Shown here: piece after piece, positions 1-34,443 of the stretch
How the letters are laid out: every line of letters begins with the position of its first letter
Position numbering within the stretch: the first letter of the stretch is position 1
Source: a virus
Lineage: Duplodnaviria > Caudoviricetes
Reading direction: 5' to 3' (one strand)
DNA length: 34,443 nucleotides
IMG/VR virus record: IMGVR_UViG_3300037991_001546
Location: 1 to 34,443 of that record
Program-made: the position numbers and the translations under genes
Notes under the pieces: model-generated
What the model saw: the letters and a program-made list of their open reading frames with translations, nothing else
What the model was told of the DNA's origin: nothing
Database searches by the model: none

Positions 1-78
1 ACGTTGTATGTTACATTTGTTAATGAGAACAAAACTGGTGGTCTTATTAGATTCTACCAAGAGTTGTTGTCACAGTAA
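1..78 (+). CDS. 3' end of a putative ubiquitin-like (beta-grasp) protein with GG motif and C-terminal extension (5'-truncated)
   Basis: Frame 1 reads TLYVTFVNENKTGG-LIRFYQELLSQ* (GG at 37-42, TAA 76-78). A hydrophobic strand followed by KxGG is typical of Ubl C-termini. It lies directly upstream of the E2-like, JAB and E1 genes. Not in the ORF track. Confidence 0.65.
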   Translation, partial: TLYVTFVNENKTGGLIRFYQELLSQ

Positions 79-85
79 ATAAGTA

Positions 86-134
86 GCAAGTAGGGTGGTA
101 AGTTGATTAGGGGCATGACTTACCACACCCTTGC
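86..134 (+). other. intergenic stem-loop between the Ubl-like and E2-like genes
   Basis: GTGGTAAGT pairs perfectly with ACTTACCAC (9 bp), and the outer GCAAG (86-90) pairs with CTTGC (130-134). No U-tract. Confidence 0.55.
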
Positions 135-176
135 ATAATAGTTAATTTAAAAAAAGATAGTAGGAGAAAACAAAAT

Positions 177-2552
177 ATGAACCTAATTGAAAGATTCAAG
201 CAAGGTGGGATTGATACCTACTCATATAGTATGGACACTATGAAAAGAATGTTTACAGGTGAACAAATATCTAAAAGCATACTTGATGGTCCACAAAAAA
301 TACTTATGGAGAAAATCAATCAATTCAATAATGATTACATACGTACACGTTATTTGAATAGAAACAGAAGCATGTTAGAACCATTAGAAGATATTGGCTT
401 AACTGACAAGCTTAATTGGAAACGTGGTGTCACTAATACACTAGAAAAACTATTTGTTGAAAGAATACTACAGTTTGGCAAAGGTGGTAGTGTAGACTTA
501 AAGTTTGTGAGAAGACCAAACAATAGTGCATACCTAGGTGATCGAGCACGTAATGACTTAGATAGTGTCTGTAGAAGTCTAAAAAGAGTTAAAGACATGA
601 AAGGTGCTTGGAATGATACTGAAGAACGTAAAAAGCTAGAAGCATTTATTGACTTGTGCTTAGATACGTTCTTTAAAAACATTGATGAAGCAAATAATTA
701 CTTAAAAACTGTAAAAAGTATGCAATTTCTACCATATATTGTTAGCCTAAGAACAGGAAACAAAGAAAACATGATAGAAACGCCTACTGGATACAGAACT
801 GGTAAGTATTGGAGTGCATTAGATACATATAGTAGTTTACATAGAGAGTTAATTGTAGCATTACATATTAACAAACCTGATGTTAAGTATTATAATAGAG
901 ATAGAGAACACGTAGCAGATATTAGATCTGCACCTGTTACTTTGTTGTTTAGGTATCACATGTCATCTATGGTACAATGGTGGGTTAATTTATACTTTAA
1001 CTTGTACAAAGAAGATGGTAGTAACAATGAAATGATTGCTAATCAATTAGTTACAAACAATAGATCAATACCTAGAATGTTAAATGCAGATCCGTCAGTT
1101 TTGTGGGAAGGTGCTACTTACAGAGGTAGCCGTGGAAGTGATGAGCTTAACATAGAATACTTTAGAAACAGAAAAGCATTAGATGTTTCGTCTATATACC
1201 ACAATTACATGAATTCTACTGAGTATCCTTACATAGGTAGTCAAGATGGTTCTGGTTCTAAATACACATCTCTAAGTACAAAAGGATTTATGGAAAAACT
1301 ATTTAAAGACGTAGATAGTGACATAGATTACAGGCTTTCTCAAAGACTAATTGAGAAAAAGTATGGACATAGAGGCAGAAACCATGAACATATATATAGA
1401 TTGCAACATGAGTTACCTAGAAATCAATGTTTTGGTGACTTAAATGGTGAGATATATAACTGTGCTTCAACAGGTAACTTTATAGGTATGGTACCTTTAA
1501 TATCTAAATGGCAACATTACATAGAAGGTAGATCTAATCCACTACAAGGATTAAATAATTTACCACACATAATAACTACTGACTGGGACAGAACTATGAT
1601 TAGAAAAGTCGTAGGAAGTATAGATATTATGCGTAAAAACCACTTACTACAAAATGGTTTATGTTTCCAGTTAAATCACAATGTATACTATAGTGACTTT
1701 ATTAATCATGAAGCAGCATTTGGTGACATTGTAAGTATGTTAGATTACCACGCAGGAAATAACAATGAATTTATGTTTGATGCTAGAAACTGTGTAAGTA
1801 TGATAAAACATCAGTATCAAAAGTATGCTAATCAACAAGTTCCTCAGGACTTCGTAGAAACTACTAACTTTGATGGTTACTTTAATTACTCATATGTAAG
1901 AAGTAAACGATACGAGTCAAACAATATTGGATTGCACTCTGATAATCCAGAATGTATGTACAATACAGAAGGATTTAATGAACGATTTGTAACAGAGTTT
2001 TGTTTAGAAGCATACGATGAAAACTATGTTAAGGAAAAACAAAGAAGTCTAAAAGACATGAAATTAGCACTTGCAAACAAGTTAACTTCAGAGATGGAAG
2101 ACAAAGACGAAGCTTATGATGAATACTTAAAAGAGCTTCGTAGAATAATGTCTCCTGAAACATTTCCTGTTCAAGATAGATACGGCAGAAATGCAATGTT
2201 AACGTTGTTAGATTACTACACTTCTTGTAAACAAACATTAGATGAAATACACGAAGATGGTTTATTGACTGAAGAACACTCAAGTTCTTGGGAATCTATA
2301 AATAGATTTCATGATATAAACTATGATAAGTACGAAACATTTGAAATGTTTATAAGTGAAGTAATTAAATGTTACGTAATACCTAACATAGAAATTGTTG
2401 AAGAGCAAGTATCACAAGATATAGTAAGTGATACTATTGATGCTTTAATAGAACAACAAGAAGATAATTCTACCAACGGAAGATACGACTTTAGTACAGA
2501 AGAAGGTAGAGCATTATGGGCTCAACACATTAGGAACAGGAGGTCTAGATGA
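177..2552 (+). CDS. large hypothetical protein with candidate prokaryotic E2/UBC-like domain
   Basis: 791 aa with an AGGAG RBS. YPYIG (aa 350) and QCFGDL (Cys418, nt 1428-1430), followed by amphipathic helices and W..Y....SNP, recall the HPxI...CxG core of E2-like folds. Stop overlaps the JAB start. Confidence 0.5.
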   Translation: MNLIERFKQGGIDTYSYSMDTMKRMFTGEQISKSILDGPQKILMEKINQFNNDYIRTRYLNRNRSMLEPLEDIGLTDKLNWKRGVTNTLEKLFVERILQFGKGGSVDLKFVRRPNNSAYLGDRARNDLDSVCRSLKRVKDMKGAWNDTEERKKLEAFIDLCLDTFFKNIDEANNYLKTVKSMQFLPYIVSLRTGNKENMIETPTGYRTGKYWSALDTYSSLHRELIVALHINKPDVKYYNRDREHVADIRSAPVTLLFRYHMSSMVQWWVNLYFNLYKEDGSNNEMIANQLVTNNRSIPRMLNADPSVLWEGATYRGSRGSDELNIEYFRNRKALDVSSIYHNYMNSTEYPYIGSQDGSGSKYTSLSTKGFMEKLFKDVDSDIDYRLSQRLIEKKYGHRGRNHEHIYRLQHELPRNQCFGDLNGEIYNCASTGNFIGMVPLISKWQHYIEGRSNPLQGLNNLPHIITTDWDRTMIRKVVGSIDIMRKNHLLQNGLCFQLNHNVYYSDFINHEAAFGDIVSMLDYHAGNNNEFMFDARNCVSMIKHQYQKYANQQVPQDFVETTNFDGYFNYSYVRSKRYESNNIGLHSDNPECMYNTEGFNERFVTEFCLEAYDENYVKEKQRSLKDMKLALANKLTSEMEDKDEAYDEYLKELRRIMSPETFPVQDRYGRNAMLTLLDYYTSCKQTLDEIHEDGLLTEEHSSSWESINRFHDINYDKYETFEMFISEVIKCYVIPNIEIVEEQVSQDIVSDTIDALIEQQEDNSTNGRYDFSTEEGRALWAQHIRNRRSR

Positions 2553-3409
2553 GCGAGTTTAATATGAGTGGTAAAGATTGGGATAAAATCATTAACTACT
2601 CACACATAGCATGGGAGAAAGATAAATCTGAAATTGGTGGCATGATGATTGCTACTAAGGAAGGTAATGACTTTCTACTCAGTGATCCAGTTATACTAAA
2701 ACAGCAAGTTAGTGGAAGTAATACTGTACTAGATAAAGAAGCTTTAGCACAATATTATGGTAAAACAGCAATTAAGAATGCTGGTAAAGACATAATATTT
2801 GTATGGTGGCATAGTCATCATACTATGGCAGCTTTCTGGTCAGGCACTGACTTAGCAACTATTGACACTACTAAATCTGGTAGTGTCAGTATGTCTTTAG
2901 TAGTTAACTTGAAAGAAGAGTACTTATTTAGAGTGAACTTATGGGAACCAATAAAGGCACATAAAGATGTTAGTATTAACATTATAAGGCCTGAACGTAA
3001 AATACCTAAATCACTTTATAACGAGTATGATAAACTAGTTAGTGATATAGTAGTCACTAGGAAAGTAAATAAACCTAAGTTCAAGTATCAATACAACAGA
3101 ACATACAACCATCACTACAAATGGAACGACTTTAATAGTTTTCCTGACTTAAGTGATGATGAATATGTAGATGTAGAAGCTAAGGTAGATGATATGCTAT
3201 CTTTGTTTTATGTAGGTGAATTAGGTTACAAAAAGCTTAAGAAGCAAATTACTACTCTAAATAATAAACTTGCTAAAGATGATAGTGAGTTAAGAGTTGA
3301 ATTGCCTGCTAAGCCTATATTAGAAAGTGTAATAAAAAGTGGATACTTCGACAGACACGGAGCTTCTAAGTTAATAGTGTGTAATACTCAAGGAAAATTA
3401 CCATTATGA
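2549..3409 (+). CDS. JAB/MPN (JAMM) metallopeptidase, prokaryotic JAB family
   Basis: N-terminal EIGG glutamate plus WWHSHHTMAAFWSGTD, an exact HxH-x7-S-x2-D JAMM motif. About 130-aa C-terminal extension. Confidence 0.9.
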   Translation: MSEFNMSGKDWDKIINYSHIAWEKDKSEIGGMMIATKEGNDFLLSDPVILKQQVSGSNTVLDKEALAQYYGKTAIKNAGKDIIFVWWHSHHTMAAFWSGTDLATIDTTKSGSVSMSLVVNLKEEYLFRVNLWEPIKAHKDVSINIIRPERKIPKSLYNEYDKLVSDIVVTRKVNKPKFKYQYNRTYNHHYKWNDFNSFPDLSDDEYVDVEAKVDDMLSLFYVGELGYKKLKKQITTLNNKLAKDDSELRVELPAKPILESVIKSGYFDRHGASKLIVCNTQGKLPL

Positions 3410-3684
3410 AAGAAACATTAGCATACGATAAAAATCGTAATCCACTTAAACAAACAAAGTACCAATCTAAAGAATGGCCATTCAAAACAAAGAAATCTGC
3501 TACAAAAGCATTTGCTGAGTTTGAAAAGATCTATGGTCGTGGATGGTACTATTACGAGGGTTGGAATCCTGCTACATACAAGGAATTACCTTGGATAACA
3601 AGATTTCACCCTGATTACAAACTGTATTTAGCTTATAATAGGAGGAAAAAGCGTGAAAGACAGGTACGAAGGGATAGTAAATAA
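3406..3684 (+). CDS. hypothetical basic/aromatic protein within the Ubl operon
   Basis: 92 aa. ATGA overlap with the JAB stop; overlaps the E1 start. Confidence 0.7.
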   Translation: MKETLAYDKNRNPLKQTKYQSKEWPFKTKKSATKAFAEFEKIYGRGWYYYEGWNPATYKELPWITRFHPDYKLYLAYNRRKKRERQVRRDSK

Positions 3685-4330
3685 CTATCACAAATATACC
3701 TATCATATACTAGGTTGCGGTGCTATTGGTAGTGCCGCAGCTACTCAACTAGTTAGGATGGGTGCAACCAACATAGTCTTGTATGATATGGACACAGTTG
3801 GTGTAGAGAACATTGGTGTATCACAGTACAATACCAAGGATATTGGATTATTCAAAACAGCAGCACTAACAGAACATTTGCTATTTATTAATAGTGATAT
3901 AGACGTAGAACAAAAGTGTGGAAGATTTGATGCAAGTATGTGGTCTCCAAGACAAAATGCTACAAACGATGTAGTAATATTAGGTTTTGATAGTATGGAA
4001 GCTAGAAAAGAAGCTGCCGAAATAATACTAAAGAATGATAATCCAGCAGCTATGATAGATGGTAGAATGGGTGCTGAACATTATCACCAAATAGTACTTG
4101 AAAAACCAACATTAAGTAAGTATATTAAGCACTGGTATAGTGACGAAGATGGTGATCCAGAACCATGTAATGCAAAAGCTACAAGCTATTGTAGTAACAT
4201 GTCTGGTAGTTTTATCTCAGACACTATAAAGAAATTACTTACGGATAGTGTTTACTATAAAGAGTTATCATTTCACTTTCCTAGCTTAACAATGCGTAGA
4301 GCAGGATTAGTAGATAATAGTAAACAATAG
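3653..4330 (+). CDS. ThiF/MoeB/E1-family adenylyltransferase (Ubl-activating enzyme)
   Basis: ILGCGAIGS Gly-rich loop, YDMDTVGVENIGVSQ, conserved K, GFDS, DGRMG, and PC (EPCNAKAT) as candidate catalytic Cys. GTG start with AGGAGG RBS. No CxxC zinc pairs. Confidence 0.92.
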   Translation: MKDRYEGIVNNYHKYTYHILGCGAIGSAAATQLVRMGATNIVLYDMDTVGVENIGVSQYNTKDIGLFKTAALTEHLLFINSDIDVEQKCGRFDASMWSPRQNATNDVVILGFDSMEARKEAAEIILKNDNPAAMIDGRMGAEHYHQIVLEKPTLSKYIKHWYSDEDGDPEPCNAKATSYCSNMSGSFISDTIKKLLTDSVYYKELSFHFPSLTMRRAGLVDNSKQ

Positions 4331-4338
4331 ATAAATTA

Positions 4339-4402
4339 GTTGCGGTAGTAGGTATCCATATCCACACTCATGTTCTACTATCATCTAGACTACTACCGCA
4401 GC
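4339..4402 (+). other. intergenic stem-loop downstream of E1
   Basis: TGCGGTAGTAG (4341-4351) is the perfect complement of CTACTACCGCA (4390-4400), extendable by U-G and G-C pairs. It closes just before an AGGAG RBS. Confidence 0.6.
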
Positions 4403-4417
4403 CCATTAGGAGAAACT

Positions 4418-4588
4418 ATGAGTAAGATAGATACCGATAAAGCAAACAAAGCTTTTGAATTACAAGAAAAAATAAGTAAATTAATAGATAAACTTGATGA
4501 CTTAGGTTTCGAGTTTATGTTCTATAATCAAATAAGTTCAGTTAGAAGGAAAAGAAATGTTAGAAGAAGCAATAAAGTCAATACTTAA
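4418..4588 (+). CDS. small hypothetical protein
   Basis: Start reassigned to ATG 4418 (AGGAGAAACT-ATG). MSKIDTDKANKAF..., 56 aa. Confidence 0.65.
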   Translation: MSKIDTDKANKAFELQEKISKLIDKLDDLGFEFMFYNQISSVRRKRNVRRSNKVNT

Positions 4589-4994
4589 TTACCTTTGGGA
4601 AGATGAAAGAAAACACTTTAATGGTGAGTCTGACCACATCTTTTACAGTCTAATACAACTTGCAATATCCTACAAAATAGAAGCTTTATACCCTGATATA
4701 CTTAGGACATTATCTAATGCTTACGATGATAATGAGAAATATCTAGATCAGGAAAGTAAAGATAAGATATTTGAGTGGATCAAAAAATACAAAAATGAAG
4801 AGTTATTTACGGCCGTTGACGATGATACGTTAGTTTGTAGTAACTGTATATCACCAAGTGTTTATGTACAACAGTTTATAAACCCAAATGATAACAGTCA
4901 TCCAAACTACCAAAATTATGAAATGATAGCAATATGCGAGTATTGTAATTTCGAAGAGACAGAGCTAGTACCTTTGTCTAAAGCTGAAAAATAA
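4557..4994 (+). CDS. hypothetical protein with C-terminal zinc ribbon
   Basis: 145 aa, helical N-terminus, CSNC...CEYC pair near the C-terminus. Confidence 0.7.
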   Translation: MLEEAIKSILNYLWEDERKHFNGESDHIFYSLIQLAISYKIEALYPDILRTLSNAYDDNEKYLDQESKDKIFEWIKKYKNEELFTAVDDDTLVCSNCISPSVYVQQFINPNDNSHPNYQNYEMIAICEYCNFEETELVPLSKAEK

Positions 4995-4995
4995 C

Positions 4996-5024
4996 TTGCA
5001 TAACAGTATATTATTTCATATATT
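4996..5024 (+). promoter_or_regulatory. sigma70-type promoter for the replication gene block
   Basis: TTGCAT (4996-5001), 17-bp spacer, TATATT (5019-5024), in the intergenic gap before the annealing protein gene. Confidence 0.65.
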
Positions 5025-5030
5025 CACATA

Positions 5031-5137
5031 GTTAGTTAAACTTGTGTTATAGATAATCAGTGTAGTTTCATATGCAGTTCACATTTTGCCGAGTGTGTTA
5101 CAGACGTGAAGCTACGTTGGTTATTAACTTTAACCTA
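5031..5137 (+). ncRNA. candidate structured RNA / 5' leader (long hairpin)
   Basis: ATAATCAGTGTAGTTTCA (5053-5070) pairs with TGAAGCTACGTTGGTTAT (5107-5124): 18 bp with 4 G-U wobbles. Apical CACATTT/GAGTGTG hairpin at 5080-5097. Confidence 0.5.
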
Positions 5138-5161
5138 CTTTAAATAGAAAAGGAACATAAT

Positions 5162-5740
5162 ATGAAATTTAAAGGTAAAGAATATACTGAAGTAAAGGAT
5201 AGATTGTTTGGATTCTTATCTGAATATCCCCAAGCAACTATTAAAACAAAACTGATTTCAGTAGATCAGATCATAGACTCACCAAGCGGAGAACAATGTA
5301 ATGAATATATTGTACGTGCTAAGGTGATTCCTAATCCATTACAAGAACCAGAAATTTATTACACAGGCTATGCAGCTGAACGTGATAATACTGGTTTTGT
5401 AAATAAGACATCAGCATTAGAAAACTGTGAAACATCAGCTGTTGGTAGAGCATTAGCTTTTGCTGGATTTGGTGGTGACTTTGCTATAGCTTCTAAAGAA
5501 GAAGTTGACAATGCAAAGACAGCTGCTAAAAAATCAGCAGTAACAGTAGATATGCTTTCTAAGTTAGATGCTTTGTCTAAGAGAGTTAAATCACATATAG
5601 GTGAAGAACATTATCGTGTTTATGTAGAACGTAGATCTAATGGATATTACGATACTAAAGTTAGATACAATAAAACAATGGATTTCTTTACAAAATCTAT
5701 ACCTACAGAAAGTGAGGCTACAAATGTCAAACAAGGATAA
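5162..5740 (+). CDS. putative single-strand annealing recombinase (Rad52/Sak/ERF-like)
   Basis: YTEVKDRL...YP and ALENCETSAVGRALAFAGFG...AS.EE motifs as seen in phage annealing proteins. Located near SSB and primase-helicase. Confidence 0.65.
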   Translation: MKFKGKEYTEVKDRLFGFLSEYPQATIKTKLISVDQIIDSPSGEQCNEYIVRAKVIPNPLQEPEIYYTGYAAERDNTGFVNKTSALENCETSAVGRALAFAGFGGDFAIASKEEVDNAKTAAKKSAVTVDMLSKLDALSKRVKSHIGEEHYRVYVERRSNGYYDTKVRYNKTMDFFTKSIPTESEATNVKQG

Positions 5741-5999
5741 AATGTATACTTACACTGTAGAAAGTTCTAAACCTGGAAAGTGTGAAACTTTCTACAATAA
5801 CGGTCATTTCGTACTTATGAATATACTATTAACAGATAATGGTACTATTGATATACAATCAAACTTAGAAGAATTTGAAACATTCTTAGAAGATATGAAT
5901 CACGGAATGATTGAAGCTGCAAATGAGAAAAACAGAGATCATGCAATGGCTAACATGGATGCAGATGTTAGTGCAGATCGTAATATGTTAGGAGAATAA
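5724..5999 (+). CDS. hypothetical acidic protein
   Basis: Start more likely ATG 5724 (GAGG RBS, MSNKDKMY...) than 5640; 91 aa. Confidence 0.65.
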   Translation: MSNKDKMYTYTVESSKPGKCETFYNNGHFVLMNILLTDNGTIDIQSNLEEFETFLEDMNHGMIEAANEKNRDHAMANMDADVSADRNMLGE

Positions 6000-6000
6000 C

Positions 6001-6543
6001 ATGGCAATTAGTGGTACAAAAGTTGCATCAAACAAGACAATTAAAAATTATTTTGTTAATGAATGCAAGATCACAGATGCAGAAGTCATGGATAGTCAAT
6101 ACACTGACATGAGCTTGAAGTTACAATTAGAAGATAAGAACAACGGGTACACATATACCTGCTTTGTTAACCAAAACTTCGAGAAAGATCATGCTGGTGT
6201 AGTTACAGATATGAAATATCCAACTGACTTGAACACACTATTCTTAGCAGCAGGAACAGATTTAAATGTTTCTGATGCAGGAGTATTAGCAACAAAATCT
6301 TTAGAAGGTTTAGTTGATAAAGAAGTAGCATGTATTACATACAGTTCTACTGGTAAATACAAACGTAATACATGGGGTGTTGTTTCTAGCCTTAGTAAGA
6401 AAGATGACTTAGAATCTCAGTTCGTAAAACAACTAGAAAAAGGTTATCCTAAAGACTATCAAAAACCTACAGTACAAGCAAAAGGATCAGATACAGTTGT
6501 AGTATCTGGTGAACAAGTTGCTGTAGATGATTTACCATTTTAA
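6001..6543 (+). CDS. putative single-stranded DNA-binding protein
   Basis: 180 aa, beta-rich, with a flexible tail ending DDLPF (the SSB C-terminal signature); replication context. Confidence 0.65.
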   Translation: MAISGTKVASNKTIKNYFVNECKITDAEVMDSQYTDMSLKLQLEDKNNGYTYTCFVNQNFEKDHAGVVTDMKYPTDLNTLFLAAGTDLNVSDAGVLATKSLEGLVDKEVACITYSSTGKYKRNTWGVVSSLSKKDDLESQFVKQLEKGYPKDYQKPTVQAKGSDTVVVSGEQVAVDDLPF

Positions 6544-6803
6544 TGACTATTGAAAACATAGTAATTAATTGGATCAAAAGTCGAGCAAGATCCAATCCTA
6601 ATTTCTATAGTTACGAATTCGAAGAAAGTATACCAGCTTACGGAAGACTTACAGAACAAAAAGTACATACTGCAAGTTCTTATTCTAGGTCTTTTAGAAA
6701 GATACGTGAAAGTAATACTTTAGATAAGCATGGTATTAAATTAACCGAAATACAACATGAAAACAATAGTAAGGTAAAAGGATGGAAAATAGAAACACTG
6801 TAA
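6543..6803 (+). CDS. hypothetical protein (possible winged-helix DNA-binding)
   Basis: 86 aa, TAATG-coupled. SSYSRSFRKIRE helix followed by a beta hairpin ending WKI. Confidence 0.6.
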   Translation: MTIENIVINWIKSRARSNPNFYSYEFEESIPAYGRLTEQKVHTASSYSRSFRKIRESNTLDKHGIKLTEIQHENNSKVKGWKIETL

Positions 6804-8575
6804 TAGAAGTGATCCAAGGTGATTTAAGTAATAGAAATAAAGTATCTACATTAGACATCTATAACAAGATTGAACAAAAGAACATGTTTGGCAAAGAAAT
6901 GTATAGGTCATACTATTCTTTTGACTCAACTTTTGGTGACTACGTATTAACTAACAAAACAGTTAAAGGTTTTGACGGTTTAGCTTATGCAGATACTATT
7001 ACTATTGACTTAGACAAAGGGGAACACAGTGATGATAAGTTCCAAGAGTACCTTAGGTACTGTTTAAATGAGTTGTTTGACTTTGATATTAGAAGTGAAG
7101 ATATAAATTTGTGGTTTAGTGGTAAAGGTTATCACATTGAATTACAAAACGTGTTTGGGTTTCAGCCCAGTAAAAACCTTCACACTAAAGTTAAATCTAC
7201 AATGCAAGAATACTTTACATTTGGTGATAACATCTATGACAAAACTAGAATTATACGTTCTAAGTGGTCATTAAATCCAAAAACTAAATTGTACAAAGTA
7301 TTTATACCATTACAACACATTTGGGACTTATCATACGAAGAGATATGTAAGATAGCAAAGTCTAAAAAGACTTATGATTCTTACACTAAATCTCATGAAG
7401 GTTTCTACAATACATTAAATGTAGATAAAACAGTAGAACCTTATTTACAGAAATACATCATTACTTCACCACAAGTTGTTCAATCCAACATAACCAAGAC
7501 AGGGGATACTACATCTGTTGTTACTTGTGTACAACATATCTTTAATGAAGGACCTACTCAGGGATCTAGAAATACAAAGATAATGCGTATGTCAAGTAGT
7601 TACAAGAGAGCAGGTATTCCCTATCTTGTAACCTTAAATGGTATGATAAATTGGGCAGATGGACAGCTTGATGCAGCTGAAGTAACTAGAACAGTTAGTA
7701 ATATATACGAAGAAAATTACATGTATGGATGTCAAGATATTATTATGGCAGAATACTGTGATCCAAAATGTATTCACTTTAAAAGAAAAGATTACATGAT
7801 GGACATTAAAGATGTTATTGCGTTAGAAGACTTCTTTAAAGAGTATATAGAAAATGATATGTCTAAGAAATCTGTAGACATGAAAGATGTATTTGACTGT
7901 GACAGTTTTGTATTTAAACCAGGTGAATTAGTAGTAGTTAGTGGTGATACAGGTATGGGTAAATCAGCTTTTGTGCAAAATATAGTTACAAAAGCACAAA
8001 AAGATTGCTTGTTCTTGTCACTAGAAATGAATGAAATACTAACATTTCGTAGATTTGTACAAATAGCTATGAAACAAAATGCACAATGGGTGATCAATCA
8101 ATACAAAAGTGATCCAAGTGTATCGTTTCAAGAGTTATTAGGACACATCAAAATTGTTACTATAGCACCAGATATAGAAGCTGTTAAAAAGATAGTCGCA
8201 CAACATGAACCTAATATTCTAGTTGTAGACACTACTGATGAATTACAAGCAAGTGGTAATAGATCATCAGATATAGAAAAGCAAAACAATATTATAGATG
8301 GATTGAAAGCAATAGCTCAAAGAAATCATACTATTGTTATTGCAGTACATCACGTTAATAAAGTCAGTGCAAGTCAGGGTGTAATTGGATTACACTCATT
8401 AAAAGGCTCTACTAACGTTGTACAAAAAGCAGATAAAGTACTTGTAGTTAAGGGAAATCGTAACGAAATTCATAGAGTCATTACTTCTGAGAAATCAAGA
8501 GATGAAGGTAGATTTGAATTGATTGCAGAATTTGACTATAACACTTTTACATTTAATAAGAAAATAATAGTATAA
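6782..8575 (+). CDS. AEP-family primase fused to SF4 (DnaB-like) helicase
   Basis: AEP motifs IDLD, FSGKGYH and YDKTRIIR. Cys cluster TC...YGC...YCDPKC. Helicase Walker A GDTGMGKS, LSLEM, VVD, VHH, LKGS and KSRDEG. Confidence 0.88.
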   Translation: MENRNTVIEVIQGDLSNRNKVSTLDIYNKIEQKNMFGKEMYRSYYSFDSTFGDYVLTNKTVKGFDGLAYADTITIDLDKGEHSDDKFQEYLRYCLNELFDFDIRSEDINLWFSGKGYHIELQNVFGFQPSKNLHTKVKSTMQEYFTFGDNIYDKTRIIRSKWSLNPKTKLYKVFIPLQHIWDLSYEEICKIAKSKKTYDSYTKSHEGFYNTLNVDKTVEPYLQKYIITSPQVVQSNITKTGDTTSVVTCVQHIFNEGPTQGSRNTKIMRMSSSYKRAGIPYLVTLNGMINWADGQLDAAEVTRTVSNIYEENYMYGCQDIIMAEYCDPKCIHFKRKDYMMDIKDVIALEDFFKEYIENDMSKKSVDMKDVFDCDSFVFKPGELVVVSGDTGMGKSAFVQNIVTKAQKDCLFLSLEMNEILTFRRFVQIAMKQNAQWVINQYKSDPSVSFQELLGHIKIVTIAPDIEAVKKIVAQHEPNILVVDTTDELQASGNRSSDIEKQNNIIDGLKAIAQRNHTIVIAVHHVNKVSASQGVIGLHSLKGSTNVVQKADKVLVVKGNRNEIHRVITSEKSRDEGRFELIAEFDYNTFTFNKKIIV

Positions 8576-8585
8576 GGAGAAGAAA

Positions 8586-8834
8586 ATGAATTTCTTAAAA
8601 TACATAATTGACTTTAGAAACTTCTCAACTAAAGCTATGGGATTTGAAGCACACCATTATGGTGTTAGATTATTCTATATATTTAGTTTAGGAGTTAACT
8701 ACATGCCATTGCAACATGCAACCAGACTAACATTCTATGTTAGATTATTCAATAGATTAGAATTTGAGTGGGCCATAGTAATATGGGAAGCACTTGAAAT
8801 GAATCAAGAAATGGTAGAAATGTATGACGCATAG
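8586..8834 (+). CDS. hypothetical protein
   Basis: 82 aa, AAGGAG RBS. Confidence 0.65.
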   Translation: MNFLKYIIDFRNFSTKAMGFEAHHYGVRLFYIFSLGVNYMPLQHATRLTFYVRLFNRLEFEWAIVIWEALEMNQEMVEMYDA

Positions 8835-9201
8835 GAATAAAATACGTGGCAATAATTTAGAGCGTGAAATCGTCAATATCGCCAAAGAGGAGGGGCTCTC
8901 TGCAAAGAGGGCCTACGCCTCAGACGGAAGATCATTGGGCAAATCAGAAGTTGTAGATGTTATAGTAGAAGATTACTGTATACAATGCAAACGTAAAAAG
9001 AAAATAGCACAATGGTTATATCCAGATTACCATGGAGATGACGTAGATCTAGTTGTTACACGTATGGATCGAAAAGAAGCTTTAGTGGTTATGCCATATA
9101 AAAAGTTTATAGAATTAATAAAAAACGATAAAATGCCCCTATCAAAAGAAAAAGAACTAAGCATACTACGTTCTTTAGAAGATAGGGAGGAGGATATATG
9201 A
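8824..9201 (+). CDS. Holliday junction resolvase, Hjc-like PD-(D/E)XK nuclease
   Basis: KIRGNNLEREIV...AKRA...VDV...IQCK pattern of Hjc-type phage resolvases. Confidence 0.8.
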   Translation: MTHRNKIRGNNLEREIVNIAKEEGLSAKRAYASDGRSLGKSEVVDVIVEDYCIQCKRKKKIAQWLYPDYHGDDVDLVVTRMDRKEALVVMPYKKFIELIKNDKMPLSKEKELSILRSLEDREEDI

Positions 9202-9338
9202 TTATCATAGAACTTAAAGATGTATCTCAGTTAGTTGTTATGAAAAATGCTTTAGTCAATTACAAGAAAGCACCTTTCTTATCTAACACAGAACAAGAAC
9301 TAATCGAGAAAATACTTAATAACTTAAATAAACTGTAA
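9198..9338 (+). CDS. small hypothetical protein (46 aa)
   Basis: GGAGGAGG RBS, ATGA overlap with the resolvase stop. MIIIELKDVSQLVVMKNAL...NKL*. Not in the ORF track. Confidence 0.65.
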   Translation: MIIIELKDVSQLVVMKNALVNYKKAPFLSNTEQELIEKILNNLNKL

Positions 9339-9340
9339 TA

Positions 9341-9462
9341 TTATTGCCCTACATAATATGGCTTAAAAGGAGTCATGCAGGTAATCAACCCTGTTTACCC
9401 TTAAAAGCAAATACATCTGGATATTGGTTGGCAAACTAAATAAGATAATAGTAGGGCAATAA
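9341..9462 (+). ncRNA. candidate multi-stem structured RNA
   Basis: Perfect 12-bp closing stem TTATTGCCCTAC/GTAGGGCAATAA. It encloses hairpins ATGGCTT/GAGTCAT, GCAGG/CCTGT and TGGTT-GGCA-AACTA (GNRA-type loop). Confidence 0.5.
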
Positions 9463-9475
9463 GAAGGAGAAACAA

Positions 9476-9544
9476 ATGGAATTAATATTTGTATTTATAC
9501 TATCAGCTATAATACTTTGGGCAGTAAGTAGGTACTTAAAATGA
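9476..9544 (+). CDS. small membrane peptide (22 aa)
   Basis: AAGGAG RBS. MELIFVFILSAIILWAVSRYLK*. ATGA overlap with groES. Confidence 0.6.
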   Translation: MELIFVFILSAIILWAVSRYLK

Positions 9545-9801
9545 AACCCTTACGTAATGAAGTTATAGTTAAAGAGATAGTCAAAGAATCTAAAACTGAT
9601 TCAGGTATTATATTAGAAGACGACTATCACACATCTAGAGATAAAACAGTTACTGCTACAGTTACACACGTTGCAGATGCAGTTAGATCTGTAAAAGTAA
9701 ATGATACAGTACTTATTTATTCTGGTGGTTACAAACAAAATATCAATAATGAGGAATTAGTGTTTATGGACGAATCTGAAATACTAGCTGTATTACTATG
9801 A
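9541..9801 (+). CDS. groES: co-chaperonin GroES (Cpn10)
   Basis: MKPLRNEVIV...KTDSGIIL mobile loop...VKVNDTVL...ESEILAVL. Confidence 0.9.
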   Translation: MKPLRNEVIVKEIVKESKTDSGIILEDDYHTSRDKTVTATVTHVADAVRSVKVNDTVLIYSGGYKQNINNEELVFMDESEILAVLL

Positions 9802-10013
9802 AAAAGTTTACATTTAGTAATTGGGCAGAAAGAATATATGGAAAACAGATCCATGGCCCTAAGAAAGTAGTAGATAAACAATGGTCTTTAAAAGATGAAT
9901 ACCATCTTAATAAAAATAATTTGATATTTAAGAAAGATTTTCCACTAAAACGAATTTTAAGTGATTTATCTAAAGAAAATGACAAGTTAAAGAAAAAAAG
10001 TTTACGAGAATAG
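9798..10013 (+). CDS. hypothetical basic protein
   Basis: 71 aa, ATGA-coupled to groES; last gene of the + block. Confidence 0.6.
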   Translation: MKKFTFSNWAERIYGKQIHGPKKVVDKQWSLKDEYHLNKNNLIFKKDFPLKRILSDLSKENDKLKKKSLRE

Positions 10014-10040
10014 CCCTAGAAGCTCGTAAACTTTTTTTTT
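9993..10040. terminator. bidirectional rho-independent terminator between convergent blocks
   Basis: AAAAAAAGTTTACGAG (9993-10008) / CTCGTAAACTTTTTTT (10023-10038) is a perfect 16-bp inverted repeat with an A-tract 5' and a T9 tract 3'. Confidence 0.8.
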
Positions 10041-10094
10041 AGTAGTAAGTACCCAGTAAAAACCAATCACTTATTCTACCTATCAAATATTGCG

Positions 10095-13000
10095 TTAAAC
10101 GTCTTCAGCCTCTAAATTAGCTTCTATTTCGTCTAATTCAGTCTGTGCTTCAATTTGATCACGTCTTAAACTATGTATTCTATGTAATGGTATACCAGTC
10201 ATGAAGTCTACAGCCATAGCAGGACTTTGATACGTTCTATATAAATCTCTACCTAATCTACCAAATGGAAAATATGTTGCAAGTTGGAACTTATAAAAGT
10301 TTTCATAATCACCATTCAATATAGAAGTTATAGGAGGCAATATAAATCTTGCAACTGGTGGTGTAACAATTTGTAATGGTGCTAACACTTTACTAGGATA
10401 TTGATTAAAGAAAGCACGATCACGTTCTTCTGTATCACCAAACATCAATTGTGCAGTATCTTGCATCCATGACATTGGTGGTGATAAAGAATATTCAAAT
10501 ATACTAGCTACAAATATGTTAGCCATGGCTAATGCAAATAAATCAAAAGATACTTGTCTTTGAAATCTTTTACTTGCTATCTTAGTGTAATCAAAACCTA
10601 CATCTTTAGCATTTCTGTATATATCCATTCTTCTTCTAATACTATTCCAAGCATAAGGCTGGAATCTAGTAAGTACTCTACCTAAAGAAGTATTAGCAAA
10701 ATTAGGTCTTTCAGTAGCTTGATACAAGAACTGTGAAGCTTTAACACCTTCAAGAGAAAGTTTTATTAATCCAGGATTATTGAAAGACATTTTACTAGAA
10801 AATCCATCAGGAGTATTTAAAGTATTTTGTAAGTGAAATATCATGTGTGATAAGAATGTAGTACCTCTTAAGTGTCTTTCTGACTCTCTCATAAAGAAAG
10901 CACCCATATCTACAATAGACTCGTCAACTTTATATTCACGAATAAGATCCATCATAGTAGCATCTCTTAGTCTATCTCTACTTGTTTTAGTAACCATGTC
11001 ATAACCAGAGTTTCTAGCATCCATAAGTCTTTCACCAAACTCTTTTACTACCTTAAATGCATTCTTACGACCAAATACTTTTTCTATAGCTACTAATTGC
11101 AACTGAGTAGTATCAAATACACCAACACTACCATCCATCCAATTGAATATATCTTCTCTGGTTGTCATAGTTTTCTGTTCAATTTTTTTAGTGTCTGCAT
11201 TAAAAAACTCATATTTAGCAGTTTCCATTTGTCCAGTATCTTTGTTATACTCTCTAAATATGTTATTTAACATCCACTCAGTATTAAAAGACTTTCTTAC
11301 AGGATTTAAACCAACATCTGTAATTAAATTAGTATAACCACCTATAAAATTAGTAATTGGTGTTTTAGGTGCTGACAACAAACTAATTAATTCGTACTTA
11401 CCTTCTAAATTACTTAAGTATCTTAAGCCCTCATTCACTTGAGTTCTTTTTTGTGCAGGATCACTAGACAATTCACCAAATAACTTTGCACCAAATGCAT
11501 CATTAATAGTTTCCATTTTACGACCTACAGCATCATCACTAGTCATGTGGTATAAACTACCATATTTACCAGTTGTGTTGATTTGTGACAATAGCCGCTT
11601 CGCATTACGATTTATCTGCTTTATATACTCTGCATTGGCTTTAGTAACATTACCTCTATTTGACAAAAGGATGTTCGTCTTTTTTTGTGGAGATAACTCT
11701 ACTGCTTCTCTAAAATCATAAACTAAATCTAATTCTGCTTTTAATAAATTTAAACCTTTCGTTGAAAATTTATTATCTATAAATCTTTGATATAAAGGTA
11801 TATGTTTTTCTTGTATTCCATGTGTCTGTAAAGATCTATGTAAACTTAAACCCATCATGTTTAATCCAGCATCTCTTAAATACCCAGACCAACCTAATGC
11901 ATTAATATCATTTTCTACATTATTTACTTTATCAAATCTTTTTACAATAAGTTCAAGATTAATACCAGTAGTATTTGTTAAATGAGATTTTACTAAACCA
12001 CCAGCATATCTTCTTAATGCTTCTACATCCAATCTATAAAAAGGCATAACATAAGGACCTCTTTTATGCATATTACGATATGTATAATCTCCAATATATC
12101 TACTATCAGAAAGTTTATCTCTAGATAATAAATCATTTACTGTTATTTCATTAGCCATTTGTCCTTCTAATGCTGAGTTCATAAACTCTCTATTTTGTAA
12201 AGAAAGTTTTTCTGCTCTATATAGTTGTTTAGCCTCTGTAAAATTCAAAGGTCTACCTCTTTCTAAATCAGTAATTAACATTCTATTTGCAATATGTTCA
12301 GGTAGTTGAGATTTATCTGTTATAGTTTCCATTTCAGCATTTACTTTTCTAGTTAATTCTCTTTCAATTTTTTGAGCATTTTTAGAAATATCAGTATGTC
12401 CTACTCTAGGAAAATAACCTTCAGTAACTTTGTTTTGAAACAATTCTTTATAACTAGAATTTTTATTTAATCTATTTATAACTCTTTGTTTTAATTCTTT
12501 CTTTATTTTTGTAGGTAATTTTTCTGGTTTTGATAAGTCATAATTTTTATAAATTCCTTGCATTTCATCTCTTAATTTTAAATGATGTTTAAAAAATAAC
12601 ATATCATTATAAGATGGCATTAAAAACTGTGAAATCTCTCTGTTGTTAAATTGTCCTTCTATACTAGATCTTTTTAAACCACCTTCTCTAGTAGTATATG
12701 CTCCTTGATAATTCATAATAGAATCAAAGAAAGCTTTATATCTATCTTCTCTAAATATTCCAGTATTTTTATCTAAAAATATTTCTTCAAGTTTCATCAT
12801 TTCAAATTCTCTACCAAATGTTTTATCTGTTTTGAGTCTTTTAAATTCTTGCCCTGGTTTCCAAAGTTTAAAATCTTTATTCCAAGTACCTATGTGTAAA
12901 AAAGTTTCTTTAATATTTTTATGTCTAGATGCTATATAATTATCGTATACCCAATCTGTAAATGTTTTAATATCTTTTTTTAATTGTTGTGAAACAAATA

Positions 13001-16000
13001 CACTAGGTTTAACATTTTTACCTTTAAATTCTATTCTAGCTCCAGATTCATCTAACTTCTGAATTAATGCTTTAGATTCATTGTATTTTGTTTTTATATA
13101 ATTTTTACTTTCATAATCAATTTTTTCACCAGCTGGATATTTACCATTATTCCATTCTAAACTATTTACAGCATGTTCTTCAAGTAATTTTCTATGTTCT
13201 TGTAACGTAGCATCATCTTTTGTTAAATATTTAAACCAACCAGCATGTACTTTTTCTATATTATCTCTAGCTGCTTTTGTAATAGTGTCTGTAAAGTCTA
13301 CATGATTTTTCATTAAATGTAATGGTGACATAGGTTGTTTCATATATTCTGCTTTAATTTCACCGTTAGCCATCATTTTATTTTCTAGTATAGGTTGTAA
13401 TTCTAATTCACTCATAAATCCTAATCTATCACCTACTATGTCATAAAAATACATATGGTCTCTACCACGTGGTTTTTCTTTAAACTTACCATCTTTAGTT
13501 ATTAAATCTTTCATAGGAGTAAAAGATCTTTTTAATTGTCCTATAAAATTAACCATATCTTTACTATCCATAGTAGAAATATCTCTCATTACACCTTCAC
13601 CTTTTTTAGTAAATGCTGCAAAATAATAATCTAAATTAGGTAATACTTGAGGATATTCTTCTAATATTTTTCTAAATTCTTTTAATACAATTTCATTTTC
13701 AGGAGTAGTAGGCTCTAATATATTTTTATCTAATCTTTCTAGGTATTTATGTTGATCTTTAAAAACTCTTTTAATTGTTTTAACTGCTTGTTCTTTTTCA
13801 GTATTAGGATCTCGTTTACTTTCTTTAAACTTTTTAGCTAAATCTTTACGTGTTTCATTAGCTATTTGTCTTTTAGATGTTTTAACACCAAATAAACCAT
13901 CTACATCACTTATTATAGTTTCACCTATTTTTTTACCACTGCTATCGTTAATAACTTTAATTTTTACTTTTTGCTTTTGTATATCAGCTTCAACTTCTTT
14001 AGCTTTTTTACGAACTATTTTAGGTTGATTCATTGTATTAATATCAAGTATTTGATCTCCAGAAAAACTTTCTGTTAATGCTTCTATGTATGCTTGCGTT
14101 TTTTTAGGTACACGCATTTTTTTATTCATAGCCTCTAGGCCTTGTTCTATAATACCTTTTTTTAAATCTAATAAAGCTTGTCTATTTTCTGGAGTTACAA
14201 CTTTTGATCTGTCAAAAAACGGAACCCTATTGTATAATATAGCTTCTGCTTGTTCTCTTTTTCTTATCCATCTTTGCATCAATTCTGGATTTTGAGTAGC
14301 TCCCATTTTATTTGTATCATAATCTTTGTAAGAAACTTCAACTACTTGATCTTTATTTAAATTTTTAGTTGTTCCTTCTATAAATCTATTAGCATCACTT
14401 ATTATTTTAAACAACTGTTCTGTTGTTTTATTTTTCATTTCTTTAAATCTAAATCTAGGATTTGCTGATAAATATGAATCTATAATTAAATCAATATCTT
14501 TTATAAAAGGTTTATATGCTGGAACTTTTCTATATCTAGCACGTATTTTTAATAGTTCTTGATTAACCCATTTATAGTCTAATTTACCTCTTTCTACATT
14601 AAAGCCACTTCTATCTCTAAATACATTAGCACTATAGTAAAAAGATTCTTTAATACTATTTACTTGGGATTGTATATCTTTTACTAATGTAAATGCTTCA
14701 TCAACGCTTAGTTCTGTCATTCTGCTTTTACCTACTTTAGTAATAAATACATCAGATACATAATCAGCTACATTTAAATCTAAAGCATTGTGAAAATGTT
14801 GCTCTATGTTTCTAGTAGGAGTTAATGCTAAGGTGTTATATTTTTTATCACCAATAGCTTTTAATTCTTTAAATAAATGATTACCAGGTCTTTTTAAAGA
14901 ATATATAGCATCTATTTCATTTCTATAACCAGGTATTAATCCATACTTATCATAGTATTTACTATTTAATAATCTAGTATTTAATTCTGTAGTCATTTGT
15001 AATACAAAATCATATGGCTCTATAGCATTAGTATTTAAATGATCAAAACCTCTAGAAATAGATTTAATATAATCGAAAGACTGTATTCCCCAATCCATTC
15101 TAGAAGAAAGTTTTTGTGCTACATTATATGTTTGCAAGTCGTATCTAAAGTCTGCATTATTTACAAACTCATTTATAACTCTAGGTGAATTGTTTATTTC
15201 AGCAATAGTAGGTTGACCGTAAAGTAAATGATATGTCTCTGCTAAATTTTCTAATTCTCTTATTTTTGTTATATCAATATATTTAGTTTTCTTTTCTCTT
15301 GTTACTGGCTTTGTTCTTCTAGAAGAGGTTGCATCTCCCCATGAAATTTCTGATAATTTACTTACATTTTCAAAAACACCTTTTTCATTTTGAACTTGTA
15401 ATTGAAAATATCTACTCCAAGTTAATTCACTTAATGTAAAATTGTCTGGTACATTTAAATATTTAGGACTATCAGCATATCCGTTTTTAGCTTTTAAAGA
15501 TTCTACTTCAAATTGCTTTAAAAGTTTAAGGTAATCTTGTATATTAGTAGAGTTCATAATATTACCTTCTCCGTCTTTTAAAACTATTCTATGTTTTTTA
15601 ATTCCATCGTAATTTTTGTTAGTGTTTACTTCTACTAACATATAAGGAACTTCTCTTGAAGGTTCTGTAATTTTAGTATTAATAATTGCATCCATAACTT
15701 TTATTTGTCTATCTAATGCATTTACTGCACCACCCATAGCTTCTTTACCTATAAATGCACTTCTACCAGCCTCTATTCTTTTATATGGATCTATAATGTC
15801 TTTTAAAACGTCATTAGATGTTTTTGGTGCATACTCTACAAAGTATCCTAAATCTGTTAAAAACTTAGGAGGCGTTTCTAAATTAATTAAATTACCTTTT
15901 TCATCTCTTAAATAATCTCTATTATTTCTAAATTCTTTATTTAATTCTTTAGGTATATTATAATGTACAAATGCTTCGTCAAAATCATTATCTGCACCAT

Positions 16001-19000
16001 CCATGTAAAACTTTTCTTTTGCATTTACATATATACCTATACCTGGTTTATCAACAAATCCACCAAATTCAGGAACTCTAGCACCACTTACACCACTATT
16101 AGGAACACGCAACAATGTTTGTTCATTTAATACATTTTTAATATTTATTGCTTCTGTTTTAGTTAACTTAGTTAAACGTAACATATCCCAAGCTTGCCCT
16201 AATGTTTTTATAGCAGGTATTCCTTCTACTCTAACAGGTTTCGATCTAGCATCTCTACCTAACATCCATGCATTTTCACCAACACCAGTTGTTATTTTAT
16301 TAGGACCTTGATTTTCTCTACGTTGATGCACAGACAATTCTTCTGCATTTAATCCCATTAAAGGTGCTTGAAATCCTTGTGGATCTCTAGGTTTAACATT
16401 TCTAGTTACTATAAATCTAAATAAAGCTTTGTTTATGTAATCTTTATAAGGATGTCTACCAAAAACAAGAGGATCATAATTGTTCATGTTTAATATTTCA
16501 GAAATCTGATAATTTTCTTGAATAGCTTCTCTCATTGCTGAGTTTTGTCCAGGCTCCCACATAGCAGTACTTAAATCATTTTCATTAGCTTCTACTATCT
16601 TTTTTAATACTTTTTTAAATGTAGGGTTATTTATACCACCTCTAGTAGTATCATTTTTCATTTCTATAATTACTTCTTCAGGAACTCTAAAAACATCAAA
16701 GTCACGTGTTATTTCTTTTCCAGACCTAAAACTATTTATTAACTCTATACCTAACTGTGGATCTCCTTCATTACTACTACGTATCCACTCATTAACTTCT
16801 CTATCTAAATTTTCTGCACGTGTTGGGTCTTCTGTTCTAATTTTTGCCATAGAAACAGAATCGTATAATTGTTTACCAGGACTTATTCCTTTATTAAAAT
16901 GTGAAGAATCTTCTCTTACACCTAAATCTATATAAGTTTCATTCCAATTATAGTCTACTACTTCCTTTGGTGTTAATGGTTTATCTGTATAATACTCACC
17001 TTTTTTAGCATCCCATTTCAATTCTACGGCATTAAAATTACCTTTATTTGTTTTACCACCAGATTCATAAATAACGTGATGTATAGGAAATCCTCTTTGC
17101 ATTTGATCAAACATCCATTTGTCTAAAGCTTTACTTGCAATTTCAGAACCTATTTTATTTTTAAGTAAATTAACTCCGTTTCTAGGACCTCTAAAAAAAG
17201 TTAATTTCATTTTACCGTCTGTTTTATCTATGTAATATCTATTTGCCATAGATTTAAATACGTCAGATCTAACACTATGAACTGAATCAGTATTACCAAG
17301 CATTATTTCACCATGTACTTCACCTGGTATATCTTTTAAATAAACTACTCCCATTTTTTGTTTAGAGTCTGTTATTCTGTGATCTTTAGCATTCATAGGT
17401 ATATTAGTACCTATATCCATAGCTGCGTATTTATTATACTCTACTACATCTTTATAATTTAATTTTTGATTATTATTAGCACGTAATTCTGCTATTCCAT
17501 CTAAAATATTATCTACTTTTAGTTTACCATGCCCCTTTAAACCTCTTAAAGTGTGCTCTCTTAGCAAGTAATAGGTGTTAGCCATATATACCTGACGGTT
17601 TGTTTCTGTTATGTTCTTAAAACCTATTTTTTCTAATATTTTTATTTGATCTGTTCTAGATAAATAATTAGTCTCATTAGGGAATTTATCTTGTATTGGC
17701 AAAGGTTCTACTAAAACTACTCCTTTATCTTTCAAAGCTTTAGAAACATAGAAACCGTCTTTTATAAGCTTTGTATTTATAGCATCTAATGCTTTTTCAT
17801 TTAATGTAAATTCATATTCAGCTTTACCACGTGAATCTAGTTTAGTTCTATAACTATGAGTTAAAATTTTATCGTATTGTAATTTATATATACCTGGAGC
17901 ATCTATACCTAGTTGTTTTTTGCTAAACATAGTACCAGTACGTTTATCATACTGAACGTCTGATATAACATAAGACACATCTTCTATAGTACCTTTTACA
18001 TGTTTATCGTGTTTATTTTCACTTCTGTATTTAACTAATATAGTTCCATCTATATCTTCACTAGGAAATTTTTGTTTACCAAAACCTTCTTTAGAAGTAT
18101 ATCCCCCTTTAAAAGGATTTAAATCTTGAATACCATGGTCTGTTTGTTCTTCTAAATTCTTTTTTATTAATAAGCCTCTACCTAATTCTTGACGTATATT
18201 TGTAGGTAAAGTAATTCCATATTTTTCTATTTTTTGAAAAAACTCTATATCAGTTTTTGCTTTTTCTGCAATATTGTTTAAATCTAATTTAACTTTTGTG
18301 TAATCTAATTTACTGTCATTATTTAATAAATAGTTAATAGCAGTTTCTAAAGGTCTTTTTAATATTGTTTTAGATGACTGCTCAGAAGAAACAGCTTCAA
18401 TATTTTCATTAGCCATTGATATTTCGTTTTTATAATCTCCTAATCTTTCTTGTGCAAAATCTTTTGTATTTTTAGGTTGTTTCGGTATAGAAGCAACTAC
18501 TTCATTTGGATTATCTACATTTGCATCAAAAACTGGTTTTTGTACAGTTCCTTCTAAAGATTTGTCTACTACATAATCAACATAGTCTTCATAGTTTTTC
18601 CAAGTTTTATTACCTGGTACTCTATCATTACCATGTCCTGCAATATTTAATGTAGGTTTTTTACCTATTTTTTTTGTTACATCTTCTATAAACTGACGTA
18701 ATTGTTTTGCTTCAGCATCTGCTCTTTTTTTACTTGTTAATCCTTTTGTAATAATAATATGAGGTTTAAATCCTGCCATAAACCTACCACTAGACAATGT
18801 TTGTGACGATGAACCATTTTTCCATATACCTTCAGAAGCATAACCTATTGTTCTGTTTGTACCAGCACTTTTATCTATATGTTCTGGTCTTGCAAAAATT
18901 ACAGTTGCATCTGTATTCTCTATGTTTCTTATAGTTCTATTAGCATAATCTTCTGGAGCAAACTCTCTATCACCTCTTTCTGTTCTTCTAGTAATAGGTT

Positions 19001-20636
19001 CTGTAACTCTTTCAACTCCATAATCTTTTACTAATTTATCTTTAGCTTTTTTAGATCCAGTAATTTTTGTTTTAAAATCAGACGTTACAAATCCACCAGT
19101 TTTTATACCTTTACGTTTAGCAGATTTTAAACCTCCATAATCAGCACCAGATTGCATACCTGAAAATATAGATTCTACTATAGTGCTTTTAGTTTCTATT
19201 CCAGCATTTTTATTATATATTTTTTTTACAGTTTCTTGTTTACCTTCACCTATTTCAGGAGCCTGTACATTAACACCTTCTTTTTTTACTGATATTTTTT
19301 TAGGAGTTTTAACTTTTTCTTTTATATGCTCTGCACGATCTATTATAATTTTATCTTCTACACTTATAGGTTTAGTTAAATCTATATTTCTTTCTGCAGC
19401 TATATCTTTAACAGTTTGAGATACTTGTTGCATAAAACTAGGTTTTTGACTATTTATAACATTTAATTGTTGAACTCTAACAGAGTCTAAATAACTATCT
19501 ATATAATCTCTATCTACTTTAGGTAACGATTGGTACTCTGGATCTTTTCTCCATTTTTCTTTTACTGTAGTTATGTTTTCATTGCTAGGAAAATATCTAT
19601 CATTAATAAATTTAGTTCTATTCATAAACCCAGCAGATTTAGCTGAAGCACCAAAGAAGAAACCTAATAGATATTCATATATTTGATCTGGTAATGGTGC
19701 CCCTCTTAATGTAGTCATACCACCTTGAAAAGATGCCCCTAATGTACCTTTAATAAGCATTTCTACAGCTTCGTATTTATTAGGGTCTTGATATAATTGT
19801 CTTGAAGCTAATTTTACAGCTTCTCTACCCATTTGTACTGTGTCTTTATTACGTAACATATCACCAATACGTACATAATTACCTATACTACCAAACACAG
19901 CTCCTGCTGCTGCACCGTGCATAGTAGCATCTAACATAGCTTTAGGGCCTTCTTTCCAAGAAGATACTCCTAATGCTACACCTAAATGAACTGCTTGTGT
20001 TGCTGCATTTCTTACAGAAGCTTTACCAAATAATCCTTTTGTTAAAAATCCTTTACTTAGCAATGCAGTAGATCCTATAGCACTTTGTGTTTGTTCTAAA
20101 ACTTTATCAGCAACCATCATAGGTACTGATTGTAAAGCAAATGTGTTAGGTGATATTTCTTTTCTTAATAAAGGAGGTGCTTTAGATGCAACTTTAGATA
20201 TACCTTCTCTTACTGCTTTACTACTTTGTCTAGCTGCTTGTTTTGCTTGTGCTATAGGTATCCATCTACCACCACTTATAACACTAGCAATAATATCAGG
20301 TGCAAAACCTAATAAGTGACCAAACTGATTTGCTATTCTTTCTGATGTAGTGTCTGCTTCTTCAGCCCAACCTAAGGTAGTAAAACCTTCTACAACACCA
20401 GAAGTAAATTGATTAACTACAGATAATATATTTGAACCAGACTTATCAAGATCACGATTCCACTTAATATCATATTTTTTATGTTGTTTTTCTATATAAT
20501 CAAGATCTTCTTCACTAAAAAGATTAGGTTTCATACGATAAGAAGTATCTAATCTTTTAAGATATTCTTCTGGATTAATTATACCAGTAGTTAATAGGTT
20601 GTCAATATAACCTATCTGTGTATTCGTTGTTGCCAT
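10095..20636 (-). CDS. giant virion (ejection) polyprotein with cpYpsA/SLOG domain and two-barrel DNA-dependent RNA polymerase
   Basis: 3513 aa. SLOG motifs SGMQSGADYGGL...TGG, Y..RT..NI..TDATVIF, S.GT..T and LNIAG (about aa 490-680). RNAP-like motifs TD, K...K, SGGK, LLRVP and GADNDFD (aa 1549-1553 = DNDFD). Helical C-terminus (RP......GR...F..Y) like large ejection proteins. Last gene of the structural block. Confidence 0.75.
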   Translation of the reverse strand: MATTNTQIGYIDNLLTTGIINPEEYLKRLDTSYRMKPNLFSEEDLDYIEKQHKKYDIKWNRDLDKSGSNILSVVNQFTSGVVEGFTTLGWAEEADTTSERIANQFGHLLGFAPDIIASVISGGRWIPIAQAKQAARQSSKAVREGISKVASKAPPLLRKEISPNTFALQSVPMMVADKVLEQTQSAIGSTALLSKGFLTKGLFGKASVRNAATQAVHLGVALGVSSWKEGPKAMLDATMHGAAAGAVFGSIGNYVRIGDMLRNKDTVQMGREAVKLASRQLYQDPNKYEAVEMLIKGTLGASFQGGMTTLRGAPLPDQIYEYLLGFFFGASAKSAGFMNRTKFINDRYFPSNENITTVKEKWRKDPEYQSLPKVDRDYIDSYLDSVRVQQLNVINSQKPSFMQQVSQTVKDIAAERNIDLTKPISVEDKIIIDRAEHIKEKVKTPKKISVKKEGVNVQAPEIGEGKQETVKKIYNKNAGIETKSTIVESIFSGMQSGADYGGLKSAKRKGIKTGGFVTSDFKTKITGSKKAKDKLVKDYGVERVTEPITRRTERGDREFAPEDYANRTIRNIENTDATVIFARPEHIDKSAGTNRTIGYASEGIWKNGSSSQTLSSGRFMAGFKPHIIITKGLTSKKRADAEAKQLRQFIEDVTKKIGKKPTLNIAGHGNDRVPGNKTWKNYEDYVDYVVDKSLEGTVQKPVFDANVDNPNEVVASIPKQPKNTKDFAQERLGDYKNEISMANENIEAVSSEQSSKTILKRPLETAINYLLNNDSKLDYTKVKLDLNNIAEKAKTDIEFFQKIEKYGITLPTNIRQELGRGLLIKKNLEEQTDHGIQDLNPFKGGYTSKEGFGKQKFPSEDIDGTILVKYRSENKHDKHVKGTIEDVSYVISDVQYDKRTGTMFSKKQLGIDAPGIYKLQYDKILTHSYRTKLDSRGKAEYEFTLNEKALDAINTKLIKDGFYVSKALKDKGVVLVEPLPIQDKFPNETNYLSRTDQIKILEKIGFKNITETNRQVYMANTYYLLREHTLRGLKGHGKLKVDNILDGIAELRANNNQKLNYKDVVEYNKYAAMDIGTNIPMNAKDHRITDSKQKMGVVYLKDIPGEVHGEIMLGNTDSVHSVRSDVFKSMANRYYIDKTDGKMKLTFFRGPRNGVNLLKNKIGSEIASKALDKWMFDQMQRGFPIHHVIYESGGKTNKGNFNAVELKWDAKKGEYYTDKPLTPKEVVDYNWNETYIDLGVREDSSHFNKGISPGKQLYDSVSMAKIRTEDPTRAENLDREVNEWIRSSNEGDPQLGIELINSFRSGKEITRDFDVFRVPEEVIIEMKNDTTRGGINNPTFKKVLKKIVEANENDLSTAMWEPGQNSAMREAIQENYQISEILNMNNYDPLVFGRHPYKDYINKALFRFIVTRNVKPRDPQGFQAPLMGLNAEELSVHQRRENQGPNKITTGVGENAWMLGRDARSKPVRVEGIPAIKTLGQAWDMLRLTKLTKTEAINIKNVLNEQTLLRVPNSGVSGARVPEFGGFVDKPGIGIYVNAKEKFYMDGADNDFDEAFVHYNIPKELNKEFRNNRDYLRDEKGNLINLETPPKFLTDLGYFVEYAPKTSNDVLKDIIDPYKRIEAGRSAFIGKEAMGGAVNALDRQIKVMDAIINTKITEPSREVPYMLVEVNTNKNYDGIKKHRIVLKDGEGNIMNSTNIQDYLKLLKQFEVESLKAKNGYADSPKYLNVPDNFTLSELTWSRYFQLQVQNEKGVFENVSKLSEISWGDATSSRRTKPVTREKKTKYIDITKIRELENLAETYHLLYGQPTIAEINNSPRVINEFVNNADFRYDLQTYNVAQKLSSRMDWGIQSFDYIKSISRGFDHLNTNAIEPYDFVLQMTTELNTRLLNSKYYDKYGLIPGYRNEIDAIYSLKRPGNHLFKELKAIGDKKYNTLALTPTRNIEQHFHNALDLNVADYVSDVFITKVGKSRMTELSVDEAFTLVKDIQSQVNSIKESFYYSANVFRDRSGFNVERGKLDYKWVNQELLKIRARYRKVPAYKPFIKDIDLIIDSYLSANPRFRFKEMKNKTTEQLFKIISDANRFIEGTTKNLNKDQVVEVSYKDYDTNKMGATQNPELMQRWIRKREQAEAILYNRVPFFDRSKVVTPENRQALLDLKKGIIEQGLEAMNKKMRVPKKTQAYIEALTESFSGDQILDINTMNQPKIVRKKAKEVEADIQKQKVKIKVINDSSGKKIGETIISDVDGLFGVKTSKRQIANETRKDLAKKFKESKRDPNTEKEQAVKTIKRVFKDQHKYLERLDKNILEPTTPENEIVLKEFRKILEEYPQVLPNLDYYFAAFTKKGEGVMRDISTMDSKDMVNFIGQLKRSFTPMKDLITKDGKFKEKPRGRDHMYFYDIVGDRLGFMSELELQPILENKMMANGEIKAEYMKQPMSPLHLMKNHVDFTDTITKAARDNIEKVHAGWFKYLTKDDATLQEHRKLLEEHAVNSLEWNNGKYPAGEKIDYESKNYIKTKYNESKALIQKLDESGARIEFKGKNVKPSVFVSQQLKKDIKTFTDWVYDNYIASRHKNIKETFLHIGTWNKDFKLWKPGQEFKRLKTDKTFGREFEMMKLEEIFLDKNTGIFREDRYKAFFDSIMNYQGAYTTREGGLKRSSIEGQFNNREISQFLMPSYNDMLFFKHHLKLRDEMQGIYKNYDLSKPEKLPTKIKKELKQRVINRLNKNSSYKELFQNKVTEGYFPRVGHTDISKNAQKIERELTRKVNAEMETITDKSQLPEHIANRMLITDLERGRPLNFTEAKQLYRAEKLSLQNREFMNSALEGQMANEITVNDLLSRDKLSDSRYIGDYTYRNMHKRGPYVMPFYRLDVEALRRYAGGLVKSHLTNTTGINLELIVKRFDKVNNVENDINALGWSGYLRDAGLNMMGLSLHRSLQTHGIQEKHIPLYQRFIDNKFSTKGLNLLKAELDLVYDFREAVELSPQKKTNILLSNRGNVTKANAEYIKQINRNAKRLLSQINTTGKYGSLYHMTSDDAVGRKMETINDAFGAKLFGELSSDPAQKRTQVNEGLRYLSNLEGKYELISLLSAPKTPITNFIGGYTNLITDVGLNPVRKSFNTEWMLNNIFREYNKDTGQMETAKYEFFNADTKKIEQKTMTTREDIFNWMDGSVGVFDTTQLQLVAIEKVFGRKNAFKVVKEFGERLMDARNSGYDMVTKTSRDRLRDATMMDLIREYKVDESIVDMGAFFMRESERHLRGTTFLSHMIFHLQNTLNTPDGFSSKMSFNNPGLIKLSLEGVKASQFLYQATERPNFANTSLGRVLTRFQPYAWNSIRRRMDIYRNAKDVGFDYTKIASKRFQRQVSFDLFALAMANIFVASIFEYSLSPPMSWMQDTAQLMFGDTEERDRAFFNQYPSKVLAPLQIVTPPVARFILPPITSILNGDYENFYKFQLATYFPFGRLGRDLYRTYQSPAMAVDFMTGIPLHRIHSLRRDQIEAQTELDEIEANLEAEDV

Positions 20637-20638
20637 TA

Positions 20639-21259
20639 TTATGAAGCTTCTTTACGTGGATCAATACTTAATGCATCCATAATATTATCTATATTATTTG
20701 CAAGTTGTTTTGTTTGATTCCAATCAGATTTAGCTTGAAAAGATATAGCAGGCATTAAACCTCTACTATCTTCTGAGGCAACTTTAGAAAATCTTACACT
20801 TCTATCCATATAATCCATAGCAGTATTTTCAAATTTTCCTACTTCACTCTCTATCTTTTGATCTATAACTTTAACCATTGGATTGTCTGGTGCCCAATAA
20901 TTTAACATAGCTCTAGTTGTTGCTAAATCTTGCAAACTAGGTAATGTATTTGTTTCAAAAGAATCTAAATATTGACCATACCTTCTTTGTGCCAATGATT
21001 GCTGAAAAGGTAAATCAACAAAACCTCCTAATGTGTCCATACCGTATCCTAAAAAACCAGATTGTTCAAAATTTATTTGATCTTGCATTGGCATTTTAGT
21101 TATAGATTGTATAGCCATATTAGCCATATTATTAGCTAATACTCTATTTTCATTTCTTATTGCACGTTGTTCTGCTTTGTAAGCAGATAAACCTGTTACT
21201 TTGTCTACGGCTTCTGTTAAACCAGCTAAAGCACTTATTGTTGCAGCACTATATGACAT
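20639..21259 (-). CDS. putative internal virion/ejection protein
   Basis: 206 aa, helical and Ala/Gln/Met-rich, immediately upstream of the giant protein. Confidence 0.45.
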   Translation of the reverse strand: MSYSAATISALAGLTEAVDKVTGLSAYKAEQRAIRNENRVLANNMANMAIQSITKMPMQDQINFEQSGFLGYGMDTLGGFVDLPFQQSLAQRRYGQYLDSFETNTLPSLQDLATTRAMLNYWAPDNPMVKVIDQKIESEVGKFENTAMDYMDRSVRFSKVASEDSRGLMPAISFQAKSDWNQTKQLANNIDNIMDALSIDPRKEAS

Positions 21260-21268
21260 TTTTCCCCC

Positions 21269-21841
21269 TTATCCTATTAATTTTTTATAACTTTCCATAA
21301 AATTGTAAGACATATCATTCGTATATTGTCCCAAAGAATTGTAAGTCGTTTGGTATTGAGACAGTTGATTTCTTAAATTTTGTGCATTTGCAAATGATGT
21401 ACCTTGATATTTTAATTCAGCAGCATCTATAGCAGCCCCATAAGAATTGTCTATTGCATCTACAACTTGATCTTGATAACCACTTCTTAAATTTGTTCTA
21501 GAAAAAGTATCCATTGCACTATCTCTTCTTATTTCTGTTGCATCTAACGCTCTATCTGTAGCTAAATCAAAAGACTCACCTGCCATTCCTTGTTTAATAT
21601 TATAATCTTCAACAGCAAATTTTCCACCTTGTATAGCATCTGCTTGGCCTATTTTACCTTGTTGTTTCTTTTTATTTAACAATGCACGTTCATCTTTGAT
21701 AGCTTGATTAGTTAAATATGCACCGCCTAAAAAACCTAAAGCCTTACCCCACGGCATTGCAGCTTCTAACAAACCACCAGCTAAACTACCTTTACCTAAA
21801 AGATTAGTAGCTCCTTTAATTATTTTTCCAAAAAATCCCAT
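21269..21841 (-). CDS. putative internal virion/ejection protein
   Basis: Gly/Ala-rich hydrophobic N-terminus (MGFFGKII...LGFLGGA) then Gln/Ala helices, typical of podovirus ejection proteins. Confidence 0.55.
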   Translation of the reverse strand: MGFFGKIIKGATNLLGKGSLAGGLLEAAMPWGKALGFLGGAYLTNQAIKDERALLNKKKQQGKIGQADAIQGGKFAVEDYNIKQGMAGESFDLATDRALDATEIRRDSAMDTFSRTNLRSGYQDQVVDAIDNSYGAAIDAAELKYQGTSFANAQNLRNQLSQYQTTYNSLGQYTNDMSYNFMESYKKLIG

Positions 21842-22068
21842 TACTTATCACTCCTATATCCAAACCCTAATCTTCCTAATACAGCCATCATATCAAAATC
21901 TACAGCAAATTGCTTAGATACTATTCTGTGTATTCTTTTGTATCTTTCCATTCTTACATCTGCATCCGTACTTTCAGAAGGAGGTACTGCTACGTTTGGT
22001 ATAACTGTATCTACTTCTTCTTGTATTGGATTTGTTATTACATCAAAATTTACTTCTTTGTCTGCCAT
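21841..22068 (-). CDS. hypothetical protein
   Basis: 75 aa, GGAGG RBS, TAATG coupling to the next gene. Confidence 0.65.
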   Translation of the reverse strand: MADKEVNFDVITNPIQEEVDTVIPNVAVPPSESTDADVRMERYKRIHRIVSKQFAVDFDMMAVLGRLGFGYRSDK

Positions 22069-22069
22069 T

Positions 22070-22570
22070 TTAGTCCTCCTGCAACTTTTCTATAGCTTTA
22101 CAAAAATCAACAACTCTAACTGGTGTTTGTTTATACCAATTAGAATATTCTGGTTTTCCACGTTTTTTATATGTTATTTCTGCAATAGCATCTTCATATC
22201 TTTTATCGCATAAAGCTTTCCAAGCTGATGGAAATTTTTTATACCAATTTACACCTAATTGAAAATTAACAGAAGTTAATGCTATTTTAAAATCTTTATC
22301 AAATACTTCTAGTTTAACACATTGTTCATTACAAGCATCTAATGCTTTTTCTATATCTTGTTCAAACCAATCACTTATAATTTTTTCATCTATTACATCA
22401 CCAACTTTATATAATTCATTTTCTTTTTTAGTTAGTAAATGTCCTATACCACAAGTAGGTTTTCCTAAAGTATCTAAATATACATCTTCTCTATAACCTT
22501 CTCTTAACTTCATATGCTCATAAAGTTTTTTTCTAAAAGAGAAAGTAGCTATTGGTTCTGGTATCATCAT
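22070..22570 (-). CDS. lysozyme/muramidase, GH24 (T4 lysozyme-like)
   Basis: EGYREDVYLDTLGKPTCGIGH carries the E-x8-D-x5-T triad; FQLG...KF and WYKQTPVR also match. Confidence 0.92.
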   Translation of the reverse strand: MMIPEPIATFSFRKKLYEHMKLREGYREDVYLDTLGKPTCGIGHLLTKKENELYKVGDVIDEKIISDWFEQDIEKALDACNEQCVKLEVFDKDFKIALTSVNFQLGVNWYKKFPSAWKALCDKRYEDAIAEITYKKRGKPEYSNWYKQTPVRVVDFCKAIEKLQED

Positions 22571-23679
22571 TAGTTAGAGTACCTTTCATTTGCTTCTTGA
22601 TCTAATTTCATTTGATTTGCAACTCTTTCAGCAATAATTGCCTCTGGAACATTTTGACTTCTTAACTCTGCTGCAAAACCACTGTATTTTTCAGGTATTA
22701 TCGGTGCAGAAGGTTCATTGTTAACTTTTGTGTTATAATAAGCACTATTATTTTGAGGAGCTCTACCTCTACTTGCAAACTGATCTTTAAGTATGTTTAC
22801 ATTTTTTTCTAATTTATTTTTTATAAAATCAGCACCTTCACTTATTTTACTTTTTGCTATTTTAAAAGTTGGTTTATATTTATTATAAGCATCTCCTAAA
22901 TCTTCAAGTATTTCTCCACCTCGATCTTTTACAACTTCTCCAAACATTTCAAGTTTTTCTCCACGTGTTAATGCTTTCATAGCATTGTTATCTGTAAAAG
23001 GATCTATATTATCTGTAGTATAAGCTTGTCCTTCAAAAGTGTCTTTTTTACGTCTTATTCCAAACCTTCCATAATTTTCATTTATTTGTTGTTTAGAAAA
23101 TACCATACTTTCAGTGTCTCCCATAGCAACTGTATCAAAAGTACTTTCACTATAACCAGCACTTCTCAAAGTATCAGCAATACCTGTTTTTATATAATTT
23201 CTTTGTTCAACTGATAAATTTTTATAACGATCTGGTAATTGCCAAGAAGTAGGCTCTAAAAAATTTCCACCTTCATTTAGCTTATAAGTTACTACATTGT
23301 CTCCTATAGCTGCAATCATTCCATCTACACCTTCATCAAATGCACTTTTTTCTGCAAGTGCATCTGATTGTATTTTATTTCTTCTTAATATAGATAAATA
23401 TCCTTCTGGATTATCAGCTTTATCATCCATAGCTTGTTCATAAGCTAACTTATCATCATCTCCAGATAGACCAAATAACAAAGTTTCCATTAAGCTCATA
23501 CCAGTTAAACCACCAGTAAGTCTTTTAATATTGCTTAAAGTTTCATCTTCTGCCATTGCTAAATCTCTTTTAAAAACTTCTCCTTCTGTTACTCCTTGAA
23601 ACTCACTAGTAATCATACTAGGGCTTTTATAAGTAGAAGAATCTAAACTTTGATCTTTTTTATATTTTCCTTTTGCCAT
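22570..23679 (-). CDS. hypothetical protein (possible virion protein)
   Basis: Start more likely 23679 (TAATG coupling with the upstream stop, GGAGG RBS); 369 aa. Confidence 0.7.
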   Translation of the reverse strand: MAKGKYKKDQSLDSSTYKSPSMITSEFQGVTEGEVFKRDLAMAEDETLSNIKRLTGGLTGMSLMETLLFGLSGDDDKLAYEQAMDDKADNPEGYLSILRRNKIQSDALAEKSAFDEGVDGMIAAIGDNVVTYKLNEGGNFLEPTSWQLPDRYKNLSVEQRNYIKTGIADTLRSAGYSESTFDTVAMGDTESMVFSKQQINENYGRFGIRRKKDTFEGQAYTTDNIDPFTDNNAMKALTRGEKLEMFGEVVKDRGGEILEDLGDAYNKYKPTFKIAKSKISEGADFIKNKLEKNVNILKDQFASRGRAPQNNSAYYNTKVNNEPSAPIIPEKYSGFAAELRSQNVPEAIIAERVANQMKLDQEANERYSN

Positions 23680-23924
23680 TACAATTCCTCCAATTGTATT
23701 TTCATCCACTTGTTCTCTTTTACTTTAATATATAAATAAGAGTCATTATCTAAATTAACAACTTGACGATCTCCTACATTTCCTTCAGTCTGAACTGGTA
23801 TTTTAGAAGTAACTACACCAATAGGTGTTTCATATTGTGCTTGTTGTTTGTCAAATTCTACGTCAACGTCTCTATCACGCATTTTATCTAATAATCTTTT
23901 TACTGTTAAATCACCATATGCCAT
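23679..23924 (-). CDS. hypothetical protein (tail-associated)
   Basis: 81 aa, coupled to the tail protein gene; ends YLYIKVKENKWMKIQL. Confidence 0.7.
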   Translation of the reverse strand: MAYGDLTVKRLLDKMRDRDVDVEFDKQQAQYETPIGVVTSKIPVQTEGNVGDRQVVNLDNDSYLYIKVKENKWMKIQLEEL

Positions 23925-26398
23925 TATTTTAAAACCTTTCCTCTAAAAACTATTTGTATATCATTTAATACAAAGTTATTGCTAACTTCTCCATTACCAT
24001 AAAAAATAAGACCTGTAGATAAAATATTTTTAAAATTACTACTACTTACTTTTATTTTTTGTGTTTTAAATTCATTAGAAGAATTAGTTAATTCTGTACC
24101 AGTCCAAGCTAAATTTGCACCTGTATCAGTAACATCTGTTAAAGAACCTTCAACTGGTGATGCATCAAATTTAGTAGAATATCCTCCTACAAAAATATTA
24201 TCACCTGCTTTGTAGTTTATGTATATATGATATAAATTTTTTCTAGCAGCAGGATTAGTAAAGTCAAACTCTTTTGTTCTTAATAACTCTGTTTTGCTTC
24301 CATATGTAATTGTTTGAGGTGTATTAGTCCAGTTTTGCATTTTAATAGTATTTGGACTTCCTGCTATTTCATAAAAATATGCTAATGTACCATCATTCTT
24401 ACTTATAAGATTTGTAACATCTGCAGTTTGCATTTGTGTGGTACTTTTTGTAAATGATTCAGATTTTAAATCATATTTTAATACCACGCTATCTTTACAT
24501 AAAATTATAATTTCTTTTGTTTTTGGCATATAGCCTATAACAGCATCATCATTATATATTTCTGACTCAAAATCATTTATCAATGGTTGTCCCATTTTAC
24601 CAATAATTAAATCATGAACACGTTGTCCGTCATAAATATATAAACCATGTTTGTTAAACCATGTTATAAATCCTTCTGCACGAATAACATGGTGATCAAA
24701 TTCACAACCTTTATATTCGTACTCTCCTTCTAAAAACTCTAATCTTCTAGATATATTAATAATATATAATCTGTGTTTTTTAAATTGTAATAATTTAGGA
24801 CCAACAGTTTCTAGTTTAATTATGTCATCACCATCTTCTATAGATACATCAATAAAGCTATCTTCTTCAAAATAATCAAACTGGTTAACCTTGCTTTTTA
24901 ATATTCTATCGTTTTTTTCAACGAGATTGCCCCTAGAATCGTAATACTTAACGTTACCTATATATGCCCTTCGGTTAGCTATAGTAACGGTCTTAAAACC
25001 CGTATTTGCAGGACCTATTAAAGATCTACCACCTACTAAATATGGTTCTTTTAAAGAAAGTTTAGATAATTCTTTTCCTGTAAAATGTGATCCATCATCA
25101 TCAAATGCATTAGGTGGATATACATAATTATAAAAATTTCCCCCGCTTGTAGAACTTAATTCTTCATCAAAACTATCGTAAGTATCTTCTCCTGCAAGTC
25201 TAATACCTCTTACAAAATCTACTTCACATAATAAATATTTATTAGATACAGATCCAACTGCATACTTAGTAGTAGAAGCATTGGTTGTATCATAATTTTC
25301 TATTAAACCCCAATAAAACTTATAACCTGTAATTCTTTTAGTAGTACTTGGCGTTCTACCATATAAACCAAAATATAAAAATCTTTTTCTTTCATTATTG
25401 CCACTTATATCTTGTTGTGCTATATCTCCTAAAAATACAGCAGGAGATTCTTGTTCTTCATACATACAAGAAACCCATAATCCGTATATTTTATTTTGAC
25501 TTGTAGGATATACAACCGCTTCAGATGTTTCATCTTGATTTGTATCTGTAGCTTTTTTAGCCCAATAACAAATAACTTTCATAGAACCAGTTTCCTGACC
25601 CAAACCTGCTCCATAATCAGTATTACCCTCTAAAACAGTGTGCATATTAGCTCTAGATCTATTATAACTATTAGGATGAGTTGTATCATTACTTGGCATA
25701 ATATTAGCTTCAGTTAAATTAGCTTCCATAAATACTTCAGACTTATAAGTAGGTTTAAACACTTGTCCTTTTTGATACAATCTTTCAGGATCGTGATTAT
25801 TTGTTATAGCTTCACTTCCAACTCTACCTGTTAAACCAGCAATAAACATATCACTTTCATAAAATTGATTAGTAGATATATCTAAATTAGTAGAACCAGT
25901 GTCGCCAAACTTTCTTACACCTTTTTCATAATGTAACACTTTTGGTGTTCCAGTACTTCCTGGATGAGGAACTGCTCTTATAGATCCGTCTTGTGCATAT
26001 ACACAAACATTTTGAGTAGTTGAAGAACCTCCATAATTAAGAGATTTAGCACTTATACTATTACTACCGCTAGAAGTTCCCGTATAATTTAAAAATTTTA
26101 CAGTTTTATTTGTAGGGTCGTTTATTGCTATATACTCTGTATTACTAACTGTGCCTGGTGAATTTAATCTTCTATCTAAATTAAAATGATAAATACCATT
26201 ACCATAAATAATATTATCTATGCTAATAGCAGCATCGCATTTAGAATCATCTACATGCTTACCATAATTTACCAATTTTCCAGGAACTTCATTATTTAAA
26301 TTTGTCAATGTTGAAAATTCAACATCTAGAAGATCTCTAGAATTAGTAGCAGTATTTAATCCACCAGAAAAGTTAGTAATGTTCAGAGCTTGTTTCAT
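23924..26398 (-). CDS. tail tubular/nozzle (stabilisation) protein, P22 gp10/T7 gp12-like
   Basis: 824 aa, N-terminal NFSGGLN motif, beta-propeller-like composition, C-terminal TKEFDF..P..RK; upstream of ejection genes. Confidence 0.7.
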   Translation of the reverse strand: MKQALNITNFSGGLNTATNSRDLLDVEFSTLTNLNNEVPGKLVNYGKHVDDSKCDAAISIDNIIYGNGIYHFNLDRRLNSPGTVSNTEYIAINDPTNKTVKFLNYTGTSSGSNSISAKSLNYGGSSTTQNVCVYAQDGSIRAVPHPGSTGTPKVLHYEKGVRKFGDTGSTNLDISTNQFYESDMFIAGLTGRVGSEAITNNHDPERLYQKGQVFKPTYKSEVFMEANLTEANIMPSNDTTHPNSYNRSRANMHTVLEGNTDYGAGLGQETGSMKVICYWAKKATDTNQDETSEAVVYPTSQNKIYGLWVSCMYEEQESPAVFLGDIAQQDISGNNERKRFLYFGLYGRTPSTTKRITGYKFYWGLIENYDTTNASTTKYAVGSVSNKYLLCEVDFVRGIRLAGEDTYDSFDEELSSTSGGNFYNYVYPPNAFDDDGSHFTGKELSKLSLKEPYLVGGRSLIGPANTGFKTVTIANRRAYIGNVKYYDSRGNLVEKNDRILKSKVNQFDYFEEDSFIDVSIEDGDDIIKLETVGPKLLQFKKHRLYIINISRRLEFLEGEYEYKGCEFDHHVIRAEGFITWFNKHGLYIYDGQRVHDLIIGKMGQPLINDFESEIYNDDAVIGYMPKTKEIIILCKDSVVLKYDLKSESFTKSTTQMQTADVTNLISKNDGTLAYFYEIAGSPNTIKMQNWTNTPQTITYGSKTELLRTKEFDFTNPAARKNLYHIYINYKAGDNIFVGGYSTKFDASPVEGSLTDVTDTGANLAWTGTELTNSSNEFKTQKIKVSSSNFKNILSTGLIFYGNGEVSNNFVLNDIQIVFRGKVLK

Positions 26399-26514
26399 TT
26401 TTTCTTCTTCTTTTTCTTACGTAGTTTACGTTTAGGTGCACTCATATTATGCATACGTCTTTCAGTAACAGGTGTTCTAAATTCATTACCTATATTGCTA
26501 CTATATATTGCCAT
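26395..26514 (-). CDS. small Lys-rich protein (39 aa)
   Basis: MAIYSSNIGNEFRTPVTERRMHNMSAPKRKLRKKKKKKK*; GGAG RBS; ATGA overlap with the tail gene. Not in the ORF track. Confidence 0.6.
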   Translation of the reverse strand: MAIYSSNIGNEFRTPVTERRMHNMSAPKRKLRKKKKKKK

Positions 26515-27268
26515 CTATGATTTCTCCCCAAACACTAGTTACTCCATCATGAATTTCTACAACTTCTACTTTAAACTGACCATTATCAAACCAGTCTACA
26601 ATAGCAAAAGCGTGAACCCAATTATGAAGTCTACCTTTTAACCATTTATTACTTTCATGAGACATATCTTTTAAACAACCTAAAGACCAAGCACCAATAG
26701 TACCACCTAGTTTAGTTTGAGTGTGTCTTTGTAAATCATGAGTATGTCCATAAATTACATTTTCACCATATGTCTCTAAATGCTTTTTAGCATGATATGT
26801 AGTAGCAAACGCTCCATGAAAAAAGGTTAATTTACCTACTTGGATAGGTAGGTTGTAATCAGTGTACTTATATCCTCTTTCTTTGATTTTACACGCTTTT
26901 TTAAATGTGTAATCAACCATATAAGGATATTTATCGACAAAATTATCCAACCAGAGATCATGGTTACCTTGGAGTAGATATTTTTCTTTACATTTGACTT
27001 TTTTAAGAGCTTCATCCCAAACATCTAATCCTTCGTTTACTAATCTAATATCTTCATCTATGAGAGGAATTTGATACTCTAATGGTGGTAATTTTTTATC
27101 TTTATACCTCCAAGCAGAAACAGATTCCCACTCACCTACATCTCCCAAATTTACAAAAACATTTGGTTTTACTTTTTTAATTGCTTTTAATACGCAGTTA
27201 ATTGCAGCCTTATTCTCTAAAGGATAATGCTGATCTGGTATTATTATACCACGTTTTTTGAGCTTCAA
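26501..27268 (-). CDS. calcineurin-like metallophosphoesterase
   Basis: All five motifs present: PDQH, LGD, GNHD, FHG and GHTH. TTG start. Confidence 0.9.
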   Translation of the reverse strand: MKLKKRGIIIPDQHYPLENKAAINCVLKAIKKVKPNVFVNLGDVGEWESVSAWRYKDKKLPPLEYQIPLIDEDIRLVNEGLDVWDEALKKVKCKEKYLLQGNHDLWLDNFVDKYPYMVDYTFKKACKIKERGYKYTDYNLPIQVGKLTFFHGAFATTYHAKKHLETYGENVIYGHTHDLQRHTQTKLGGTIGAWSLGCLKDMSHESNKWLKGRLHNWVHAFAIVDWFDNGQFKVEVVEIHDGVTSVWGEIIDGNI

Positions 27269-27277
27269 GAAAACCCC

Positions 27278-27436
27278 CTATTTTTTATTTAAGGCTTTTT
27301 TAACTTCAGCCCAAAGTTTATCATCAAGCTTATTTGAAGATTTAGCTACTAGCCAATCTCCTAAATGCATGATAACAGCTTTAATAAGTTTTTCTGTACC
27401 TAAGCTAGTAAGTACTTTACCTAAAATTGGTCCCAT
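27278..27436 (-). CDS. small hypothetical protein (52 aa, NKLDD motif)
   Basis: MGPILGKVLTSLGTEKLIKAVIMHLGDWLVAKSSNKLDDKLWAEVKKALNKK*; AGGAG RBS; TAATG coupling. Not in the ORF track. Confidence 0.75.
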   Translation of the reverse strand: MGPILGKVLTSLGTEKLIKAVIMHLGDWLVAKSSNKLDDKLWAEVKKALNKK

Positions 27437-27639
27437 TATTTGCTCTCCTTTTCACAATTAGTGTCGCAAGCTTCAAGGCCTTTCATATATCCTTGATGCT
27501 CAATGATCATTTGTTTTAATTCAGCTAATCTTGTATTAGCTTCTTGTATTTCGTTAACAAGTTCATTATGCTGTTCAACCAATGATTCCATTTTAGTTTC
27601 AGCTTCTTGTCTTAGATTTACTTTTTTTTCTTTAGCCAT
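27436..27639 (-). CDS. coiled-coil hypothetical protein
   Basis: 67 aa, heptad pattern, AGGAG RBS. Confidence 0.75.
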   Translation of the reverse strand: MAKEKKVNLRQEAETKMESLVEQHNELVNEIQEANTRLAELKQMIIEHQGYMKGLEACDTNCEKESK

Positions 27640-27654
27640 TTAAGGTTCTCCTGT

Positions 27655-28992
27655 TTATGATATTAATTTAAGAATTTTACCCATTTTAGTTTTTCCAAAC
27701 CCTTTTTTAATCGTCTTATCATCTAAAGATTTAACTCCAAAAGCATCTAAATTTAATTGTTTAGTAGATACTGGTCCACGTGCTTTAGTTGCATCATCAA
27801 TTTTTCCAGTAATAGGATTACGTGCCCAAATACCACGTCCTGTTTTATTAACACTACGCATGTTAGGACCACCTGGAATATTTCCACTTAATGCTCTACC
27901 TATTGCTCCACCTGGCATTCTAGATTGAGGAAGACCGCTTTGTACTCTACCTTGTCTTACGGGAACTCTATCGCCTTTAGATGAAAGTTCTGTAGGTCCT
28001 TGGTAATTTCTTATTACAGGTTTGTCCACAGCTACGCTTCTTGGGTTTTTTGCCCTTTCAATCATAGGTTGACCTTCATATTTACTTCCATATAGGCCAC
28101 CCATTCTTCTACCTTTATTTTTTCCAAATCCACCTTTACCAGTAATTTTTCTAGCCATTTGTTGATTTTTAAGTGAACTTAATCGTTTTTTAGCTAAACT
28201 TACTTGACTTTTTGTTGAAGTAGGATCTTTTATTATTTTTTGCTGTATTGTAGCTTTACGAGTTAATTTACTTTTAGTGTCCATAGGACTAAATTGTCTA
28301 CCAGGACTTTTAAAAGTATACTCTGTTTGCATAGCTCTTTTATATTCTGTGCTTTTAGCTACCTTAGGTCTTCCTTTTCCTTTAGAAGGAGGAAAACCTT
28401 TTTCAGTACCAGGTCCTAAATCAGTTATTGTTTTAACTTTAAAAGATTTAGGCATTTTACCTAAAGATGTGCTTTGTTTACCGTATTGATTAAACAATCT
28501 TCCTTTTCTAGAAGCTTCAGCAGTTTCAATTTTTCTTTGTGTTCTTTTAGTAGGTGAAACAATTCTGTCTTTATTTAAATCATAATAAGAACCTTTTGGT
28601 AGTCTTCCACTAGAAACTTGTTTTTGTACACTTTTTTGTATATTTCTTTGTCTTGGAGTTAACTTAGGTTCAGGTAATCCCAAAGGAGGTTGGTTAGCTT
28701 TTGCTTTTCTTCTAGCAGCTTTTTTTTCTTTTGTAGAAGTACCTATAGCTTTACCTAATTTTTGAATATTTTTTATTACATTTAACTTAGGAGTTCTATC
28801 TCTAACTTCTTTATAAATTCTTTTACCAGCTTGATAACCAAGATATCCTGTAGTTGCACCTGCAGCTAATTTAGCAGGAGTTCCAAAAACCTGTCTTAAA
28901 TCTTTTAAACCTTTTTCTCCTAAATTTGGTTGCTCTGCAACAGAATCTCTTGTTTTTGCATAATCTCTTAATTTTTTCTTAGTTTGTATCAT
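27655..28992 (-). CDS. highly basic Lys/Arg/Gly/Pro-rich, probably disordered protein
   Basis: 445 aa, dominated by K/R/G/P with few acidic residues and no Cys. Confidence 0.75.
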   Translation of the reverse strand: MIQTKKKLRDYAKTRDSVAEQPNLGEKGLKDLRQVFGTPAKLAAGATTGYLGYQAGKRIYKEVRDRTPKLNVIKNIQKLGKAIGTSTKEKKAARRKAKANQPPLGLPEPKLTPRQRNIQKSVQKQVSSGRLPKGSYYDLNKDRIVSPTKRTQRKIETAEASRKGRLFNQYGKQSTSLGKMPKSFKVKTITDLGPGTEKGFPPSKGKGRPKVAKSTEYKRAMQTEYTFKSPGRQFSPMDTKSKLTRKATIQQKIIKDPTSTKSQVSLAKKRLSSLKNQQMARKITGKGGFGKNKGRRMGGLYGSKYEGQPMIERAKNPRSVAVDKPVIRNYQGPTELSSKGDRVPVRQGRVQSGLPQSRMPGGAIGRALSGNIPGGPNMRSVNKTGRGIWARNPITGKIDDATKARGPVSTKQLNLDAFGVKSLDDKTIKKGFGKTKMGKILKLIS

Positions 28993-28994
28993 CT

Positions 28995-29420
28995 TTAATC
29001 CCTTCTAAATATTTTAGATAGTTTATTATATCCTGCACCTAATACTTTAGCAACTGGGGAAAGAACTTTTCCAGCAACAATACCTTCACCAGTCCATCCT
29101 AATACACCTTGTGTTAAATTACCTACAGTTCTTCCATATCCGTATTCATCATAAAATTCGTTAAGTTTTTTTCTACTATCTAGAGGTTCAGATAAACTAA
29201 GTAAAGTTTCTTTAGCTTTTCCACTAGTTGTAGCATCAACAACTTTATCATATAAATTGTCTTCTGTTAAAAAACCTGATCCTCTAAAACCAGCATGATC
29301 ACCAAAAAAGAAATTTATAAGATTATCTCCAGCTTTATGATCGTGATCATCGTCATATACTTTCATGCCAAGCATAGCATTCTGGTATTGCCTTTTTTTA
29401 TTTTTATCTGATTGCATCAT
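28995..29420 (-). CDS. hypothetical protein
   Basis: 141 aa, GAGG RBS, Gly-rich amphipathic C-terminus. Confidence 0.7.
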   Translation of the reverse strand: MMQSDKNKKRQYQNAMLGMKVYDDDHDHKAGDNLINFFFGDHAGFRGSGFLTEDNLYDKVVDATTSGKAKETLLSLSEPLDSRKKLNEFYDEYGYGRTVGNLTQGVLGWTGEGIVAGKVLSPVAKVLGAGYNKLSKIFRRD

Positions 29421-29433
29421 AGTTTTTACCTCT

Positions 29434-29462
29434 AATATAACAATTATTTATCTTCTTGTCAA
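29434..29462 (-). promoter_or_regulatory. near-consensus sigma70 promoter (extended -10)
   Basis: Minus strand TTGACA (29462-29457), 17-bp spacer ending TGT, TATATT (29439-29434). Overlaps the inverted repeat TTGTCAAG/CTTGACAA (29456-29477). Confidence 0.65.
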
Positions 29463-29479
29463 GATTTTACTTGACAAAT

Positions 29480-29614
29480 CTATTTTTTCTTTCTTTTGAC
29501 AATCTTTTTAATTTTTCCGTTATGTGTTCTAGCAAACTTATGTGTTTTAGTTTCTCTTATTAGAGTACCTTTATAACGTTTGCCACCCCACATCCAACTT
29601 ACTGTTTTAGCCAT
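29480..29614 (-). CDS. small basic protein (44 aa)
   Basis: MAKTVSWMWGGKRYKGTLIRETKTHKFARTHNGKIKKIVKRKKK*; GAGGA RBS. Not in the ORF track. Confidence 0.7.
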   Translation of the reverse strand: MAKTVSWMWGGKRYKGTLIRETKTHKFARTHNGKIKKIVKRKKK

Positions 29615-29753
29615 TGCCTTGTCCTCTATAACGTTTAATATAATGTTTATTACTCAACTTATTTCCATATTTTGTATGCCTACCTTTACCTTGCCTTGTT
29701 TTCTTTTTAGTAGACTTTCTTACTTCTTGATTAAATAACGATCTACGTTTCAT
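29607..29753 (-). CDS. small basic protein (48 aa, KKTRQG...YRGQG type)
   Basis: MKRRSLFNQEVRKSTKKKTRQGKGRHTKYGNKLSNKHYIKRYRGQGNG*; TAATG coupling. I recognise the motif from small marine-phage proteins. Not in the ORF track. Confidence 0.75.
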   Translation of the reverse strand: MKRRSLFNQEVRKSTKKKTRQGKGRHTKYGNKLSNKHYIKRYRGQGNG

Positions 29754-30067
29754 TAATTTCTACACTTCCATCTTCTACGTGCTTGTCTTATTCTAGAATT
29801 TGGATTGTTTCTTGTTTTTGCAGAACTTCTTTTTAATTGACCTTTAGATCTTGCACAATATGACTTTCTTCTTTTAGCTGCTTTACTACCTTTTTTTACT
29901 TTACCAGTAACAGCAGTTTTTAATTTACTTCCAGGATTAGCTCTTCTATGAGCAGCAACACCCTTTTTAGTCATACCAGCACCTTTTTTCGTAGGTCTAT
30001 AATTAGCGTTTTTACCTTTAGTAGTTCTTCTTATAGCTTTTTGTCTACGTTTTTTTCTTTCTGCCAT
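29753..30067 (-). CDS. basic phage protein, DUF6321-like
   Basis: GAGMTKKG...NPGSKLK.AV...RRKSYCARS.G...NSR...ARRRWKC, a conserved marine-phage family. Confidence 0.75.
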   Translation of the reverse strand: MAERKKRRQKAIRRTTKGKNANYRPTKKGAGMTKKGVAAHRRANPGSKLKTAVTGKVKKGSKAAKRRKSYCARSKGQLKRSSAKTRNNPNSRIRQARRRWKCRN

Positions 30068-30450
30068 TATTTAATCTCTTTTTTAATTTTATCAAACACT
30101 TCTTGTTCATCAAACTTCATACTAATACCTGGTTCATATCTCATTACTTCAGAACCATTTTTAAATATAATAATAGTAGGAACAACTTTTATATTCCATT
30201 CTTTTTGTATAACTGCACCAATAGCTTTATTACTAAGATCGACTTCTCCTACATAACAAAGCTTAGCAAGTTTTTCTATCTTAGCTCTATTTTTATAGTT
30301 CCAAGAAGCATTTACTTGCACTACTGCACAATTTTCTAGTTTTACTAATTGAATTTTTTCAAAATTATCTAGATTAACTGACTGAGAGTGCAAGGGCGAC
30401 TGCCATAGCAATAATCCAAGCAACCATGCCATACCATAATAATAATTCAT
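30067..30450 (-). CDS. thioredoxin-fold protein lacking CxxC, with signal peptide
   Basis: Hydrophobic N-terminus. VVQVNASWN replaces F.A.WCxxC; WNIKVVPTIIIFKNG is the cis-Pro motif. Confidence 0.75.
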   Translation of the reverse strand: MNYYYGMAWLLGLLLWQSPLHSQSVNLDNFEKIQLVKLENCAVVQVNASWNYKNRAKIEKLAKLCYVGEVDLSNKAIGAVIQKEWNIKVVPTIIIFKNGSEVMRYEPGISMKFDEQEVFDKIKKEIK

Positions 30451-30462
30451 CTCTGTACCTCA

Positions 30463-30759
30463 TTATTTGTTATTCATGTCTATAAGAGTCTCAGTAATAG
30501 CTCTAGTATCTTCTTTAATGTCATCTACTTTTTCTTCAAGCTTATCTACTTTACCCTCTGTATTTAATATAGAATCACGAATCATCTGATCTTTTAAATC
30601 ATATTCCATGCGTGAAACCTCTGGTTCTGGTAGTTCTTTAGCAAGTTCTATTTCTGCTTGTAAAGAATACCACATACCTATAATCATCCCTATAGTGACT
30701 ACGATACTAATACCTGTCTCTAGAGATAATGTAAATTTAGTGTCTTTACCTACTTCCAT
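30463..30759 (-). CDS. single-pass membrane protein with coiled coil
   Basis: TM segment GISIVVTIGMIIGMWYSL followed by heptads (KVDKLEEKVDDIKED). Confidence 0.7.
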   Translation of the reverse strand: MEVGKDTKFTLSLETGISIVVTIGMIIGMWYSLQAEIELAKELPEPEVSRMEYDLKDQMIRDSILNTEGKVDKLEEKVDDIKEDTRAITETLIDMNNK

Positions 30760-30778
30760 TGTTATCCCCTATTGTTTA

Positions 30779-31105
30779 TTATTGTCCACCACCAAAACCA
30801 CCACCACTTGTTTCATGGTATCCACCGATAGCATGACTGAAATGATGTGGAGCACTTATTATTGCAGATCTATGCGATGCTGTAACACTTGTATTTGCTG
30901 AACTAGCTAATGGATTATTACTACCACCTATTTTTTCAAAAGCTCCAATAGGTCCACTATTTTGTCCAGCATACGTATGTGTAATACCGCCAACAGTAAC
31001 GTCTGATGTAGCCATAGCAGATATACTTATATCAGTAGTTTGCACTACTTTACATTCATCTGCTATTTCAGCTTTCAGTTTTACATTAGTATTAGGTACT
31101 GCCAT
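30779..31105 (-). CDS. hypothetical protein (tail fibre-associated)
   Basis: 108 aa, Ser/Thr/Gly-rich, MAVP start, downstream of the tail fibre. Confidence 0.65.
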   Translation of the reverse strand: MAVPNTNVKLKAEIADECKVVQTTDISISAMATSDVTVGGITHTYAGQNSGPIGAFEKIGGSNNPLASSANTSVTASHRSAIISAPHHFSHAIGGYHETSGGGFGGGQ

Positions 31106-31113
31106 TATTTACC

Positions 31114-31141
31114 TTTAATGCGATTAATTAATCTTATTAAA
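31114..31141. repeat. AT-rich imperfect palindrome in intergenic gap
   Basis: TTTAAT-GC-GATTAATTAATC-TT-ATTAAA: a 28-bp dyad with a perfect 12-bp core. Confidence 0.45.
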
Positions 31142-31151
31142 TAACCAATCA

Positions 31152-31397
31152 TTACTCAGCGTCTTTAATTGCGTTATATTCTACTAATTCAGCTTCTACA
31201 TCTACTAACTCAGCTTCTAATCTAGCTTTTGTTGCTTCTGCATTAGAAATAGCATCATCAACTGATATGTTTTCTTCATAATCCAAAACAGTAACATCGT
31301 TACCATTTGCATTTTGCATAACTCTAGTGTGTTTAATTGACACCATTTTTGTTGATGCAGATGTTTCTTCTGACATTGCACTTATTATTTTAGCCAT
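31152..31397 (-). CDS. acidic coiled-coil hypothetical protein
   Basis: 81 aa, AAGGAG RBS, overlaps the tail fibre stop. Confidence 0.7.
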   Translation of the reverse strand: MAKIISAMSEETSASTKMVSIKHTRVMQNANGNDVTVLDYEENISVDDAISNAEATKARLEAELVDVEAELVEYNAIKDAE

Positions 31398-34300
31398 TTA
31401 ACTTCTCCTTAAGATCGTTTATTTGTTGTTGTTGTTCTTGTACTGCTTTTATTAATACCGAAGTAAGTTTAGCATAATCTACAGTTTTGTGAGTTTCTTC
31501 TCCACTATTTAATGTATCTACTTCTACTACTACTTCTGGTATAATCTTTTCTATCTCTTGTGCTATAACACCAATATCGTGTTGTCCGTTTCTTTTTTCT
31601 TTCCAATCAAATGATACTGGTCTAATATCTAACACATCTTTTAATCCATAATTTAAATCTTTAACATTTTCTTTTAATCTAGCGTCTGATGCAATAGTTG
31701 TAGAAAACGCTACTACATCACCATCAAATAATGCATTACCATCATAATCTACTCTCATGCAAACATCTGCAATAGGTGCAGTTGCACTATTTGCAACAGC
31801 TCCAGTTACTACATTAGCTCTACCCCAAAATAAATAATTATCACTAGACAATAACATTCCATGTGTAGTAGAAGTATTACCGCTTGTTTTTAAATATGCA
31901 TAATCGCCTAAAGCTGTTTGATAAGCATTATATAACACGTCGTGCGTTTGCATTCCACTATTCCAAGAACCTACATATCGTCTTATTGTAGTACCATTGC
32001 TATTAACTTGAAACTCACTTGTTACTCTAGCTTGCCCACTAGTTAATGTTCCACTTGCGTCTACTCTAAATTCTTCAGTATTACCAACATAAAATCTTTG
32101 TGAGTCATCTAAAATATCTATTCTATCATCTTGACCGCTTGAACTACTAAAGTTTCTTCTTAAACTTAAATCTTCATCATAAGAACCTACAACACCGCTA
32201 TCTACTATAATTTTATTATTAAAATAAAATTTACCTCTATCAGTATTTATATGACCCCAACCATCATTAGCTGGTCCTAATTCTATATAACCATTATCAG
32301 TTATAAATCTATGATATGCAGAACCACTACCTGTATGTGCATGATGATAATAAGCCCTAGTATCACCTACATATAATTCTAGGTAATCAGTTGTATCTCC
32401 TGGCTGATATAGTCTTAATGTATTATCATGTTGTAATTGCATAGCAAGTTCTTCTGTACCTGCTCTTCTTGTCCAAAATCTTAAATGTCCAGCTCTACCA
32501 GATTGACTACCATCTACTAAGTAAGATGATATTCTTGCCATACTATTTGTACCGCTTTGACTATGTCCAAATACTAAACTTCCTCCACTACCAGCACTTG
32601 TTTGTGTATTTCTAATCTCTAATGAAGGGTTAGAATTATATCCCATTATTGCACTACCGCTATTAGCCATTAAAAACATTGCTTTGCTTGTAGCTCTGTT
32701 GTAAAAATATATTTGACTTGTATCGTGCTCTATGCTTATTTCATTACCATTAGTTCTTGCAAATCGTATCATTTGGTCTGAACCACTAGCAAGTCTTAAA
32801 TTATTATTGCCACTTATATCCATTGTAAAGGTTGAACCTGGTGTTGTTTGGTCTGTTTCACCATATCCTAGTCGCATACTATGTGCTACTGTTAACTTAC
32901 CTTCAGTTGTAACAGCCATAGCTCCGCCAGCTTGTCCATGGTTATTATCTCCAAACCAAAAACCTCTACTAGCTGTATTGCTCATTTGGAAAGTCATAGC
33001 ATAATCACTATCCAATCCACCAAAAGTAAAACTATTTTGCATACCTATTGCATAAGCAGAAGCAGTCCAAACTCTATATTTATCTCTACTTGAAGATGCT
33101 GGCATTACAATCTTGTTTACATTAGTATAACTTAAATCTAAACCATTACCATTTACTCGCATTCTTTCAGTACCATCAGCTATAAAACGTGTCTGATTAG
33201 TTTCTATAGCAATCATATCGGTATTATTTTGACTTCTTAATTCTAAAGTATTACCTGATTGACTTGTTACTATTGCTTTACCAGTATCCCAAGTTATTGT
33301 ACCTCTATCAGCACTAGCTCCAAAATGATATTGACCATCATAAGTTATTATACATCTTGTAGTACCATTGTTTTGAAAATAATAACCACCAGTAGAATGC
33401 GTAGAGTTTAATAACATATGTCCACTACCATTAGAACCAAAGCCTACTCTATTGTTCCAGCTATTACTTGAGTATAAACTCCAAAAACCATTGTTTTCTC
33501 CAGCACTATAACCACCATCTACTAATACAGATACTTGATTATTGTTAGGATGATCTCTTTGTATAGATATTTCTCCACCATTTATTGTTATTCCTCTATG
33601 TCTACTACCACTAAAGTTAGCACCATTCCAAGTACCACTATTTTGCCAAAAACCACTTGCGTGTACTCCATCTAACAAATCTGCATCTAATCCACTACCA
33701 GATCCATCGTTAGCTTGGTTCCATACTTTACTCCAAGTAGCATAACTACTATTTGTTTGAGTATGACCTACATAAAACTCTGCATTATTAGCATATCCAA
33801 GGGCTATACCACCCCATCCACCAGCAGTATCTCTTTGAGAAATCTTATGAAAATAAAAATAAGTTGAACCAGGATTACCATAGTTTTGATTCCCACTTCT
33901 CATCATACCGTGAAACCCTGTTGGTAATGATGACCAGTTTGCTTCACTTAATTGGTCTCCTTCTATTCCATGTCCACTTGTATATCCAATATGTGTTCTA
34001 TCATCTCGAAGATTTACTGTTTTAACTAAATCTGCACTTGCATCTACGTGAAGTTGGTGTGTTTGGTTTTGAGATTCTACTCTAAAATCTGAATTATGTC
34101 CACCTTCATTAAATGTTGCTCCATAATTAACAGACATTGGTGAACTAAAAGAAGTATTACCATAAACATTATGCGTTCCTGTGTTGGTTAAGTTATATCT
34201 TGTATTAGCTCCACCAGTTTGTAATAATAAACCATTGCTTGTTGCTTGTATATATAGATCTTCTCCACTATGATAAATTTTTCCTTTTGGAACATTTAAT

Positions 34301-34443
34301 GCACCAGCTTCACTTGCATCTATTTGCAATGCATTTACATTAGAACCACCATCATTTACTCTAAAATAAATATCTTTATCTTGTGCATTGTTTGCTATAT
34401 ATAAACTATTACCAGTATCTTTTTCTATAAAACTATCACCTGA
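31390..34443 (-). CDS. long tail fibre with C-terminal intramolecular chaperone (peptidase S74), 5'-truncated
   Basis: The frame stays open to the window edge (SGDSFIEKDTG...). Gly/Ser/Asn-rich beta modules, GSGSGLDADLLDG motif, and SDARLKENV...GVIAQE...VDYAKL plus a terminal coiled coil. Confidence 0.92.
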   Translation of the reverse strand, partial: SGDSFIEKDTGNSLYIANNAQDKDIYFRVNDGGSNVNALQIDASEAGALNVPKGKIYHSGEDLYIQATSNGLLLQTGGANTRYNLTNTGTHNVYGNTSFSSPMSVNYGATFNEGGHNSDFRVESQNQTHQLHVDASADLVKTVNLRDDRTHIGYTSGHGIEGDQLSEANWSSLPTGFHGMMRSGNQNYGNPGSTYFYFHKISQRDTAGGWGGIALGYANNAEFYVGHTQTNSSYATWSKVWNQANDGSGSGLDADLLDGVHASGFWQNSGTWNGANFSGSRHRGITINGGEISIQRDHPNNNQVSVLVDGGYSAGENNGFWSLYSSNSWNNRVGFGSNGSGHMLLNSTHSTGGYYFQNNGTTRCIITYDGQYHFGASADRGTITWDTGKAIVTSQSGNTLELRSQNNTDMIAIETNQTRFIADGTERMRVNGNGLDLSYTNVNKIVMPASSSRDKYRVWTASAYAIGMQNSFTFGGLDSDYAMTFQMSNTASRGFWFGDNNHGQAGGAMAVTTEGKLTVAHSMRLGYGETDQTTPGSTFTMDISGNNNLRLASGSDQMIRFARTNGNEISIEHDTSQIYFYNRATSKAMFLMANSGSAIMGYNSNPSLEIRNTQTSAGSGGSLVFGHSQSGTNSMARISSYLVDGSQSGRAGHLRFWTRRAGTEELAMQLQHDNTLRLYQPGDTTDYLELYVGDTRAYYHHAHTGSGSAYHRFITDNGYIELGPANDGWGHINTDRGKFYFNNKIIVDSGVVGSYDEDLSLRRNFSSSSGQDDRIDILDDSQRFYVGNTEEFRVDASGTLTSGQARVTSEFQVNSNGTTIRRYVGSWNSGMQTHDVLYNAYQTALGDYAYLKTSGNTSTTHGMLLSSDNYLFWGRANVVTGAVANSATAPIADVCMRVDYDGNALFDGDVVAFSTTIASDARLKENVKDLNYGLKDVLDIRPVSFDWKEKRNGQHDIGVIAQEIEKIIPEVVVEVDTLNSGEETHKTVDYAKLTSVLIKAVQEQQQQINDLKEKLNG

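Follow-up and report, generated by a model that had tools for sequence, protein, structure and literature searches.

A large family of uncultured marine phages likely carries a gene cassette for attaching its own protein tag to targets

Gene content and setting of the locus

The window, i.e. the whole stretch of DNA analyzed (34,443 nucleotides), is a 34.4-kb virus record in which the + strand holds early and replication genes as far as ~9.8 kb, the structural genes being encoded on the - strand. A profile scan of the ORFs identified a primase-helicase, a resolvase, an endolysin, and a tail fibre as phage markers, and a terminase gene was found upstream of the cassette in a longer 45.5-kb IMG/VR contig (L004), which is near-identical to the window, with two amino-acid differences visible in the 791-aa protein. 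This is in agreement with the original prediction, which placed a ubiquitin-like conjugation cassette in the early region of a phage, upstream of the replication genes. The window also encodes, at 9541-9801 (+), a phage GroES co-chaperonin that is also present in L003 and points to a bacterial host and, at 10095-20636 (-), a 3513-aa protein that is probably part of the virion or ejected and that contains a SLOG-family domain of the cpYpsA type (residues 490-602, E 6e-8). The predicted run of consecutive genes on one strand was recovered as follows:

1..78, +, 3' end of the gene for the ubiquitin-like protein (Ubl): residues 71-95 and stop of a 95-aa precursor, GG at nt 37-42
177..2552, +, E2-like carrier candidate of 791 aa: helical domain at the N-terminus (residues about 10-145); beta-meander domain (residues about 146-470) with YPYI 350-353, C418 (nt 1428-1430), W445, and PLQ 455-457; variable, helical C-terminal half
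2549..3409, +, JAB/JAMM metallopeptidase, 286 aa: E28, H88, H90, S98, D101
3406..3684, +, basic ORF of 92 aa, rich in Trp/Tyr and lying coupled between JAB and E1
3653..4330, +, ThiF/E1, 225 aa, minimal and single-domain, GTG start with GGAGG upstream: R4, G21-x-G23-x2-G26, D45, K68, D113; candidate catalytic C172 (nt 4166-4168); second invariant C180
L004:5615-5902, whole Ubl gene, 95 aa

The JAB start overlaps the end of the 791-aa gene by ATGA. The last genes had been described as overlapping each other, which is true of JAB and E1 only in that each overlaps the 92-aa ORF (3406-3684); because this ORF sits between them, they share no overlap of their own. The 92-aa ORF is confined to the clade of the window (79-92 aa), has no Pfam or PHROG match, and falls outside the cassette core.

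Properties of the encoded proteins

Extending the contig leftwards, as had been proposed, recovered the whole upstream gene from the near-identical longer contig, and the identical Ubl protein is encoded in L001 and in L095, an independent metagenome contig. The GG is at residues 83-84 and is followed by an 11-residue tail (LIRFYQELLSQ), so the Ubl is a precursor rather than a GG-ended peptide; the earlier reading of KTGG as the C-terminus was wrong, although KTGG is present in the open frame at 1-78. A predicted model with its structure matches and a MoaD profile match (E 7e-4) support the beta-grasp fold that had been anticipated, and the upstream gene, as modeled, encodes a beta-grasp Ubl precursor with a C-terminal Gly to be exposed by processing. 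The best Ubl matches are MoaD and ThiS, the protein being nearer to these sulfur carriers than to ubiquitin, and it matches no PADLOC model. Across the family, the conserved GG partly reflects how the set was assembled, since hand-picked GG ORFs went into the Ubl profile and the JAB motif served to fetch the loci. Twenty-one Ubls need no trimming, yet their JAB is intact, which argues for a role of JAB in reversal or release. Some Ubls carry extensions of 38-60 residues past the GG (L042:674-1111, L043:3007-3444, L145:78-458, and L152:2-304), and these are possibly small proteins freed by JAB.

The 791-aa protein had been described as Cys-containing and E2-like; the former holds, whereas the E2 likeness is a matter of motifs and secondary-structure order, with no UBC fold or profile match. 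Its relatives are 400-835 aa long, and the core domain is matched by 368 clusters at 50% identity. Their motifs are HP(Y/F)I, an invariant Cys, and PLN, an HP..C..PLN arrangement that we take to resemble UBC motifs. C418 is invariant in 85/85 and 131/131 sequences (overlapping sets), P455 in 131/131, and W445 is kept in 125/131, whereas the residue before P351 is His in 96/131 relatives and Tyr (position 350) in the protein of the window. In all 85 proteins, Cys and PLN are spaced by 36-38, and the HP-to-Cys spacing ranges from 14 to 70, that of the window being among the longest. A C-terminal C...C-x2-4-C-x4-6-C cluster occurs in 94/131 sequences and is partly lost in the clade of the window. 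The model of the protein (pLDDT 70, core mostly >90) shows the order helix, beta-meander, motif, Cys, and two helices, which agrees with the E2 description in the accessible part of Iyer 2006. The nearest Atlas family for a shorter relative was Prok-E2_D (features 0.89, structure TM 0.44 over 134 residues), both scores being under the Atlas bar and the relative's model poor. Foldseek and VIA-align returned no E2 match for the full-length model, profiles from PDB, Pfam, NCBIfam, and PADLOC gave no match to the protein (Pfam being blank in 85 members), and hhalign probabilities were <2% against Prok-E2_D (0.8-1.4%), Prok-E2_B, and the positional counterpart in crAss-like phages. Weighing these results, we consider that the 791-aa protein probably acts as an E2-type carrier.

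JAB carries the predicted intact JAMM motif (E28 and H88-S-H90-x7-S98-x2-D101) and matches Pfam Prok-JAB at E 7.6e-5, slightly below the cut-off. Relatives at E <= 0.001 numbered 1,527 out of 7,995 candidates scored; in an alignment of the window protein with 115 of the 120 relatives listed (116 rows), E28 is invariant and H-x-H-x7-S-x2-D is present in 116/116, the C-terminal half being less conserved.

The identification of the last gene as a ThiF/E1 with a candidate catalytic Cys also stood, with a match to Pfam ThiF at E 1.7e-20, the ATP residues kept, and C172 conserved. R4, the GxGxxG loop, D45, D47, N53, K68, D113, R118, R138, C172, and C180 are invariant in the 96 E1s of the fetched loci, of which 0/96 have the CxxC pair of a zinc site. 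A wider alignment that takes in E1s from crAss-like, Flavobacterium, and Xanthomonas phages and from PRTRC retains C172 in 10/11 rows but not C180, making C172 the catalytic candidate. Canonical E1s carry an arginine-bearing SNLxRQ motif; the E1 of the window reads ENIGVSQ at this position, and the motif arginine is missing, as it is in crAss-like E1s. In NCBIfam, ThiF models match best but stay below cut-off (75 vs 159 bits for the top one). In a 36-row tree that left out ThiF, MoeB, and BilD, 19 family members form one clade (support 100/99), which adjoins the E1s of crAss-like and Flavobacterium phages (joint support 98/90) and is apart from the 4 PRTRC and 7 E2-fused host E1s.

Conservation of the cassette and relation to known systems

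A search with the JAB pattern retrieved 359 stretches from viruses and at least 496 from metagenomes, the 80 best of each being taken on; in prokaryote genomes, an exact-pattern scan reaching close relatives only found 1 locus in 185,579, on a 3.9-kb contig. The co-occurrence in relatives on which the original prediction depended is extensive. Across 139 distinct JABs, E1 is directly downstream in 109/109 cases with enough DNA, and the big gene encoding the candidate E2 is directly upstream in 96/110 loci; the other 14 comprise one start-call artefact, three loci with the gene further upstream, six contig-end cuts, and four with none in place. The big gene stays with the cassette in about 100/110 loci, despite order changes. 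Ubl accompanies 88 of the 94 complete big genes (64 adjacent, 24 elsewhere in the locus), and four of the six big genes without it have <750 nt upstream. Overall, this is a real phage cassette whose conservation is strong; three of its components are well supported, and the fourth is a plausible E2 candidate. Rearranged cassettes, in which the big gene or E1 precedes Ubl, occur in L052, L076, L077, and L148. The recurring neighbors are recombination, replication, terminase, and portal genes, and a gene resembling spore photoproduct lyase (Pfam SPL, E 2e-22) lies downstream of the replication genes in L066 (12297-13157) and 8 other loci.

Two independent contigs carry Ubl, JAB, and E1 with no big gene between, whereas their close relatives L027 and L115 have it:

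L034:1375-3377 and L119:1503-3683, Ubl (ends at GG), JAB, and E1 as a three-gene form

No match to the big gene was found in the 57%-complete record of L034, and L121 and L174 have no big gene directly upstream of JAB. The three-gene form amounts to a natural experiment on the need for the E2 candidate.

Of the known systems closest to the cassette, Bil comprises BilA (Ubl), BilB (E2), BilC (JAB), and BilD (E1) (PMC10557695; bioRxiv 2023.09.04.556158). The cassette shares with it all four functions and their order (Ubl, E2, JAB, E1; the E2 being a candidate here), the lack of an E3, and a Ubl made as a precursor trimmed by JAB, a step that is predicted here. It differs from Bil in its 225-aa single-domain E1, which lacks the inactive adenylation domain, the CYS domain, and the zinc site, in its multidomain E2 candidate (400-835 aa), in having a Ubl and a big protein that match no PADLOC model, and in being phage-encoded rather than a host defense, as seen from the 359 viral stretches against the single prokaryote locus. 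The cassette would work like Bil but departs from it in E1 architecture and host location. The features compared also set it apart from Bub, CBASS, PRTRC, and ThiF/MoeB relays. PRTRC and type 6d of Iyer 2006 (Prok_Ub, Prok-E2_D, JAB, and ThiF) likewise have stand-alone Ubl, JAB, small E1, and E2-like genes, and Prok-E2_D is the nearest named family, under the bar, for the domain of the big protein; however, JAB scores 17.3 against the 101.8-bit cut-off of PRTRC_A and E1 31.3 against 144.75 for PRTRC_ThiF, the cassette E1s form a separate clade, and ParB, which in PRTRC is linked along with alpha-helical accessory genes, is absent from the 30 window ORFs and 54 neighbor families. Bub, as far as described in the accessible part of PMC11601596, is also a bacterial set of Ubl, E1, E2, and JAB but fuses Ubl to E2 and JAB (or E2) to E1, relies on oxyester chemistry, possesses BubE, and has an E1 that lacks the catalytic Cys, whereas the cassette consists of four separate genes with an invariant E1 Cys and no DUF6527 match. 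Neither a CD-NTase, an effector, nor the E1-E2 fusion Cap2 of type II CBASS was found in the window or its neighbors, and PADLOC E1-E2 models match the cassette E1 in the adenylation part only. In comparison with ThiS/ThiF and MoaD/MoeB relays, the E1 is under the ThiF/MoeB cut-offs and has no zinc site, and the window and the 54 neighbor families yielded no linked synthase or sulfur-donor genes, partners that the host could supply.

The original prediction treated such gene sets as host systems, which was too strong, since the operon types in the accessible part of Iyer 2006 include predicted cassettes of mobile elements, and the same order is found in crAss-like and Flavobacterium phages:

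L188:1241-5651 (crAss001 gp79-gp76), L005, L006, L189, and L191, crAss-like and Flavobacterium counterparts

In crAss001, other Steigviridae, and Flavobacterium phages FpV4/Fpv1-21, a small-domain gene, an about 430-aa Cys/His protein, MPN/JAB, and ThiF follow one another in the replication block; existing annotations call them no more than hypothetical, metalloprotease, and thiamine biosynthesis genes. The first gene in this order differs from the Ubl in its length (200-290 aa), with a conserved K-S-G after about 90 residues and no free GG Ubl. Profile links of Ubl and the big protein to these counterparts were not significant; the big-protein model matched two crAss-like proteins of BFVD weakly (E 1.3 and 1.9), one having the same length as the cr128_1 gene in the big-gene position. 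Homology is therefore firm for E1, and for the other genes it is mainly by position. In Xanthomonas phage PhiXhv-12 (227 kb; L190:2238-5612), an 892-aa hypothetical gene immediately precedes a related E1. Nidhogg virus also brings ThiF/E1-like genes of a prokaryotic virus, proposed for ubiquitin-like modification, but these would use host Ubl and E2, and the accessible text (bioRxiv 2021.07.29.454249) describes no viral Ubl-E2-JAB set.

Proposed conjugation pathway and alternatives

Our analyses favor, with a probability of about 60%, a self-contained phage ubiquitin-like conjugation pathway encoded by the four genes, with the 791-aa protein as the inferred E2-type carrier. JAB would cleave after Gly84, taking off the 11-residue tail; E1, probably as a homodimer, would adenylate Gly84 and then hold the Ubl on Cys172 as a thioester before handing it to Cys418 of the big protein. 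The target would be chosen by the extra N- and C-terminal domains of this protein, the fastest-changing part of the cassette, and therefore no separate E3 would be needed; E3-free conjugation chemistry works in Bil, according to the accessible text of PMC10557695 and PMC11601596. The Ubl would then be joined to a target lysine by an isopeptide bond, and JAB would also strip the tag off again.

Direct tagging in the absence of an E2 is known from archaeal sampylation and urmylation. Such E2-independent conjugation, with a core of Ubl, JAB, and E1 and with the big protein as a target, an adaptor, or an unrelated Cys enzyme, is unlikely but is the best of the alternatives, being in line with the three-gene form in L034 and L119, the lack of a big gene directly upstream of JAB in L121 and L174, an E2 fold that fold and profile searches leave unproven, and the MoaD/SAMP-like Ubl. 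Nonetheless, the big gene keeps company with the cassette even where the order changes, its sole invariant catalytic-type residue stands in an E2-like context, and the contigs without it are incomplete. The best matches of Ubl (MoaD, ThiS) and E1 (ThiF models, below cut-off), the four-Cys cluster in most big proteins, and the existence of JAB-assisted sulfur relays (Iyer 2006, in its accessible part) would instead fit a sulfur-carrier or small-molecule pathway, in which the Ubl becomes a thiocarboxylate with host sulfur, the big protein, its Cys cluster serving as a metal or Fe-S site, modifies a metabolite or nucleotide, and maturation or release of the carrier falls to JAB. We regard this as improbable, because no rhodanese, desulfurase, ThiG/MoaE, or thiouridylase domain occurs in the window or in the 54 neighbor families, a set that spans 54 of the 84 recurring neighbor clusters once the cassette's own clusters and likely shadow ORFs are left out; the E1s have no CxxC zinc site, and the clade of the window loses the Cys cluster while C418 stays. 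The predicted lack of sulfur-transfer and cofactor genes in the window was likewise borne out among the 30 ORFs scanned. Least probable of all is a decoy or counter-defense role in which the phage enzymes mainly strip or soak up host Bil/CBASS-type tags, their own conjugation being vestigial: host Bil tags phage structural proteins (PMC11601596, accessible part), so a phage JAB could be useful alone, but hundreds of divergent proteins retain the catalytic residues of all four parts, and the E1s separate from the sampled host E1s as a clade with phage members only.

Returning to the conjugation pathway, the cassette lies with small early genes on one side and recombination/replication genes on the other, which suggests that it acts early, and host proteins are its most likely targets, in takeover or counter-defense, this being the weakest step of the explanation. 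The broader proposal, that tailed phages from an abundant marine family to gut crAss-like phages own a complete ubiquitin-type pathway, in which a multidomain E2-E3 hybrid with fast-evolving target-recognition domains reversibly tags host proteins during takeover, is possible at somewhat less than even odds.

Known bacterial ubiquitin-like conjugation is a host weapon against phage (Bil and CBASS) or has been left untested (PRTRC). A complete virus-owned version would, if true, be a new class of phage tool for host control, conserved across hundreds of marine phage proteins (counting the JAB relatives and big-domain clusters above), and would serve as a minimal model for E1-E2 chemistry, its E1 being zinc-free and 225 aa long. 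A full-text literature search, with most subscription papers and bioRxiv supplements outside its scope so that an earlier description is possible, found no paper on a phage-encoded Ubl-E2-JAB-E1 cassette, and the accessible part of PMC11354881 contains nothing on one. Viral E1 homologs alone are reported in the accessible text of the Asgard-virus preprint (bioRxiv 2021.07.29.454249), and bacterial and mobile-element operons and a phage tail Ubl-JAB pair in that of Iyer 2006. For crAss-like phages, the words 'ubiquitin', 'ThiF', 'MPN', and 'JAB' are absent from the main text of Yutin 2021 (PMC7886860), and its supplementary gene map gives ThiF and MPN for the Beta group, uninterpreted. The 'thiamine biosynthesis' genes of crAss001 and the Flavobacterium phages would be reassigned under the conjugation pathway, and the shared gene order makes the idea testable in cultured phages, in which genetics and proteomics are possible.

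Follow-up and report, generated by a model that had tools for sequence, protein, structure and literature searches.

A predicted multidomain E2 within a virus-encoded ubiquitin-like protein cassette

The cassette and its partner genes

The window analysed here is the whole of IMG/VR virus record IMGVR_UViG_3300037991_001546 (34,443 nucleotides, ~32% G+C), and the label of the sequencing runs that contain it is marine metagenome, seawater metagenome or a coded organism. Its gene content includes a primase-helicase, a resolvase, GroES, a lysozyme and a 3513-aa ORF. The terminase, lysozyme and primase-helicase genes identify the record as viral, hence the cassette described below is not located in a bacterial defence island. 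The cassette encodes, in order, a ubiquitin-like protein (Ubl), a large 791-aa protein, a JAB peptidase, a 92-aa ORF and a single-domain E1, and is followed by replication genes. No recognisable E3 gene was found within it. The genes are as follows:

1..78, + strand: 3' end of the Ubl gene (95-aa ThiS/MoaD-type protein), ending in NKTGG followed by an 11-residue extension, a predicted pro-form
177..2552, + strand: 791-aa predicted multidomain E2 (ORF with ATG start; assigned from motifs, conservation and fold matches)
2549..3409, + strand: JAB/JAMM peptidase with a WWHSHH motif (Pfam Prok-JAB, E 7.6e-5, below the cut-off of that family)
3406..3684, + strand: 92-aa ORF with no assigned role (pairwise E 6e-4 to L007:4907-5098)
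3653..4330, + strand: ThiF-type E1, single domain, 225 aa (Pfam ThiF, E 1.7e-20)

The start of the JAB gene overlaps the stop codon of the E2 gene by 4 bases. An IMG/VR contig near-identical to the window (L001) reaches 7.8 kb further upstream and contains the complete Ubl gene (L001:7615-7902), the 3' end of which corresponds to window positions 1-78. The Gly-Gly pair is present in 30/30 Ubls, a count that is partly circular since these Ubls were chosen by eye. Pfam ThiS matches 11 of the 30, the L001 Ubl itself not being among them, while the Ubl profile matches MoaD (E 8.5e-4); the nearest solved relatives are the sulfur carriers MoaD and ThiS. The E1 profile retrieves E1 structures from the PDB and corresponds to a homodimer-type E1 domain, with ThiF as its best NCBIfam matches, below cut-off. 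A 49-sequence alignment reveals R4, GCGAIGS, D136, C172 and C180 as invariant, and the protein contains neither CxxC zinc sites nor an extra domain for E2 docking. A predicted complex of an E1 dimer with the E2, both taken from locus L094, scored 0.02, with a mark of 0.32, and counts neither for nor against the assignment.

Additional small ORFs are present in some loci only and their position within the cassette shifts. Those similar to the 92-aa ORF are located upstream of the Ubl gene in other loci, and small CxxC..CxxC ORFs adjoin the E2 start in 10/55 loci. Two genome scans, both narrow pattern searches, returned zero and one occurrence, respectively. The single occurrence is a 3.9-kb MAG contig that matches phage locus L024.

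Conservation and predicted fold of the 791-aa protein family

The 791-aa protein has no E2 family match in Pfam, PHROG, NCBIfam or PADLOC, and neither the whole protein nor its parts are matched by Pfam UQ_con or Prok-E2 A-E. UQ_con and Prok-E2 are likewise not among the families listed (25 of 27) for 50 members at E <= 0.1. PDB profile searches gave a best E of 0.18, to a coiled coil, while no usable match was obtained from the ESM Atlas and none from an annotated phage collection. Direct searches returned a single relative in a word-index search and 33 matches, including the protein itself, in another. Given the lack of a family match and the few relatives obtained directly, relatives were gathered by synteny. 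A JAB query matched 269 viral stretches, and the best 80 of the 269 were kept, yielding 81 loci when combined with L001 (L001 and L002 being one contig). In 55/81 loci the JAB gene is immediately preceded by a complete ORF of 400 aa or more; these ORFs correspond to 48 distinct proteins selected by position only. Many of the remaining loci are truncated upstream. L017, L046 and L074 were missed by the distance filter and added later, and in L068 and L070 the E2 gene is 3.3 kb away. In L020, the Ubl gene directly precedes the JAB gene, and the 27.8-kb record, which is an estimated 57% complete, contains no E2 match. Addition of 31 loci and database proteins led to 121 complete matches, 79 of which remain below 90% identity, with family members ranging from 419 to 835 aa. 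Six viral proteins (423-592 aa) match the window-protein model at E < 1e-8 and are probably family members. RNA runs were considered as evidence for transcription and set aside: the short contigs that reach into the E2 gene come from two runs of a single study and account for a small share.

The following regions and motifs can be distinguished within the 791-aa protein:

207..617, + strand: N-terminal region (aa 11-147), comprising a first helix and a conserved helical hairpin; mildly basic
618..1577, + strand: predicted UBC (E2) fold (aa 148-467), split by inserts and matched by VIA rows
963..1175, + strand: variable insert 1 (aa 263-333), separating the main beta-sheet from the last strand
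1224..1238, + strand: YPYIG (family consensus [HFY]-P-[YF]-I), which occupies the position of the HPN motif in canonical E2s but lacks its Asn
1239..1421, + strand: hypervariable insert 2 (aa 355-415), lying after the HPY motif and before the cysteine
1428..1430, + strand: Cys418, the predicted thioester cysteine
1509..1544, + strand: W445..Y448....S-N-P-L (family T-x-P-L-N), end of the UBC-like core
1578..2486, + strand: C-terminal region (aa 468-770), predicted helical and acidic, of low confidence (pLDDT 33-65)
2487..2549, + strand: terminal E-x5-W helix (E775 in 52/79, W781 in 46/79), a candidate docking motif

The original prediction described a divergent E2 on the basis of a YPYIG motif, a CFGDL motif about 65 residues further on and a W..Y....SNP element. 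All are present: YPYIG spans aa 350-354, CFGDL starts at Cys418 (68 residues from Y350), and W445-x2-Y448-x4-S453-N454-P455-L456 follows two predicted helices. Conservation of Cys418, proposed as a check on the assignment, was found to be complete, both among the position-picked proteins (48/48) and among the non-redundant homologues (79/79). P455 is likewise invariant (48/48 and 79/79), with P351 (47/48 and 78/79), G420 (47/48 and 78/79), W445 (46/48 and 77/79) and L456 (70/79 homologues) close behind. Position 350, a Tyr in the 791-aa protein, is H44/F24/Y10 across the 79 homologues, and position 352 is Y49/F29, i.e. Tyr or Phe in 78/79.

In the canonical eukaryotic-type UBC, the HPN motif is located ~10 residues before the cysteine. 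The phage family departs from this spacing, position 350 and the cysteine being 15-71 residues apart, with a median of 30 (78 homologues; N-truncated P0006 left out). The 68 residues of the 791-aa protein are among the longest. As the distance varies over this range, the site is length-variable and the long spacing can be considered an insertion. No His column reaches 50% or more after C418 in the 48-protein alignment.

An AlphaFold model of the window protein, derived from a 50-row alignment, has a mean pLDDT of 65. A Foldseek search of the PDB with this model gave nothing at E <= 0.001 and listed no E2, nor did a second look at that list with VIA reveal one. In an exhaustive VIA search, all 17 core-spanning rows are E2 or RWD-type (Z 4.2-5.0): 13 are named E2 by title, and the other four are chains we take to be RWD-type. 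The superposition with UbcH10 has Z 5.0 and an rmsd of 3.8 over 126 residues. A better model was obtained for the compact relative L094 (463 aa; residues 1-399 modelled with 78 rows; pLDDT 82, pTM 0.76). It also lacks a Foldseek PDB match at E <= 0.001, and the three highest-ranking rows belong to Cap2 (E 0.14 and 0.18) and the Tsg101 UEV, with Ubc13 and Ube2W also at or near the top, none of these being significant. In the corresponding VIA search, the titles of 23/37 core-spanning rows identify the chain as an E2 or UEV. A further 11 are presumably RWD/UEV carriers, which would assign 34/37 to the UBC superfamily. The best of these is the Tsg101 UEV (Z 6.8, rmsd 3.6 over 133), while UbcH7 (Z 5.9, rmsd 3.4 over 128) is within 1 Z and thus tied.

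Hence, the predicted models superpose on UBC folds with 110-145 aligned residues, rmsd 3.3-5 and Z 4.2-6.8, where all Z remain below 8, a range that may reflect merely a common arrangement. Since no Z reaches 8, the fold call is based on the consistency of the rows in combination with motif order and gene context. In both models the conserved cysteine follows the last strand and the HP motif. The structure comparison suggested alongside the original prediction thus produced consistent UBC-family matches in VIA, but with middling Z and no significant Foldseek match. The notion of a divergent E2 with a large insertion is supported by the invariance of Cys418, the UBC-family fold matches and the variable motif-to-cysteine distance.

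Flanks, inserts and the C-terminal region

The flanks of the E2 core were originally described as unknown and ~300 aa long. On the N-terminal side this requires correction to ~145 aa, because the UBC alignment begins near aa 148-165. Residues ~148-349 align to the UBC helix and beta-sheet, and the ~200 residues earlier counted as flank correspond to E2 helix, sheet and one insert. The N-terminal region proper is modelled with pLDDT mostly 80-96. Conserved positions of its hairpin domain are G38-P39, N51, T76, W81, G84 and R/K139, with G38, N51 and G84 each retained in 76/79 homologues and T76 in 74/79. Median pairwise identity is 0.27 for both the N-terminal region and the catalytic segment, compared to 0.14 for the beta-sheet part and 0.08 for insert 2. 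The best structural alignments start at model residue 10-15 and then skip the hairpin, the first helix being aligned to the N-terminus of the UBC/UEV chain. We infer from the models that this helix packs on the UBC fold and that the hairpin (~100 aa) is inserted after it. A flank that is as conserved as the catalytic segment and apparently integrated with the fold is consistent with a constant partner, rather than a variable target. Matches of the hairpin to DGR Avd, the SSV19 tail protein and CFP10-ESAT6 (Z 4.5-5.6) were not retained, being of the generic helical-hairpin kind.

Both inserts vary considerably in length. Insert 1 ranges from 0 to 105 residues across the 79 homologues (71 in the 791-aa protein), with a median identity of 0.14 and low pLDDT at 297-324. 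Insert 2 ranges from 1 to 64 residues (61 in the 791-aa protein) and is the least conserved region of the family. By analogy with the BilB loop found at the equivalent place, insert 2 is the best candidate for target selection. A comparison of 15 close variants (93-100% identical, most rows near-identical) revealed no hot spot of change in insert 2 and no sign of diversifying selection. The missing hot spot counts against a target engaged in a fast arms race, as such a target predicts one.

The acidic C-terminus that had been noted is confirmed for aa 626-770 (net -0.13 per residue), although the final 21 aa are slightly basic. Across the family, the length of the C-terminal region is 131-404 aa and modules are exchanged. 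A C...C-x2-4-C-x5-6-C (Cys4) module follows the core in 42/79 homologues, one protein lacks the first Cys, and 36/79 are without the module. The latter include the 791-aa protein and its closest relatives P0003, L003 and P0006, which contain a long acidic predicted-helical region instead. Most family members end in an acidic stretch and the E-x5-W helix, and the four closest relatives share a terminal F-[STN]-T-E-E-G-R-x2-W-x2-H-I-R.

A RING is an eight-ligand Cys/His cross-brace pattern. The Cys4 module cannot be considered a RING because the relatives offer only four ligands, and in the 791-aa protein the six Cys located beyond aa 458 are dispersed and form no closely spaced motif. A search for RINGs in 4 phage records gave 0 matches and is uninformative, the controls being silent too. 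The flanks have no match to an E3 or substrate-binding domain in Pfam, PHROG or VIA searches with whole-protein models. HECT, U-box, RBR and SH3 domains are absent from the Foldseek and VIA lists, in which the flanks are represented only within whole models and the C-terminal model is of low confidence. The original proposal gives the flanks a putative role as built-in E3 or adaptor, one that appears partly misplaced: should selectivity be encoded in the 791-aa protein, the inserts and the C-terminal module would be likelier sites for it than the N-flank.

Proposed function and relation to known systems

The models and alignments together make it highly probable that the 791-aa protein is a divergent catalytic E2. 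That Cys418 is invariant while identity in the beta-sheet part falls to 0.14 argues in favour of this, as do the Bil-like gene order and the two invariant cysteines of the E1. Against it, the Z scores are middling, the top structural matches are catalytically inactive UEV/RWD domains, the HPN Asn is missing and the His is not kept, the tag is MoaD/ThiS-like, and the incomplete L020 record has no E2 match. Our preferred account, to which we assign a probability of roughly 0.6, is that the protein is the catalytic E2 of a phage Ubl cassette and chooses its target itself, without a separate E3.

In this account, JAB would trim the pro-Ubl after KTGG, as the extensions and BilC suggest. The single-domain E1 would adenylate the Ubl and carry it on Cys172 or Cys180, from which it would pass to Cys418, as indicated by the invariance of this residue and the fold. 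The E2 would then discharge the tag straight onto a target lysine. The target would be chosen by the E2 itself, most likely by aa 355-415 and 263-333 near the active site along with the exchangeable C-terminal module, to which the acidic tail and the terminal helix belong. For the conserved N-terminal hairpin, a structural role or the binding of a constant partner (E1, self or nucleic acid) is envisaged. Specificity built into the E2 is likely because its least conserved region coincides with the position of the proposed BilB selector loop. The position of the cassette immediately before the replication genes makes an intracellular protein, modified early in infection, the likeliest target. 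The chances that this is a protein of host takeover or defence are evenly balanced; the phage's own replication proteins are a possible but less probable target.

A less likely alternative, which nonetheless retains some weight, is a catalytic E2 whose extra domains act as a scaffold (for stability, oligomerisation or E1 docking), with a separate adaptor or host factor selecting the target, or with promiscuous conjugation. It is consistent with an N-terminal region conserved like a core element, with an E1 that has no E2-docking domain of its own and with the presence of the 92-aa ORF inside the cassette and of CxxC..CxxC ORFs at the E2 start. Furthermore, BilB/BilD conjugate non-specifically in E. 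coli according to the available text of PMC10557695. However, the small ORFs are not universal and shift around the cassette, and the length and module exchange of the C-terminal region exceed the need of a plain scaffold.

A sulfur relay is improbable. In such a pathway the Ubl would be converted to a thiocarboxylate, the large protein would accept the sulfur or act as a modifying enzyme, and its Cys4 module would form an Fe-S site. The MoaD match of the Ubl profile and the ThiF matches of the E1 could be explained in this way, as could C-x2-C-x5-C variants of the Cys4 module, which in our view resemble Fe-S staple motifs. Yet within the window no gene for a rhodanese, cysteine desulfurase or synthase was seen adjoining the cassette, a UBC fold is predicted for the large protein, and the Cys4 module is absent from many homologues, the 791-aa protein included. 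Slightly less probable still is a decoy, i.e. a UEV-like binder or terminal tag acceptor that jams host Ubl defence while JAB strips host tags: the best structural matches, the inactive Tsg101/Vps23 UEV and Knl1 RWD, and the missing Asn would fit, but a universal Cys at the expected place, with cognate Ubl and E1 in constant order, suggests a working cascade.

The UEV likeness (Z 6.0-6.8 for Tsg101/Vps23) covers nearly the whole UEV chain, with the first phage helix on the UEV N-terminus. UEVs are not known to contain the catalytic cysteine, whereas it is invariant in the phage E2, which in addition has a predicted ~100-aa hairpin after the first helix.

Returning to the self-selecting E2, the closest parallel is found in Bil. 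As described in the accessible sections of PMC10557695, Bil operates without an E3, and a divergent loop of BilB between strand 4 and the catalytic Cys is the proposed target selector. The likeness to Bil types I and II extends to the gene order Ubl-E2-JAB-E1, a pro-Ubl extension after the glycine, the lack of an E3 and the divergent pre-Cys loop (PMC10557695, PMC11601596, as far as their available text describes them). Going by the same partial descriptions, Bil is a host defence operon with an IAD-AAD-CYS E1 and an E2 that has a conserved His after the Cys, in contrast to the virus-encoded cassette with its 225-aa single ThiF domain and E2 family without this His. The phage E2s (419-835 aa) also have N- and C-terminal additions and show no sequence match to Bil. 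By analogy, the phage cassette may work like Bil, while its E1 architecture, E2 His and location place it outside the Bil group.

Other systems share fewer features. CBASS Cap2 provides the top L094 Foldseek rows, a VIA superposition with Z 5.0 and rmsd 4.3 over 129, and a homodimer-type E1 domain. Cap2 is an E2-E1 fusion, whereas the phage E1 and E2 are encoded by separate genes alongside a Ubl of their own, and a CD-NTase was not seen. Operon class 6d/PRTRC likewise has separate Ubl, JAB, E1-like and E2-like genes, but with an absolutely conserved His after the Cys in the 6d E2 (PMC1779556, in its accessible part), and the NCBIfam PRTRC models are far below cut-off (JAB 17 vs 102 bits, E1 31 vs 145). 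Bub contains Ubl, E2-like, JAB and E1 parts, but the available text of PMC11601596 describes Ser/Tyr oxyesters, fused genes and DUF6527, unlike the invariant cysteines of the phage E1 and E2. The eukaryotic E2/E3 hybrids UBE2O and BIRC6 are comparable as very large E2s with extra domains and an acidic region (PMC12818219, available portion), and their UBC domains occur among the L094 VIA rows (Z 4.8-5.7), tied with ordinary E2s. No SH3-like domains were detected in the phage E2, and we consider the likeness an analogy, not kinship.

The characterised cases of prokaryotic E1-E2-Ubl conjugation are host defences against phages (Bil and CBASS Cap2, with Bub proposed), and target choice in E3-less prokaryotic systems is an open question. 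The family described here bears on this question: it is the phage that encodes the cascade, the E1 is minimal, and the E2 combines a fixed core with variable inserts and tail. This arrangement renders E2-encoded specificity testable by domain swaps among the 79 natural variants. A broader and tentative proposal is that a widespread group of marine phages has its own Ubl conjugation via a prokaryotic E2/E3 hybrid, with constant core and exchangeable selectors, that would tag host proteins. The core would consist of the N-terminal hairpin, integrated into it, and the UBC fold, and the selectors of the active-site inserts and a C-terminal module, either Cys4 or helical, with a docking helix at its end. 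If true, offensive tagging of host defence or housekeeping proteins would be the mirror image of Bil.

In the openly accessible literature covered, mainly listings, openings of abstracts and main texts, no description of a phage Ubl-E2-JAB-E1 cassette was found, and an earlier mention is possible. The main texts of PMC7886860 and PMC6235969, on crAss phages, contain no ThiF, ubiquitin or JAB, and PMC11601603 and PMC11354881 no phage-encoded conjugation system. The nearest report, in the text available for 10.1101/2021.07.29.454249, is of Asgard-virus E1-like genes, presumed to rely on the host for E2 and Ubl.

Fpv3 and cr111_1 encode ~420-aa proteins that were considered as homologues and excluded from the count, because they have no profile match to the E2 family. 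The cultured phages crAss001 and DAC15 carry a cassette whose genes follow this order, the protein at the E2 position being a different one of ~420 aa. This same-order cassette opens the biology to study in an infection model.

Cassettes of like layout in other phages

The gene order of the window cassette recurs in Flavobacterium phage Fpv3 and the crAss-like phage cr111_1, where a protein of ~420 aa occupies the place of the predicted E2:

Fpv3 (L114:2610-6621): Ubl-like ORF, ~420-aa protein, JAB, ThiF
cr111_1 (L115:2761-6636): Ubl-like ORF, ~420-aa protein, JAB, ThiF

In both phages the ~420-aa protein carries the motif HSH..C[LI]G..W..LEGGPY, and tblastn returned 74 matches for it, the cultured crAss001 and DAC15 among them. 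A profile comparison of this protein with the family of the 791-aa protein gave no match. Judged by eye, the Ubl-like ORFs of Fpv3 and cr111_1 contain …QVKSGG or …KIRSG followed by a long extension. It is possible that phages with this type of cassette provide a culturable model for phage-run Ubl conjugation.

In another viral locus (L020:1375-2714) the JAB and E1 genes come directly after the Ubl; an E2 gene is missing between them and was not found elsewhere in this 57%-complete record either.

Small ORFs in and around the cassette

Two small ORFs are listed here, the second on a near-identical contig (L001) that extends further upstream:

window 3406-3684: 92-aa ORF, between JAB and E1
L001:7134-7622: helical ORF before the Ubl, 130-180 aa, motif RDNL.E..EE..D

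The 92-aa ORF is similar to small ORFs that lie upstream of the Ubl in other loci: L007 and, judged by eye, L018 and L019. It would thus be an element that changes place within the cassette region, and it is a candidate adaptor. The helical ORF lies ahead of the Ubl both in the clade of the window and in many relatives, and family searches with it gave no match.

Zinc-ribbon-like small ORFs (CxxC...CxxC), positioned directly upstream of the E2 gene, overlap its start in ten loci (L021, L026, L027, L028, L030, L031, L041, L044, L045 and L052), none of which showed a Ubl within 800 nt. The two of these ORFs tested had no Pfam match.

Other ORFs of the window

window 2549-3409: JAB gene
window 5162-5740: 192-aa ORF, phrog_11717
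window 6001-6543: 180-aa ORF, C-terminal end DDLPF
window 10095-20636 (- strand): 3513-aa ORF, motif LRVPNSG...GADNDFD

JAB proteins of the cassette family, typically 279-325 aa long, extend ~130 C-terminal residues past the peptidase domain. The 192-aa and 180-aa ORFs, the latter ending in an SSB-like tail, lie after the cassette and before the primase-helicase, and their products are candidate phage-own targets of the cassette. A phmmer search of the 3513-aa ORF against the PDB gave no match; it contains a cpYpsA SLOG domain, and its motif is reminiscent of those that double-psi-barrel RNA polymerases, such as virion polymerases, carry.
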